A stretch of DNA of 64,000 nucleotides from Bacteroidetes bacterium UKL13-3 (GTDB lineage: Bacteria; Bacteroidota; Bacteroidia; UKL13-3). Shown here one piece after another: positions 1 to 64,000 of the stretch. The notes under the pieces were generated by a model. The model made no database searches, was not told where the DNA came from, and worked only from the letters and a program-made list of their open reading frames with translations. The stretch covers positions 2,676,402 to 2,740,401 of the forward strand of contig CP012155.1 in assembly GCA_001602415.1 (NCBI GenBank), read 5' to 3'. Each line of letters begins with the position of its first letter. The stretch's first letter is position 1. The position numbers and the translations under genes are program-made.

Positions 1-579
1 AGTATTAAAGTTTGGTTGCTTACTTAGTTTGAAGGTTACTGAAAGAATGATGTATTTGCCTTTTGCTTCTTGCTTAAATACACTCTCACGGTAACCAAAT
101 TTACATTCGGCATGGCTAAAAGTTTTTATAGTTCCCCCGTCTAACTCGATAGCTTCGAGTGAATCAAACGTATGTTTAATTTCTACCCCGTAGGCTCCAA
201 TATTTTGCATGGGAGATGCTCCAACACAGCCGGGGATAAGCGATAGGTTTTCCAAACCACCATAACCATTGCGAACCGACCACATTACTAAATCATGCCA
301 AACCTCACCTGCCATAGCCTTTACCCATAAATGATCATCGTTTTCGGCAATTACCGAAATTCCTTTCAGGGAAACTTTAATAACCATTCCATCCACATCT
401 TGCGTAAGCAACATATTGCTGCCTCCACCCAAAACAAGCACATTTCTATCCTTTAAATTAAAATTGGTGCAGAGAACAACTAATTCCTCTTTCGACTTTA
501 TTTCAACAAACTCCTTCGCCTTGGCTTCAATGCCAAATGTGTTGAGGGATTTTAAAGATACGTTTTGTTGTATGTTCAT
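1..579 (-). CDS. murB: UDP-N-acetylmuramate dehydrogenase, 3' end outside the window
   Basis: Manual translation from ATG at 579 gives MNIQQNVSLKSLNTFGIEAKAK...LGGGSNMLLT...GLENLSLIPGCVGASPMQNIGAYG, the MurB signature motifs. Not in the ORF track because it is truncated. Confidence 0.95.
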   Translation of the reverse strand, partial: MNIQQNVSLKSLNTFGIEAKAKEFVEIKSKEELVVLCTNFNLKDRNVLVLGGGSNMLLTQDVDGMVIKVSLKGISVIAENDDHLWVKAMAGEVWHDLVMWSVRNGYGGLENLSLIPGCVGASPMQNIGAYGVEIKHTFDSLEAIELDGGTIKTFSHAECKFGYRESVFKQEAKGKYIILSVTFKLSKQPNFNT

Positions 580-650
580 CGGAGGCAAATAAACAAATAG
601 GTTTCAAAATTCCATGATGTATTTACAAATAGTATATTCGTGCCAACAAA

Positions 651-2507
651 GTGAATTGGACTAACCTACATATACTGGCAAAACGACTCGCATGGGTATA
701 CATACTCTACACCTTCTGTCGGCTCACTTTTTTCATTGCCAACTTTGCTTCATTCAACGCATTCAGCCCAAACGAAATTCTGTATTCTTTTGTAATGGGT
801 TTGCGTTTTGATACCACAGCCATTGTATATACCAACGGATTATTCATACTTCTTCAAATCATGCCACTGCCGTTTCGTGAGAATACCGCATTTCAACGTG
901 GGCTTAAATGGCTTTTTATCCTTACAAACAGCATCGCATTATTCTTAAACTTTGTTGATGTTGGTTACTATCCTTTTAGTGGAAAACGCAGTGGAGTTGA
1001 ATTGCTAGGAATGCAGCGAGACGCAGCTGACCAAAGTATTCAATACATCAAAGATTATTGCTATTTAGCATTGTTACTTATTGGATGTATTTGGTTAATG
1101 ATAAGTTATTACCCTCCATATAAACAATCAAAACCTAGAGCAAAAACACCGCTACTCATCGAACTCTTTATATTGGTTTTAGTTGCTGGTATGATGTTTG
1201 GCGCGGCAAGGGGAACTGTTGGACTTAAGCCGTTAAATACACTTGATGCCGCCAGATTAACTCAATCGGGATTAGCCGCGTTAACGCTAAACACACCTTT
1301 TCAATTTATCATGACCGTGCAGCAAACAGGTGTAGATGAAAAATTTTATATGGATAAGAAAGATGCGGCAGCACTTATTAATTTTCATCATCACGATTCG
1401 GCAATAAAGCCAACGCACAAAAATGTTGTATTAATAATCGTTGAGAGCCTAGGAAAAGAATACGTAGGCTTTTACAACAACGGCAAGGGATATACTCCTT
1501 TCTTGGATTCATTGGCTTTATATAGCACCATTTACAAAAATGCCTACGCAAACGGCAAACGATCCATTGAAGGGATTCCTGCAATAGTGGCCTCTATGCC
1601 ATCATTAATGAATAATGACTATATGAACAGTTATTATCAATCGAACACGCTTGAAAGTACCGGAAGTTTATTGCAACACTTAGGCTATGAAACATCCTTT
1701 TACCATGGTGGTAAAAATGGAACGATGAGTTTTGATAATTTTATTTCGGCCACACATGCAGGAAAATATTATGGATTAAACGAATACCCAAATCCTACAG
1801 ATAATGACGGCAATTGGGGTATTTATGATGAACCGTATTTGCGCTATGTTGCAAATCAACTAACTGAGCAAGAACAACCATTTTTCAGTACAGTTTTTAC
1901 ACTCTCTTCGCATCATCCATACAATATTCCAACAGCACTTAAACAGCAATTCCAAGAAGGCACGTTGCCTATCCATAAAACAATCCGGTATGTTGATTTT
2001 GCGCTTCAACAGTTTTTCGAGGAGGCTAAACAAACCACATGGTATGATAGTACTATCTTTATCATTACAGCGGATCATTCTTCAACCAACGAATTGCCAA
2101 ATTTTAATACTGAAGAAGGAATGTATCGCATACCGTTAATGGTATTTGAACCGAAAAATCACGCACTACGATATATTGATCAAACCACACAGCAAATTGA
2201 TATCATGCCCATAATTTTAAAACAAGCTGGTTATAACAAACCTTATTTGGCAATGGGATTATCTTCGGTTGATTCAGGTGGTTTTGCGATACAATACATT
2301 AATAATATGTACCAGTTTATTCAACATCCATACATATTGCAATTTGATGGTGAAAAGACAATACAGTTTACGAAACTGAATAAAAAAGATGTATTGGAAA
2401 ACTGCACAGAATTAGATCGTAAGAAGTTAATGGAGCAATCGCTTAAAGCATTTATCCAGCAATACAACTCGGCATTAATACACAATAACACAGTGGTAAA
2501 ACCTTAG
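651..2507 (+). CDS. LTA synthase family / sulfatase-like membrane protein
   Basis: Five N-terminal TM segments, then an alkaline-phosphatase-superfamily domain (IIVES, SSHHPY, TADH). Confidence 0.85.
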   Translation: MNWTNLHILAKRLAWVYILYTFCRLTFFIANFASFNAFSPNEILYSFVMGLRFDTTAIVYTNGLFILLQIMPLPFRENTAFQRGLKWLFILTNSIALFLNFVDVGYYPFSGKRSGVELLGMQRDAADQSIQYIKDYCYLALLLIGCIWLMISYYPPYKQSKPRAKTPLLIELFILVLVAGMMFGAARGTVGLKPLNTLDAARLTQSGLAALTLNTPFQFIMTVQQTGVDEKFYMDKKDAAALINFHHHDSAIKPTHKNVVLIIVESLGKEYVGFYNNGKGYTPFLDSLALYSTIYKNAYANGKRSIEGIPAIVASMPSLMNNDYMNSYYQSNTLESTGSLLQHLGYETSFYHGGKNGTMSFDNFISATHAGKYYGLNEYPNPTDNDGNWGIYDEPYLRYVANQLTEQEQPFFSTVFTLSSHHPYNIPTALKQQFQEGTLPIHKTIRYVDFALQQFFEEAKQTTWYDSTIFIITADHSSTNELPNFNTEEGMYRIPLMVFEPKNHALRYIDQTTQQIDIMPIILKQAGYNKPYLAMGLSSVDSGGFAIQYINNMYQFIQHPYILQFDGEKTIQFTKLNKKDVLENCTELDRKKLMEQSLKAFIQQYNSALIHNNTVVKP

Positions 2508-2848
2508 AGCGATTCACGTACTTTTTTAGGTAAACTTTTTACAACAAGATTATAAGAATCATTCACCATTTGTAATAAGTGTGCATCTGTTACATCTTCA
2601 TTAAATGTTACTGTATTCCAATGTATTTTGTTCATGTGATAACCCGGCTTTACCGCACTGTAATTAACTCTCAACTCCTCACTTAGTTCTGGGTCGCACT
2701 TTACATTCACACTCGTTGGATTGGACAATGAAGTTAGTGCAAACATCTTACCCGCAACCTTAAAAACGAGGGTATCATTATCGAACGGAAACTCCTCTGT
2801 TACCGAGGTTAAACTCATACAATGTTCTCTGAGTAATTCAATATGCAT
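2504..2848 (-). CDS. MmcQ/YjbR family DNA-binding protein
   Basis: FPF...VFKVAGKMFA...VKCDP...PGYHMNKxHWN motif. Confidence 0.9.
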   Translation of the reverse strand: MHIELLREHCMSLTSVTEEFPFDNDTLVFKVAGKMFALTSLSNPTSVNVKCDPELSEELRVNYSAVKPGYHMNKIHWNTVTFNEDVTDAHLLQMVNDSYNLVVKSLPKKVRESL

Positions 2849-2957
2849 ACTTCAAACAATAATGGTATTAAAATAGTATTATTCCCAATACCTAAATCAT
2901 TTTGTTGCCACAGATTAACACAAATTTATTTGTTAATTAGCTCAATTAGCGGCTAAT

Positions 2958-2991
2958 AAAAAAACGCGCCTTGTTTTCACAAAGCGCGTTT
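2958..2991 (-). terminator. Intrinsic terminator of secDF
   Basis: AAACGCGC...GCGCGTTT stem; the A-run gives a U tract on the minus strand. Confidence 0.75.
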
Positions 2992-3013
2992 GGTGAGAAT
3001 ATTTTATTAGCAG

Positions 3014-5983
3014 TTATGCTATTGATTTCTCTTCATTGTTGCTCTTATCAAAATCTACTACAATTGGTGTTGCAATAGCTATAGATGAGTATGTACCAAA
3101 GACGATACCTACCAATAAGGCGAAGGTAAATCCTTTGATAACTTCACCACCAAATAAGAACAAAATTAAGGTAACCAAAAATACTGTTAATGAAGTGATG
3201 ATTGTACGGTTTAAGGTATTGTTCAATGCATTATTGATAACCATTTTCTTGTTGCTTTCGTGGTGATGCGTTCCTAAGAACTCACGAATACGATCAAACA
3301 CAACCACGGTATCGTTAATTGAGAAACCTATGATGGTTAACACAGCAGCAATAAAGGTTTGATCAACTTCCATTGTAAATGGCAAGATACCATCTAAAAT
3401 AGAGTAGAAACTCAACATCATTAATACGTCATGCGCCAAAGCAATGATCGCTCCAAGAGCATATTGCCATTTGCGGAAACGAACCAAAATATACAATCCA
3501 ATACATACTAGGGCAATAATAGTAGCCCAATACGAGGCTGTTAAAATATCATTAGCAATGGTTGGACCTACTTTAGCCGAACTCAAAATAGTTGAATTAC
3601 CGCCTAGTGTTTTTAAACCTTCTGCCAATTTTGCTTCAACCATATCGCCAGCTCCTTCACTCTGATCGTTAATCATGTAGGTAGTAGTGATTTTGTATTT
3701 GTTACCACTTCCAAACGTTTTAACTTCGGGAGCCATACCAAACACAGGAGTTAGCTTTTCACGGATTTCGCTAGCTGTTTCATCTTTATCAAACTGAACA
3801 ACATACGTCCAACCACCTTTAAAATCAACGCCTAACGTAAATCCTTTTGTGAACATAGAAACTAGTCCACCTATAATAATTAAACCAGAGAAAATGTAGA
3901 AACGTTTACGTTTTCCAACCCAGTCGTATGTTGAGCCTTGGAAAGCTCTTTCAGAAAACGCTCTTGAGTATTTTACGATTTGTTGTTTATCAATTCTCCA
4001 CTCTGTAATTACACGGGTTAATAATACTGCTGTAAACATTGATGAAAGTATACCAATAATTAAGGTAATGGCAAATCCTTGAACAGGACCGGTTCCAAAC
4101 GTGTATAGCACAAAACCTGCGATTAACGTTGTTAAGTTGGCATCAATAATAGACGAGCTTGCAGCCGCATATCCATCGGCAATTGCATTTTTTAAACTGC
4201 GAGCGTTGAGCAATTCTTCTTTCACGCGCTCGTTAATCAAAACGTTTGCATCAACCGCCATACCTATTGTTAACACAATACCGGCAATACCAGGTAACGT
4301 TAATGCTGCGCCTAGCGAAGCTAACACACCCATAATAAAGAATACGTTTATTAATACAGCGATATCAGCGATGTAACCTGAGTTGTTGTAGTAAACAACC
4401 ATGAAAATTAGGATAACAACAGTTGCAATAACCATTGATAACAGTCCACTTGAAATGGCTTCTGCACCTAATGATGGACCAACAACTGCTTCTTCAACAA
4501 TGCGACTTGGTGCAGGTAATTTACCCGCTTTTAAAATGTTTGCTAAATCGCTTGCTTCTTCGTTTGTAAATCCACCCGAGATAGAAGAACGTCCGTTAGG
4601 AATTTCGTTTTGTACGTTTGGAGATGAATACACAACATCATCCAGTACAATAGCAATACTGTGACCAACATTTGCTTTGGTTAATTTTCTCCAAATGTTT
4701 GCACCTTCAGCATTCATGCTCATCGACACTTCTGTTTGTCCCGATTGCGAAATATCTCTGCGTGCATCCGTAATTTTATCACCTTCTAATGATGCCTTTC
4801 CATCTTTAGACGCTTTTACTGCATGTAAAATTACACCTTCGCCATTATCACCAAATCCTTTGTAAGCCCAAAGGAAACGAATATTTGAAGGCATTGCTGC
4901 TCTCACTTCCGGAAGACTTAAGTATGAGTTAATTTTTGCAGTATCTTTAACTAAAGCTGTTCCACACATTGATCCTTTTGCAATCAACATATTTTGTTCA
5001 TCAGCATAAGGGCGTAACAACACAAACAATGGATTTTCCTTGGTAAACTGTTCAATTGTTTTCTGAGCAGTATCGCTTTTGGAAGAGTCTGCTTTTACTT
5101 CAGTAGTAGCTTTTGTTCCCAATCCGGCAAGTGCACTTGTTGCTGTTGCAGTATCGGCAGTGGCTGTTGTATCAGTTGTTATTGTTGAAACCCCATTTTT
5201 TTCGTTAGCCAACACCTTTTTAAGCATATCGTTGGCAGACGATAGATGTTTGAACGCTTCTGGGTTATCAAACGTTTCCCAGAACTCTAGCTTAGCAGTT
5301 CCTTGTAATAATTTACGAACACGTGTTGGATTATCTACACCCGGTAATTCAACTAAAATACGACCACTACCTTCAAGCTTTTGAATATTAGGTTGCGTTA
5401 CGCCAAACTTATCAATACGAGCACGTAAGATTTGGAACGATCGATCGATGGCTTGATCGGCCTCACCTTTTAAATACGCTAATACTTCTTCATTTGTGGA
5501 GCTTATTTTAATTTGATCTTTATTGCTGGCATTTGCGAAAATAGCTGCAAGTTTTGCGTTAGGATCTAATTCTTTGTATGACTCACCAAATAAGGTTACA
5601 TAATCTTTTGTACTGGTTTTAATTTTTTCGTTGGTTGCTGCAATTGCTTTCCCAAAAGTAGCATCAGGATTATCATTCGATAACGAACGAATCAAATCCC
5701 CAATGGAAACTTCTAACGTTACGTTCATTCCACCTTGCAAATCCAAACCTAAATTTAATTCACGTTCTTTACATTGTAAATAAGTGAACTCGGCAACACC
5801 TAAATTATAAACCGGCAAGCGGGCTATAGAGTCTAGGTATTCTCTTTCTTTGATTGGATCTCCGTTAGCAAATTCCTTTGCTTCATTCTCTACCTTGTTG
5901 GTAACCCACGTAAACGATAGCTGGAAAATACACACAATAGTTAGTGCGATTGCAAACAGCTTTACTGCGCCTTTACTTTTCAT
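3014..5983 (-). CDS. secDF: Protein translocase subunit SecDF (fused)
   Basis: LGLDLQGG, GMAVDANVLI, GVDFKGG and FSINDTVVVFDRIRE motifs. Confidence 0.97.
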   Translation of the reverse strand: MKSKGAVKLFAIALTIVCIFQLSFTWVTNKVENEAKEFANGDPIKEREYLDSIARLPVYNLGVAEFTYLQCKERELNLGLDLQGGMNVTLEVSIGDLIRSLSNDNPDATFGKAIAATNEKIKTSTKDYVTLFGESYKELDPNAKLAAIFANASNKDQIKISSTNEEVLAYLKGEADQAIDRSFQILRARIDKFGVTQPNIQKLEGSGRILVELPGVDNPTRVRKLLQGTAKLEFWETFDNPEAFKHLSSANDMLKKVLANEKNGVSTITTDTTATADTATATSALAGLGTKATTEVKADSSKSDTAQKTIEQFTKENPLFVLLRPYADEQNMLIAKGSMCGTALVKDTAKINSYLSLPEVRAAMPSNIRFLWAYKGFGDNGEGVILHAVKASKDGKASLEGDKITDARRDISQSGQTEVSMSMNAEGANIWRKLTKANVGHSIAIVLDDVVYSSPNVQNEIPNGRSSISGGFTNEEASDLANILKAGKLPAPSRIVEEAVVGPSLGAEAISSGLLSMVIATVVILIFMVVYYNNSGYIADIAVLINVFFIMGVLASLGAALTLPGIAGIVLTIGMAVDANVLINERVKEELLNARSLKNAIADGYAAASSSIIDANLTTLIAGFVLYTFGTGPVQGFAITLIIGILSSMFTAVLLTRVITEWRIDKQQIVKYSRAFSERAFQGSTYDWVGKRKRFYIFSGLIIIGGLVSMFTKGFTLGVDFKGGWTYVVQFDKDETASEIREKLTPVFGMAPEVKTFGSGNKYKITTTYMINDQSEGAGDMVEAKLAEGLKTLGGNSTILSSAKVGPTIANDILTASYWATIIALVCIGLYILVRFRKWQYALGAIIALAHDVLMMLSFYSILDGILPFTMEVDQTFIAAVLTIIGFSINDTVVVFDRIREFLGTHHHESNKKMVINNALNNTLNRTIITSLTVFLVTLILFLFGGEVIKGFTFALLVGIVFGTYSSIAIATPIVVDFDKSNNEEKSIA

Positions 5984-6175
5984 TTTGTCTCTGTTATCTG
6001 TTTTTTAATTATTACTTCAAGTTATGCTGCTTTCAACCGAGCATCTTTCATTTGTTTCGAAGAATTAGGCTACTGATTAAAATCATACGAAAGCGAGCAA
6101 ATATAGGTTTTGGCACCACATTTTACAACCTATCTGCACATTGTATCTTATTATTTGAAAATGAGTAGCATAGCT

Positions 6176-6808
6176 TTACTTCCCATCTTTCAATATCCAC
6201 CTAAAGTGATCTTCAACTACTTTTAAGCTATTTTGAAAATGCTCGTTGTTGTTGATAACAATATCGGCCTTGCCTTTATATGGCTCCAAGTATTGCCTGT
6301 ATGCTGGCATTACATGATTAATCCATTGGTATTGCACAAAATCTGCTGGAATATTTCGCTCAAACGTATCACGTTTTAAACGTCTTTCCAACTGGAGGTG
6401 TTCTTGTGCTTCTACAAAAATTTTAAGGTTAAACTGTTTTAAAATATCTTCCTTGTAAAAAATAAATAACCCCTCAATTATAATGATGGGTGCCGATGCA
6501 AAATGAAGCCAATCGCCTAATTGATCTTCATGCTGAAAACGATATTCTCGTCTCTTAATATTGTTTCCATTTTTTAACTCAACCATATCATCATGAAAGG
6601 CATCTAAATCTAAACAATCTGGAAGGTCGTAATTAATGTGTCCATTGGGGTCCTTAGTTTGCATAGCTGCAGATTTATAATAATTGTCCTGTGAAAGGAT
6701 ACACACTTGTGATTTGTCAAATAAATTGCCTATTTCTTTTAAGAAACTGGTTTTTCCACTTGCACTTCCGCCTGTAACTCCTACTATATAAGGCTGTTGA
6801 TATTTCAT
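6176..6808 (-). CDS. udk: Uridine kinase
   Basis: GGSASGKT P-loop, SQDNYY, IIEG, RRLKRD. Confidence 0.85.
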   Translation of the reverse strand: MKYQQPYIVGVTGGSASGKTSFLKEIGNLFDKSQVCILSQDNYYKSAAMQTKDPNGHINYDLPDCLDLDAFHDDMVELKNGNNIKRREYRFQHEDQLGDWLHFASAPIIIIEGLFIFYKEDILKQFNLKIFVEAQEHLQLERRLKRDTFERNIPADFVQYQWINHVMPAYRQYLEPYKGKADIVINNNEHFQNSLKVVEDHFRWILKDGK

Positions 6809-6937
6809 TTTGTGTAATTACTTGGTACCGCAATTAGCGCATTTACGCTCAATTTGGCAAACTTTATCTTTAGCTATTGGTGATTAGCTGTTGGCTAAAT
6901 TACTTTCGAATCTACTTTAATCTATATCGGAGAACGC

Positions 6938-7219
6938 AATCCATCCCACTGTGCCCTTGACCTTTCCACTTCGTTGAGCTCGGGCACCCTTGACTACTCT
7001 GCCATTCTTGCCTTCAACTTAGTTTCCCAATCAATCCAATAACTTAATCAACCAGTCAACTGAATCCATCCCACTGTGCCTTGACCTTTCCTCTTCTTGA
7101 AACTCGGGCACATTTTACTTCTTTGCCATTCATTCTTGCCACCAGCTTAATTAACCCAATAACTTAATCACTTAATCAACTCAATTACTTATTCAACTTA
7201 ATCAACCCAATAACCAACA
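6938..7219. repeat. Two diverged ~125-bp direct repeats, each with a REP-like hairpin, followed by TAATCAAC-type short repeats
   Basis: AATCCATCCCACTGTGCC(C)TTGACCTTTCC starts at 6938 and 7063; each copy has a GTGCC...GGCAC inverted repeat. Confidence 0.85.
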
Positions 7220-7262
7220 TCCACCGATAAATTCCATCCACTTACCGACACTTTAGAAACAC

Positions 7263-7316
7263 TGGAAACTTTTTATTCAAAAATAGTTTCCAATATCAAA
7301 AACGTTCTTACCTTTG
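7263..7316 (+). promoter_or_regulatory. Putative TetR operator plus Bacteroidota -7 promoter box
   Basis: TGGAAACT...AGTTTCCA inverted repeat (7263-7292); TACCTTTG at 7309-7316 just upstream of the TetR gene. Confidence 0.6.
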
Positions 7317-7338
7317 ACCGCGATTTCAAAAAGGAACA

Positions 7339-7950
7339 ATGGACGAATCAAAATTGAAAATACTAACAGGAGCCCAATCACTATTTCTGCGTTATGGCTT
7401 TAAAAGTATTACCATGGATGATATATCTAGAGAGCTAGGCATTTCAAAAAAAACGCTTTACCAATACTTTACAGATAAAAACGACTTGGTTAATCAGGCT
7501 GTAGAAAATCACTTGAGTGAGGAAAAGGCCTTTTGTTTGGAATTGGATGTTACGGAAAAGGATCCGATTGCCTATTTACTGGCTATAAGCAACAAGTTTA
7601 GTAGTGAAGAAAAATACATTAACCCGGCAGTGTTATTTGAGTTAAAAAAATACTTTAAAGAGGCGTGGGATAAGGTTGAACAATACAGGAAGGAATTTAT
7701 ATACGAGCAAGTACTAACCAATCTTCAACAAGGTAAAAGTAAAAGTTTGTATCGCAAAGAGTTAAAAGAAAAAATTATTGCATTGCATTACGTTCACATG
7801 ATTCAGTTTATGGTGAACCCCGAGAATTATTATAAGGAAGAGCGCAACTTTAACGTTGTTCACAGAGAAATGATGAGTTATCACCTTCATGGCATCCTTA
7901 CTGAAAAAGGCCTAAAACAATTAGACAAATTATTAAACCAACCACAATAA
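7339..7950 (+). CDS. TetR/AcrR family transcriptional regulator
   Basis: N-terminal HTH: GFKSITMDDISRELGISKKTLYQYF. Confidence 0.93.
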   Translation: MDESKLKILTGAQSLFLRYGFKSITMDDISRELGISKKTLYQYFTDKNDLVNQAVENHLSEEKAFCLELDVTEKDPIAYLLAISNKFSSEEKYINPAVLFELKKYFKEAWDKVEQYRKEFIYEQVLTNLQQGKSKSLYRKELKEKIIALHYVHMIQFMVNPENYYKEERNFNVVHREMMSYHLHGILTEKGLKQLDKLLNQPQ

Positions 7951-7952
7951 AT

Positions 7953-9317
7953 ATGAAGCGAACCATTTATTTACTCGTTTGCACCTTGCTTAGTGTGCAA
8001 CTCTTTGCACAAGAGAAGCCGATACAAAGTTTTTCGTTAAAACAAGCTGTTGAGTTTGCTAAGAAAAACAACTATGCCCTTAAAAATAATCAGTTAGACG
8101 TATTAGCTGCTCAAAAAAAAGTAAAAGAGATTTTATCAAGTGGATTACCCCAAGTAAGTGCCACTGGTAATTTTATCAATAATACAACCATTGCCACTCA
8201 AGTTTTACCAAACTTTTTAAAGCCAACATTTGTGCAACTTGGTATGCCAGGAGCCAATGAGTTAAGTGATTTTATTCCTGCTCAGTTTGGTCAAAAATTT
8301 TCGGCTACCGGAAGCATCTCTGCATCGCAGCTATTATTTGATGGCGGTTTTTTAATGGGTGTGAAAGCCGCTAAGGAATATGTGGCACTTGCTGAAATAA
8401 ATGTTAACCGAGGAAATATTGAAACGGAAGTTAACGTAAGCAAAGCCTATTACGCAGTGTTGCTACTTCAAACCAATGTCAAACTCCTTACCACCAATTT
8501 AGAAACGTTAACCAAAGCAAAAGGTGATATGGAGAAACTTTACAAAGCAGGATTGGTAGAAAAAACAGATTTTGATAGGATAACTTTACAGCAATCAACA
8601 ATTGACGTAACACGAAGTAAAATAGCAGATCAACAACGTATTGCAAGTATGATTTTGAAACTTCAACTTGGAATGAATGTTAACGATAGCATATTGCTAA
8701 CGGATGATCTACAAAAAATGTTTACATCAGTTCAAACAGTTGCTGTTGAATCCAAAGCAGATTACAATAAACGCACCGAGTATCAATTATTAAACCAATC
8801 AATCAAACTAAATACATTAGATAAAAAACGTTATCAATATGGGTATGCTCCTTCATTGGTTGCCATTGCCGCAACCCAACGAAATACATTCGGATCTAAT
8901 TTTAGTGATTTAGGAAATACATGGTTTCCAGGAACTTATTGGGGCTTAAATTTGAGCATTCCTATTTTTGATGGTTTGCGTAAATCGGCACAAATTCAAC
9001 AATCCAAAATAAACATCACCAAAGCCGAAAATGACAAGAAAACTATGGAGAATGTGATTGAACAACAAGTATTGCAATCCAAACTCACTTTTTTAAGAAC
9101 AGGTGAACAACTCGCCATTCAGGAAAAGAACATGACACTTGCCCAAGATATATATGACAGGGTGCAACTTAAATACAAAAATGGAGTTGGTTCAAGTTTA
9201 GAATTAACAATCTCTCAAAACGATTTGGAAACGGCACGCACCAATTATTTATCAACCGTGTACGACTATTTTGTAGCTCAACTCGAATTACGTAAAGCCA
9301 TGGGTGACATCAAATAA
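7953..9317 (+). CDS. TolC family outer membrane efflux protein
   Basis: Signal peptide, LSIPIFDG repeats, operon context. Confidence 0.92.
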   Translation: MKRTIYLLVCTLLSVQLFAQEKPIQSFSLKQAVEFAKKNNYALKNNQLDVLAAQKKVKEILSSGLPQVSATGNFINNTTIATQVLPNFLKPTFVQLGMPGANELSDFIPAQFGQKFSATGSISASQLLFDGGFLMGVKAAKEYVALAEINVNRGNIETEVNVSKAYYAVLLLQTNVKLLTTNLETLTKAKGDMEKLYKAGLVEKTDFDRITLQQSTIDVTRSKIADQQRIASMILKLQLGMNVNDSILLTDDLQKMFTSVQTVAVESKADYNKRTEYQLLNQSIKLNTLDKKRYQYGYAPSLVAIAATQRNTFGSNFSDLGNTWFPGTYWGLNLSIPIFDGLRKSAQIQQSKINITKAENDKKTMENVIEQQVLQSKLTFLRTGEQLAIQEKNMTLAQDIYDRVQLKYKNGVGSSLELTISQNDLETARTNYLSTVYDYFVAQLELRKAMGDIK

Positions 9318-9353
9318 TTTATAACCACTAAGAAAAAGTAAAAATATACGCAT

Positions 9354-10487
9354 ATGAAAAAAGTAATAGGAATTATGTTATCACTTGCAATAGTAGCCAT
9401 AGCTGCATGCAGTGGAGGAAGTTCAGTGGAAAAGAAAAAAGCTGAACTCGAAAAATTAAAAACACAGCAAACAGAACTAGCTGCGAAGATTGCAACGATT
9501 GAAGATGAGTTAAAGGCAGCAGGCGATTCATTGAGTGAAGAAGATACGCGTTCGAAAGTTGTGGCCATAAGCCCTATAACCAGACAAACTTTCGTTCACG
9601 CGATAGATATTCAAGGAAAAGTTGATGGAGATGAAAATATCACCTACAGCGCTAAAGTTCCAAGCATTGTTACAAAAATAAACGTTAAAAACGGGCAGAA
9701 TATTACAACAGGAACCATTCTTGCCGAGCTTGATACCAAAATAGTAAAAGCTCAAATGGATGTTGTAAAAAAACAATATGAATTGGTTAAAACACTTTAT
9801 GAAAAACGTAAAGAATTATGGGATCAAAAAGTGGGCAGTGAAATTGAATTTTTGCAAGCCAAAAACCAAAAAGAGAGCCTAGAAAAACAACTGGAAAGCA
9901 TTAAAGAAAATTTGGATATGTATTACATCCGTGCCGAGTTTAATGGAACAATTGATGAAGTTGCAATTAAAGTAGGGCAAAATGTTGCCCCTGGAGTTAA
10001 ATGTGTAACTGTTGTAAACCCTGGTAAACTTAAAATAAAAGCGAACCTTTCAGAGTCGTACTCAAGTTTTGTAAAAACAGGTAACCCAACAAAAATATAT
10101 TTCCCAGATATCCCTAAAACCATTTCAGCTAAAGTTAGCTACTCATCAAAAACAATTGATATGTTAACCCGCACATTCAATGTGGAAGTGATGCTTCCTA
10201 ACGATAACGACTTACACCCTAATATGGTTGCCGAACTAAAAATTATTGACTACGAAAAACCAAATAGCATAATTGTTCCAATTAATGCCATACAGCAAAT
10301 TGATGGTACCGATAATGTTTTTATTACCGTAAGCAGAGGCTCACAACGAATTGCTAAGAAAGTGACCGTTAAAGTTGGAAAGCAATATAACGGAGTGGCC
10401 GAAATCCTTGAAGGATTAAACGAAGGTGATGAGTTGATCACAACCGGATTTCAAGATTTAACAGATGGACAATCGTTGAAACTATAA
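9354..10487 (+). CDS. RND efflux periplasmic adaptor (MFP) lipoprotein
   Basis: Lipobox IAAC, coiled coil, TRTF..., GLNEGDELIT. Confidence 0.92.
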   Translation: MKKVIGIMLSLAIVAIAACSGGSSVEKKKAELEKLKTQQTELAAKIATIEDELKAAGDSLSEEDTRSKVVAISPITRQTFVHAIDIQGKVDGDENITYSAKVPSIVTKINVKNGQNITTGTILAELDTKIVKAQMDVVKKQYELVKTLYEKRKELWDQKVGSEIEFLQAKNQKESLEKQLESIKENLDMYYIRAEFNGTIDEVAIKVGQNVAPGVKCVTVVNPGKLKIKANLSESYSSFVKTGNPTKIYFPDIPKTISAKVSYSSKTIDMLTRTFNVEVMLPNDNDLHPNMVAELKIIDYEKPNSIIVPINAIQQIDGTDNVFITVSRGSQRIAKKVTVKVGKQYNGVAEILEGLNEGDELITTGFQDLTDGQSLKL

Positions 10488-10524
10488 CCTCTCACCATTA
10501 TTTAACAGAAAAATATAACTTGTT

Positions 10525-13500
10525 ATGCAAGATTTAAATAAAGAATTTAAACCTTCGAGTTGGAGTATAAATAATAAAACAAGTATTTACATACTTACCA
10601 TTATTATTACACTTGCAGGGCTGTTTTCATACAACAGTTTACCTAAGGAGCAATTTCCTGAAGTTAAGTTTCCCAGCATCCTCATCACTACCATATACCC
10701 AGGAACCTCTCCAAACGATATGGAGCAATTGGTTACCAAAAATTTAGAAAAACAACTTGGTACACTCTCGGGTGTAAAAAAGATAAAGAGCAATTCTGTT
10801 CAGGATTTCTCGGTAATTAATGTTGAATTTAACACCGACCAAAATGTAGATTTATCACTTCAACGTGTTAAAGATGCTGTTGCAAAAGCCAAGAACGATT
10901 TACCTGATAACTTACCCAGAGATCCTCAGGTAACCGACATTGATGCCTCGCAGTTTCCAATTATGCAAGTGCATATCAATGGTGATTTACCGTTGGATAA
11001 AATGAAAAAATTTGCAGACCAATTGCAAGATGAAATTGAAGGATTAAAAGAAATTACCGAAGCGCGCATGTCGGGTGCATTGGAACGTGAAATCCAAGTA
11101 AACGTTGATATGTATAAAGCCGAAGTTGCTTCTATCAGTTTTCAAGACATCAACAGCGCTATTAACTATGAAAACATGACCATTAGCGGTGGACTTGTTG
11201 ACATGGACGGATTAAAACGTTCTATCAGTGTAAAGGGACAATATGCAGACCCTCAAAAACTAGGCGATATTATTATCAGAGGCCCAACAGGAGCAACTAT
11301 TTACCTTAAAGATATTGCCGAAATTAAAGATGATTACAAGGAGAAAGAAAGCTACGCCCGCCTTGAACACAAAAATGTAATCACACTAAACATAATAAAA
11401 AAGAGTGGTGAAAATCTAATTGAAGCCTCTGATAAAATTAAAGCCATTTCAGAACGTTACGAAAAAAGTGTATTCCCTGATGGCTTAAAAATAACCATTA
11501 CAGGTGATCAGTCGGAAAAAACCCGTACCACTTTGCATGATTTGATTAATACCATCATTATTGGATTTGTTTTGGTAACCGTTATTCTCATGTTTTTTAT
11601 GGGAGCAACCAATGCCATCTTTGTGGCAATGTCGGTTCCACTATCATGCGCTATCGCCTTTCTTGTCTTTCCGGCAATCGGATTCAAACTAAACTTTATT
11701 GTTCTTTTCTCTTTCTTGCTTGCATTGGGTATTGTGGTAGATGACGCTATTGTTGTTGCAGAAAACACCCATCGTATTTTTGCCAACGGAAAAGTGCCAA
11801 TCAAAAAAGCTGCTAAAATGGCTGCGGGTGAGGTGTTTTTGCCAGTATTCTCAGGAACGATGACAACCCTCGCTCCTTTTATTCCATTGGCATTCTGGCA
11901 AGGTGTTATTGGTAAATTCATGTTCTTCTTACCTATTACACTTATTGTAACATTGCTTGCTTCCCTTTTAGTTGCTTATATCATCAATCCTGTTTTTGCT
12001 GTTGATTTTATGAAGACCCACGAAGAAGAAGACAAGGTGCGTAACAACAAAAAAGGCTATAAAATTACTGCCGTTATTTTTGCCGTTATCGCTTTGCTAT
12101 CCTATTTAGTAGGCAATATTGGTACAGGTAATTTTGTTGTTGTACTCTTTGGTTTATACTCGCTTAACCGTTTCATTTTGTGGAAATGGATTAAAACTTT
12201 CCAAGAAGTTCGTTGGCCGAAGGTTCAAGATGCCTACAAACGTTTAATGGAATGGACTCTTCAAAAAAGAAGGCCAATTTGGATGATGGTTGCCACTGTG
12301 GCGCTGTTCATCTTCACCTTTATATTCACAGCTATCCGTTCGCCTAAAGTTGTGTTTTTTCCTCAGTCGGATCCAAACTTTATATACACATACATAACGC
12401 TCCCTACCGGAACATCGGCAGCCTACACCGATTCTATTACGCAAATAGTAGAGAACAGAGTGTATAAAGTAATGGGAGATCATAACCCCATTGTTGAATC
12501 CATCATTTCAAACGTAGCGGTGGGAGCAAATGATCCTTCACAATTTGAATATAATTTTAGTCCTACTCCTCACCTTGGGAAAGTAACGGTTGCATTTGTT
12601 GATTTCACCAAACGCAATGGCGAATCCTCTTCACAATACTTAGACAAAATAAGAGAAGCTACTAAAGGTATTCCAGGAGCAGAAATTGTTGTTGACCAAG
12701 AAAAAGGTGGTCCGCCAACCGGTAAACCTATTGCTATCGACATCAAGGGAGATGATATTAACCAATTAGTAAAAGTAAGTGCCGACATTAAACGCTATTT
12801 AGACTCAATTGGAATTGCCGGAGTTGAAGAACTTAAATCAGATGTTCAATCAAACAAACCAGAAATAGTTGTAGAAGTTGACAGAGAAAGGGCCAACCGC
12901 GAGGGAATTAGTACAGGCCAAATTGGTGGCCAGTTGCGTAATGCCATTTTTGGACTGGATCAGCCAAGTAAACTAAAAGATGCGAATGATGAATACCCTA
13001 TTCAAATAAGATACCGAAAAGATCAGCGTAATAACGTGAATGCACTAATGAATTTAAAACTCACTTTCCGTGATATGAATATGGGTGGGCAAATTCGCCA
13101 AGTGCCTTTATCATCTGTTGCAACTGTTCGTTATGGAAATACATTTGGCGGTATCAAACGTTACAACGAAAAGCCCATTATTACATTATCATCTAATGTG
13201 CTTAATGGATTTAACGCAAACGAAATTGTAGGCAAAATTGATAAGAGTTTAAAACGATATCCAATACCTGCGGGTGTAACTGTAAAAATGGGTGGTGAGC
13301 AAGAAGAACAAGCCGAAACTGGAGCTTTTTTAGGAACTGCCTTATTGGTTTCGTTAGGGCTAATATTCTTAATTTTGGTAACACAGTTTAACTCTATTTC
13401 AAAACCAATCATCATTTTAAGCGAGATTTTGCTAAGTTTAATTGGCGTATTCTTAGGGTTTTCACTTTTCAATATGCAAATTTCCATTATCATGACAGGT

Positions 13501-13935
13501 GTTGGAATTATAGCCCTAGCAGGTATTGTGGTACGAAATGGAATTTTACTAGTAGAATTTACCGAGATTTTATTGGGCGAAGGCATGCCATTGCGCGAAG
13601 CAATCATTGAGGCAGGTCGCACACGCATGACACCGGTAATTTTAACAGCAACAGCTACCATGCTTGGATTAATACCACTTGCATTAGGATTAAATATTGA
13701 TTTTGCGTTATTGTTCCAAACAGGTAACCCTCATATTTTCTTTGGAGGAGACAGTGTTGCGTTTTGGGGGCCATTATCCTGGACCATGATTTTTGGGTTA
13801 GGTTTTGCAACTATTTTAACTTTGGTGTTGGTTCCAGTGATGCTTTACCTGAGTGAAAATTTAAAATTACGTATAGGAATTCAACCAAAGCACAAGTTCG
13901 ATCATCCAACGGAAACAAATGCCGAAACACTCTAA
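10525..13935 (+). CDS. RND efflux transporter permease subunit
   Basis: LGIVVDDAIVVAEN, GIVVRNGILLVEF and RMTPVILT motifs. Confidence 0.95.
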   Translation: MQDLNKEFKPSSWSINNKTSIYILTIIITLAGLFSYNSLPKEQFPEVKFPSILITTIYPGTSPNDMEQLVTKNLEKQLGTLSGVKKIKSNSVQDFSVINVEFNTDQNVDLSLQRVKDAVAKAKNDLPDNLPRDPQVTDIDASQFPIMQVHINGDLPLDKMKKFADQLQDEIEGLKEITEARMSGALEREIQVNVDMYKAEVASISFQDINSAINYENMTISGGLVDMDGLKRSISVKGQYADPQKLGDIIIRGPTGATIYLKDIAEIKDDYKEKESYARLEHKNVITLNIIKKSGENLIEASDKIKAISERYEKSVFPDGLKITITGDQSEKTRTTLHDLINTIIIGFVLVTVILMFFMGATNAIFVAMSVPLSCAIAFLVFPAIGFKLNFIVLFSFLLALGIVVDDAIVVAENTHRIFANGKVPIKKAAKMAAGEVFLPVFSGTMTTLAPFIPLAFWQGVIGKFMFFLPITLIVTLLASLLVAYIINPVFAVDFMKTHEEEDKVRNNKKGYKITAVIFAVIALLSYLVGNIGTGNFVVVLFGLYSLNRFILWKWIKTFQEVRWPKVQDAYKRLMEWTLQKRRPIWMMVATVALFIFTFIFTAIRSPKVVFFPQSDPNFIYTYITLPTGTSAAYTDSITQIVENRVYKVMGDHNPIVESIISNVAVGANDPSQFEYNFSPTPHLGKVTVAFVDFTKRNGESSSQYLDKIREATKGIPGAEIVVDQEKGGPPTGKPIAIDIKGDDINQLVKVSADIKRYLDSIGIAGVEELKSDVQSNKPEIVVEVDRERANREGISTGQIGGQLRNAIFGLDQPSKLKDANDEYPIQIRYRKDQRNNVNALMNLKLTFRDMNMGGQIRQVPLSSVATVRYGNTFGGIKRYNEKPIITLSSNVLNGFNANEIVGKIDKSLKRYPIPAGVTVKMGGEQEEQAETGAFLGTALLVSLGLIFLILVTQFNSISKPIIILSEILLSLIGVFLGFSLFNMQISIIMTGVGIIALAGIVVRNGILLVEFTEILLGEGMPLREAIIEAGRTRMTPVILTATATMLGLIPLALGLNIDFALLFQTGNPHIFFGGDSVAFWGPLSWTMIFGLGFATILTLVLVPVMLYLSENLKLRIGIQPKHKFDHPTETNAETL

Positions 13936-14058
13936 AAAAACAAGATGCTTTATCCATGTTAAAACGAGATATAGCATTTTTAACCGTTCTTTAATAAAGC
14001 AGGAAATATTGTGTATTAAGGGGAAAATTAGGTACTAAATATTCATTATTTTAAAAGA

Positions 14059-14072
14059 ATGACAAAAGTCAT
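14059..14072. promoter_or_regulatory. CRP/FNR-like box ATGAC-N4-GTCAT
   Basis: Perfect 5+5 palindrome with a 4-nt spacer, upstream of candidate sRNA copy 1. Confidence 0.45.
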
Positions 14073-14118
14073 ACATTGTATTTTTTGAAACAAGTAGCAG
14101 ATTAATAATTTTACAAGC

Positions 14119-14272
14119 GGAAAGTGAGTTTAAACAATAAACACCACGATTCAACGTTCCTTGTTTAAATCAATCAACATCATTCTTAATATAAGATTTT
14201 GCATCTATTGAGTAGAGGTGCAATTTGTTTCATAGGCTATGATAGACCCTCGAAAGAGGGTTTATCTTTTTT
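14119..14272 (+). ncRNA. Candidate sRNA copy 1 (5' end uncertain)
   Basis: Core 14192-14236 is shared with copy 2; hairpin TTGCATCT/AGGTGCAA; terminator GATAGACCCTC-GAAA-GAGGGTTTATC plus T6; extra 5' stem 14129-14137/14161-14169. Confidence 0.65.
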
Positions 14273-14354
14273 CCTAAAAAACATTATCCTTTATGACAGA
14301 AATATGATAGAAATAATGGTATGCATGCATAATAATAAACGATATTTGTTCCTG

Positions 14355-14456
14355 TAATTATTAGTTATCAGTTTGACTTAAGAGTTTGCATCTATGAGTA
14401 GAGGTGCAATTTGTTTCATAGGTTAGAAAGGCCCCCGAAAGGGGGCTTTTCGTTTT
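14355..14456 (+). ncRNA. Candidate sRNA copy 2 (5' end uncertain)
   Basis: Core 14379-14422; terminator GAAAGGCCCCC-GAAA-GGGGGCTTTTC plus a T run. Confidence 0.65.
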
Positions 14457-14482
14457 ATAGCACAATCCTTTATCCTTGTAGG

Positions 14483-14827
14483 ATGAAAATAATTCTTTAT
14501 CATAATCAAGCATGTTCAAAAAGTTGTGAGGTGCTATCTATTTTGCAACATGTTGGTGAAGATATTACAATCATAAACTACCTAATTACTCCACCCTCCG
14601 TTGAAACTTTAACACAAATTGTAGGCATGCTCGGAATTGAAGCAAAAGATCTTGTTCGTAAAAAGGAACATCTCTACATACAACAATTCCAGGATAAACA
14701 ATACACAAACTCCGAATGGATCAAGGTCTTAAGTAAATATCCTGGGTTAATGGAGCGTCCAATCGTCATTAAAAATGGTAAAGCCATAATCGGTAGACCT
14801 CCACGAACAGTAGAAACTATTTTATAA
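14483..14827 (+). CDS. ArsC/Spx family reductase (glutaredoxin-dependent arsenate reductase-like)
   Basis: YHNQACSKS...LMERPIV...IGRPP; start moved to ATG 14483 because the ORF-track start lies inside the sRNA. Confidence 0.85.
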   Translation: MKIILYHNQACSKSCEVLSILQHVGEDITIINYLITPPSVETLTQIVGMLGIEAKDLVRKKEHLYIQQFQDKQYTNSEWIKVLSKYPGLMERPIVIKNGKAIIGRPPRTVETIL

Positions 14828-14933
14828 GCCAACCGTCAATGTTTTATTCATAACATTTAACCCCATGTATATCCATTTGTGTAAATCACACCTTTACATT
14901 ATTATTGATTGCTATCTTTCACAAAAAAACAAC

Positions 14934-16505
14934 ATGAAGAAAATAATACTTTGCGTCTTTCTATTGACTCAAACATCCCTAATGCTTTGGGCGCAAAAAA
15001 CCGCTCCCGAAAATTGGTACAACCTTGATTTGAAAAAAGATAAGATTCCAGGTGTAAGCACCGAACGTGCATACAACGAATTGCTAAAAGACAAACAGTC
15101 GAACACAGTTATTGTGGCTGTAATTGACGGAGGAACTGAGGTTGACCATGAAGATTTACTACCCGTTATTTGGATTAATAAAGGAGAAATACCAAACAAC
15201 AATATTGACGATGATAAAAACGGTTATTTGGATGATGTGCACGGATGGAATTTTATAGGCGGAAAAAACGGTGATGTAAACGAAGATAACTTGGAACTAA
15301 CTCGCGTATACAAACAACTAACCGAAAAGTATAAAGGTGACGCTCAGAAAACAGGAACCGAGTATGAAGAATACCTTCAAATTAAAACCGACTATGAGAA
15401 ACGCTACAGCCAAGCTCAAAAAATGACGAGCTATTTCACCGACTTGCAAAAAGGTATTGCTGATATTCAAAAAGCAACAGGCAAAAAGAATATTGGGATT
15501 GATGATCTGAAAAGTTACAGCGCAAAAGAAACGTATCAATTAACGTCCGTAAAATTACTAACCATCGCAGCCAAGAAAAAAGTTCCAACAGCCTCAGTTT
15601 TGGCAGAAATATCGGGAGCAAAAGAATATTATGGAAAACAGCTATCCACAGACTTAAACAAAGAGATTAACTCGCGCAATATTATTGGTGATAATTATGC
15701 TGATGTAACAGAGAAGTACTATGGAAATAACCATTACGAAGGTCCAGCAGGTGACCATGGAACCCATGTTGCCGGTATAATTGCTGCTGTAAGAAATAAC
15801 GGTAAAGGTATGAATGGTGTTGCGGATAATGTTAAAATTATGGTTGTACGAGTTGTACCCGATGGAGATGAGCACGACAAAGATATTGCAAACGGTATTC
15901 GTTATGCAGTTGATAACGGAGCTAAAATTATCAATATGAGTTTTGGGAAGAATTATTCGCCATACAAAAGTGCTGTTGATGATGCTGTGAAGTATGCAGT
16001 AAGTAAAGATGTATTACTTGTTCATGCAGCAGGAAACGATGGCAAAAATACAGATACCACTAATAATTTTCCAAGAGATGTATATGCTAGCAATACAGAA
16101 TTAGCCTCATCTTGGATAGAGATTGGAGCTTCCAATTGGAAAAAAGGCAAGCATATTACTGCCGAGTTTTCAAATTATGGAAAGAAGAATGTTGATGTAT
16201 TTGCTCCAGGAGTTGATATTTACTCAACCATCCCCGATTCAAAATATGCAAGCTTTAGTGGCACCAGCATGGCCGCACCGGTAACGTCTGGAGTGGCTGC
16301 TATGTTACGTTCATATTACCCAACACTTACAGCCAATCAAGTGAAAGAAATTTTAATGCAATCATCTGTAAAAGTTAAAGGAAAAGTATTTTTACCAGGT
16401 GCTGATAAACGTAAAGTTAAAATGACCGACTTATGCGCAACAGGGGGTATAATTAATGCATACGAAGCTGTTAAATTGGCCGATCAAATCGTATCCAAGA
16501 AATAA
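14934..16505 (+). CDS. S8 family serine peptidase (secreted)
   Basis: Catalytic triad motifs VAVIDGG, HGTHVAG, GTSMAAP; signal peptide from MKKIIL. Confidence 0.95.
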   Translation: MKKIILCVFLLTQTSLMLWAQKTAPENWYNLDLKKDKIPGVSTERAYNELLKDKQSNTVIVAVIDGGTEVDHEDLLPVIWINKGEIPNNNIDDDKNGYLDDVHGWNFIGGKNGDVNEDNLELTRVYKQLTEKYKGDAQKTGTEYEEYLQIKTDYEKRYSQAQKMTSYFTDLQKGIADIQKATGKKNIGIDDLKSYSAKETYQLTSVKLLTIAAKKKVPTASVLAEISGAKEYYGKQLSTDLNKEINSRNIIGDNYADVTEKYYGNNHYEGPAGDHGTHVAGIIAAVRNNGKGMNGVADNVKIMVVRVVPDGDEHDKDIANGIRYAVDNGAKIINMSFGKNYSPYKSAVDDAVKYAVSKDVLLVHAAGNDGKNTDTTNNFPRDVYASNTELASSWIEIGASNWKKGKHITAEFSNYGKKNVDVFAPGVDIYSTIPDSKYASFSGTSMAAPVTSGVAAMLRSYYPTLTANQVKEILMQSSVKVKGKVFLPGADKRKVKMTDLCATGGIINAYEAVKLADQIVSKK

Positions 16506-16524
16506 GATATCACTAAATAAAATG

Positions 16525-16555
16525 AACGCCATTCCTCAGCAGGGATGGCGTTTTT
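16525..16555 (+). terminator. Terminator between convergent genes
   Basis: AACGCCATTCC...GGGATGGCGTTTTT. Confidence 0.75.
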
Positions 16556-16556
16556 A

Positions 16557-17198
16557 TTACATCGGTTTACGCAGCTTTACCAAAACAAAAGTAACAAACA
16601 TTGATACTATGGCACCAACAAATGCGAGTGCCATATCTTTTTGGGCATCCCATACATCTCCTTGGGTTCCCAAATAGGCTGCTCCTTCGGCAGGAAAAAA
16701 AACTTCGGCAACAAGCCATTCAATTATTTCATAAATACCACTAAAACTCATGGTGATTTCTATTGGTAATATAAAACATACCCAAACCGGCCATTGAAAC
16801 CAATTTCTAAAATAATCACGCAAAGGGTAGCCCAATAATAAGCCGAAACTACAATGCACAATTCTATCATAATGGTTACGCGCCAACCCTAAAACATCCT
16901 TCAGCCAATAGCCCAATGGATTCTCGGAATACGTATACTCTGCACCATAAATATGCAACAACATATAAATAAAAATGAGCGTATAACTCAAATCACTGAA
17001 CACAAATTTTCTGTACGAATAGGTTAATCCTACCAGAAAAATAACTGTCAAGGTATTCTCTGTATACCAATTAGCACGGTCGGTAGTATTGATAAATGTT
17101 ACGATCCAACAAACAGCAAAAATCAGCAGGAATACCTGTAACAATCTGTTTTGAAAGAATGGGGTTCGGTGTTGGGAAGAAGCGGTTGAGTATGACAT
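16557..17198 (-). CDS. DUF2238 (YjdF-like) membrane protein
   Basis: W..EN, RNHYDRIVH, YEIIEW and LGTQGDVWDAQKDM motifs. Confidence 0.88.
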   Translation of the reverse strand: MSYSTASSQHRTPFFQNRLLQVFLLIFAVCWIVTFINTTDRANWYTENTLTVIFLVGLTYSYRKFVFSDLSYTLIFIYMLLHIYGAEYTYSENPLGYWLKDVLGLARNHYDRIVHCSFGLLLGYPLRDYFRNWFQWPVWVCFILPIEITMSFSGIYEIIEWLVAEVFFPAEGAAYLGTQGDVWDAQKDMALAFVGAIVSMFVTFVLVKLRKPM

Positions 17199-17277
17199 AG
17201 GATAAGTTTGTTTACAGCAAGGTACAAAAAAATATCCCACTTAATAGCGAGGTATTTAAATACAAGAATGTAAATAA

Positions 17278-18171
17278 CTATTGCTTAATCATTCGTTGGG
17301 TATATGTATTCAAACCTTGTTGCATTGTTACAACATACATCCCATTGGCTAAATGCTGAGTAGAAAGCTGTTGAAACTGATTAATTGTTCCTTTTGCAAC
17401 AAGTATTCCGGTAATGGTGTAAATTGAAACAACTACATCCTCAATAGAACTTACTTTAACAAAATCGATTGTTGGATTTGGATATAACCTAATCACATTC
17501 TGTGAAGAAAATGCATTCAACCCAGTTGTAACGGTTCTCGATGAATTAACGGTTAGGTCAACTTCCTTATTCAGGTTTGAGCTATCTAACACAACCGTTT
17601 TTGCATTTGCAGTAGGCACATTAATCATATCAACAATAATTTTATAGGTACCAACTGGTAAGTTAGCAGTTGTAAATTTACCTGAATCATTTGTGTTAGT
17701 CATTTTAATAAATACACCGGCATCGTTTTTAATAACCACTCGTACATTTTTTAACAGATCACCCGCAGTTTTTAGTAAGCCTTCAGTTAATGCGCCACTA
17801 ATACTTGCCGGACCTGTAAATGACGGATTAGGTAACATTCCTTCGTTGCAAATAGCACTATCCTTTGAATCCAAGTCAATATCTAAAGCTTCATCCCAAA
17901 CTGGTTTCATTGGATGCCAAGTTGTAATGTATTTAGCATACACCATGCTTGAATGCAATCGGTAAATGCCCGAATTTAAACTATCAAATGTCCATGTTCC
18001 GCTGTCTTCATCCTTGGTTTTGATAAGTGCATAAGAGTTGTCGGCTTGCTTTTGGTACAAACTGTAAGTAATAATTGTTCCGCCAACACGCGATTCAACT
18101 CTTATCCATTTAGTTTAAGCAAAACTTGTTAGGGTTGAAATGAGGGCAATGAGTAGTAATGATTTTTTCAT
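17278..18171 (-). pseudogene. T9SS type A sorting domain protein with an in-frame nonsense codon after the signal peptide
   Basis: ATG 18171 gives MKKSLLLIALISTLTSFA, then TAA (18117-18115), then an in-frame continuation into ORF 17278..18060 ending in a YPNP...MIKQ CTD. Confidence 0.8.
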
Positions 18172-18250
18172 GATTGTTTTGTCTGTTGTTCAAAAGTAGG
18201 TGTATTAACGAGCCTATCATATACGTTAGTAAACGTATTCTCACTTTGTT

Positions 18251-18277
18251 GAACCTTTAACCCAAATAAGTGTATAA
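18251..18277 (+). promoter_or_regulatory. Possible ECF-sigma promoter (GAACC ... TGTAT)
   Basis: AAC-containing -35-like element with a plausible spacer, directly upstream of the ECF operon. Confidence 0.35.
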
Positions 18278-18295
18278 CTAATAAAATCAATTAGC

Positions 18296-19450
18296 ATGAA
18301 AATAGTTAATCTTCTTTTTATTCTGCTGCTCTCTCATTTCTGCTTTGCCCAACAACCACAACATATTCATGGTTTTGCCATTGACAAAAAACCCAATACT
18401 TGGTACAAACAACAAATAGCGTTATGGAGGGCCGAATTGGATAAAAATCCTACAAACAGTTATGCGTGGTACAATTATTATCGCTCTACACGCAATCATA
18501 TACGAACAGATGTGGAGGATAAAAGAACACCAGCAGAAAAAAGCGCACAGCTAGCAGCCCTTGTGAATGCTATGGAAAAAGTCGTTCCCGAATCATTTGA
18601 ATACAATCTTTGTAAATGGATGGATGGAGGAAATGACTATGAACACAATCTTTCCTATTTAAAAAAAGCAGCGCAACTCGGACCCGAACGAATTGAAATT
18701 CTTAGCGAGATGATTGTTTGGGCAGAAATTGAACGCGACATAACCAAACGAGATAAGTACTCACAAAAATGGTTCGAATCTCCACTGTTATCACCCGGCT
18801 TATTGTATTACAACTACAATGTACTCATTGGATTAAAGTCCAATGCCATTCTCATTACACAAGGCGATAATGATACCTATCCTATTTGGATTCTGCAATC
18901 GCAAGGAATCAGACAAGATGTAACAGTACTTAATACTTCTTTGTTAAACATTGATTCATACCGAACAAAAGTATTTGCTGAATTGGGTATTACCAAATGG
19001 GAAACAACAATGCTCAATACCATAAGTGACGGAAGCCAGCGGTATAGCAATGAATTAGTAAAACACCTTGCTTCCAATTCAAAAAAAAATCAGGTATATA
19101 TAGCGTTAACTGTAGGTGAAGAACTAACCAAGCCCATAGCCGAACATCTTTACTTAACAGGATTAGCATATGAATACAGCCCAACTTCAATAGATAATAT
19201 TGCTTTAATGAAGAAAAACTTTGAACAGGAGTATGCATTAGACTATCTGGAGAAACCCTTCTATCAAGATATTTCAGCTTACTGGTCAAAACATAGTTCA
19301 AAAAACTACATAGTTCCCATGATTAAATTGTATGACCACTACAAAACCTCAGGCGATCAAGCTAGGATGGAATGGATCAAAAAGAAAATTGTTTCTATTG
19401 TAAAAGGTTCTGCGGAAGAACAAAGCACGCTAAACTATTTAAGCAAATAA
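18296..19450 (+). CDS. Secreted hypothetical protein with a helical N-terminus and a DUF2723-like GDNDTxP segment
   Basis: Signal peptide (FCFA/Q); NAILITQGDNDTYPIWILQ...RQDVTVLNTSLL. Confidence 0.7.
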   Translation: MKIVNLLFILLLSHFCFAQQPQHIHGFAIDKKPNTWYKQQIALWRAELDKNPTNSYAWYNYYRSTRNHIRTDVEDKRTPAEKSAQLAALVNAMEKVVPESFEYNLCKWMDGGNDYEHNLSYLKKAAQLGPERIEILSEMIVWAEIERDITKRDKYSQKWFESPLLSPGLLYYNYNVLIGLKSNAILITQGDNDTYPIWILQSQGIRQDVTVLNTSLLNIDSYRTKVFAELGITKWETTMLNTISDGSQRYSNELVKHLASNSKKNQVYIALTVGEELTKPIAEHLYLTGLAYEYSPTSIDNIALMKKNFEQEYALDYLEKPFYQDISAYWSKHSSKNYIVPMIKLYDHYKTSGDQARMEWIKKKIVSIVKGSAEEQSTLNYLSK

Positions 19451-19451
19451 A

Positions 19452-20018
19452 GTGACGTTCTTCTTCAAGTCATATAAAAGTTATTCTGATGAACAACTCA
19501 TGAAGTTGCTATCACTTGAAATGGATGGTAAAGTGTTAGAAGAACTCTATCAGCGATACGCGAGAAAGCTAACATCGTTTTGTAATCGCATGCTATCCAA
19601 TAAGGAAAAAGCCGGAGATATGGTACAAGAAGTATTTATAAAAATTATTGAGAAACCGAATGCGTTTGATACCCAACAAAAATTCTCAACATGGATTTTT
19701 ACCGTGGCAAATAATTTGTGTTTAAATGCCATTCGGAATGAACAAAACCGCCAACGATTATTAAGCGAACATTATATCATAGATGAGCAATTTATTCAGC
19801 ACCCAACATTGGATGTAAAGCTTATCAAAACCAAAATGAATATTATTTTTAAAGATTTATCGGAAAAAGAAAAGGCTGTTTTCATTTTCCGATTTGAGCA
19901 CGAATTAAACATAAAGGAAATTGCTACTATTTTAAATATCCCAGAAGGAAGCGTGAAATCCTGTTTATACTACATGCTTAAAAAAATATCCAATCACTTA
20001 ACACCTTACACAAACTAA
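19452..20018 (+). CDS. ECF RNA polymerase sigma factor
   Basis: DMVQEVF, FSTWIFTVANN and EIATILNIPEGSVKS regions 2 and 4. Confidence 0.93.
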   Translation: MTFFFKSYKSYSDEQLMKLLSLEMDGKVLEELYQRYARKLTSFCNRMLSNKEKAGDMVQEVFIKIIEKPNAFDTQQKFSTWIFTVANNLCLNAIRNEQNRQRLLSEHYIIDEQFIQHPTLDVKLIKTKMNIIFKDLSEKEKAVFIFRFEHELNIKEIATILNIPEGSVKSCLYYMLKKISNHLTPYTN

Positions 20019-20020
20019 TT

Positions 20021-20653
20021 ATGGAACATATACCCGATTATTTATTTGACCTATTGAACCAAAAGGATTTTGATGAACTCACCTCTGAAGAGCATTCAAT
20101 AGTGTTATCTATAATGGATAAAGATACTTACAGCTCCATGCGTGCAGCATCTCATGCAGCTCGGCAATTTTTAGAGGATGAATATCCTGTTTTTATCCCC
20201 TCAAACCAGCTTGACCAAATTCTGAAAGCAGTTGAACGCAAAAAGATGGATGAGCCAACCATTGTATGGAACAGACCAATTGCTTTGTGGAAAGCTGCTG
20301 CCCTGTTTTTGTTATTAGGAGGCGGATGGTTGGTATTCGTGTTAACCAATAAAAATACTGTTATTCAAACATCTTACATTACTAAACTCGACACGGTATT
20401 TGTAGAAAAAGAAATACCCGGAGAAAAAATACATGATACCGTTTATATTGAATACGAGAGGAAGCAAAAGCGAAATTTAGAGCATCTACCAATTGATAAT
20501 TCATCTTTACCCAAACAGGAAATAAATATACCAACGATGAACGATATAAATATTATTGGTATTAAAGAAAAAGATAAGCCAGTTAACAACGCAAAAGGGA
20601 ATAGCATTAAAGATGATTCATTAATCAATGCGTTTCAATTTGTAACTTTATAA
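20021..20653 (+). CDS. Putative single-pass membrane anti-sigma factor
   Basis: Follows the ECF sigma; one TM helix (LWKAAALFLLLGGGWLVFV). Confidence 0.65.
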   Translation: MEHIPDYLFDLLNQKDFDELTSEEHSIVLSIMDKDTYSSMRAASHAARQFLEDEYPVFIPSNQLDQILKAVERKKMDEPTIVWNRPIALWKAAALFLLLGGGWLVFVLTNKNTVIQTSYITKLDTVFVEKEIPGEKIHDTVYIEYERKQKRNLEHLPIDNSSLPKQEINIPTMNDINIIGIKEKDKPVNNAKGNSIKDDSLINAFQFVTL

Positions 20654-20677
20654 AAAAAGCGGTCCGAAGACCGCTTT
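20652..20677. terminator. Bidirectional terminator
   Basis: AAAGCGGTC-CGAA-GACCGCTTT between convergent genes. Confidence 0.8.
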
Positions 20678-20705
20678 ACTGAGTTATTTGTTATGGTTAC
20701 AATAA

Positions 20706-22973
20706 TTATTTCCCAACACTTGCTCTGATGATATTCAGTGCTCCACCGGCTTTGAACCACTCTATTTGTTGTTCGTTGTAGGTATGGTTTACACTTATTT
20801 CTTCTTTGCTTCCATCTGCATGGTGCAATACCAATGTTAAGGGTTGGTTTGGAGCGAAAGAAGTTAATCCAAGAATATCAATTGTATCGTTCTCCTGAAT
20901 TTTTTCATAATCATTTTTATCGTTAAACGTTAAGGCCAACATTCCTTGTTTTTTCAAGTTGGTTTCATGAATACGGGCAAACGATTTTACCAATACCGCA
21001 CGAACACCTAAGTGACGAGGCTCCATGGCTGCATGCTCGCGTGATGAACCTTCTCCGTAGTTTTCATCACCCACAACAATACTTCCAATACCTTGAGCTT
21101 TGTAAACACGTTGTACTTTAGGAACGGATTGATACTCGCCTGTTAACTGATTTTTTACGTTATCGGTTTTTTCGTTAAAGAAATTCACCGCGCCAATCAA
21201 CATATTGTTTGAGATATTATCCAAATGTCCACGATACTTTAACCATGGACCAGCCATTGATATATGATCGGTAGTACATTTTCCTTTGGCTTTAATCAAT
21301 AGTTTTAATCCACTCAAATCAGAACCTTCCCATGCTGCAAAAGGATTCAATAATTGCAAACGATCAGAAGTTGGCGAAACAGCTACTTGCACCGAACTAC
21401 CATCGGCAGCAGGAGCTATAAATCCTGCATCTTCCACTGCAAATCCTTTAGTTGGCAATTCATCACCGGCAGGTGGATCTAATTTAACGGCCTCCCCCTT
21501 GTTATTAACCAAGGTATCCGTAATTGGGTTAAACGATAAATCGCCCGCAATAGCAATTGCTGCTACCATTTCAGGTGAGGCAACAAAAGCATACGTATTC
21601 GGATTGCCATCGGCACGTTTGGCGAAGTTACGGTTGAATGAATGAACGATTGTGTTTTTTTCGGCCTTCTCAGCACCCACGCGATCCCACATTCCGATAC
21701 ACGGTCCGCAAGCATTGGTGAATATGGTAGCATTCAAATCAGTAAAACTTTTAATTAATCCATCACGGTCGGCTGTATAACGCACTTGCTCCGAACCTGG
21801 ATTGATTCCGAATTCTGCTTTCGTAACAAGTCCTTTATCAACTGCTTGTTTAGCAATAGATGCCGCACGACTCAAATCTTCATAAGAAGAGTTGGTACAC
21901 GAACCAATTAATCCCCATTCTACTTTAGTTGGCCAATTATTTTTAGCTGCTTCCTCTTTCATTTTCGAAACAGGTGTAGCCAAATCAGGAGTAAATGGTC
22001 CATTTAAGTATGGCTCCATTTCGCTCAAGTTAATTTCAATGATTTGATCAAAGTATGCTTCAGGGTTTGCATATACTTCAGGATCTCCTGTTAAGTGATG
22101 TTTGATAGCATTTGCAGCATCAGCCACATCAGCACGACCTGTTGCACGCAAGTAACGCTCCATGCTTTCATCGTATCCAAATGTAGAAGTAGTGGCACCA
22201 ATTTCGGCACCCATATTACAAATCGTTCCTTTTCCGGTACAACTCATAGACGTTGCGCCATCCCCAAAATATTCAACAATAGCTCCAGTTCCACCTTTTA
22301 CAGTGAGAATACCGGCAACTTTTAAAATAACATCTTTAGGAGAAACCCAACCGTTTAATTTACCAGTTAATTTCACACCAATCAATTTCGGGAATTTAAG
22401 TTCCCATGGCAAACCGGCCATCACATCACAAGCATCTGCTCCACCCACACCAATCGCGACCATTCCTAATCCGCCAGCGTTTACTGTATGTGAATCGGTT
22501 CCAATCATCATTCCACCTGGGAAAGCATAATTTTCTAATACAACCTGATGAATAATCCCGGCACCCGGTTTCCAAAATCCGATACCGTATTTATTGGATA
22601 CAGATGCAAGAAAATCATACACTTCTTTACTTTCTGTATTGGCTACTTGCAAATCATTTTTAGCACCAACTTTTGCAGTAATCAAGTGATCACAATGAAC
22701 GGTGGATGGCACAGCTACTTTAGGACGGCCTGCCTGCATAAATTGCAACAAGGCCATTTGAGCGGTTGCATCTTGCATAGCAACTCTATCCGGACCAAAA
22801 TCTACATAATCTTTTCCTCTTGAATAAGCTTTTGTTGCAGCACCTTCGGTTAAGTGACTATACAATATTTTTTCGGTAAGGGTGAGAGGTTTGTTGGTTA
22901 CTTTTCTGGCTGCATCAATACGCTCTTCCATTCGGGCGTAAACAGCTTTGATCATGTCTAAATCAAATGTCAT
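20706..22973 (-). CDS. acnA: Aconitate hydratase (mitochondrial-type)
   Basis: [43 protein letters not shown]. Confidence 0.96.
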
Positions 22974-23125
22974 ATCAGTGTTGTATTAAGTTCGAAATTA
23001 ATCTCGAAATTCGAAACGAATATTGAATTTCGTTTTAAAAGTGGTGCAATATTACGGAAATATTTACTGTGATTAGCAGCCATATTGCCAATTTATGCTA
23101 AAGTTTTTTTTACTTTTAACACATT

Positions 23126-23350
23126 ATGAAACAAGTTTTATTTCTAATTGTGCTATTTATTGGCATTCAAAACATTACACATGCAAGCAGCATCACCGAT
23201 AGTTTGCAAAAACAACTAACGGGTAAAAAAGATACCAATGAAGTAATGCTGCTGAGTGAATTATGCTGGCAGTTTTGTAATAACTCTATCCACTAAGTAT
23301 TAATTTTTGGACAGAAGGCAGCGTTACTGCTGGAGGAATATATACTCGCG
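23126..23350 (+). pseudogene. Remnant of a secreted TPR/sensor-kinase-like gene
   Basis: MKQVLFLIVLFIGIQNITHASSITDSLQKQLTGKKDTNEVMLLSELCWQF, stop at 23294-23296; FGQKAALL continues just past the stop. Confidence 0.55.
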
Positions 23351-23525
23351 CAATGGTCTAATGCGTGCGCAAATTGGAATTGACTCTTCACCCGGAATTG
23401 GCACCACTATTTTTATATATATTCCGTTAATATTAAAAGATGGATCTATACTTGAACCCAAATTTGGTTATATGATATCACAATAGTTATCAATTTCATT
23501 TGAACGAAATGTATAAACACATAGC

Positions 23526-24584
23526 ATGAAACTAAGTTATAAAGCGCGTTATCAAAAAAGCGAATCTCCCAAACCATTTACGGTTGATGTGAGCTTTGCC
23601 AGAGAAGGGATATCAATAACTTATAGAGATATACAAGGCAACTACAACCAGCAATTTTGGCCAAAAGAAGAAATCAAAGAGGTTGTTTCATCCGTAATTA
23701 TTGAACTACAACATGAGAAAGAGCAACTGGAAATAACCGATCAGAAAGCAATTACTGAGTACAAAAATATATTCAAAAATCGGACTCAAAAATACCGTAG
23801 CAGAACATTCACTGCAAAAGGCGCTCTGCTAATTATAGCATCGATTTTTTCATTACTAACCCTGAGTTACATTTACCTTTTACCTTTTGTTGCGGATAAA
23901 ATTGCCCAGCATTTCCCTGTGGATATTGAAGTATCTATGGGAGATAAAATGTATCAATCGATACTAGAAACATCTGAAATTGATTCTCTAAAAACTGAGT
24001 TCATCAATCACTTTTTTGAGCAGCTCCATGTTCAAAGTGAGTACCCTATTCGTATCACGGTTATTAAAGATACCATCGTAAATGCATTTGCTGTTCCAGG
24101 TGGTGGAATAATAGTTTATGATGCTATGTTAACCGATATGAAAAATCCGGAAGCCCTTGCCGCGCTGCTGGCTCATGAATATTCACATGTAGCACTCAAA
24201 CATGCAACCCGAAATGTATTTAGAAGCCTTGCAGGATATTTATTCCTTTCAATAGTATTGAGTGATGTAAACAGTATTGCAGCTATTGTTTTAAATAATT
24301 CCGAAAATCTTCAAACGCTCAAATACTCTAGGACTTTGGAACAAGAAGCCGATGCGAGTGCGTTGCTGATATTAAAAAAGAATAGTATATCGACTAACGG
24401 AATGATTCAACTCTTTGAACAACTCAAAAAAAATGAGACTGTTGCTATCAGCGAAACATTCAGTACCCATCCTGAACTAGATTCGAGAATTGCATTTGTT
24501 TCTACTTTTACTAAAGAAAATTATTACTCGGCCAAACAAAACGACAGCCTCCATTTCTATTTTACTAAACTCAAAAGAGAATAA
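23526..24584 (+). CDS. M48 family metallopeptidase
   Basis: NAFAVPGG, LAHEYSH, EQEAD, STHP. Confidence 0.92.
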   Translation: MKLSYKARYQKSESPKPFTVDVSFAREGISITYRDIQGNYNQQFWPKEEIKEVVSSVIIELQHEKEQLEITDQKAITEYKNIFKNRTQKYRSRTFTAKGALLIIASIFSLLTLSYIYLLPFVADKIAQHFPVDIEVSMGDKMYQSILETSEIDSLKTEFINHFFEQLHVQSEYPIRITVIKDTIVNAFAVPGGGIIVYDAMLTDMKNPEALAALLAHEYSHVALKHATRNVFRSLAGYLFLSIVLSDVNSIAAIVLNNSENLQTLKYSRTLEQEADASALLILKKNSISTNGMIQLFEQLKKNETVAISETFSTHPELDSRIAFVSTFTKENYYSAKQNDSLHFYFTKLKRE

Positions 24585-24586
24585 TC

Positions 24587-24880
24587 ATGTTAGATGAATC
24601 ATTGCTTCCCGATACCATTCAATCCATTCAAAAATATATGGAAATGGAATCCACTCCTACCTATGAAAACGTCCTAGAAGTTCTCACTTCATCGGTAATG
24701 TATCTGCTGCTACACGACATGGAAAAGCTATTGAATATTTTATACCGTATAGATGTAAATGAACCAAAAGTTAAAGCGGCATTTGCACAAAACAACCCTA
24801 AACTTATTGCTCCCACAATTGCTCAACTAATACTGGATAGGGAATTGCAAAAAGCTGAATCGCGGAGGAAATATAAATAA
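24587..24880 (+). CDS. Conserved Bacteroidota hypothetical protein
   Basis: LLNILYRIDVNE...RELQK motif; coupled to the M48 gene. Confidence 0.75.
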   Translation: MLDESLLPDTIQSIQKYMEMESTPTYENVLEVLTSSVMYLLLHDMEKLLNILYRIDVNEPKVKAAFAQNNPKLIAPTIAQLILDRELQKAESRRKYK

Positions 24881-24949
24881 GTGTACTTTTACGCACTTGT
24901 GGATTCTAACCAACTCATTGACAGCGAAGCCATGTAATAGCAATAAAAA

Positions 24950-24994
24950 TTGACAGAGATCAGTTTCCTGCTGCGCTGCAATAACCTACCTTTG
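24950..24994 (+). promoter_or_regulatory. FNR-like box TTGAC-N4-ATCAG plus -7 box TACCTTTG
   Basis: Box at 24950-24963 and TACCTTTG at 24987-24994, upstream of a desaturase. Confidence 0.45.
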
Positions 24995-25020
24995 CGATCT
25001 AAATTCTGCAATTTCAACAC

Positions 25021-25764
25021 ATGGCTATTTTTATATTTTTTGTTCTTCATTGGTATTTATCTCTTTTCGGACAAACGTTTTTCCTTCACCGCTATTCAGC
25101 TCATAAAATGTTTACTTTAACCAAAGGTTGGGAAAAGTTTTGGTATATTTTTTCATGGGTTACACAAGGTTCATCATACTTGAATGCAAGGGCTTATGCA
25201 ATTTTACACCGTATGCACCATGCATACAGCGATACTGAAAAAGATCCGCATTCACCAGTATTTTTTAAAGAAGTATTTACCATGATGATGTATACCCGCA
25301 AAGTATACAATGGTGTATTACATGGAACGATGGAGGTAGAAGAGAAATTTGACCGCAACTTTCCAGTATATCCCAAAATTGACCGCATTGCCGATGCCTG
25401 GTATACGCGTATTGCATTTGGTCTAGGTTATGTTACCTTTTATATTGTTTTTGCTACCCAGTGGTGGATGTACTTATTGCTGCCTGTACATTTTTTAATG
25501 GGACCTGTGCATGGAGCAATTGTTAATTGGGCAGGACATAAATATGGGTACACCAACTACAACGAAGGTGATCATTCCAAAAATACTTTGATATTCGACT
25601 TTTTGATGTTGGGCGAATTGTTCCAAAACAATCATCATCATGCAGGTTCCAAACCAAACTTTGCTGCTAAATGGTGGGAGTTTGATCCGGTTTATCCGAT
25701 AATGCGCTTGTTCCACAAAATTGGGATAATCAAATTGCAACCTTCTGTTGTAAACAATAAATAG
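25021..25764 (+). CDS. Acyl-CoA (delta-9-like) fatty acid desaturase
   Basis: His boxes HRYSAH, HRMHH, QNNHH. Confidence 0.92.
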   Translation: MAIFIFFVLHWYLSLFGQTFFLHRYSAHKMFTLTKGWEKFWYIFSWVTQGSSYLNARAYAILHRMHHAYSDTEKDPHSPVFFKEVFTMMMYTRKVYNGVLHGTMEVEEKFDRNFPVYPKIDRIADAWYTRIAFGLGYVTFYIVFATQWWMYLLLPVHFLMGPVHGAIVNWAGHKYGYTNYNEGDHSKNTLIFDFLMLGELFQNNHHHAGSKPNFAAKWWEFDPVYPIMRLFHKIGIIKLQPSVVNNK

Positions 25765-25803
25765 AATCGTCCATATCATTTTGGTTCATTACTTTTGCCA
25801 CCA

Positions 25804-27192
25804 ATGAACCATTACCTCAAAACCGATTTGGATGATACCATTTGTGCCCTTGCAACTGCAGGAGGTATAGGTGCTATAGGTGTTATACGTATTAGTGGAA
25901 GCAATACACTTCCACTTGTAAACAGCCTTTTTAAAGGAAAAAACCTTGAACAAGCTGATTCACACACGTTGCATTTTGGGAAAATAATACAAGATGATAT
26001 TATTCTTGACGAGGTGTTGGCTTCGGTTTTTAAAAATCCAAAATCCTATACCGGAGAAGATACTATTGAGTTAAGCTGTCATGGTTCTCCATATATTCTT
26101 CAAAAAATACTGGAGCTGTTAGTACAAAAAGGTGCTCGTTTAGCCAAACCAGGGGAATTTACCTTGCGTGCCTTTCTCAATAAAAAGTTAGACCTTTCAC
26201 AAGCCGAAGCTGTTGCTGATTTAATTGCTGCAGATAGTGCCGCATCTCATCAAACCGCTATGCAACAGATGCGTGGCGGGTACTCACAACAAATACAAAA
26301 CCTTCGCGAAAAGCTTATCAACTTTGCCTCACTTATTGAGTTGGAACTAGATTTTGCAGAGGAAGATGTAGAATTTGCAAGCAAAAGCGAACTCTTTCAA
26401 CTTGTGCAAAACATACACTCATTATTGCAATCGTTATTGCAATCCTTTCAATATGGAAATGTATTGAAAAATGGTGTGCCAACAGTGATTGCCGGACGAC
26501 CCAACGCAGGAAAATCGACCTTGCTTAACGCTCTATTAAAAGAAGAAAGAGCCATTGTAAGCAATATTGCCGGAACCACACGCGACACCATAGAAGAATC
26601 GTTTGTGGTAGATGGCGTAACCTTTCGATTGATTGATACAGCAGGTATTCGCCACTCCAATGATACCATTGAAAGTATTGGAATTGAACGAACTTTCGAG
26701 GCCATGCAAAAAGCCTCACTCATCTTGTATATTTTTGATGCCAGCCAAACAACTCCTGAGGAATTACAAGTAGAGCTATCACAAATTCCAGCTGGTAACC
26801 ACCTTATCATTCCTATAGGAAATAAAGTAGATCTTCTAACCAAATCTGTTAACCAACTAACCCAACTACCTGCCAACTCCCCTGAAATTACTTACCTATC
26901 CTCACTCAACAAACATGGCATCGATGAGTTGATAGAACGACTAAAAAACTTCATCCGAACAAACAAAAGAGGAAACGATATAGTGGTAAGTAACTTGCGT
27001 CATTTCGAAGCACTGCAACAAGCTTCTAATGCGTTGGAGCAAGTGTTGCAAGCCATCAATTTGCAAATGAGCGGAGAGTTGTTGTCCTTAGATATTCGCA
27101 AAGCCATTTTTCATTTAGGAGAAATCACAGGAGAAATCACAACAGAAGATTTATTGGGTAATATTTTTAGTAAGTTTTGTATCGGAAAGTAA
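25804..27192 (+). CDS. mnmE: tRNA modification GTPase MnmE
   Basis: GRPNAGKS, GTTRD, DTAG, C-terminal FCIGK. Confidence 0.97.
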   Translation: MNHYLKTDLDDTICALATAGGIGAIGVIRISGSNTLPLVNSLFKGKNLEQADSHTLHFGKIIQDDIILDEVLASVFKNPKSYTGEDTIELSCHGSPYILQKILELLVQKGARLAKPGEFTLRAFLNKKLDLSQAEAVADLIAADSAASHQTAMQQMRGGYSQQIQNLREKLINFASLIELELDFAEEDVEFASKSELFQLVQNIHSLLQSLLQSFQYGNVLKNGVPTVIAGRPNAGKSTLLNALLKEERAIVSNIAGTTRDTIEESFVVDGVTFRLIDTAGIRHSNDTIESIGIERTFEAMQKASLILYIFDASQTTPEELQVELSQIPAGNHLIIPIGNKVDLLTKSVNQLTQLPANSPEITYLSSLNKHGIDELIERLKNFIRTNKRGNDIVVSNLRHFEALQQASNALEQVLQAINLQMSGELLSLDIRKAIFHLGEITGEITTEDLLGNIFSKFCIGK

Positions 27193-27400
27193 TTTGAGTA
27201 TTTATTGCATCTAAACACGCTAAAAACATCTTTAAATGGCCCTTAAAAACCCATCAACCAAACTCATATTAATCAATTAAACAGAAAATTACAACAAAAA
27301 CGTCCTGTTTATTAACAAAATATAAACAACAAATTGCTTTTTTACCTATTTTTGATAATTGTTCCAAAGCGGTGCAATACCAATACCATTAAATATACAT

Positions 27401-27772
27401 ATGAGAGACGCAGGAATGTACACGCAACTTTGGAAGAAATACCTCCCGGTAATACGCTTGTTGCTTAAGAAAACATCAGATGGAGACCAAAAACTCCAAT
27501 TATACAAACACGAATTTGAAGCTACTGGTGCTCGAAACAAACTAGGATATATCTTTTCACTCGAAATGATGAATGGTAAACCGGTAAATAAAAGTAACAA
27601 AACTGCCGTATCTCATGACTTATGTGTGTTAATCTCTGAAAATGAAACCATCGCTTCGTGGATGAGAGAACAACATATTAAAATTAGCGTAAACCGCGCT
27701 TGTGAAATGTCTTTCTCCGTTATTGCAAAACAAGAAGTGGCCGAACCTTTGGCTGAAGTTGCTGAAGCGTAA
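27401..27772 (+). CDS. Conserved Bacteroidota hypothetical protein
   Basis: MYTQLWKKYLPVIRLLLKK family; followed by a terminator; start may be 27416. Confidence 0.7.
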   Translation: MRDAGMYTQLWKKYLPVIRLLLKKTSDGDQKLQLYKHEFEATGARNKLGYIFSLEMMNGKPVNKSNKTAVSHDLCVLISENETIASWMREQHIKISVNRACEMSFSVIAKQEVAEPLAEVAEA

Positions 27773-27796
27773 AAACTAACTATTATATTCTAGTTC

Positions 27797-27835
27797 AAAA
27801 GGTTGATAGCATTTCACATTGTTATCAACCTTTTT
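27797..27835 (+). terminator. Intrinsic terminator
   Basis: AAAAGGTTGATA...TATCAACCTTTTT. Confidence 0.8.
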
Positions 27836-28772
27836 ATGCTTTTAAAAACTTTACATACGCTTAAAATTACTATAACATTCATTTTGTGATTCATTTTTAT
27901 GTTAAAACCTCTGTCAGGAGCCATTACACTTAGTTATTCTGTTAATTATTTAGGAATAGACTACTACAATGTGGCTTTTTCAGGCGCTTAGTGAAAAAGA
28001 CAATCATCAACAATTCTCTCCTTTTTATCATTGTTAATTTTCTTATGTTGATGGCTAAACAGAGCGAGATGTATATTATTTCATTTGAAAGGAAGTATTT
28101 TAAATACAAGTGTTGCTATAGTTTTGTTAGCAAGGAATTTACATCATTTTACTGTCCAGTGCGTTTTGCTAAATAACAACTAAAATTACTCAAAAGTACA
28201 GGCTAAACCGATGATCAGAAAAAGTTAAAAAGTAAGGGAAACATATTCAAGAACTCCAACCATAAGAGGGCTAGTCTTATGATTGGATCTTGATTCCAAA
28301 GGGTACAGCTTGAAATGCTGCAATTTTTTCACTCAAAACAATGGGCCCATAGGTTAACATGCTAAGCAATAGATTTTTGAGTAGAGGTCTATTTGGGCTG
28401 AGGCTTAGTTTTATTTCGTGACTTATTAATCATATCAACTATCTTGTTTATTTCTACTTCATTATCAAAATCTAAAAGCACTGCATCTAAAAAGCTAGTT
28501 GTAAGAATTTGATTTTTTATTGCTTGATAGCTGAAGGTGAAGCCATAATTAAAAATTGCTATTGTAAAAATAGTTTGGGAGCTATTTAACATGATAGAGG
28601 GAAAACCCCCAAAAGACCAGATTTAGTATATAATATGCTGATTTTCATTGCCATAATTTTTATTTTTACATTATTGAATGCTTATTTCAATTTATATAAA
28701 CATAGTTTAAATAAAAATTAGGAGCGGAAATTAAAATCTATAAATACTTTTGTTCAAGATGTATTTGAATAA

Positions 28773-29447
28773 ATGCTAAACACACAACTGTCCATTATTA
28801 AAGTAGGAATTGCCGATGATCAATCGATCTTCAGAAATGGGGTAATTTCCTCTCTCCGACCCTATTCTAATATTAAAATAATATGCGAAGCCACAAGCGG
28901 CAAAACCTTGCTTGAGCAATTAGCTCAAACCTCAATAGATGTATTGCTATTGGATATGAAAATGGAAGATATGGACGGGATAGAAATTTGTAAAACCATC
29001 AAAAAGTTATATCCAAAAATTAGAGTTATCGGACTTTCTGTTTACGACCATTACTATTACATATCGAGTATGTTTGAAGCAGGCGCAAGCAGTTATTTAC
29101 TTAAAGATATTGATATTGGCGAGATGGTAACTGCTATCCAATCGGTTTACAAAGATGGATCATACATGACAGAAAAAGCATCTATTCCGCTCATCAAAAA
29201 ACTTATTGATATCAAACATCCATCTGTTTATTATCATGTTGAACACATTACCCCTTTTAAAGATTATGAGTTAGATATTTTAAAACTCATTGCAAAGGAA
29301 TATACCACTCAGGAAATTGCTAATTCAATGGATCTGAGCCGAAAAACAATTGAAAACTATCGGGGAATAATGCTTGCTAAAGTTGGTGCAAAAAATACAG
29401 CGGGTTTAATTACCTATGCAATTAAAAAGGGCCTTATTGATTTATAA
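28773..29447 (+). CDS. NarL/LuxR family response regulator
   Basis: REC domain (ADDQ, LLDMKM, YLLK) plus LuxR HTH. Confidence 0.93.
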   Translation: MLNTQLSIIKVGIADDQSIFRNGVISSLRPYSNIKIICEATSGKTLLEQLAQTSIDVLLLDMKMEDMDGIEICKTIKKLYPKIRVIGLSVYDHYYYISSMFEAGASSYLLKDIDIGEMVTAIQSVYKDGSYMTEKASIPLIKKLIDIKHPSVYYHVEHITPFKDYELDILKLIAKEYTTQEIANSMDLSRKTIENYRGIMLAKVGAKNTAGLITYAIKKGLIDL

Positions 29448-29455
29448 AAATCTGA

Positions 29456-30853
29456 TTACATATGTAACGCTCGGTTGGCTGTTGCAACTAATGCCGCTTC
29501 TTTTACAGCCTCGGCATAGGTAGGATGTGCGTGGCTCATACGCGAAATATCTTCGGCACTTGCGCGGAATTCCATGGCGGTAACTGCTTCAGCAATTAAA
29601 TCGGCAACACGCGGACCAATCATGTGAACACCTAATACTTCATCCGTTTCGGCATCTGCCAAAACTTTAACAAAGCCATCAATATCCCCACTGGCTCTTG
29701 CTCTACCCAAAGCACGCATTGGGAATGAGCCAACTTTATATTTGCTTCCCGCCTTTTTCAATTCCTCTTCTGTTGCTCCTACTCCGGCAACTTCAGGCCA
29801 TGTATACACAACACCAGGAATCAAATTGTAGTTGATATGTGGTTTTTGACCAGCCATTATCTCGGCTACAAACACACCCTCTTCTTCGGCCTTATGAGCA
29901 AGCATAGCTCCTTTTACTACGTCACCCACTGCGTATACTCCTTTTACAGCTGTTTCTAAATGAGCATCTGTTTCTACACGTCCACGCTCATCGGTTTTTA
30001 ATCCAATATTTTCCAATCCTAAACCATCGGTAAAGGCTCTTCTTCCAACTGACACCAAACAATAATCACCTGTAAAAGTAACCTCTTCCCCTTTTTCATT
30101 ATCAGCCACCACGGTTACTTCTTTACCTTTTGTTTTAGCACTTTTCACCTTATGGTTAAAGTGAAAGTCAAATCCTTGCTTGCGCAATACACGTTGCAAC
30201 TCCTTACCCAAAGCGCCATCCATTGTTGGTATAATGCTTGATGTATATTCGATAACCGAAACTTTAGCACCTAAGCGAGCATACACTGACCCCAATTCCA
30301 AACCAATTACACCGCCACCAATTATAATCATCTGTTTGGGAACCTCAGTCATGTTAAGTGCTTCAGTTGAGGTAATCACACGTTTTTTGTCAATTTCAAT
30401 ACCTGGTAATGATGCAGGTTTAGAGCCCGTAGCAATAATTACTTTATCTGTTTCTATCTCCAACGTTTGCTCTCCAGTAACCTTAATTTTATTTTTATTT
30501 ACAAATGAACCTATGCCTTTATAAACGTCTACTTTGTTTTTCTTCATCAGAAAACCAATGCCATCACATGTTTGTTTAACAACACCGTTCTTTCGCTCCA
30601 CCATTTGTTTAAGATTAACTTCGATGTTACCTTTTATATCAATACCATGTGTGGTAAACGTATGCACTGCATTATGATAGTGTTCAGAAGAATCGAGCAT
30701 CGCTTTAGATGGAATACATCCAACATTTAAGCACGTACCGCCTAAGGTTGAATATTTTTCAATCAAAGCTGTTTTCATTCCTAGTTGCGCACAACGAATT
30801 GCTGCCACATATCCACCCGGGCCCGATCCAATAATAGTTACATCGTATTTCAT
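29456..30853 (-). CDS. lpdA: Dihydrolipoyl dehydrogenase
   Basis: GSGPGG, GGTCLNVGCIPSK, HAHPTYAE. Confidence 0.97.
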   Translation of the reverse strand: MKYDVTIIGSGPGGYVAAIRCAQLGMKTALIEKYSTLGGTCLNVGCIPSKAMLDSSEHYHNAVHTFTTHGIDIKGNIEVNLKQMVERKNGVVKQTCDGIGFLMKKNKVDVYKGIGSFVNKNKIKVTGEQTLEIETDKVIIATGSKPASLPGIEIDKKRVITSTEALNMTEVPKQMIIIGGGVIGLELGSVYARLGAKVSVIEYTSSIIPTMDGALGKELQRVLRKQGFDFHFNHKVKSAKTKGKEVTVVADNEKGEEVTFTGDYCLVSVGRRAFTDGLGLENIGLKTDERGRVETDAHLETAVKGVYAVGDVVKGAMLAHKAEEEGVFVAEIMAGQKPHINYNLIPGVVYTWPEVAGVGATEEELKKAGSKYKVGSFPMRALGRARASGDIDGFVKVLADAETDEVLGVHMIGPRVADLIAEAVTAMEFRASAEDISRMSHAHPTYAEAVKEAALVATANRALHM

Positions 30854-30952
30854 GTTGCTTGTTTTTTTTAGTTTAAAGAGGTGAAAGTCTCCATAAATTT
30901 TTGTGCCGCAAAGTTAGCCGCCAAACTGTTTTAAACAAAAAGTAAGCAATAA

Positions 30953-31240
30953 TTACTTTGAGAAGTCAATTACCTTAAAATGAGGAGTATGTACGTTAAA
31001 ATATCCATATCCATTGGTAATGTTAGTTGGCAAGTTCACTACTTCACCTCTAATTTGGTTTACCAAAGTGTTAAACTTTTTCTGAGCTTTTAAGTACTCA
31101 TAATAACCTTGTGTAATATTTGAAAGAGCAATTGCAAATGTATCCAATTTAGCATTTGTGAAATTTTTGGTGATTTGATAACGACCTCCAACAATATCTG
31201 TTTCACTTAATAAATCGTAATCCAATCGTTGTTCGATCAA
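30953..31240 (-). pseudogene. C-terminal fragment of a DUF4249-like lipoprotein
   Basis: ITQGYYEYLK...NLPTNITNGYGYF C-terminal motif; no signal peptide; begins 15 bp after the miaA stop. Confidence 0.55.
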
Positions 31241-31255
31241 TTTGTGATGAAACTA

Positions 31256-32182
31256 CTAATCACTCTTTAGTTCAATGAACTGCTTTGCCAACTCAATTTG
31301 CTCATTAATAGGAAGGGTTGCATTCATCCAATGTATGGGCAGTCCATCACGTTCCATCTTCCTAAAATAAGTCATTTGGCGTTTGGCAAATTGTTGGATA
31401 GCTGTTGTAAGTTTTTGCTGCAATTCCATAAAAGATATTTTTCCTTGCAAATGCCATGTAACAAACTTGTACTCCAAACCATAATACTCCAATTGGTCAT
31501 CCGATATTATTGCGCGCAACTCTTGCACTTCTTCAATCAAGCCATGCTGCAACCTTTGTTGTAACCTCTGCGCAATATTTTCTCTACGAATAGTGATAGG
31601 TAAGTCCAACCCGAAAACAATGGGACGTAAAGTGGGATACATTCTAGGAACGAAGGTATTTGTTCGTAAAAAGGTGTTAATCTCTATGGCTCTTACAAGC
31701 CTCTTCACAGTTGTTGTATCGGCTAATGATGTATATGTTGTTGTAGGCATTTGCGAAAAAATTTCTAACAATTCCTCGTGGGTATGGGTAAGCAATTTAC
31801 CACGCAATTCACTATCAACCGGAACGCTTGTGTATTCGAAATTTCGGAGAACGGAATCAATATACAAACCAGTTCCTCCGCATAAAATAGGTGTCTTGCC
31901 TTTGGCACAAATACGCTCATAGGCTGTAAAAAAATCTTTTCTAAATTCATCAATATGATACCTCTCGCCAGCTTGCTTTATATCTATTAAGTGAGTTGGT
32001 ATCGTATGTTCATCAATCAAATATTCCGCATAATCTTTACCAGTGCCTAAATTCATATCACAATACACTTGTCGAGAATCAGCGCTGATAATTTCGGTTT
32101 GTAATGTATCTGCAAGATGAGCAGCTAAGCGCGTTTTTCCGCTGGCAGTAGGACCTAAGATTACTATGATGGTTGGTTTCAT
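31256..32182 (-). CDS. miaA: tRNA dimethylallyltransferase
   Basis: GPTASGKT, ISADSRQVY, GGTGLY, FAKRQMT. Confidence 0.93.
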   Translation of the reverse strand: MKPTIIVILGPTASGKTRLAAHLADTLQTEIISADSRQVYCDMNLGTGKDYAEYLIDEHTIPTHLIDIKQAGERYHIDEFRKDFFTAYERICAKGKTPILCGGTGLYIDSVLRNFEYTSVPVDSELRGKLLTHTHEELLEIFSQMPTTTYTSLADTTTVKRLVRAIEINTFLRTNTFVPRMYPTLRPIVFGLDLPITIRRENIAQRLQQRLQHGLIEEVQELRAIISDDQLEYYGLEYKFVTWHLQGKISFMELQQKLTTAIQQFAKRQMTYFRKMERDGLPIHWMNATLPINEQIELAKQFIELKSD

Positions 32183-32336
32183 TTGCACTGCGAAAATACA
32201 CGTTTTACATTCATGGTTATCTATTGGTGCAGCAAAGTATTGTGCGAAAGTCGGTTTAGTCGAAAGAGTTTACACCAAACCTCATCTTGCATAATGCCAT
32301 AGCGTAACATACATTCGTACAAAAAGAAACATTCCC

Positions 32337-32639
32337 ATGATAAAACATATTGTATTTTGGAAGTTAAAAGATGACGCAAATGGAATGAGCAAAGAACAAA
32401 ACGCTCAATACATTAAACAAAAACTGGAAGCGTTGAAAGGAAAAATTGAAGGTTTATTATCTATTGAAGTAGGGTTTGATTTTTTACACTCGACTGAATC
32501 AGTTGATATCGCATTGTATAGCGAGTTTATTGATAAAGATGCTTTACAGTTTTATCAGAATCATCCTTTACACAAAGAAATTATGCCTTTTATTGCAGAA
32601 TCGCGGAGTGAAAGGCGTGTGATTGACTATGAATGTTGA
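32337..32639 (+). CDS. Dabb family (stress-responsive A/B barrel) protein
   Basis: MIKHIVFWKLK...YQNHPLH...DYE. Confidence 0.9.
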   Translation: MIKHIVFWKLKDDANGMSKEQNAQYIKQKLEALKGKIEGLLSIEVGFDFLHSTESVDIALYSEFIDKDALQFYQNHPLHKEIMPFIAESRSERRVIDYEC

Positions 32640-33424
32640 CTTCTTCTATCGAGAACATACTTTAAATTCCCCGCATTAAAAACTTGAATATACTTTTGTT
32701 GAAAGGGTGATGTAGCAGGCAATCGTTCGAATGACTCAGGATCAACCCAGAATAGTTGTGATGGTGTTTTACCAACCTCTGTAAACCCAAGTTTAATATA
32801 ACCCTCACCCATACTCCAATCTCTATCAGCATAAGTCATTATATGAGCGGGTTGATGTTGTTCAATAAAGTAATTGAGGAGTTTTCCTAATCCACCTGTT
32901 ACGGTAATGCCCGTTTTACTTGCAAAACGAATCAATTCATAACTTCTGTATGGAACAACTCCATCTTTCATTACGCGGCTTTTGCTAAAAGTGGCAACAG
33001 CAACAATCTCGCTTTTATATACCAACGCATATTTGTAGTAAGAAGAAACATATTGCTGTAAATGGTGCTGGTTCAAAAATGCAGATGCTTCTATTTTATC
33101 AATTCGCTTAATAGTTGTTTGCCTCCCATGTATTCGTTTACGAACACCTATTAACGAAAGCAATCGCGCTTCCACCAATGCTCGCTGTTTAAAGAAAACA
33201 TCTTCCCAAAGATGAATCATTTTAAATCCTTTGAGCTGTGATTCATCGCTCAATTGAGCACAAAATTGCGTGTTCAAATTTTCCTTATGTAACAACGGAA
33301 TACAATGTATGATAATATTATGCTTGGGAAGTAGTATTCCGAAAAATGGAGTATTCAGAGGAGGTTCTGTTGAAAATTCCTCTTGCCGAAACAATGTAAT
33401 GACATGTTGAAAAAATGTACTCAT
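32627..33424 (-). CDS. Hypothetical protein similar to the phage Hef-like C-terminal / GNAT-like domain
   Basis: HLWED, FLNQHHLQ, YELIRFAS, GGLGKLL, TYADRDWS, YIKLGF. Confidence 0.7.
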   Translation of the reverse strand: MSTFFQHVITLFRQEEFSTEPPLNTPFFGILLPKHNIIIHCIPLLHKENLNTQFCAQLSDESQLKGFKMIHLWEDVFFKQRALVEARLLSLIGVRKRIHGRQTTIKRIDKIEASAFLNQHHLQQYVSSYYKYALVYKSEIVAVATFSKSRVMKDGVVPYRSYELIRFASKTGITVTGGLGKLLNYFIEQHQPAHIMTYADRDWSMGEGYIKLGFTEVGKTPSQLFWVDPESFERLPATSPFQQKYIQVFNAGNLKYVLDRRSQHS

Positions 33425-33996
33425 TCAATATCAAATAATGGAACCTCCAAAACTGCGCCTACGGGTAAATCATTCAAATGCATTTTACCGATGCGTATTC
33501 TTATTAGCCTCAAAACAGGATAGCCTACGGCTGCACACATTTTTCGAACCTGCCTTAATTTTCCTTCGGTAAGTGTTACAGAAATCCAATAGGTTGGACC
33601 ATGCCTTTCATCTCTGATTCTGCGGCTACGCTCTGCGAAAGTGGGTTGCGGATCAAGTAAAATCGCCTTGCATGGACGTGTTTGATATTTTATACCCTTG
33701 ATACCTATTTCAACACCTTGCTGCAACTGGTGGATAGCTTCCGCTGAAATCAAACCATCAACTTGAGCATAATACTCCTTTTCAATATGCTTTCTTCTTA
33801 CCAGCTCACTTACTTTACCATCTGTAGTTAGCAATAATAATCCTTCACTATCCTCATCCAACCTACCAATTGCCATTGTTCCTTCGGCAAACGAATATAA
33901 ATCGCCCAACATTTTCTTCTTTTTAACATCCGTTTTAAACTGACTGATGTACCCAAATGGTTTGTGTAATATGTAATGATATTGTGTTGACGACAT
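33421..33996 (-). CDS. Pseudouridine synthase (RluE/RsuA family)
   Basis: KPFGY, GRLDEDSEGLLLLT, EGKLRQVRKM. Confidence 0.92.
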   Translation of the reverse strand: MSSTQYHYILHKPFGYISQFKTDVKKKKMLGDLYSFAEGTMAIGRLDEDSEGLLLLTTDGKVSELVRRKHIEKEYYAQVDGLISAEAIHQLQQGVEIGIKGIKYQTRPCKAILLDPQPTFAERSRRIRDERHGPTYWISVTLTEGKLRQVRKMCAAVGYPVLRLIRIRIGKMHLNDLPVGAVLEVPLFDIE

Positions 33997-34120
33997 GATT
34001 GACTATTGTTGCATAGTTACTACAAATTATGCGCTTAAAAATATCCAAATTTTAACAAAGCACTATTAAATGGATATGATTTAGATTATAATGCATACAA
34101 ATTTAACTAGGCCAAATAAT

Positions 34121-34927
34121 ATGTTTGAACTACTTGCAGAAATAGAACTAAGCTCCTTTCTTTTTGCAATTACATGTATCCTGCTATTGTTGGTTTTTGC
34201 TTTTATGGTTGTGTTTTTTATTACTTATAACAGAAACCTAGAAATACAACGCAAGCTCAAAAGAATGGACGATGAGCACAAACAGCATATGATTAATAGC
34301 AACCTGCAAACCCTCGAATTAGAACGCCAGCGATTTGCAGAAGATTTACATGATGAAATTGGAGCCTCTCTATCTGCCATCCGCTTATACGTTGGCAGCA
34401 TTGATAACCAAGTTAATGATGATCACATAAAGGATCAACTGAAAGAAGTGAAGCATACCATTGATCAATCGATGGTAAGTACCCGTAGAATAGCGCATAA
34501 TATTTTGCCACCGGGTTTAGAAATAATGGGCCTATCCAAAATTGTTGAAGATTTGGTGCAACAACTTCATTTAACACATAAGCTGAAAGTAGATATTACT
34601 ACTGAATCTCAAATGCCAAAACTCAACTATCAAAAGGAGTTGATTTTATACCGCGTGCTACAAGAACTGTTTAACAATACAATAAAACACGCTGAAGCTA
34701 AAAAAGCTAACTTACAATTTTCCTGCAAAAATGGCTTTTACTTAATTACTTATAGCGATAATGGTAAAGGTTTTAATATGAATGACCTGCAATTTTCCGG
34801 AATTGGTTTAAGTAATTTAAACAACAGAGTGAATATGATTGGTGGAACCTATCAAGTAATAACAGCTCCAAGTGAGGGATTTTATGTTGAAATAAGTGTG
34901 CCATTGAGCGCAACATCAGCAATTTAA
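34121..34927 (+). CDS. Sensor histidine kinase (HisKA_3 type)
   Basis: One TM, ERQRFAEDLHDEIG, QELFNNTIKHA, DNGKGF, GIGL. Confidence 0.92.
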   Translation: MFELLAEIELSSFLFAITCILLLLVFAFMVVFFITYNRNLEIQRKLKRMDDEHKQHMINSNLQTLELERQRFAEDLHDEIGASLSAIRLYVGSIDNQVNDDHIKDQLKEVKHTIDQSMVSTRRIAHNILPPGLEIMGLSKIVEDLVQQLHLTHKLKVDITTESQMPKLNYQKELILYRVLQELFNNTIKHAEAKKANLQFSCKNGFYLITYSDNGKGFNMNDLQFSGIGLSNLNNRVNMIGGTYQVITAPSEGFYVEISVPLSATSAI

Positions 34928-34988
34928 AACGTACACGTTAAATAAGCGTTTGTATTCTTCTCTCCTAAAAACGACCTTTGTCATTAAA

Positions 34989-35120
34989 ATGGCAGGCTGC
35001 GGTTATGTATGTCCACAATGCGAAGGCAAAGGTTTTACCGATGATGGTGAAGTATGCACCTGGTGTAACGTTATTCCCCAAAATGGAGAGGAAAACGATG
35101 AACCATCAAACGGTCTATAA
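34989..35120 (+). CDS. 43-aa Cys-rich zinc-ribbon microprotein (below the ORF-track cutoff)
   Basis: MAGCGYVCPQCEGKGFTDDGEVCTWCNVIPQNGEENDEPSNGL*; preceded by a GACCTTTG -7-like box and an A-rich stretch. Confidence 0.7.
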   Translation: MAGCGYVCPQCEGKGFTDDGEVCTWCNVIPQNGEENDEPSNGL

Positions 35121-35176
35121 GATGGATTTTTGCAAACAGATTAAATTGCTTACCTTCAGTTCTCAAATTACATCCG

Positions 35177-35938
35177 ATGAACAAATTCTACTATTTAATT
35201 ATTTGTATAATAGGCCTATCGTTTAGCAAATTGGCCTATGCTCAACCTTGCACTCCCGATCCAAATCTTACCTACAATGGTATATCTCCTAGTGGGTTAC
35301 CTCCGGCAATGGCGGGTTATTATTATTGGACAACGCTCAGCTTCAAAATACCTAAAGATTCGGTTGTAAAAACCAACGGTTTAGAAATTCCGGTAACTAT
35401 TGATAGTGCGAAGTTTTTATATGCAGCAGGCAAACCTAATAGTTTCACTTTTGCTTGCGATAAACTGGGTTGTACGTGGGTTGGTGGTAGTAAAGGTTGT
35501 GCTTTGTTTTCGGGACAAGTTTCCAAAGAATACACAGATTCAACTCTTGAATACCCGATGAAAATATATACCAAAACATGGTACAGATTTACAGGAGGTG
35601 TTGATCAGTTTGACCGTATCGACTCTGCAACCAATTATGTATTTCGTATTTTAAAATATAACGGAATTGGCGAGATAACAACTTACACCAATCTTAAAGC
35701 ATACCCCAATCCTACGCATGGAAAAGTTACAATTGAACTGCGCGATATCCAAGATGATGTAAACGAAATTACCATTATGGATGCGTTTGGAAAATTGGTT
35801 TACTCCCAACAATTTGACAAACCCACATCATTTCTTAAAACATACACTGCTGATTTGAGCGCTTACAAACCCGGGCTATATTTGGTAACCTTAAAATCGG
35901 GAAACAAAGTAGGTCTATCAAAAGTAGTATTAAACTAA
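35177..35938 (+). CDS. T9SS type A sorting domain protein
   Basis: Signal peptide AYA/QPCTPD; C-terminal YPNP...GLYLV...KVVLN. Confidence 0.88.
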   Translation: MNKFYYLIICIIGLSFSKLAYAQPCTPDPNLTYNGISPSGLPPAMAGYYYWTTLSFKIPKDSVVKTNGLEIPVTIDSAKFLYAAGKPNSFTFACDKLGCTWVGGSKGCALFSGQVSKEYTDSTLEYPMKIYTKTWYRFTGGVDQFDRIDSATNYVFRILKYNGIGEITTYTNLKAYPNPTHGKVTIELRDIQDDVNEITIMDAFGKLVYSQQFDKPTSFLKTYTADLSAYKPGLYLVTLKSGNKVGLSKVVLN

Positions 35939-38307
35939 AACGCAATGCGCATTTGAACAGTAAATGTTCTCATGGGCTCCAATCGGGTTGGGCGAGTTGC
36001 ATAAGCATGATTGGCCAAATTGTTAACCAATGCAGCTAGGGTAAAGTTGGGAGTGAGTTTCATGCTTACTCTTATATTATGAACCCAATCTCCTGTACCT
36101 ACTTGCGATTGAAATTCCTTTAAACCGGGAATAACAATATACAAAGCATCATCAATTTTTTCGAATACACTAAAGTACTGAGCGTTGTAACCAATGCTCA
36201 GTTTTTTGTATGCTAGCTCCACATCAACCTTTACCAAATGTCGGTTGCGATAAGGTAATAAACTATTAAATGCCACAGAGTCGGTGCGCGAAATCACCTT
36301 TTGATTATCTGCAAATGCTTTCAAATAATTACTTGTTTTTTGAAGAGATGAATCAGCATACAAATCAACCGGATAGGTAAAGGTGTAACCACATAATGTG
36401 CGCACGTTTATCGGACCAATATTTCCTTCTCCTTCCAGAGAAAACTCGTAACCTGCTGTGCGGCTCAACGGACGGTTTATGGCTTTAAATCCTAACTTAT
36501 CCTCTCCAACAACATGTATTCCATCTTGATCAAAATAATAGGTTGCTCTTTCGTATTGATTAAATCGTAATTCAATCAAATTTTGATACTCCATCCAAAA
36601 AACACAGGCATCCAAGGTTGCGCTAAAACCGCCAATATTAAAACCTTGTTTAACGCCCAACTCTGTGTACCAACCTCTTTCCGTTTCGATAGTTGGGTTC
36701 GGAAAAATAGTAATCCCCGATGCCTTATCAGAAACATAACGCTCAACTACTGTTGGAAATCGAAATCCTTCACCATACGATATGCGAACAAATGTTTTGC
36801 GCGTTGCCTCGTAATTAGCACCAAACCTAATCAAAGGCCTTTGTGTTTGCGATAATTCTCCCATTGCATTCAATTCATATCGCAAACCTGTGGTAAGGTT
36901 CCATCGTTTTCTATCAAATTCTAGTTGTGAATATGCTGCTCCCGAATAGCCAGTTCTATCTCCTGGATAAACGTTACCAACTGCATTAAAACTGCTTGCA
37001 TATATACCTGATGAACTGGTAAAATATTTAGCAAATCGTTTTTGAAAACTCACATCAAGTGAATTAATTTTAGCGACCGCATCGTTAGGGTTTTTTTCGC
37101 TAATGGCTCCAAAAACACCATCTCGAACAATGGAATAATGTCGAAATTTTAAACTAATTGAATACGTATTGGCCAAGTAGGTTATGTGCGGATCAACCGA
37201 AAAAATACTATACTTATCAAATCCAATAATTCCATCAAATGGCCTTAGTGATCCGCTATCGACATCTTTCCATAAAAAGAAACGTCCATTCTTTTTAATC
37301 ATTGTATTAAAATTAACTCCAGCACTTAACCCTTTGATATTTTTAAACCGGTAACGCGTTTTTACATATGCGCGAAAACGAAACTCATCATTTGATTGAA
37401 TATGGCTTCGTGTTGCGCTTCCATTGGTGCTAGCTACCAAATCAAATTGCCCAAATTTTTGTTTGTGAACCATGAACGTACCTGTGTTAAAAGGTTGTGT
37501 GGTGCGCTCCCACCAAATTGAATTTTTGTTGCGAGGATTATCTTGTACTCCCTGAAAAAAAGTAATCTTGGTCTCGGGTTTGTTGGTAGGCCATCCTGTA
37601 CGTACGTTCACTGTTCCACTGGTAGCACTACTTCCATATAAAACGGATGATGGCCCTTTGATGACTTCAATATTTTCGGCAGCTTCAATGGGTAATAAAT
37701 CCCACTGCACGTCACCAACGTCAGGTCCCATTAACGGCATATCATCCAACAACACCATTACCCTGCTTCCAACATTATAACTCCAACCAGTACTTCCCCT
37801 AATAATGGCCTGTCCATCCACCACACTAACTCCCGGCACTTTATTCAAAACATCTGAAAGTGTAGCTGAGTTTGTGTTGGCAATGAGGTAGGGTTTAATG
37901 GAATTTACCGACATCACCTCGCGCACAATTTGTTTTTCTTGCTTGCTACCCGAAACAACTACTCTATTCAACTCGTTCTCCTTTGGCAATAGCATTAAAT
38001 TTACCGTCAATCGTTCTTCAAAACCTACACGCACAATTTGCTCCAAAGGCTGAAATCCAATTAATGTTGCCTGGATTAGTAATTTACCCGCATCGGTTGC
38101 AATTTGATAATTCCCTGATGAATCGGCAGTTGTTGCATTCTTTTTGTTTACAGAAATAGATACATATGGAAGCGACTCTCCGGTTTGTGCATTGAGCACT
38201 TTTCCTTTTACAGTTGAACTTTGAGCCTTTATATCACTCAAACCAACAACAAAAGGCAAACAAAGCCAGAGTAAAAACCGAAAATTTTGCTTGAATAATT
38301 TGAGCAT
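35935..38307 (-). CDS. TonB-dependent receptor
   Basis: Carboxypeptidase-regulatory-like N-domain, plug IEVIKGPSSVLYGS, C-terminal Phe. Confidence 0.93.
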   Translation of the reverse strand: MLKLFKQNFRFLLWLCLPFVVGLSDIKAQSSTVKGKVLNAQTGESLPYVSISVNKKNATTADSSGNYQIATDAGKLLIQATLIGFQPLEQIVRVGFEERLTVNLMLLPKENELNRVVVSGSKQEKQIVREVMSVNSIKPYLIANTNSATLSDVLNKVPGVSVVDGQAIIRGSTGWSYNVGSRVMVLLDDMPLMGPDVGDVQWDLLPIEAAENIEVIKGPSSVLYGSSATSGTVNVRTGWPTNKPETKITFFQGVQDNPRNKNSIWWERTTQPFNTGTFMVHKQKFGQFDLVASTNGSATRSHIQSNDEFRFRAYVKTRYRFKNIKGLSAGVNFNTMIKKNGRFFLWKDVDSGSLRPFDGIIGFDKYSIFSVDPHITYLANTYSISLKFRHYSIVRDGVFGAISEKNPNDAVAKINSLDVSFQKRFAKYFTSSSGIYASSFNAVGNVYPGDRTGYSGAAYSQLEFDRKRWNLTTGLRYELNAMGELSQTQRPLIRFGANYEATRKTFVRISYGEGFRFPTVVERYVSDKASGITIFPNPTIETERGWYTELGVKQGFNIGGFSATLDACVFWMEYQNLIELRFNQYERATYYFDQDGIHVVGEDKLGFKAINRPLSRTAGYEFSLEGEGNIGPINVRTLCGYTFTYPVDLYADSSLQKTSNYLKAFADNQKVISRTDSVAFNSLLPYRNRHLVKVDVELAYKKLSIGYNAQYFSVFEKIDDALYIVIPGLKEFQSQVGTGDWVHNIRVSMKLTPNFTLAALVNNLANHAYATRPTRLEPMRTFTVQMRIAF

Positions 38308-38384
38308 AGACTGTTTAATGGTGTGAATATAAAAAAATATTTGGAGTCCGAATGCTTTATTACTTTGCAGCCATCTTCCATATT

Positions 38385-38720
38385 ATGTTAAAACACATCC
38401 GACACTCAGAAAATATACACATTATACTCTGGCTAATTAAAGACTCGTGTTGGTTACTCCATTTTAAGGTGGGTGGGGTAATAATGGTTATTCCAACTGT
38501 TTTCATGGCTATATATATTGCATACAAAACACGTAAAACAATGAATTTATTCTTACCAAACCTTGCTGTTTGTTGTTGGATTGCCGCAAATGCCATTTGG
38601 ATGCTGGGGGAGTTTTTTGACTTTTATCATGTTCCCTTTGCGTTAACCTTTTTCTTTTTGGGATTGGTGGTTATCGCCTATTATTTCTCAAGTTATAAGC
38701 AACTTGAAAACGATGTTTAG
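38385..38720 (+). CDS. Small 4-TM hypothetical membrane protein
   Basis: ENIHIILWLIKDSCW...WIAANAIWM conserved-looking motif. Confidence 0.7.
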   Translation: MLKHIRHSENIHIILWLIKDSCWLLHFKVGGVIMVIPTVFMAIYIAYKTRKTMNLFLPNLAVCCWIAANAIWMLGEFFDFYHVPFALTFFFLGLVVIAYYFSSYKQLENDV

Positions 38721-38852
38721 CTGGAAAAACCCATCCTGACAATAATTTTACTTACATCTATTTCTTTATTACCAAAAACAAATCGTAATTTTACGGGGTT
38801 AATTACATAAAACATTTTCGAATCATCATCAATCGTTAAATCCTCTTCATAA

Positions 38853-40172
38853 ATGGATAAATTGAAAAACAAATTTGCCGACAAAGGATTGGCAAAAGCC
38901 GCAGAAGTTAAAGAATTTATTAAAGCCAACAGTGAGCATGTTTTAGGTAGTTACACCGTAGACTCCGTATTCTCAGGAATGAAAGGAATGATCGGTTTGA
39001 TTACAGAAACATCATTGTTAGATGCCGAAGAAGGCATTCGTTTTAGAGGACACAGCATACCTGAGTTAAGAGCTACTTTACCGAAAGTAGCAGGCGGCAG
39101 TGAGCCATTACCCGAAGGACTATTCTATTTAATGTTAACTGGTGAATTACCAACCGAAGAGGATGTAAATGACGTAACCAACGCTTGGGCACGCAGGGCA
39201 ATTGTTCCTAAACACGTATTTAACGTTATAGACTCATTCCCGCTAAATGCGCATCCAATGACTCAGTTCTCGGCAGCAATTATGGCCTTACAAACCGAGT
39301 CGGAATTCGCAGCAGCCTACCGCAAGGGAATCAACAAAAAAGAATATTGGGACTATACATACGAAGATACCATGAACCTGATTGCACGTTTACCGCGTGT
39401 AGCAGCATATATTTACCGTAGAACATACAAGTTTAGCGATCATATCGAACCAAATCCGAAATTAGATTGGGCAGGTAACTTTGCTCATATGTTGGGCTTT
39501 GAGGGCGAGGACTTCAAAGAGTTGATGCGTTTATACATGACCATTCACAGTGACCATGAAGGTGGAAACGTTTCGGCTCATACAACGCATTTAGTTGGTT
39601 CGGCTTTGTCAGATCCGTATTTATCACTTTCAGCAGCCATGAACGGTTTAGCAGGACCATTACATGGATTGGCAAACCAGGAAGTTATTCGTTGGGTGTT
39701 GGAATTACAGGAAAACCTTGGTGGAGGAAAACCAAGTAAAGCTCAAATTGAAGAATACATTAATAAAACCATTAATGAAGGAAAAGTAGTACCGGGTTAC
39801 GGTCATGCTGTGTTGCGCAAAACAGATCCCCGCTTCACTGCACAAATGGAATTTGCTAAAAAACACATGCCAACTGATGAGCTGGTAAATATTGTATGGG
39901 ATGTTTATGATGTAGCACCAACCATTTTGGGTAATTACAAAAAAATTAAAAACCCTTGGCCGAACGTAGATGCTCACTCAGGAGCATTGTTAGTGCACTA
40001 TGGAATGAAAGAATATGATTTCTACACAGTATTGTTTGGGGTTTCACGAGCATTGGGTGTGTTAGCGTCATTGGTTTGGGATCGTGCACTTGGTTTGCCA
40101 CTCGAGAGACCAAAATCAGTAACTACTGAATGGTTACAGAATACAATTGCAAAATCTAAAGCTTCGGCTTAA
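38853..40172 (+). CDS. gltA: Citrate (Si)-synthase, eukaryotic type
   Basis: [43 protein letters not shown]. Confidence 0.95.
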
Positions 40173-40690
40173 TGCGCATAGCATTGCACAAAATATATAT
40201 TAGTTTGGTTACAGCCGGTTTGTTATTCCTACATTCCGGCTGTGGCTTTTATTCTCACACCGGAGCATCAGTTCCCGCTGATGCTAAAACGGTTACTGTA
40301 AGTTATATTTCAAATGTAGCCAGCATTGTTGCTCCTAATTTAAGTCCTGAACTTACACGTAAGCTGCAACAAAAATTTGTGAACGAAACACAATTAAAAC
40401 TAGCTGAACGGGATGGCGATTTGGAATTTAGTGGTAAAGTTTTAGACTACCGTACGGCCCCTGTGGGAGTTCAAGGCAACCAAACAAATGCCGTCAATCA
40501 GCTTACAATCAACGTAGAAATAACGTTTGAAAACAAAAAAGACGAGAAGAAAAACTTCACCCAAACATTCTCCATCTTCGTTAACTTTCCTGCCGCACAA
40601 GATTTTGCAAGTGTTGAAAATCAACTTCTACAAACGGCCACCGACCAATTGGTTACTGATATTTTTAACAAAGCCTTTATCAACTGGTAA
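40172..40690 (+). CDS. lptE: LPS assembly lipoprotein LptE
   Basis: Lipobox HSGC, YSHTGAS, C-terminal DIFNKAFINW; upstream of the TPR gene and secG as usual in Bacteroidota. Confidence 0.8.
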   Translation: MRIALHKIYISLVTAGLLFLHSGCGFYSHTGASVPADAKTVTVSYISNVASIVAPNLSPELTRKLQQKFVNETQLKLAERDGDLEFSGKVLDYRTAPVGVQGNQTNAVNQLTINVEITFENKKDEKKNFTQTFSIFVNFPAAQDFASVENQLLQTATDQLVTDIFNKAFINW

Positions 40691-40842
40691 GCATACCCTA
40701 TTCAATCAAAAATAGCCGATTCACCTCTTTTATGAGGTGATTTATGAAATATCTATTTTACATAATCAACTCTGTCAAGCAATCAGTTTCCTGAAACCTT
40801 TGGTAATTTTTGTTTATTTTGCGCCTCCTCAAAAGGTCATAC

Positions 40843-41862
40843 TTGAATAAACAGGAATTCATATCACTCATTGAACAACCCGAACAATTGGGCAAATCAA
40901 ACATCACTGCGCTAAAGCAAGTTGTTGCCGATTTCCCCTACTTTCAAGCTGCGCAAGTTTTGCTTACAAAAGCTTTGTACAACGACCATCATTACGAGTT
41001 TGAGAAGCAATTAAAGCATACTTCACTCCTAGTTCCCGACCGGACAGTGCTGTTTCGTTACATCCACAACCTAAGCGACCAACAGCAACCAACAGAAATA
41101 GTTGTCCCAGAAACTTTTCTTAGTTTGCCGGAACAGCCTATTGAAAATGCACCATTACCTTCAACAGAAATAACTACACCTCAAGAAATTGTTGCTGAGA
41201 AACCAGAAGAAATAACAATTTCGGTTGAAGATATTGTTGCTAAAAATAATATTGAGGAGAAGCCGCAAGTAGAAGAGGCTCCTGTTGTTATTGAGGTGAT
41301 TGAAGATGTTACAGTTGTTGAAGATCGTGTATCCGAAACTATTTCGAACATGGAAAACAGGGTTGCCGAAGAAAATGTTCAAGAAGTAAAATCTTCTGAA
41401 ATTCATTCATTCACCGAGTGGCTTCAGTTGCAGCAAGGCAAAAAAATAACCATTATAGAAGTACCTGTTGAACCCAAACCACAGCTTGAGCAACCAGTTG
41501 CGATTAGTCCAATTGTTCAAGAAACAGAAAGTTCGGAGAAAACACCAATGGAAACCGAAATTGCCGAACAGGTAAAACGCAGCAATGTGAATGATTTCGA
41601 GTCTATTCTCGATAAATTTATTCGTGAAAATCCGCGCATTAGCAGAGGCAAGGCTGAGTTTTATAACCCCGTGAACATGGCCAAACAAAGCGTGGAGGAA
41701 AATGACGAACTCGTAACTGAAACATTAGCAAATGTTTACTACAAGCAAGGCCATTACAAAAAAGCGATTCGTGCATACGAAAAATTATGCTTGATATATC
41801 CTCATAAAATGACGTATTTTGCATCCCTTATACAAAAAATTAAAACCGAAACTAAAGAATAA
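40843..41862 (+). CDS. Conserved TPR-containing hypothetical protein
   Basis: FPYFQ N-terminus, acidic linker, TETLANVYYKQG...YPHK C-terminal TPR; likely TTG start. Confidence 0.8.
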   Translation: MNKQEFISLIEQPEQLGKSNITALKQVVADFPYFQAAQVLLTKALYNDHHYEFEKQLKHTSLLVPDRTVLFRYIHNLSDQQQPTEIVVPETFLSLPEQPIENAPLPSTEITTPQEIVAEKPEEITISVEDIVAKNNIEEKPQVEEAPVVIEVIEDVTVVEDRVSETISNMENRVAEENVQEVKSSEIHSFTEWLQLQQGKKITIIEVPVEPKPQLEQPVAISPIVQETESSEKTPMETEIAEQVKRSNVNDFESILDKFIRENPRISRGKAEFYNPVNMAKQSVEENDELVTETLANVYYKQGHYKKAIRAYEKLCLIYPHKMTYFASLIQKIKTETKE

Positions 41863-41865
41863 TAT

Positions 41866-42258
41866 ATGTTTTCATTTATCAGCATCCTTATTATAGTAGC
41901 CTGCGTGTTGTTAACGTTGGTAGTATTAATTCAAAACCCAAAAGGAGGAGGAATTGCCTCAAACTTTACCTCTCCCAACCAAATCATGGGTGCACGTAGA
42001 TCAACTGATGTGGTTGAAAAAACAACTTGGATTTTGGCAATCGTATTAATAACGTTCTCATTGGCATCAAACTTTTTCCGCCCTTACGGAGAAGCTGATA
42101 CTACTGGTGCAGAAACACGCTTAAAAGAACAAATTGATGGTGCGGCAATGCCTGCTGCTCCAACTCAGCCAGCGCCAATGCAACAGGCTGATCCGAATAC
42201 AGCTCCTGCAGATCAGAGTGCACAACCTACAACTACTGAGCCCGCTCCAGCTAAATAA
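41866..42258 (+). CDS. secG: Preprotein translocase subunit SecG
   Basis: VLIQNPKGGG, EKTTW, two TM helices. Confidence 0.93.
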   Translation: MFSFISILIIVACVLLTLVVLIQNPKGGGIASNFTSPNQIMGARRSTDVVEKTTWILAIVLITFSLASNFFRPYGEADTTGAETRLKEQIDGAAMPAAPTQPAPMQQADPNTAPADQSAQPTTTEPAPAK

Positions 42259-42271
42259 AATATATTAACAA

Positions 42272-42861
42272 GTGACTGAGAGTCCATCAAAACTAAATTA
42301 CTCTGCACTGAAAGTGCAGAGGTTTAGAGGAAGAAGAATGAAATTCTTCTTTCACGTCTCGAGAATCATTGTCCCATCAGTATCGTTAGTCGAATCTCGA
42401 TGATGATCTAAGTACTTTTGTACCATATCATCGGTTATGTTACCTGTACTCCATGCTCCGTAACCTGAGGCCCAAAAGTGACGACCCCAGTAACGCTTCT
42501 CTATCCAAGGATACTCCTGTTGTAACTTACGTGATGTATGACCTTTCAAGCGCTTTACCAAATCAATCACACTTAGTTTAGGAGGGTATTCCAAGTGCAT
42601 GTGTACATGGTCTTTGCTTACTACCCCTTTTAATATTTTAACATCATCCGAATCGCATATTTGAACCAATATATCACGACATCGTTGTTGAACATCACCT
42701 TTTAATACATGATAACGATATTTTGTTACCCATACTATATGAACCGTTAAACGGGTTGTTGTGTGAGATGACTTCCTATCCATGTCTCAAGTTTAAGACT
42801 TTTTCGCTTTACTAAAGACCTTGCACTGAAGTGCATGGTTTTAAACCAGCGTTTGAGACCA
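42272..42861 (-). mobile_element. IS200/IS605 family element (tnpA only)
   Basis: Related subterminal hairpins CTCTGCACT-GAA-AGTGCAGAG (42301-42321) and TGCACT-GA-AGTGCA (42822-42835); TTTAT next to the left end on the minus strand; ends approximate. Confidence 0.85.
42352..42783 (-). CDS. tnpA: IS200/IS605 Y1 transposase
   Basis: HIVWVTKYR, HUH motif DHVHM, KGHTSR, FWASGY, catalytic Tyr in VQKYL. Confidence 0.96.
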   Translation of the reverse strand: MDRKSSHTTTRLTVHIVWVTKYRYHVLKGDVQQRCRDILVQICDSDDVKILKGVVSKDHVHMHLEYPPKLSVIDLVKRLKGHTSRKLQQEYPWIEKRYWGRHFWASGYGAWSTGNITDDMVQKYLDHHRDSTNDTDGTMILET

Positions 42862-43038
42862 ATAAAGGGTATCGTACCCTGTGTAGGGTACTTTACTCAA
42901 CTCATCATCACTTAGGTTTACTGTTTTATATGTGGTTTTTTGAGGGCACCCCGCATCACGGTCTGGGGTGCAATTGTTTAATGAGGTAATGCCAACTATG
43001 GCACTCAGCGCAAGGAGCAACGTATATATATTTTTCAT
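42862..43038 (-). pseudogene. 5' fragment of a lipoprotein gene interrupted by the IS
   Basis: MKNIYTLLLALSAIVGITSLNNC...PYTGYDTLY reads directly into the IS left end. Confidence 0.7.
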
Positions 43039-43350
43039 TTGTTTGGGTATTTGGAGTTTGAGACTTAAACTGATAATTTAATTGTAAATACGGCACCTCA
43101 AAAAAATACTTATAAAAGTATATTCAATTATATGATAATCAATTGTATTAATTTAATGGTAGGGATAAAATCAATAGTGCTAAGTTTTATACTTAACACA
43201 TTGTTTTTATCAAATTGAAAATAATGAGAAGGTGGAGGACAAAAATTAAGTATTGAAAAAATACTTTATTCCGCAATCTTTAGTTGGGAAATTGAGATGA
43301 GTGTTTTGCTTAATTTAATGTACCCCACTATTATTGAAAGCCTGCACCTC

Positions 43351-43386
43351 AAAAAGGGCTGTTGTTAATCAATAACAGCCCTTTTT
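43351..43386 (-). terminator. Intrinsic (bidirectional-type) terminator
   Basis: AAAAAGGGCTGTT...AACAGCCCTTTTT. Confidence 0.8.
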
Positions 43387-43404
43387 GCGTTTTGTAATTT
43401 TGTG

Positions 43405-44118
43405 CTAAACGGTTTCTATATATTTCATCAGCATCCGTTTAGCCAACGGGATAATTGTTTCTTCAAGCGGAAATTCAAAAACACTTTCCACCGAAAAGGT
43501 AGCAGGATTGGGTAATTTTTTGCGGCTACGAATCATATCAATTTTGATATTTTCGGACGTGTTTACGAAACTCTTTTTGTAAGAGGTAAGGTATTGTGTT
43601 TGTACGGAGCGAAAATTTTCCTCATCATGCTGAAAAAACTTAACACTAAACTCATACACTTTTATTTCAGGTATATCTCCATCGCGCACCAGCATGTAAC
43701 CTTCATTGCGGTATATAGGCAAAATGCCAACAGGCGAAAGGTTGATTTCTTTCTCTATAAAATCATAAATCTCTTTCCCTTCATCTAGGTGCTTTTTTAG
43801 TTCGGGAATTGAATAGGAAACAACTTCTTCCAAATGATTCATTAAATCATCATTGCTCATTACTTTGGAAAAAGCCATGCGCAAATTTTTCATGTCTATT
43901 TCTGTTAATCGCTCAGGAAAACTATTGTAAATAGCTTGTTTCTGTTCCACAAAACTGGTAAGGTTTCGGTAATGAAAAACGAGATCGCTTAAAGCAGGAT
44001 ACAAACGTGTTTCGGTAAACTGCGCATGCACATCTTGCAAATAAGCCAAGAGTACATATTTTTTGTACTCAAAATCAGGAAGGTCTTCAAAAAACCAATT
44101 TGGTCGCAACGATTTCAT
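43405..44118 (-). CDS. Conserved Bacteroidota hypothetical protein
   Basis: DFEYKKYVLLAYL, PVGILPIY, LPNPATF, PLEETIIPLAKR. Confidence 0.8.
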   Translation of the reverse strand: MKSLRPNWFFEDLPDFEYKKYVLLAYLQDVHAQFTETRLYPALSDLVFHYRNLTSFVEQKQAIYNSFPERLTEIDMKNLRMAFSKVMSNDDLMNHLEEVVSYSIPELKKHLDEGKEIYDFIEKEINLSPVGILPIYRNEGYMLVRDGDIPEIKVYEFSVKFFQHDEENFRSVQTQYLTSYKKSFVNTSENIKIDMIRSRKKLPNPATFSVESVFEFPLEETIIPLAKRMLMKYIETV

Positions 44119-44217
44119 ATTCGATACAATTAAAAGGTTACCAATAATTAGTTAACGTGAATATAAAAAAGGAATTGTTTGAATCATACACCCCCTTTTT
44201 AAGAAGTGTGTAAATTT

Positions 44218-45717
44218 TTAGAATCGCTTCCGCAAACAAATATTCAATCCTACAAAATACGGATGCTGTTGCACCCAGCGATCGTTACCTATCATTGAGG
44301 CTACGCTGTATTTAAACGTTGGCACAAAACCTACCGAAACATTGTCTCCAAACCGATATGATACTTGAGGCATCAAACTCACAAAAACTGAATTCTTTAT
44401 TTGCGGAAAGGCATTCTTATCCTTTAACGCAAAAACGCCCTTATTGTCATACGAAACCATTCCGGCATCTACACCGTTAATAATAGCGTAACTCGCACCC
44501 GCTTGTACATCCAAATCCCAACGTTCACCCTTACGCACGTTATAGTTTATCATCAATGGTATTTCTGTCCACGAGTATTTGATACGGTTGGTATACCCAT
44601 TTCCAGTAATTACAGAATCCATGGTATAAACAGGACCAAGTGTTTCATTGGGATTAATTGGATTGGTTGCCGCTACCGTATTGTAATCAAACTGCTGCGT
44701 AAAATTTGTCATCATCAAACCAGATGAAATCATCCATTTTTTAGAAATGCGGTAATCTAGTAAAAATCCACCCGACCAATCAACATCTGCACGTTCCAAA
44801 TTTTTTCGAAGCGCAATGTTTTCACCAAAATTAAATTGAGGATTTGAAGGTGTTGCATAATCCATCAAACACAAGTGCGCTCCAGCCAAAATGCTAATGG
44901 AGAATTTAGTTAAACCTTCATCGGACTTGGTATTGGTGCTGTATGTGACACTCACATTGGCTGTATCTTGTTTCTCCACCGCTGGTGTTACTTCACGAAC
45001 ATCATTTTTTGCAGTTACCATTGGTAGGTCAATCGGCTCTATTTCACTAGCCACTGAACCCTTATTAACTATTGGTTGTTCGCTTATAATTGCTTTGTTT
45101 GAAACCGAATGTACTTGCGGCAAGGTATTATCCCAAAAGTCTGAATTTCGGTCTTTAACTTTTGGTGAACCAATTGATTGATTCGCTTTTGACGTATTTA
45201 ATTTCATCAGTTGGCGCGAATCCCTATTTTGACTTGTGGCTAATAACGGTTTGGGTGCTTTTGGGGTTGTTGTTTCCGTTTGTGGGGCAACCCTATTAGT
45301 GGTATTTGTTGCTGTTATTTTCGAGTTGCTAGCAGAAGTATTCGAAACACTTTCTGTTTGAGGTTGCTTAACAGTATACGTTTCGACAACAGCTAAGGGT
45401 AATTCTTGCTTGTTCCATTCGGAACCAACCCATAAACCAATAGTAAATAAAAAGGCAAGTGCACCCAAGCCGTAGTATTTTAAACGCGTGTTGGGATTTT
45501 TTTCAGCAGGTAACTCGGCAGCAATTTTCTCCCAAGTATCAGAATACGGTACTTGCTCAAAGTTTTCGAGATTATTTTTTACACCCGTTTCAAACCCATC
45601 TTTGGTTATATCCGCATCAATACGATACCACAACGATGTGGAAGGTTTGTATTCCATATCGCCCAACTGCTCTTGTAGCTGATCTTCAAATTTTTTATGT
45701 AGCCTGAAAAGGTTCAT
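44218..45717 (-). CDS. Putative dual-membrane-spanning anti-sigma factor (TM, disordered linker, C-terminal outer-membrane beta-barrel)
   Basis: Overlaps the ECF sigma gene; N-terminal helical motif, TM helix, S/T/P-rich linker, beta-strand C-terminus ending in Phe. Confidence 0.7.
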   Translation of the reverse strand: MNLFRLHKKFEDQLQEQLGDMEYKPSTSLWYRIDADITKDGFETGVKNNLENFEQVPYSDTWEKIAAELPAEKNPNTRLKYYGLGALAFLFTIGLWVGSEWNKQELPLAVVETYTVKQPQTESVSNTSASNSKITATNTTNRVAPQTETTTPKAPKPLLATSQNRDSRQLMKLNTSKANQSIGSPKVKDRNSDFWDNTLPQVHSVSNKAIISEQPIVNKGSVASEIEPIDLPMVTAKNDVREVTPAVEKQDTANVSVTYSTNTKSDEGLTKFSISILAGAHLCLMDYATPSNPQFNFGENIALRKNLERADVDWSGGFLLDYRISKKWMISSGLMMTNFTQQFDYNTVAATNPINPNETLGPVYTMDSVITGNGYTNRIKYSWTEIPLMINYNVRKGERWDLDVQAGASYAIINGVDAGMVSYDNKGVFALKDKNAFPQIKNSVFVSLMPQVSYRFGDNVSVGFVPTFKYSVASMIGNDRWVQQHPYFVGLNICLRKRF

Positions 45718-46255
45718 TTAATATCTGATAATGTTTGGCCAAAGCCGCTTGCATATATTGTTTTGCTCTCGAATACTGAGATTTTGATGTTCCTTCCGCA
45801 ATTCCCAATAACTCCGAAATCTCCCTGTGGGTATATCCCTCAACAGCATATAAGTTAAATACCATTCGGTATCCTTCGGGCATTTGCTGAACCAATGCCA
45901 CAATTTCTTTAGCCGAAATCCTACTCACAATATCATCTTCAAATGGAGCATCGTACCCAACTTGGTCCAAATCTTCCTGAAACTTACGACTGCGGTGCTT
46001 AAACCAATTGATGGCTGTAAAAATCATGATTCTTCGAATCCACCCCTCAAAACTGCCTTCGTTTTTAAATTTAGCTATATTTTGAAATACTTTGATAAAT
46101 CCTTCCTGCAACATATCCTCTGCCTCGGCTCTATCCTTAGCATAGCGCATGCATACCCCTAACATTTTAGAGGCAAAATGAGCGTATAAACACTTTTGCG
46201 ATAAGCGTTTACCATCGATACAGTCGCGGATAATATCTTTTTCTACATACACCAT
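45695..46255 (-). CDS. ECF RNA polymerase sigma factor
   Basis: AEDMLQEGFIKVF, SFEGWIRRI, GYTHREISELLGIAEGTSKSQ. Confidence 0.95.
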   Translation of the reverse strand: MVYVEKDIIRDCIDGKRLSQKCLYAHFASKMLGVCMRYAKDRAEAEDMLQEGFIKVFQNIAKFKNEGSFEGWIRRIMIFTAINWFKHRSRKFQEDLDQVGYDAPFEDDIVSRISAKEIVALVQQMPEGYRMVFNLYAVEGYTHREISELLGIAEGTSKSQYSRAKQYMQAALAKHYQILNEPFQAT

Positions 46256-46459
46256 GGGTTACATGCGCTTACGTATAAGTCAAATATGGTATTTGAACAG
46301 TTGTATGGCAGGCTAATTTTAGGATAAAAGTACTTACTGACAGGCTTACCTGCAAATTTATCGCTCAAAAGTGAAAATCTGTCACACTTTTACCGTTGGC
46401 ATCAATTGTGTAAATTGGGTTTGTACCAAATTAACAACTTAAAACAAATCATTATATCT

Positions 46460-46735
46460 ATGTCAGTTAGCTTAAAACCATTAGCAGACCGAGTTCTGGT
46501 AGAACCCGCTGCAGCAGAAGAGAAAACAGCTTCAGGATTGTACATTCCTGATACAGCTAAAGAAAAACCACAAAGAGGAAAAGTGGTAGCCGCTGGTGAA
46601 GGCAAAAAAGATGAACCTATGACCGTTAAAGCAGGCGATACCGTTTTGTACGGTAAATACGCAGGTACTGAAATTACCGTAGATGGTAAAGATTACCTCA
46701 TCATGCGCGAATCAGATATTTTCGCAATTATCTAG
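46460..46735 (+). CDS. groES: Co-chaperonin GroES
   Basis: [22 protein letters not shown]. Confidence 0.98.
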
Positions 46736-46736
46736 G

Positions 46737-48498
<1,762 letters not shown>

Positions 48499-48522
48499 GC
48501 CAATTTTGAATTGAGAATTAGG

Positions 48523-48540
48523 TCCCGATAGTTATCGGGA
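48523..48540. repeat. REP-like palindrome TCCCGATA-GT-TATCGGGA
   Basis: Perfect 8-bp inverted repeat embedded in GAATT-type short repeats. Confidence 0.65.
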
Positions 48541-48558
48541 GAGAATTTTTAAGGATAG

Positions 48559-48595
48559 AAAAACCCGAACTACTGAAAAGTGGTTCGGGTTTTTT
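48559..48595 (+). terminator. groEL terminator
   Basis: AAAACCCGAAC...GTTCGGGTTTTTT. Confidence 0.85.
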
Positions 48596-48627
48596 GTTTG
48601 ATTTTATTTCTTTACTTCACCTTTTAC

Positions 48628-49797
48628 TTATTGTTTCACAACTTTAATTGTTTGAGTAGATCCATGTTCGAATTCAACTTTAAGAAAGTAGTGACCATTA
48701 TTCATTTCGGACAAGTCAATTCTAGAGCTAACTAAGTTGGTGAAATCCTTTACTATTCGTCCGAATATATCTATAACCTTGACCCTAACAATTGTGCCTG
48801 TATTTCCATTTAGTGTTAGGTACGAAACAAATGGATTGGGATAAACTTCCAAGTTATTGTTGCTAGAAATAAACTCACTGATAGATGTTGTATTGTTTAA
48901 TTCTATGTTCAACAACAAATCTCCAATTACAGTTATTTTCTTACTAAATTTTGGGATACCATCCATGATAACATAGACTATGTAATCACCTTCCCCGATA
49001 TTTGAGAGTTGGTAATTTTTTGTTTGCACAGCAGAAGTAGTATGCTGGTAAGTTTCGGTTTGATTGGCGTTAAACAGCAGTATGGATGCTTGTGCAGAAT
49101 ATTGAAGGCTATTGGCTATTGATAATTTACCGCTAATAGAAAACATACCATTCAACTGATTACTGTTTGATAAGTCGAAGTCAAGGTTATTTATACTAAG
49201 GTTATTGAGAATAATAAGAGAGGCACTATCAAGGATTGGGGTATTGCCATAGTATTTGGAAATAGTATTTTGAGATATTGCTAGTAAGGTATCTAACAAA
49301 GGTTGCACCCATACAACGAATGTGTCATTTACTAAATTGGTAAACTTGTAAGATCCGTTTTCATCTAGCGGAGTTGTTTTTAGAAATGTAAAACCTCCAC
49401 CCCTCTTTTTTAACAAGAATGCATTACCTACAGTTATGGGTGTATTATTGGAAACTACTTTACCCGAAAGACTATAAGTGTTTGTAGCATTTATATTTAG
49501 GACTTGAGTGTTTGTATGAATTGTATTCCAAAACCCTGAGTCACCGATTAGACTCACCCACTTTTGAAGATTTACAATCACTGGATGGTTACCACCTGCA
49601 GCAAACTCAAATACAGCAACCGGAGACGAAGGGTTTGTTCTAGATATAAAACTACCAGCTGCAGAAATATCCCAAAAGACACGGAATGAATCGTTTGGAA
49701 AGTTTGATGTATTCCTACTACTGGTTAAAGTTGCTGTTAAATTATTTACAGATGCAGAAAAACTAACTGTTTGTGCACTTTCTCCAAAATTTCCATA
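48628..49797 (-). pseudogene. T9SS type A sorting domain protein that has lost its start codon and signal peptide
   Basis: Frame is open from 49797 (…ESA/QTVSFSASV…) with no ATG before an in-frame TGA; C-terminal YPNPF...KVVKQ CTD. Confidence 0.65.
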
Positions 49798-49941
49798 TCA
49801 TCTTTACAACTCACATAACGAAACAATTATACAACTAAAAAGAAATATGAGTAGTTTTAAAACCGGCCCTCATGGTTTAACGAGTGCTTGCATTGGCTTT
49901 TTTATGCGGAATGATTATCTTTATATTTCTAAACACTATTG

Positions 49942-50499
49942 ATGATGAAAACAGCTATCAAAACGCTCAGCCTTGCATCTTTTCTATTTTGTTTGTGTTC
50001 CTTTGATTTACCAAAAGGATGGCATGCAGCAGGCAGTAAACCCAATAGTTACGAAATGGGAATAGATAAAGGTAAAGGACGTGAAGGCAACAATTGCGCA
50101 ATCATTCAGTCTAAAGACAAAAAAATAAAAGGCTTTGGTACGTTGATGCAAACTTCCAGCCCAGTAAAATATAGCGGCAAAAGGGTGAAAATGAGCGGAT
50201 GGATTAAAACAGAAAACGTTAAAGGGTGGGTTGGTATGTGGTTTAGGGTGGATAAAGGAAATCGTTCCATTGCGTTCGATAATATGGGAACGCGCCCCAT
50301 TAAAGGCACAACAGAATGGAAACAATATGAAATTATTCTGGATGTTGCCGAAGAAGCCGACATGCTTGCCTATGGGGTTTTACTTGGTGGCACCGGAAAG
50401 GTTTGGTTTGATGATATTCAGTTCGATATCGTTGATGCAACTACAACCACCACAGATAAAATGAAACTGGAGCCGAGTAACCTAAAATTTGAAGAATAA
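49942..50499 (+). CDS. Secreted hypothetical protein with a galactose-binding-like/CBM-like fold
   Basis: GFGTLMQ...GKRV...WxRVD...FDNM...GTTEW...VWFDD pattern. Confidence 0.7.
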   Translation: MMKTAIKTLSLASFLFCLCSFDLPKGWHAAGSKPNSYEMGIDKGKGREGNNCAIIQSKDKKIKGFGTLMQTSSPVKYSGKRVKMSGWIKTENVKGWVGMWFRVDKGNRSIAFDNMGTRPIKGTTEWKQYEIILDVAEEADMLAYGVLLGGTGKVWFDDIQFDIVDATTTTTDKMKLEPSNLKFEE

Positions 50500-50672
50500 T
50501 CCTATTTCACACAAAATATTTAATCAATTATTCTGTTTAAATCTCACTTATTCATTACGCAAAACCATTGAGTTGTAAGAATACGTTAGCGACTCTAATC
50601 TTGCAACCAGCATACGCTCATCAGGCAATGGAGATGTGAAATACCAAAGAATACACACCTAGAATTAAGCAT

Positions 50673-50704
50673 AAAAAAACGAGGATGGAATGTCCTCGTT
50701 TTTT
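50673..50704. terminator. Bidirectional terminator
   Basis: AAAAAAACGAGGA...TCCTCGTTTTTT. Confidence 0.8.
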
Positions 50705-50723
50705 GTTTTATCAATTCAATAGT

Positions 50724-51800
50724 TTAAGCTGCTACACCCGCTGCCTTTAAATGCGATAGATGCGATTTAATAGCACTGAACACAGTAGGGAATTCTTTAT
50801 ATACAATACCAAACTCTGAGCATGTTTGTTTCACAATTTTATTAATCTCAGGATAATGAACGTGTGAGATACGAGGAAATAAGTGATGTTCCACTTGGAA
50901 GTTTAATCCACCCAATAACCAACTCATGCTTTTACTTTTAGTAGCAAAATTTACCGTTGTATTAATTTGGTGTTTAGCCCATTCGGTTTCAATTTTCATG
51001 TTATCGCTGGTAGGGGTAATAAACTCAGCTTCTTCAACAACATGAGCTAACTGAAACACGATCGAAATAACAACACCAGCAGTGAAAGCCATAACTAAAT
51101 AACCTACAATGGTTGGAACAATGCCTACAAAAAAGAATGGAACCAAAATGAAAAAAAACACGTATAACACTTTCGAAACCCAAAAATTAATATGCTCTGC
51201 CACGCTCATTTTGGTCATGTGGGTGTGTTCGGCTATTTTACCAGAGAAATATTTCTTAAAATCATTTGAGAATACCCAAAATAAATAGGTAATACCGTAT
51301 AAAAATAAACTGTATACGTGTTGAAATCGATGAAACCAATATCTCGGTTGATTATTATGCACTCTTATAAACGGTTTAATATCGATATCATCATCCATTC
51401 CTTCAACATTGGTATAGGAGTGATGATTAATATTATGCTTCTGAGACCAAATATAAACGTTACCTCCAAGCACATTTAAGCTGAAGCCCATAAATTTATT
51501 CACCCATTTTCGCGAAGAATAACTTCCATGCGCACCATCATGCATTACATTAAATCCAATTGCTGCAACAATAACTCCCATTATAATGCAAATAACTGTT
51601 GAGAAAAGGTTGGACTCGGGTGTATTAAACACTAACCAGAGATATGACAAAACGAGTGATGAAACCAAAATTGCCGTTTTGAAATATAACTTATAATTTC
51701 CAGTTTCTTTGATGCTTTTGTTTTCAAAATAAGCATTCACTCTCGTCTTAAGAGTATTGAAAAATTCGGGGTTGCTGTTGTTGAATTTAATTTTTGACAT
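50724..51800 (-). CDS. Acyl-CoA desaturase (linoleoyl-CoA desaturase-like)
   Basis: His boxes HDGAH, HNINHH, QVEHHLFP. Confidence 0.93.
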   Translation of the reverse strand: MSKIKFNNSNPEFFNTLKTRVNAYFENKSIKETGNYKLYFKTAILVSSLVLSYLWLVFNTPESNLFSTVICIIMGVIVAAIGFNVMHDGAHGSYSSRKWVNKFMGFSLNVLGGNVYIWSQKHNINHHSYTNVEGMDDDIDIKPFIRVHNNQPRYWFHRFQHVYSLFLYGITYLFWVFSNDFKKYFSGKIAEHTHMTKMSVAEHINFWVSKVLYVFFFILVPFFFVGIVPTIVGYLVMAFTAGVVISIVFQLAHVVEEAEFITPTSDNMKIETEWAKHQINTTVNFATKSKSMSWLLGGLNFQVEHHLFPRISHVHYPEINKIVKQTCSEFGIVYKEFPTVFSAIKSHLSHLKAAGVAA

Positions 51801-51873
51801 GTAACAATAAATATTCGTTACACAATAATACGCTTTAAAACATATTAGTCAACACACTGCAACCTCCGCTCGC

Positions 51874-51887
51874 ATGATACATATCAT
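51874..51887. promoter_or_regulatory. CRP/FNR-like box ATGAT-N4-ATCAT
   Basis: Perfect 5+5 palindrome between the divergent desaturase and fhs genes. Confidence 0.5.
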
Positions 51888-51989
51888 TCAACAAAATGAC
51901 AATACTCTTGTTATGAATGAATTATACAGAAATCCTGCAACAAACGTTGCGATTGATACTTTTGTAAAAAAAAGTACATTCGCAATACT

Positions 51990-53663
51990 ATGGCATCAGA
52001 TATTGAAATAGCACAAAAGGCTACCCTACAACCCATTCAGCATATTGCAACCAAATTGGGCATTGCAACGGATGATCTTATTCCTTACGGAAAATACAAA
52101 GCCAAACTTCCACTCACCTATATAGACGAGGAAAAGGTTAAAAACTGTAAACTCATTTTGGTTTCAGCCATAACACCAACTCCAGCCGGTGAGGGAAAAA
52201 CAACCACATCTGTTGGACTCAATGAAGGACTAAACAAGATCGGATTGAAATCAACCGTTGTGCTGAGAGAGCCTTCATTAGGACCCGTATTTGGTATGAA
52301 GGGTGGGGCAACCGGAGGAGGTTACGCACAAGTTGTTCCGATGGAAGATATTAACCTACATTTTACAGGTGATTTTGCTGCTGTTGAAAAAGCGCACAAC
52401 TTACTCTCGGCCTTAATTGAAAATCAAATTCAAGCTAAAGATCCATTGGTGCATATTGATCCTACAAGTGTTGTATGGAAACGTGTGATGGACATGAACG
52501 ACCGAGCATTGCGCAAAATTATTGTTGCCCTTGGAGGCAAAAGCAATGGCTACCCACGCGAAACAGGATTTGACATAACAGTGGCTTCGGAAGTGATGGC
52601 TATTTTGTGCTTATCCAAAAACCTAATGGACCTAAAAGAACGATTGGGGAATATTTACATTGGAAAAGCAATGGATGGAAAATCTGTTTTTGCCAAAGAT
52701 ATTAAAGCCAATGGAGCCATGGCTGCTTTGCTTAAAGATGCAATTCAACCCAATTTGGTGCAAACATTGGAAGGCAACCCTGCTATTATTCATGGCGGTC
52801 CGTTTGCCAATATTGCACAAGGAACCAATACCTTGATTGCAACTAAAACAGCGATGAGCCTGAGTGATTACGTTGTAACAGAAGCAGGTTTTGCCTTTGA
52901 TTTAGGTGGAGAGAAGTTTTTAGATATCAAATGTAGAATGGGAGGAATCCAACCGCGCCTTGTGGTGTTGGTTGCTACTATTCGTGCGCTTAAATCACAT
53001 GGTGGAGTGGCTAAAGATGAGTTGAAACACGAGAATGTGGAAGCCATGAAAAAAGGGTTTGATAACTTGGAAAAACACCTTGAGAATGTGGCCTCATTTG
53101 GATTGAAAGCGCTGGTTGCTATCAATCGTTTTCCAACCGATTCGCAAGCAGAAATTGATGCATTATTGACTTTGTGTAAAGAAAAAAACATTGCTGTTTC
53201 CTTAAGCGAAGTATGGGCAAAAGGAGGAGAAGGAGCTATTGATTTAGCCACACAAGCAAAAGCCATGATTGATGCTTCGGAGATGAAACCGCTGCAACAT
53301 GTATATGAATTGGATTGGCCCATTAAACAGAAGATTGAGGCCATTTCGCAAAAAATATACGGAGCTGCAATGGTTGAGTTTCAACCCAAAGCCCTAAGTG
53401 ACATAAAACGCATCGAAAAACTTGGATACGGAAATTTAGCTGTATGTATGGCTAAAACACAATATTCGTTTTCAGATGATGCCAAGAAAATAAACCGCCC
53501 AACAGGATTCACGTTAACCATAAGGGAAATAGAATTAGCTGCCGGAGCAGGCTTTATCATACCAATGGCTGGAGAAATTATGCGCATGCCTGGACTACCC
53601 AATAACCCTGCTGCCGAGAGCATTGATGTAGATGAATTTGGGAATATTTCGGGTTTGTTTTAA
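51990..53663 (+). CDS. fhs: Formate--tetrahydrofolate ligase
   Basis: TPTPAGEGKTT, GMKGGATGGGY, HGGPFANIA, MAKTQYSFSD. Confidence 0.97.
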   Translation: MASDIEIAQKATLQPIQHIATKLGIATDDLIPYGKYKAKLPLTYIDEEKVKNCKLILVSAITPTPAGEGKTTTSVGLNEGLNKIGLKSTVVLREPSLGPVFGMKGGATGGGYAQVVPMEDINLHFTGDFAAVEKAHNLLSALIENQIQAKDPLVHIDPTSVVWKRVMDMNDRALRKIIVALGGKSNGYPRETGFDITVASEVMAILCLSKNLMDLKERLGNIYIGKAMDGKSVFAKDIKANGAMAALLKDAIQPNLVQTLEGNPAIIHGGPFANIAQGTNTLIATKTAMSLSDYVVTEAGFAFDLGGEKFLDIKCRMGGIQPRLVVLVATIRALKSHGGVAKDELKHENVEAMKKGFDNLEKHLENVASFGLKALVAINRFPTDSQAEIDALLTLCKEKNIAVSLSEVWAKGGEGAIDLATQAKAMIDASEMKPLQHVYELDWPIKQKIEAISQKIYGAAMVEFQPKALSDIKRIEKLGYGNLAVCMAKTQYSFSDDAKKINRPTGFTLTIREIELAAGAGFIIPMAGEIMRMPGLPNNPAAESIDVDEFGNISGLF

Positions 53664-53668
53664 TAGAA

Positions 53669-53700
53669 GATAGCCGTTTGTTTAGAACATATCGGCTATC
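53669..53700. terminator. Hairpin between convergent genes
   Basis: GATAGCCG...CGGCTATC; no clear U tract. Confidence 0.45.
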
Positions 53701-53724
53701 CTGATGATTAACAGTAGCAATAGA

Positions 53725-55062
53725 TTAATTGTATGCAGCCAGATGGTATTGAACGAGTGGTTTAGCCCAGTCTCTCAATCCTGTATTCACCCTTGCTTGC
53801 AATACATTTAACATTGAATACAATCCAAAATAAGTACGGTTAATATACAAAGCATGTTGTGAACCTCTTCCTTCTTTTGACTTTTTAAGTTCATCCATTT
53901 TACTCACCTCTTCACCTAATGCATAAATCTTATCAATGTATGTGTTATCGCCAAAATCAAACACTTCGTAATCAAATGGCGTACGCAAAAGATTTGTCAT
54001 GCGCACAAATGCATCAGTAATAATTTGCTGTGTTTGTTCCGAATCATCTTTACTTATGATTTGCTGCTGCAGCATGATGCGTTTAATCACTGAAATATCC
54101 TTCATGATTTCAGGCACTAGCAATGCGAAATAGTTGTAATAAAAATCTTCTGGAATTTCCTTCACACAACCAAAGTCAATTACGCCTAATGTTCCATCTT
54201 CACGCATTAAAAAATTTCCCGGATGAGGATCAGCATGAACGGCTTTGTGCACATGCACTTGGTAATCGTAAAAATCCCACATGGCTTGTCCAACACGATC
54301 ACGTATTTCTTGTGACGGATTGGTTTTCAGAAATTCATCCAAATGAAAACCTTCAAGCCAATCCATTGCTAGCACACGTTTGGTGGTAAACTCTTGGTAA
54401 TATTTCGTAAAAACAAGGTTCGGGATAGTGGCACACAAAGTGGAAATCTCCACTGAGCGTTTATATTCCAATTCATAATCTGTTTCCTCCAATAATTTTC
54501 CCTCTACCTCCTTTATGTATTTATCCAATTCCTTTTCGTTCATATCCAACAAGCGAAAAGCGATAGGCTTTACCATTTTTAAATCACTTTTTATACTCTC
54601 AGCAACTCCTGGATATTGAATTTTGATAGCTAATTTTTTACCATTTAAAGTTGCTTCGTGCACCTGGCCAATACTTGCTGCGTTGGATGCTTTGAGGTTA
54701 AACGTATCAAACAAATCGTGGGGCGTTTTTCCAAAAGCCTTAACAAACGTTTGCACAATAAGCGGCCCCGATAAAGGCGGAGCACTATACTGAGCCATTT
54801 GGAATTTATTGGTATACTGACGGGGAAGAACGTTCTTCTCCATGCTTAACATTTGAGCTACTTTTAGCGCACTTCCTTTTAGTTCACTCAGGGCATTGTA
54901 TACATCGGTTGCGTTGTCTTCGTGCAATTGATCTTTACTCAATGATGGATCCACCATTTTTTTCGAGTAATGCTTGATATAGTTCCCACCAATTTGTGCG
55001 CCTGTTTTCACAAAACGCATGGCTCTCTCTACTTTACTACTGGGAATACTGTTTTGTTCCAT
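53725..55062 (-). CDS. AarF/ABC1/UbiB family atypical kinase
   Basis: LKVAQ, AASIGQVH, AIKIQYPG, HADPHPGN, DFGC. Confidence 0.93.
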   Translation of the reverse strand: MEQNSIPSSKVERAMRFVKTGAQIGGNYIKHYSKKMVDPSLSKDQLHEDNATDVYNALSELKGSALKVAQMLSMEKNVLPRQYTNKFQMAQYSAPPLSGPLIVQTFVKAFGKTPHDLFDTFNLKASNAASIGQVHEATLNGKKLAIKIQYPGVAESIKSDLKMVKPIAFRLLDMNEKELDKYIKEVEGKLLEETDYELEYKRSVEISTLCATIPNLVFTKYYQEFTTKRVLAMDWLEGFHLDEFLKTNPSQEIRDRVGQAMWDFYDYQVHVHKAVHADPHPGNFLMREDGTLGVIDFGCVKEIPEDFYYNYFALLVPEIMKDISVIKRIMLQQQIISKDDSEQTQQIITDAFVRMTNLLRTPFDYEVFDFGDNTYIDKIYALGEEVSKMDELKKSKEGRGSQHALYINRTYFGLYSMLNVLQARVNTGLRDWAKPLVQYHLAAYN

Positions 55063-55338
55063 TTTGTGTTGTGTTAATCATTTTTTTCGAAAGCACACCT
55101 CATTTATTTTCGTTGGAAATAGATTGCAGTGGAATCGGATATTTGTCGAACGGGTATTTAAAATAATAACGCTATGCATGACTAATTTTTTCACGCAAAG
55201 CCGCGGAGGGGCTATTTAATGAGGCGCAGAGATTCAATTGCTAAGCAAACCATTTTTGCATATCTAACATCTTCTAATTGCACATCAACTAATCATCACA
55301 TCTTCAAATCACCACATTTGCATTTCTGCAAGTTTATC

Positions 55339-55965
55339 TCACCTGTTTTGAAAAAGAAATTTCCCAAAATCCAAGGCCGCATCCAACGCACTTTTACCCA
55401 TTAAGTCCATTGCTAAGTTTACCGACTTTTCGATAGCGGCATCTGTTTTTTCAAATCCATTACTGGTATCCTCAATCCAAAATTTTAGTATGAACAGAAA
55501 GTTAATCCAAAGTCCATCTACATATTTCTCATCAATGTATTTACGTTCGGCTAATTCTTTGCTATCCAGTCCTTCATGAATAATGCTCTTCATTTTATCA
55601 ATAAAAACCTCACGTAGTGTATTGAGATAAGATGGCCATTTAGGTAATGCCTTAAAATCTCTATCTTTCAAAAACTTTACGAAACTACGGTTGGGTTTGA
55701 GGGTTTCAATAAATGTGTAGAATACTGCTAATACCTTTTCCCTTGCAGAGTAACCGTTCCATGGTTCACTTGCAGCACATTGAATATAAGCTTCACTAAA
55801 CCACTGCTCATAAATGGACATTTCCAATGCCTCCAAACCCGAAAAATAGTTATAAAATGCTTGTTCCTCCATTCCTGCAGCTTTGGCAAACTGGTAAACA
55901 CTTGTAGGCGTTTGATTATGCTCAAGTGTGTGTGTTATATATTGTTGAATAAGTGTTGCTTTCAT
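55339..55965 (-). CDS. TetR-like regulator (Bacteroidota type, paired with the AarF kinase)
   Basis: PTSVYQFAK...FYNYF, FEKTDAAIEKSV. Confidence 0.8.
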   Translation of the reverse strand: MKATLIQQYITHTLEHNQTPTSVYQFAKAAGMEEQAFYNYFSGLEALEMSIYEQWFSEAYIQCAASEPWNGYSAREKVLAVFYTFIETLKPNRSFVKFLKDRDFKALPKWPSYLNTLREVFIDKMKSIIHEGLDSKELAERKYIDEKYVDGLWINFLFILKFWIEDTSNGFEKTDAAIEKSVNLAMDLMGKSALDAALDFGKFLFQNR

Positions 55966-56067
55966 ACTTACCTAAACATAACTGAGCAGACAATGTTTTG
56001 TGGAAATTAAATTAACCGAATTTCGCCTTTCCCCCTTATGACATTATATTTGGCACACCGAAAACTC

Positions 56068-57225
56068 ATGTTACGCAAACACCTTTTTATATTTTTTCTC
56101 CTGTTTTTAGCCAGAACTGATGTTGCCTTTTCTCAAACCTTTGAGATTGCTGATGGCGACACCATTAATTTTACCGCTGTAAATGGCTCAAAACAAGGTT
56201 TTTGGCGTTATTTCTGGCCCAATGGTGATCTGAAATATGAAGTATTTTACGAGAACAACGAAAAAGAGGGATTGGAAATACGCTACTTTGATGCGCAAGA
56301 TTGTATCGAATTTTCAAATACATACGTAAAAGGTGTGTCAGATGGTCCTGGCGTAACGTTCCATCCTAATTGCAGCACCAAATGCGAAGAAATGTACCGT
56401 GGAGGCAAAAAACAAGGCTACGAACGATGTTACGACCAAAACGGATTTATTCAAACCGAAGCTAATTTTGATAAAGGAGAATTAGTAGGAACTTACTCCC
56501 ATTTTAATAAAAAAGGATTTGTTACGTATGAGTCGCCAACCAAAGAAACTACTTTAAAGTTCGACAAATTTTTGAGCGGGGAATACAAAGTAAAAGACTC
56601 TACCATTTTCAATGTATTTAAACGCAACGATAAATGGAAAAAAGTGCTGCTGGTTGTTGATATGACTGGAAGTATGTTTCCATACATTGGTCAGTTATTA
56701 GTATGGTATAAGATGAATTTTGAATCGGAGAAGATTAAGTACTACAGTCTTTTTAATGATGGTGATAATGTTGCCGATAACAAAAAAATTATTGGCAGCA
56801 CTGGTGGTGTGCATACCTACGATGCCAAAGATTTTAAGAAGTTTAAAAAAGATATTGAAGAAGTAAGAAAACTGGGTGAAGGTGGCGATGAACCCGAAAA
56901 TGATATTGAAGCCATCATGCGTGCCATTAATGATAGAAGAGACTATGGCGATATTGTGTTGTTGGCAGACGACAGTGACATGCGCGACATTAAACTCTTA
57001 AAGCGTATTAAAAAACCAGTTCATATTATTTTGTGTGGTACCAAACGCGGCATTAACCAACAATACCTACAACTGGCTTATTACACTAAGGGGAGTATCC
57101 ACACATCAAATAATAGTGTTTACATGAAAACCTTAAAAAATGGTGATCATATTGAGCTGGATAATGATTTATTTGTTTTTCAGAATGGCGAATTTATTTG
57201 GCTTGATGCCAAGAACGCTGACTAA
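56068..57225 (+). CDS. Secreted MORN-variant repeat + VWA-like domain protein
   Basis: Signal peptide; G.W..F.PNG / Y..G...G repeats; DMTGSM MIDAS-like motif, GGDEPEN. Confidence 0.75.
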   Translation: MLRKHLFIFFLLFLARTDVAFSQTFEIADGDTINFTAVNGSKQGFWRYFWPNGDLKYEVFYENNEKEGLEIRYFDAQDCIEFSNTYVKGVSDGPGVTFHPNCSTKCEEMYRGGKKQGYERCYDQNGFIQTEANFDKGELVGTYSHFNKKGFVTYESPTKETTLKFDKFLSGEYKVKDSTIFNVFKRNDKWKKVLLVVDMTGSMFPYIGQLLVWYKMNFESEKIKYYSLFNDGDNVADNKKIIGSTGGVHTYDAKDFKKFKKDIEEVRKLGEGGDEPENDIEAIMRAINDRRDYGDIVLLADDSDMRDIKLLKRIKKPVHIILCGTKRGINQQYLQLAYYTKGSIHTSNNSVYMKTLKNGDHIELDNDLFVFQNGEFIWLDAKNAD

Positions 57226-58241
57226 GAATTGGGTTTTCGATTAGTGAAATCGGATAATTTTTTGAGCACTTTACCAAAATTATATTCCTGCACATACACC
57301 ACATCTTTCTCATCGTTGATGAAGCCGTAATACTTTTCTGTATCATACGGAAGCAACTTACCATCTTCCCCGTAAAGTGTTTTGGTATGATCGCCAACAG
57401 CTTTGTAATGCAATTGAAGTTTAATACTCTCTCCATCCTTTTTTACCAACGAAATAATGCAATAAGGTTTCATTTGATGAATTGAATCAGCAGATTTACC
57501 ACTCAACTCCTCATCATATCCTTCAAAAAATAGATTGGTAAAACTGGCTACATAAAACCTTGCAAATTTCGGATCGGTTGGCACCACCAACTTGTTGGTT
57601 AGCGCTTTTACTTCAATAGCTGCTCCGTTGATTACCTCAAATGATTGATCAGGTTGTTGCGGGTACTCAACAGTAACTTTTGCAACCTCCTGCTCAGGAA
57701 CATTGAATACTTCCTTGCTCTTCCATTTAATTTGTAAGGTGTAAAACCTTGGTGTTAAATAGCCAATAAAGCCATTGATATGCGTAACAAAAGGAGCCGA
57801 AGAGCCTTCGATAAGCATAAATGTTCCTGATTGATCAGCCGAACCCGGACCAACATAAACAGTTTTTATATTTTTTTTACCTACATAAAACTCGGCTTTA
57901 ATTCCCTCCGTTGCGAGGGTTGCAATCACAGTATTAAATTCCTTTTCTGAAATGGGATTGCGCACCGTAACATCGTGCATGGTTGCTAGTAATAAGTTCA
58001 CTTTGGTTATATCTGCTTTGTAGGTATTATCTACCATCCAAATACCCTGCTCGTTTTTCTCAACTGTTACAGAGTGCCCACGCTTATCGGCTAGGAAAAA
58101 TTTGGTTACAGATGCGGTATCTTTAATAGCAAAATCATTTAACTCTGGCTTTAATGTACTCCAAGGTTTGCGCACAAAAACAAAATACAACGATGCTGCA
58201 ACAGCCACTAATACCAATAATATTTTAAGATTTTTATTCAT
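57222..58241 (-). CDS. DUF4340-like protein downstream of gldG
   Basis: N-terminal TM, DFAIKDTASV, GFIGYLTPRF; operon position. Confidence 0.7.
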   Translation of the reverse strand: MNKNLKILLVLVAVAASLYFVFVRKPWSTLKPELNDFAIKDTASVTKFFLADKRGHSVTVEKNEQGIWMVDNTYKADITKVNLLLATMHDVTVRNPISEKEFNTVIATLATEGIKAEFYVGKKNIKTVYVGPGSADQSGTFMLIEGSSAPFVTHINGFIGYLTPRFYTLQIKWKSKEVFNVPEQEVAKVTVEYPQQPDQSFEVINGAAIEVKALTNKLVVPTDPKFARFYVASFTNLFFEGYDEELSGKSADSIHQMKPYCIISLVKKDGESIKLQLHYKAVGDHTKTLYGEDGKLLPYDTEKYYGFINDEKDVVYVQEYNFGKVLKKLSDFTNRKPNS

Positions 58242-58245
58242 GTTT

Positions 58246-59949
58246 TTAACAAGTGTATTTACGTTTACGAACAAATCCGTTGATGAAGCCAAACAACAAT
58301 ACCAATGCAACAGGCAATACCATATTTACCAGCTGCCATTGTAGTTTTTCCTTTTTTACTTTCGCTTTATTGAGTAATCTTAGGGTAATTTCTTTTCCAC
58401 GCACTTCAATTAAACCGGAGTCGTCACACAAATAATCAATACAATTCAGAATAAACCGTTTATTGCCAAACTGCTGATTGGTATACCGATTATAGCCAAG
58501 CGGAAAAACTTCACCTGTTGATTTTTTGCGCTGGTTGCGAATCACCTCTCCATCCGAAATTACAATCATTTTATTGTGGTCGATTTTGCTTTTGTAGGGC
58601 AATGCAGGATCTGTTGATACTCCCATGCGATATTGGAAAATCGAATTGAATTCGCCTTCAAGCAAAACCGCTAACGGTGCTCCTCCTCTGGTAAACAATG
58701 TTGGATCAGGATTTACACGGGCCATATTCAAATCCACACGAGCAGGAGAAGGAACAGCACGCGAGTATGGAGATGAGCGCAATAAAACTGTTTTTTTGAT
58801 TTTCTGACCCGCTGTTGTATCAATTGTGCTGGCAAACTGGAACCATACATGGTCAATATTTTTAACAATGGCATGATTATCCATTGGTGCAGCAACCGGG
58901 AAAAACAACCACGGTAATAGCTTTTGCTGAGGAGCACCATTTTTCACACTACTCAAAATCGGAATGGCTTCGCATTGAATATCCTGAACCAGATTTGCAT
59001 TTACACGCACTCCATATCTAAAAAGTAAATCATCTAATTTTAAATCATAGCCGGCCGACATAAAATAAGATTCCTTGTTCAAGCTATCCATATCGGCAAT
59101 TTGTGAATCGATTAGCCACAAAATTTTGCCACCATTCATAACATATTGATCTAGCTTAAATTTATCAAACTCCGAAAATGGCAGTGTTGGTTTGGCAATT
59201 ACAACTCCAGCATATTCGTTTAATGTTTGCGGAGGAATAGCTGAAATTGGAATTCGTTTTACCTCATAGTATTGCTCTAATTCCGCTACTGCATCGGCAA
59301 CATCCCATCTTTCCAACTCGCCATGATCTTCTAAAAAAGCAATTTTCTTACCACTCTTTTCGGTGGCTTTGCGCAGTACATTTGCAATTTCATACTCCAA
59401 TAATTCAATAGAACTGTTAATTACATCTTCCGGATTGGCTCCAAACTGCCCCTTCAACATGTTCATCGAAAACTCTCTGCCTTTGTAGTAGAATATGGCT
59501 CCAGGTACAATAATTTTTTGCGACATTTCATCATCCTTTTTTATTTGCACACTAGTTGGTTGCAAACCTTTGGATGAAAGTTCTTCAACGATTTCGTTTG
59601 TTTTTTTGTTGTTGGCATCAGCAAACGGATCAATAAATTCATACTGCAAATTTCCGTTAGAATATACCCTGAATTCGTCAAGCATTTCTTTGGTTGACTT
59701 ACTCAATCGTTTAAATCCAGAAGGAAAATCACCTTCCAAATACACTTTCACAAATAAAACATCATCTACCTTGCTTGCTAAATTTTTGCTGGCCTCCGAT
59801 AGCGAATATCTTTTCTCTTTGGTTAAATCAACCCGTAAAAAGATGCCCGAGAAAATGAGGTTAATAAGCACCAATAGCACCAGCACGAGCAGCAACTCCG
59901 TTATTGATTGTATTTTTAAACTTCTTTTTTTCATACTTCTGCTTACCAC
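58246..59949 (-). CDS. gldG: Gliding motility-associated ABC transporter substrate-binding protein GldG
   Basis: RVDLTKEKRYSLS, LEYE, GHGEL-like DHGEL, DQYVMNGG, FGNKRFILN; start may be 59934. Confidence 0.93.
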   Translation of the reverse strand: MVSRSMKKRSLKIQSITELLLVLVLLVLINLIFSGIFLRVDLTKEKRYSLSEASKNLASKVDDVLFVKVYLEGDFPSGFKRLSKSTKEMLDEFRVYSNGNLQYEFIDPFADANNKKTNEIVEELSSKGLQPTSVQIKKDDEMSQKIIVPGAIFYYKGREFSMNMLKGQFGANPEDVINSSIELLEYEIANVLRKATEKSGKKIAFLEDHGELERWDVADAVAELEQYYEVKRIPISAIPPQTLNEYAGVVIAKPTLPFSEFDKFKLDQYVMNGGKILWLIDSQIADMDSLNKESYFMSAGYDLKLDDLLFRYGVRVNANLVQDIQCEAIPILSSVKNGAPQQKLLPWLFFPVAAPMDNHAIVKNIDHVWFQFASTIDTTAGQKIKKTVLLRSSPYSRAVPSPARVDLNMARVNPDPTLFTRGGAPLAVLLEGEFNSIFQYRMGVSTDPALPYKSKIDHNKMIVISDGEVIRNQRKKSTGEVFPLGYNRYTNQQFGNKRFILNCIDYLCDDSGLIEVRGKEITLRLLNKAKVKKEKLQWQLVNMVLPVALVLLFGFINGFVRKRKYTC

Positions 59950-60671
59950 TTACGTGCGCTAAAAACGGTTTTAGTGCCCCATATAAAGGCGGTGATAAAA
60001 CTTAAAAAATAGATTAAATCACGAGAGTCTATTACGCCCCTGCTTATAGAAACATAATGTGCATTGATACCCAAAGCTGCCACCATACTATCATAACTTC
60101 CCAACAAATTAAAATTAGCGAGCAAATCAAAAATGCTGTAGAAACAATAACATAAAAACATAGATACGATAAACGAAACTATTTGGTTATCGGTGATAGC
60201 AGATGAAAAAATTCCGATTGCTACAAAGCAAGAGGCCAATAACAACAAACCTAAGTATGAACCCCAAGTGGCTCCAATATCCATATTTCCTTTGGTGGCT
60301 CCTAATTGATAAATGGTATAAAAGTAGATGAGCGTTGGTATAATAGAAAAGATAACCAATACAACACCTGCAACATATTTCCCCAAAATGATTTGCATAT
60401 CACTTAACGGTTTCGTTGTTATTATTTCGATTGTTCCACTTTTTTTTTCCTCGCTAAACGAACGCATAGTAATAGCTGAGATGAGAAAAATAAAAACCAT
60501 TGGCGCCATGCTAAACAAGGTATCCATATTGGCATAACCCATATCAAACACATTGTATTCGGGCAACACCCACATGAATAAACCAATGGCAACCAAAAAC
60601 ACAATCATCACCACATAGGCAATGAGTGAACTTAAAAAACTTCGTATTTCTTTTTTGAGAATGCTATACAT
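59943..60671 (-). CDS. gldF: Gliding motility-associated ABC transporter permease GldF
   Basis: KKEIRSFLSSLIAY, ITMRSFSEEKKSGTIE, SRGVIDSRD. Confidence 0.95.
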   Translation of the reverse strand: MYSILKKEIRSFLSSLIAYVVMIVFLVAIGLFMWVLPEYNVFDMGYANMDTLFSMAPMVFIFLISAITMRSFSEEKKSGTIEIITTKPLSDMQIILGKYVAGVVLVIFSIIPTLIYFYTIYQLGATKGNMDIGATWGSYLGLLLLASCFVAIGIFSSAITDNQIVSFIVSMFLCYCFYSIFDLLANFNLLGSYDSMVAALGINAHYVSISRGVIDSRDLIYFLSFITAFIWGTKTVFSARKW

Positions 60672-60728
60672 ATTAGTAACGAGTAATCGGTTGATTAAGT
60701 TGATTGGTTAATGTCATTTTACAGAGCC

Positions 60729-61637
60729 CTATTTTGAGTTGGCAGTCAATTTTTGGAACACATTTTCAAGAGAGTCTTCCTCCAAGTTCATTGAGAGAAG
60801 GATCCATCCGTTAGCAGAAGCCGCCATAGAAATTTGCTCTCGAACATCACTGTTTGCCTTAACTGTGTATTTGTTTCCTTTTTGTTTCACGAACAAAACT
60901 TCTTTGATAGCTTTTAGTCCGCTCTCGTTAATCGGATTTTTAAATTCCACTGTGATAACAACTTCCCCAACAAGTTTTTGTTGCAGCTTTTCAATGGCAT
61001 CATTGGCTACAATTTTTCCTTTATTGATAATCACCACTCTGTTGCACATGGCTTCCACTTCCTGCATAATATGGGTTGAAAGCAATACCGTTTTATCTTT
61101 TCCTATTTCTTTAATTAAATCGCGCATCTCGCCAACTTGGTTAGGATCTAATCCGGAAGTAGGTTCATCTAAAATTAATACTTTAGGATTGTGCAGCATG
61201 GCCTGAGCCAATCCCACACGTTGCTTGTATCCTTTAGAAAGTTGTCCAATTTTCTTTTTGCGTTCAACTGTTAGTCCCACACGTTCGATCATTTCTTCTA
61301 CACGTATATTTGCCAACTTACCCAACCCTTGGACTTCTGCAGAAAACAACAGGTATTCTTTCACAAACATATCCGTGTATAGAGGATTAAGCTCGGGGAG
61401 GTAACCTATTTGTTGCCTAACTTCAATGGGATTCTTAATAACATCAAAACCACATACGGTGGCCAATCCACTGGTTTGAGGAATATAACACGTAAGAATT
61501 TTCATGGTGGTAGATTTACCCGCACCATTTGGACCTAAAAAGCCGAGTACGTCACCGGGCTTTACTTCAAACGAAATTTCATTTAATGCCTTTTGGGCAC
61601 CATATACTTTGGTAAGCTTCTCTACAACTATCGACAT
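60729..61637 (-). CDS. gldA: Gliding motility-associated ABC transporter ATP-binding subunit GldA
   Basis: GPNGAGKST, LSKGYKQRVGLAQA, LDEPTSGLDPNQ; adjacent to gldF and gldG. Confidence 0.93.
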   Translation of the reverse strand: MSIVVEKLTKVYGAQKALNEISFEVKPGDVLGFLGPNGAGKSTTMKILTCYIPQTSGLATVCGFDVIKNPIEVRQQIGYLPELNPLYTDMFVKEYLLFSAEVQGLGKLANIRVEEMIERVGLTVERKKKIGQLSKGYKQRVGLAQAMLHNPKVLILDEPTSGLDPNQVGEMRDLIKEIGKDKTVLLSTHIMQEVEAMCNRVVIINKGKIVANDAIEKLQQKLVGEVVITVEFKNPINESGLKAIKEVLFVKQKGNKYTVKANSDVREQISMAASANGWILLSMNLEEDSLENVFQKLTANSK

Positions 61638-61690
61638 CTTGTTTTAAGGTAGTCAGCAAAAGTAAGCAAAAGGTTGATTGAATATAATGC

Positions 61691-61722
61691 AAAAAAGCCT
61701 CCGGTTCTCGGAGGCTTTTTTT
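61691..61722 (-). terminator. Intrinsic terminator
   Basis: AAAAAAGCCTCCG...CGGAGGCTTTTTTT. Confidence 0.85.
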
Positions 61723-63244
61723 AATTAACTATAAACTTCTGGTGCAAAAACCCTTGCCTCGTTTCCACGTGTAGGAAGTACAATCCTTTCGGCAAACCTA
61801 AATTGGAAATATTAACTGTACATGTGCCTCCAGCATCATGAGCATATGCATCAGGCGTAATTTGGATAGTCTTTCCTGAAATATCAATAATCTGAATGGA
61901 CTGAACGGAATATTCCGATTTGAAGAACAATTGTCCGTTCACAGGGTTAGGAAAAATACTTAATGGGGGATTGTTTCCAGATACCTCTCTCACTCCGGTA
62001 CTTACTATGGAAAAAGAAGATGGAAAATCCAATAAGCCGTCTATATCCGACATTACACCAACATTATACAATCCATTAGCCCACGTTGAAGGCAATGTAA
62101 AAGTCCCCGTAATCTTGGTATCATTCACTATGGTGATAGTTGTAGCTTCTACGCCATCCGTTTGATCCGGAGTAAAAATTCCCATGACATTTGATCCTTG
62201 CGTGAAATGAGTATTTGTTCCTGTGATAGTTACCTCTAATGTTTGACCTTTATTTCCATATGGAGGATTTACAGCAACTAACGAAGGTGTACCTGTACCT
62301 GAAGACGTAATGGTAAATGCAGCCGGCAATGTTAATACCCCATCTACCGATGAAACTACATAGACATCGTGAAGCCCTAATGTTTGATTCATCGGAATCG
62401 TAAAATTGGCTGTGATAGACGTATTACTATTAGGGAAGGCAAAATTAGACGTGAGAGGCGAACCTGCATTAAACAAGGAAACAGTTAGATCCGATCCTTG
62501 TGTGAAATTTGTATTGGATCCTGTGATGGTAACATTAAGTGTTTGTCCTCTTTTAGCACTTGCAGGAGTTACTGCTGTAATTTTAGGAGTATTTTTGGAG
62601 GTTCCGGATACCGTAAACGCATTTGGAAGAATCAAGGTCCCGTCATTGGATGTATTTACTACTAGGGAATATACTCCCGGAGTAGCGTTAGAGGGAATAG
62701 AGATGAGCGTTCGTAAAGTTGTATTGTTTTGGGCCAATGCTGTTGGCGTAACGATAGGATTTCCGCCAGCAAAACCAGTTAAAGCAACCATTGTGTTGCT
62801 CGATTGTGTGAACGTGGTATTAACCCCGGTGATGGTTACCAACAGCGATTGTCCTTGATTTGCAGAATTAGGAGAAATGGAAACCAACCCTGCCACAGGG
62901 GCTCCACCCGTAACCGAAAAGGCACTGGGTAATTGAATGGGTAAACCCAAACCGGCAATAGCTAGTAGTGTGTAAGATCCTGATGCTGCATTTGCAGGAA
63001 TCACCACCCTTGCTGTAGCTGAAGTTGCAGTCAGAGCAACAACATTTGAAAGAGGTATAACGCTTGCCCCCAATGATAAGGCAAAGGAGGTTGAGCTAGT
63101 GAATGATGTGCGATTACCACTAATGGTAACGTTCACAGTTGTTCCCACTGCACCGGTGGACGGTGTCATCGAAACCAAGGTTTGACTCTGAGCGCTGAAG
63201 GCAATAGCCAACAACAGCATAAACGTTGTAAATATATGTTTCAT
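61721..63244 (-). CDS. T9SS cargo with four IPT/TIG-like repeats
   Basis: Signal peptide; four copies of P....G.T..VTITG.NT.F; C-terminal FPNP...GLYF...KFIVN. Confidence 0.88.
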   Translation of the reverse strand: MKHIFTTFMLLLAIAFSAQSQTLVSMTPSTGAVGTTVNVTISGNRTSFTSSTSFALSLGASVIPLSNVVALTATSATARVVIPANAASGSYTLLAIAGLGLPIQLPSAFSVTGGAPVAGLVSISPNSANQGQSLLVTITGVNTTFTQSSNTMVALTGFAGGNPIVTPTALAQNNTTLRTLISIPSNATPGVYSLVVNTSNDGTLILPNAFTVSGTSKNTPKITAVTPASAKRGQTLNVTITGSNTNFTQGSDLTVSLFNAGSPLTSNFAFPNSNTSITANFTIPMNQTLGLHDVYVVSSVDGVLTLPAAFTITSSGTGTPSLVAVNPPYGNKGQTLEVTITGTNTHFTQGSNVMGIFTPDQTDGVEATTITIVNDTKITGTFTLPSTWANGLYNVGVMSDIDGLLDFPSSFSIVSTGVREVSGNNPPLSIFPNPVNGQLFFKSEYSVQSIQIIDISGKTIQITPDAYAHDAGGTCTVNISNLGLPKGLYFLHVETRQGFLHQKFIVN

Positions 63245-63290
63245 AATTAGTTAAGGGTTTACACAAATATAGGTTTATTCCTCACATTTT

Positions 63291-64000
63291 TCATTGAATT
63301 CGATGACGAATACTTTGCTTTTGAAGCCATACCAGAAGATTTGTTTGATGCTCTTCTGACTTTTGATATTCAAATAAAATACGTTTGTCATCAGACACGA
63401 TTTGTTTCAGATACGTTGCAAAGGGAGTCGTTTTTTCTATTTTAATTATTTCTTCCAACTTTACTTTTATGATAGTTAGTGCAAACATTTTGAATCGTTC
63501 ATTCTGTTCGTCATACCTAAATTTTGTAATTATGTTATAAGCATCATCAAGCCTGCCAGCATTAAAATAGGCTCCACTCAGGTTAATAATACCATCCGAA
63601 AAAGTTGGCGATAAACGATGGGATTGCTCTAACAACTCAATCGCTTTAGTATGGTTTCCTTCCTTCTCAAAACAGGCTCCGTAATTATTCAGCACATGCA
63701 CCTGATAAGGATGTAATTGATAGGCTTCTTCAAAACGCTTCTTAGCCTCAACAAGATTGTCTTGCATAAAATATCCTACACCCACATACCACTGAAGAGG
63801 TATGGAATAATAGTCCATATTAAAATAAGGCGTTTGTGCTTTTGTGCCTTCAACCACCAGTCGCTGCCAATTACCCGCTGCATGTGCCTTATACATTTTT
63901 CGCAACTGTAACTCACTCTTCCAACGCTGAGCACAAACGAATATGGAATACATTGAGAGTATAACAGGTATGAGCCACATCCATCGATACATTTTTAGTC
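63291..64000 (-). CDS. TPR-containing C-terminus of a membrane protein (possibly O-antigen ligase-like); 5' end outside the window
   Basis: Frame is open to the window edge; a TM helix is followed by TPR motifs (HPYQVHVLNNYG, NLSGAYFNAG). Confidence 0.6.
   Translation of the reverse strand, partial: LKMYRWMWLIPVILSMYSIFVCAQRWKSELQLRKMYKAHAAGNWQRLVVEGTKAQTPYFNMDYYSIPLQWYVGVGYFMQDNLVEAKKRFEEAYQLHPYQVHVLNNYGACFEKEGNHTKAIELLEQSHRLSPTFSDGIINLSGAYFNAGRLDDAYNIITKFRYDEQNERFKMFALTIIKVKLEEIIKIEKTTPFATYLKQIVSDDKRILFEYQKSEEHQTNLLVWLQKQSIRHRIQ

What the first reader, a model, noticed from the sequence alone, without database searches (positions are those of the whole stretch)
14119..14456. Tandem paralogous structured sRNA candidates with covarying terminators
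Seen: two copies 187 bp apart of TAAGA(T/G)TTTGCATCTA(T)TGAGTAGAGGTGCAATTTGTTTCATAGG (14192-14236 and 14379-14422), differing by one substitution and one loop indel. Each forms a UUGCAUCU/AGGUGCAA stem whose G-U pair favours the + strand. An invariant single-stranded UUUGUUUCAUAGG follows, then an 11-bp GAAA-tetraloop terminator. The terminator sequence differs between copies (GATAGACCCTC vs GAAAGGCCCCC) but pairing is fully kept, i.e. compensatory change. The sequence between the cores is unrelated. No gene follows copy 1, so a riboswitch or attenuator is less likely. Inference: an array of independently terminated sibling sRNAs, and the best candidate for an undescribed system in this window.
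Basis: partly seen in the sequence, partly recalled or inferred. Interest (0 to 1): 0.85.

Follow-up and report, generated by a model that had tools for sequence, protein, structure and literature searches.

The report
Sibling small RNAs behind efflux operon
Two adjacent copies of an uncatalogued small regulatory RNA sit just downstream of an RND efflux-pump operon; the same RNA is conserved across a whole family of mostly uncultured freshwater Bacteroidota, so it is a real new sRNA family, but of a familiar kind.

Summary
Two + strand copies (cores 14192-14236 and 14379-14422) share a stem-loop, an identical single-stranded UUUGUUUCAUAGG and an 11-bp GAAA-loop terminator. Three terminator pairs differ by compensatory changes.

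It is not a chance repeat. A covariance model finds the element in 97 of 119 genomes of the window's family and convincingly nowhere in 146 other genomes of the class. All 8 stem pairs covary, the loop GUAG and the seed stay fixed, and 63 of 66 distinct instances end in a strong hairpin.

In 74 of 80 loci it lies directly downstream of the AcrB-type gene of a TetR-OEP-MFP-AcrB operon, on the same strand. In 22 of 50 distinct loci it starts under 50 nt after the stop codon. Copies at other sites are not next to an AcrB gene.

Rfam has no family for it; a weak GibS match (36 bits, cut-off 115) recurs in 0 of 16 relatives.

Copy 2 has a Bacteroidota-type -7 box and a 12-bp palindrome. Apart from a site after rplI, that palindrome otherwise occurs only at fatty-acid-degradation genes.

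Most likely it is a trans-acting sRNA that pairs with start-codon regions. No conserved target was found, and expression evidence is weak. It is a new member of a known kind.

The parts
7339..13935 (+). RND efflux operon upstream of the sRNAs: TetR-family regulator 7339-7950, outer-membrane efflux protein 7953-9317, membrane-fusion (HlyD-type) protein 9354-10487, AcrB-family transporter 10525-13935
   Evidence: ORFs. Pfam: ACR_tran 611 bits; TetR_N, OEP and HlyD_D23. An AcrB homologue lies immediately upstream on the same strand in 74 of 80 related loci.
14192..14272 (+). sRNA copy 1, conserved part: 5' UAAGAU, stem-loop 1 (14199-14223), seed 14224-14236, terminator 14241-14266, U run 14267-14272. 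The 5' end is unknown.
   Evidence: Sequence; covariance model R1 67.5 bits; terminator; fold -26.5 kcal/mol, z -3.7. There is no -7 box within 140 nt upstream and no terminator between the acrB stop and this copy.
14320..14331 (.). Perfect 12-bp palindrome TATGCATGCATA, 9 bp upstream of the -7 box of copy 2; candidate operator
   Evidence: It occurs 4 times in the genome: here, between the NMO and AMP-binding (acyl-CoA synthetase-like) genes, upstream of marR and the 3-hydroxyacyl-CoA dehydrogenase gene, and after rplI. Within the genus it is at the sRNA in 6 of 8 genomes and at the NMO/acyl-CoA-synthetase spacer in 7 of 8.
14341..14348 (+). Candidate Bacteroidota -7 promoter box GATATTTG (7 of 8 matches to TAnnTTTG) for copy 2. 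It predicts a start near 14351-14356.
   Evidence: Orthologous copies in the genus have exact boxes (TATATTTG, TATCTTTG) at the same distance. The consensus and its centring at -7 are taken from PMC7366714 (passages). A second, weaker box TCAGTTTG at 14368-14375 would start the RNA near 14378-14380.
14351..14458 (+). sRNA copy 2, predicted full transcript of about 103-108 nt: variable 5' part, stem-loop 1 (14386-14409), seed 14410-14422, terminator 14426-14451, U-rich tail to 14458
   Evidence: R1 68.4 bits; terminator; fold of 14354-14458 -35.1 kcal/mol, z -4.9. The 5' end is inferred from the promoter box only.
14486..14827 (+). Downstream ArsC-family gene. It is not part of the RNA; it is the neighbour in 39 of 80 loci.
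   Evidence: Pfam ArsC 46.5 bits; synteny count.

Best explanation
The two elements are sibling genes of one conserved small regulatory RNA of about 80-110 nt.

Architecture. Each RNA has four parts: a variable 5' part; a stem-loop whose stem sequence is free to change but whose loop keeps GUAG(A); a 13-15 nt unpaired segment, (AA)UUUGUUUCAUAGG, that is invariant across the clade; and an intrinsic terminator.

Mechanism (inferred). The unpaired segment is a seed that pairs with the start-codon region of mRNAs reading ...CCUAUGAAAC.... It contains CAU, the complement of AUG, followed by the complement of a Lys codon. Pairing would block translation initiation, which in Bacteroidota does not depend on a Shine-Dalgarno sequence. 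This is how the Bacteroides sRNAs GibS and FopS work.

Link to the efflux operon. The gene is tied to the 3' end of an RND efflux operon, so at least the first copy is probably made together with the pump, by read-through or from the 3' UTR. Copy 2 has its own promoter. That promoter carries an operator-like palindrome shared with fatty-acid-degradation genes, so this copy is probably also switched by a fatty-acid or acyl-CoA-responsive regulator, most plausibly the MarR-family protein encoded beside those genes.

Shown: sequence anatomy, conservation, covariation, terminators, synteny and the shared palindrome.
Inferred: transcription start sites, trans-acting base pairing, the regulator and the physiological role.
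Not found: any conserved target.
For: Conservation:
- R1 finds the element in 97 of 119 genomes of the family (66 of 80 high-quality genomes, 13 of 17 genera), with 1-6 copies each.
- Outside the family, 7 of 146 genomes gave only weak hits (21-28 bits), all without a terminator and lying in what looks like coding sequence.

Structure:
- On a MAFFT alignment of 60 instances, 97.2% of cells pair and 18 cells carry double changes against 2.8 in shuffles.
- On the model-fitted alignment of 120 matches (61 distinct), all 8 pairs carry double changes, with 44 such cells against 9.4, reached by 0 of 500 shuffles. Slid controls pair in at most 68.5% of cells.
- Divergent members have entirely different stems with the same loop and seed.
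- 63 of 66 distinct instances have a hairpin of -13.6 kcal/mol or better right after the seed.

Strand: the U-G pair occurs in 37 of 60 instances, the T runs are on the + strand, and the + strand folds better.

Independent-gene character:
- An exact TAnnTTTG lies within 140 nt upstream in 38 of 73 instances, at lineage-specific distances (my count from its listing).
- In 10 of 12 fetched further contexts the core was located, and in none was an AcrB-like ORF found within 2.6 kb. Divergent copies seen have a -7-like box directly upstream of the core.

Synteny: AcrB is upstream on the same strand in 74 of 80 loci. The gap from stop codon to stem-loop is under 50 nt in 22 of 50 distinct loci.

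Regulation: palindrome counts; gene identities.

Context: one RRM_1 protein and no Hfq in the genome, as in Bacteroides, where an RRM protein binds such sRNAs (PMC11697453, passages).

RNA-library contigs at 99% identity or more cover 13784-14431 and 14150-14317.
Against: - No target could be established. Duplex energies of the seed against 2,827 crude start regions are no better than for shuffled seeds: 57 at -14 kcal/mol or lower, against 46 +/- 24.
- The seed's complement is not over-represented in five genomes relative to a reversed control.
- The two best-looking targets of this genome lose the complementarity in sister species. These are a PorV-like outer-membrane protein and a TonB-dependent receptor.
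- The only recurrent hit, coaD, is explained at least as well by phylogeny as by the sRNA.
- Expression is not shown. The RNA-library contigs are of low depth (3-7), cannot give strand or ends, and could be DNA carry-over.
- Copy 1 has no recognisable promoter.
- Where the element abuts the acrB stop codon, the upstream TAnnTTTG lies in coding sequence and may be coincidental.
- An invariant 15-mer across 13 genera without a conserved complementary site is somewhat unexpected for a pure base-pairing seed. It leaves room for a protein-binding role.
Confidence: 0.6

Rival explanations
1. It is a cis-acting 3'-UTR module of the RND efflux operon. In this reading the stem-loop, conserved tract and terminator act only on the operon's own transcript, for example as a stability or processing element or a protein-binding site that sets pump mRNA half-life. 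They would not act as a diffusible regulator.
For: The element follows acrB on the same strand in 74 of 80 loci. It starts 5-45 nt after the stop codon in 22 of 50 distinct loci, and only 11 of 50 have another terminator-like hairpin in between. In the window nothing terminates the operon before copy 1. RNA-library contigs run from inside acrB into the element.
Against: Further copies lie at sites without an AcrB-like ORF within 2.6 kb, and divergent copies have a -7-like box directly upstream. Copy 2 of the window sits behind copy 1's terminator with a promoter of its own. Tandem arrays of 2-6 copies make little sense for a 3'-end stabiliser. No strong pairing to the operon's own start regions was found (-7.5 to -12.0 kcal/mol). 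Genera that lack the element keep the pump orthologue.
Confidence: 0.15
2. It is a protein-binding or sponge RNA. The invariant loop (GGGGUAGA or UGAGUAGA) and the invariant tract would be recognition sites for an RNA-binding protein such as the genome's RRM protein. The RNA would then act by titrating that protein rather than by pairing with mRNAs.
For: Invariance of both loop and tract across 13 genera with no conserved complementary mRNA site. There is one RRM_1 protein and no Hfq. Multi-copy arrays would suit titration.
Against: The tract carries a perfect anti-start-codon motif shared with the 5' end of the Rfam GibS consensus (UUUCAUAG). GibS's conserved 5' portion is documented to pair with start-codon regions (PMC7366714, passages). 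No protein-binding evidence of any kind was obtained here.
Confidence: 0.12
3. It is a distant homologue, and so a member, of the Bacteroides GibS/FopS sRNA family rather than a separate family.
For: The permissive Rfam scan gives GibS (RF04182) over 14346-14458 at 36.4 bits, E 0.0025. The consensus shares AAGAG-UUG...UGA.AG with stem-loop 1 and UUUCAUAG with the seed. FopS and GibS are multi-copy and target start codons.
Against: The score is far below the gathering score of 115. GibS does not appear at E <= 1 in 0 of 16 loci of divergent relatives. In GibS and FopS the seed lies in a single-stranded 5' stretch, whereas here it lies between a stem-loop and the terminator. The model found no convincing match in 146 other genomes sampled from the class.
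Confidence: 0.08
4. It is a leader or attenuator for the downstream ArsC-family gene, or a small protein gene on the - strand (ATG AAA CAA ATT...).
For: ArsC follows in 39 of 80 loci. The reverse complement of the seed starts with ATG and is open for 13 codons in the window.
Against: ArsC is absent downstream in 41 of 80 loci, and copy 1 is followed by no gene. No alternative (anti-terminator) pairing is evident. The - strand ORF varies from 8 to 50 codons with no conserved end in 58 distinct instances. Stem covariation changes its residues, the U-G pairs are C-A on that strand, and the T runs are on the + strand.
Confidence: 0.03

Closest known systems
GibS sRNA of Bacteroides thetaiotaomicron (Rfam RF04182; PMC7366714, read as passages only)
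   Same: It is an intergenic sRNA of Bacteroidota with an intrinsic terminator. It has a conserved unpaired seed that pairs across the start codons of target mRNAs in a phylum without Shine-Dalgarno sequences. The Rfam consensus printed begins GUGUUUUUCAUAG, which shares UUUCAUAG with this seed.
   Different: The GibS seed is at the single-stranded 5' end (positions 1-38) and is followed by two metastable hairpins. Here a covarying stem-loop precedes the seed. The Rfam score is 36 against 115 required, and the match does not recur in relatives. The order of bacteria and the genomic context (3' end of an RND operon) also differ.
FopS, the 14-member family of paralogous sRNAs of B. thetaiotaomicron (PMC11697453, abstract and passages)
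   Same: Multiple paralogous copies per genome. It represses translation by binding near start codons of outer-membrane transporter (SusC-like) mRNAs and interacts with an RRM protein. One RRM_1 gene is present here.
   Different: FopS is a single-stranded 5' stretch plus a terminator, with no stem-loop. Its copies are dispersed and associated with polysaccharide utilisation loci, not placed in tandem behind an efflux operon. No Rfam match other than the weak GibS one was seen. I could not check whether FopS is in the Rfam copy used.
3'-UTR-derived sRNAs of Proteobacteria (CpxQ, MicL, OppZ/CarZ; recalled, not read here)
   Same: The sRNA shares the terminator of an upstream protein-coding operon and is made with it, either from an internal promoter or by processing. 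This couples a trans-acting regulator to the expression of that operon.
   Different: Those act with Hfq, which is absent here. In this family many copies also have promoters of their own or lie at other sites. Processing has not been shown.
Tandem sibling sRNAs such as OmrA/OmrB (preprint 10.64898/2026.06.26.734639, seen in a search listing only) and PrrF1/2, AbcR1/2 (recalled)
   Same: Adjacent duplicated sRNA genes with identical seeds, divergent flanks and separate terminators, possibly under different promoters.
   Different: They are unrelated in sequence, taxon and chaperone.

Membership tests
Rfam GibS (RF04182) | Score at or above the curated gathering score (115 bits) | tested here: not met
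   0 matches at gathering thresholds in the whole window. The best permissive score is 36.4 bits for copy 2 only.
Rfam GibS (RF04182) | The match recurs in homologues of the element | tested here: not met
   GibS is listed at E <= 1 in 0 of 16 loci holding divergent family members.
GibS / FopS | The seed lies in a single-stranded 5' stretch of the RNA | tested here: not met
   The seed lies 3' of a covarying 8-bp stem-loop and directly before the terminator. The GibS and FopS architecture is taken from passages.
Trans-encoded base-pairing sRNA (generic class) | Intrinsic terminator at the 3' end | tested here: met
   for both window copies; 63 of 66 distinct instances.
Trans-encoded base-pairing sRNA (generic class) | Conserved, unpaired seed segment | tested here: met
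   The columns of UUGUUUCAUAGG are invariant in 60 and in 35 sequences. The segment is unpaired in the short-form folds. In the 105-nt fold of copy 2 part of it pairs weakly with the 5' extension.
Trans-encoded base-pairing sRNA (generic class) | Own promoter | tested here: inconclusive
   Copy 2 has a 7-of-8 -7 box, and its orthologues have exact boxes. Copy 1 has none. An exact box occurs in 38 of 73 instances, some of them inside acrB coding sequence.
Trans-encoded base-pairing sRNA (generic class) | Discrete transcript detected | tested here: inconclusive
   Only assembled contigs of freshwater RNA libraries, at depth 3-7 and without strand or end information.
Trans-encoded base-pairing sRNA (generic class) | Identifiable complementary target sites | tested here: not met
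   No enrichment and no conserved site was found.
3'-UTR-derived sRNA | Lies downstream of a coding gene on the same strand and supplies its terminator | tested here: met
   74 of 80 loci. The gap is under 50 nt in 22 of 50 loci. In the window the gap is 262 nt with no intervening terminator.
3'-UTR-derived sRNA | Released by processing or an internal promoter | not testable with these tools
   This needs 5'-end mapping (dRNA-seq with and without TEX).
Sibling (paralogous tandem) sRNAs | Two or more adjacent copies with the same seed and separate terminators | tested here: met
   There are two or more matches in 6 of the 7 other genus members and up to 6 per genome in other genera.

The most novel reading that the evidence does not exclude
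The RNA is the output arm of a pump-linked stress circuit in uncultured freshwater Bacteroidota. It would be made from the 3' end of an RND efflux operon and, through a second copy, from a promoter under a fatty-acid or acyl-CoA-responsive MarR-type operator. It would use an anti-start-codon seed (UUUCAUAGG) to shut down translation of a set of envelope or lipid-metabolism mRNAs whenever the pump is induced. The same core seed in GibS and FopS of Bacteroides would then reflect a phylum-wide solution for sRNA targeting in the absence of Shine-Dalgarno sequences: pairing to AUG plus the Lys codon typical of exported proteins. That solution would have arisen independently in different RNA scaffolds.
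Probability: 0.25. Interest if true: 0.6.

Novelty: new member of a known kind. Interest (0 to 1): 0.45.

Why it matters
Very few sRNAs are characterised in Bacteroidota, and to my knowledge none in the uncultured freshwater lineages that make up this family. My literature searches listed no description of this family, and those searches were narrow.

This one has unusually clean comparative support:
- 8 of 8 stem pairs covary.
- The seed is invariant.
- It has a fixed genomic address behind an efflux operon.

That makes it a ready entry for Rfam and a good handle for three questions:
1. How do sRNAs find targets in a phylum without Shine-Dalgarno sequences?
2. Are efflux operons in Bacteroidota coupled to post-transcriptional control of other genes?
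3. What does the shared TATGCATGCATA operator sense?

It does not change any general concept of RNA regulation.

Tried and rejected
**Rfam.** There were no hits at gathering thresholds. The weak GibS hit was rejected as membership because it recurs in 0 of 16 relatives.

**Distribution.** The 'order' search returned the same 119 genomes as 'family' and added nothing. The weak class-level hits were rejected after reading them. A viral-contig scan for the loop-plus-seed pattern found 0 stretches.

**Alternative top of stem 1.** A CUA/UAG top with a GNRG-like loop gave 93.8% of cells paired, against 97.2% for the simple 8-bp stem. Neither is excluded.

**RNAalifold.** On the MAFFT alignment it recovered only stem 1, because the terminators are misaligned. 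Terminators were therefore checked one by one.

**Targets.**
- Seed-versus-start-region duplex energies showed no excess over 40 shuffled seeds.
- In-register matches gave a list of candidates: a NusG-like gene, DUF1573, TonB-dependent receptors, cdsA, DUF2147 and DUF4442. None has support beyond this one genome.
- The PorV-like protein was rejected and the TonB-dependent receptor was rejected.
- Matches to the seed complement with at most 2 mismatches in five genomes equal the reversed control.
- Of the 75 fetched sites that retain the ATG, 44 open ORFs shorter than 60 codons. Only coaD recurred, in 2 of 5 genomes, and it was also among the five best duplex energies in this genome.
- coaD start regions pair better in sRNA-bearing genomes (mean -16.6 kcal/mol, n = 28) than in others (-11.7, n = 22; Mann-Whitney p = 1.4e-4, not corrected for relatedness). 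However, two genomes of an sRNA-less genus pair as well or better (-18.0, -26.1), and 12 of 28 sRNA-bearing genomes pair at -14.2 or weaker. coaD stays an unproven candidate.
- There was no strong pairing to the operon's own genes or to arsC.

**RNA-library contigs.** The parts of 13700-15000 without contig cover (14448-14931, including arsC) are not evidence of anything.

**Minus-strand peptide.** Rejected.

**Taxonomy.** It was not resolved beyond class level. The depositors' labels on the 50 named records are Bacteroidetes/Bacteroidota/Bacteroidia in 38, Chitinophaga in 7 and other names in 5.

**Tools and sources not available.** Supplements and figures of the GibS and FopS papers could not be seen. 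The exact R1 and R2 seed letters are therefore not confirmed from the papers; the comparison rests on the Rfam consensus printed.
Full report
**1. What is in the sequence**

The intergenic stretch 13936-14485 lies between the stop codon of a 1136-aa AcrB-family gene (10525-13935; Pfam ACR_tran 611 bits) and a 113-aa ArsC-family gene (14486-14827). It holds two + strand copies of one element.

Each copy has these parts:
- UAAGA(U/G) at the 5' edge of the conserved part.
- An 8-bp stem, UUGCAUCU/AGGUGCAA, with an 8- or 9-nt loop.
- The identical tract UUUGUUUCAUAGG.
- Three or four bases of linker.
- An 11-bp stem with a GAAA loop, followed by a T run.

The terminator scan finds both hairpins: 4 terminator-like sites in 13800-14900 against 0.4 +/- 0.8 in shuffles. 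The two terminator stems differ at three pairs, and all three pairs are kept. The shared 20-mer is expected 0.01 times in the window and occurs twice. The core occurs only twice in the 3.24-Mb genome.

**2. It is a conserved family**

- BLASTN with 14100-14470 hit 18 of 24 genomes of the same family and nothing credible beyond it.
- A degenerate loop-plus-seed pattern found 50 stretches in the species-level genome collection. The depositors label 38 of them Bacteroidetes/Bacteroidota/Bacteroidia, 7 Chitinophaga and 5 other names.
- From 35 distinct cores I built covariance model R1, with 47 positions and 8 pairs.
- In the own genome R1 scores the two copies at 68.4 and 67.5 bits. The next hits are at 18 bits.
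- In the family, which is also the whole order in this collection, R1 matches 97 of 119 genomes. That is 66 of 80 high-quality genomes and 13 of 17 genera, with 1-6 matches per genome.
- In an even sample of the class, 7 of 146 genomes outside the family gave hits of 21-28 bits. I read all seven. None is followed by a hairpin and T run, and they look like coding sequence.
- No copy was found in viral contigs.

**3. Structure**

On a plain MAFFT alignment of 60 instances, the 8-bp stem pairs in 97.2% of cells. It has 18 cells with changes on both sides, against 2.8 in column shuffles. The count of pairs with such changes (3) is not itself beyond shuffles (104 of 500).

Divergent members fetched afterwards settle the matter. 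Their stems are entirely different (for example UAUGGG/CCCAUA, UUAGUGU/GCACUAA, AUGCAAU/AUUGCAU and CUUGGAAGG/CCUUUCAAG), while the loop (GGGGUAGA or UGAGUAGA) and UGUUUCAUAGG are kept.

On the model-fitted alignment of 120 matches (61 distinct):
- All 8 pairs carry double changes.
- There are 44 such cells against 9.4 in shuffles.
- There are 25 further pair types against 12.5.
- 0 of 500 shuffles reach these values.
- Slid registers pair in at most 68.5% of cells.

That alignment leans towards the model's structure, but the raw sequences show the same thing.

Other structural points:
- 63 of 66 distinct instances have a hairpin of -13.6 kcal/mol or better directly after the seed. The exceptions are an 89-nt-period array and one doubtful hit.
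- The + strand is indicated by the U-G pair (37 of 60), by the T runs and by the folding energies.
- The - strand ORF that begins at the seed's complement is 8-50 codons long with no conserved end.

**4. Context**

The window's upstream genes form a TetR - outer-membrane efflux protein - membrane-fusion protein - AcrB operon.

- In 74 of 80 related loci (not de-duplicated) the nearest upstream ORF on the same strand is an AcrB homologue. An ArsC-family gene follows in 39 of 80.
- Among 53 distinct loci, 50 have a long ORF ending upstream. The gap to the stem-loop has a median of 108 nt and is under 50 nt in 22 of them.
- Only 11 of the 50 have another terminator-like hairpin in the gap.
- In the window the gap is 262 nt with no terminator. 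The operon's transcript should therefore run into copy 1 and end at its terminator.

The element is thus the operon's 3' end. It is not only that, however:
- In 10 of 12 fetched further contexts the core was located, and no AcrB-like ORF was found within 2.6 kb of it. Divergent copies of this kind have a -7-like box directly upstream of the core.
- The pump orthologue is present in 117 of 119 genomes, including the genera that lack the RNA.

**5. Promoters and a shared operator**

The Bacteroidota promoter consensus is TAnnTTTG centred at -7 (PMC7366714, passages). It occurs exactly within 140 nt upstream in 38 of 73 instances. The distances are lineage-specific: about 30, 42, 62 and 90 nt, or directly adjacent. 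Where the RNA abuts acrB, the box lies in coding sequence, so that count is an upper bound on true promoters.

Copy 2 of the window has GATATTTG at 14341-14348, and its orthologues have exact boxes at the same distance. Copy 1 has none.

Nine bases upstream of that box lies the perfect palindrome TATGCATGCATA (14320-14331). It occurs only 4 times in the genome. The other sites are:
- The spacer between divergent nitronate-monooxygenase-family and AMP-binding (acyl-CoA-synthetase-like) genes.
- Upstream of a MarR-family gene followed by a 3-hydroxyacyl-CoA dehydrogenase gene and a thiolase-like gene. The thiolase was judged by eye only.
- One site after rplI.

Across the 8 genomes of the genus the exact palindrome is at the sRNA in 6 and at the NMO/acyl-CoA-synthetase spacer in 7. 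A reversed control occurs 0 times. I infer a common regulator, most simply the MarR-family protein, and hence co-regulation of this sRNA copy with fatty-acid degradation. This is inference from shared sites, limited to one genus.

**6. Expression**

Four freshwater RNA libraries hold parts of the locus at 99% identity or more. One contig spans 13784-14431, from inside acrB through copy 1 into copy 2's terminator. Another spans 14150-14317. These are assembled contigs of depth 3-7. They give no strand or ends and could contain DNA. They are compatible with transcription through the region, including read-through of terminator 1, but prove nothing more.

**7. Mechanism and targets**

The invariant tract is the complement of CCUAUGAAACAAA: a start codon, a Lys codon and their surroundings. 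Bacteroidota lack Shine-Dalgarno-based initiation, and the two studied Bacteroides sRNA types act at start codons. The genome has one RRM_1 protein and no Hfq. The most economical mechanism is therefore translational repression by pairing across start codons.

I could not find the targets. Energies are not better than for shuffled seeds, complements are not enriched, and the best single-genome candidates are not conserved. coaD is ambiguous. This keeps the mechanistic confidence near 0.6, although the reality of the RNA family is near 0.9.

**8. Comparison with known families**

Rfam 15 has nothing at gathering thresholds. The permissive scan gives GibS at 36.4 bits for copy 2. The alignment is intriguing, because it shares AAGAG-UUG before a hairpin and UUUCAUAG is present in both. 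However:
- It is far below the 115-bit cut-off.
- It recurs in 0 of 16 divergent relatives.
- The architecture differs. The seed is internal and follows a stem-loop here, whereas it sits at a single-stranded 5' end in GibS and FopS.

The element works like GibS and FopS but is not a member of those families. In its genomic logic it resembles 3'-UTR-derived and sibling sRNAs of Proteobacteria (recalled). My literature searches listed no description of this family. They were few and word-based, and supplements were closed.

**9. Verdict**

This is a real, well-supported and uncatalogued sRNA family: a new member of a known kind. It has an interesting fixed address behind an RND efflux operon and a plausible link to fatty-acid sensing. 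Interest is 0.45.

Noticed in passing
window 6933-7180: There are two tandem copies of a roughly 125-nt unit (74-91% alike over its pieces). Short AT-rich sub-repeats (CAACTTAATCAACCCAATAAC-like) follow up to about 7214. They lie in the 530-nt spacer upstream of the TetR gene that opens the efflux operon.
   Followed up: partly
G000:C1 938762, 940597, 1374113 (outside the window) and window 14320-14331: The 12-bp palindrome TATGCATGCATA marks a small candidate regulon: NMO-family/acyl-CoA synthetase-like genes, marR with 3-hydroxyacyl-CoA dehydrogenase and a thiolase-like gene, and the sRNA. A fourth site lies just after the rplI terminator, next to an IS-like ORF.
   Followed up: partly
L111 / L314 (G052:C234 about 2437-2830): A head-to-tail array of four to five divergent units with an 89-nt period keeps the GGGGUAGA loop and UGUUUCAUAGG. 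It lacks strong terminators between units (-1.9 and -4.4 kcal/mol). It is on a different contig from that genome's acrB-linked copies.
   Followed up: partly
L112 / L313 (G110:C18 8415-8456): This is the only match in a genus that otherwise lacks the RNA (35 bits). It has a fully compensated stem and the GGGUAGA loop, but a changed tract (UUUGUUUCCUUU) and no terminator. It lies among ORFs that look phage-like (for example a family-A DNA-polymerase-like fragment, judged by eye).
   Followed up: no
window 14354-14458: In the 105-nt fold of copy 2 the conserved 5' UGACUUA pairs with UAGGUUA at the 3' edge of the seed, which could partly mask the seed in the long form. The MFE frequency is only 0.045. 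Covariation was not checked.
   Followed up: no
G000:C1 about 906039 (outside the window): An open reading frame of about 7,900 codons starts here. It was seen only in the crude ORF listing.
   Followed up: no
G000:C1 62967, 411059, 905018, 2806649 (outside the window): Four near-identical copies of a sequence containing TATGCAAGCATA, in the same 80-nt context, indicate a repeated, probably mobile, element.
   Followed up: no
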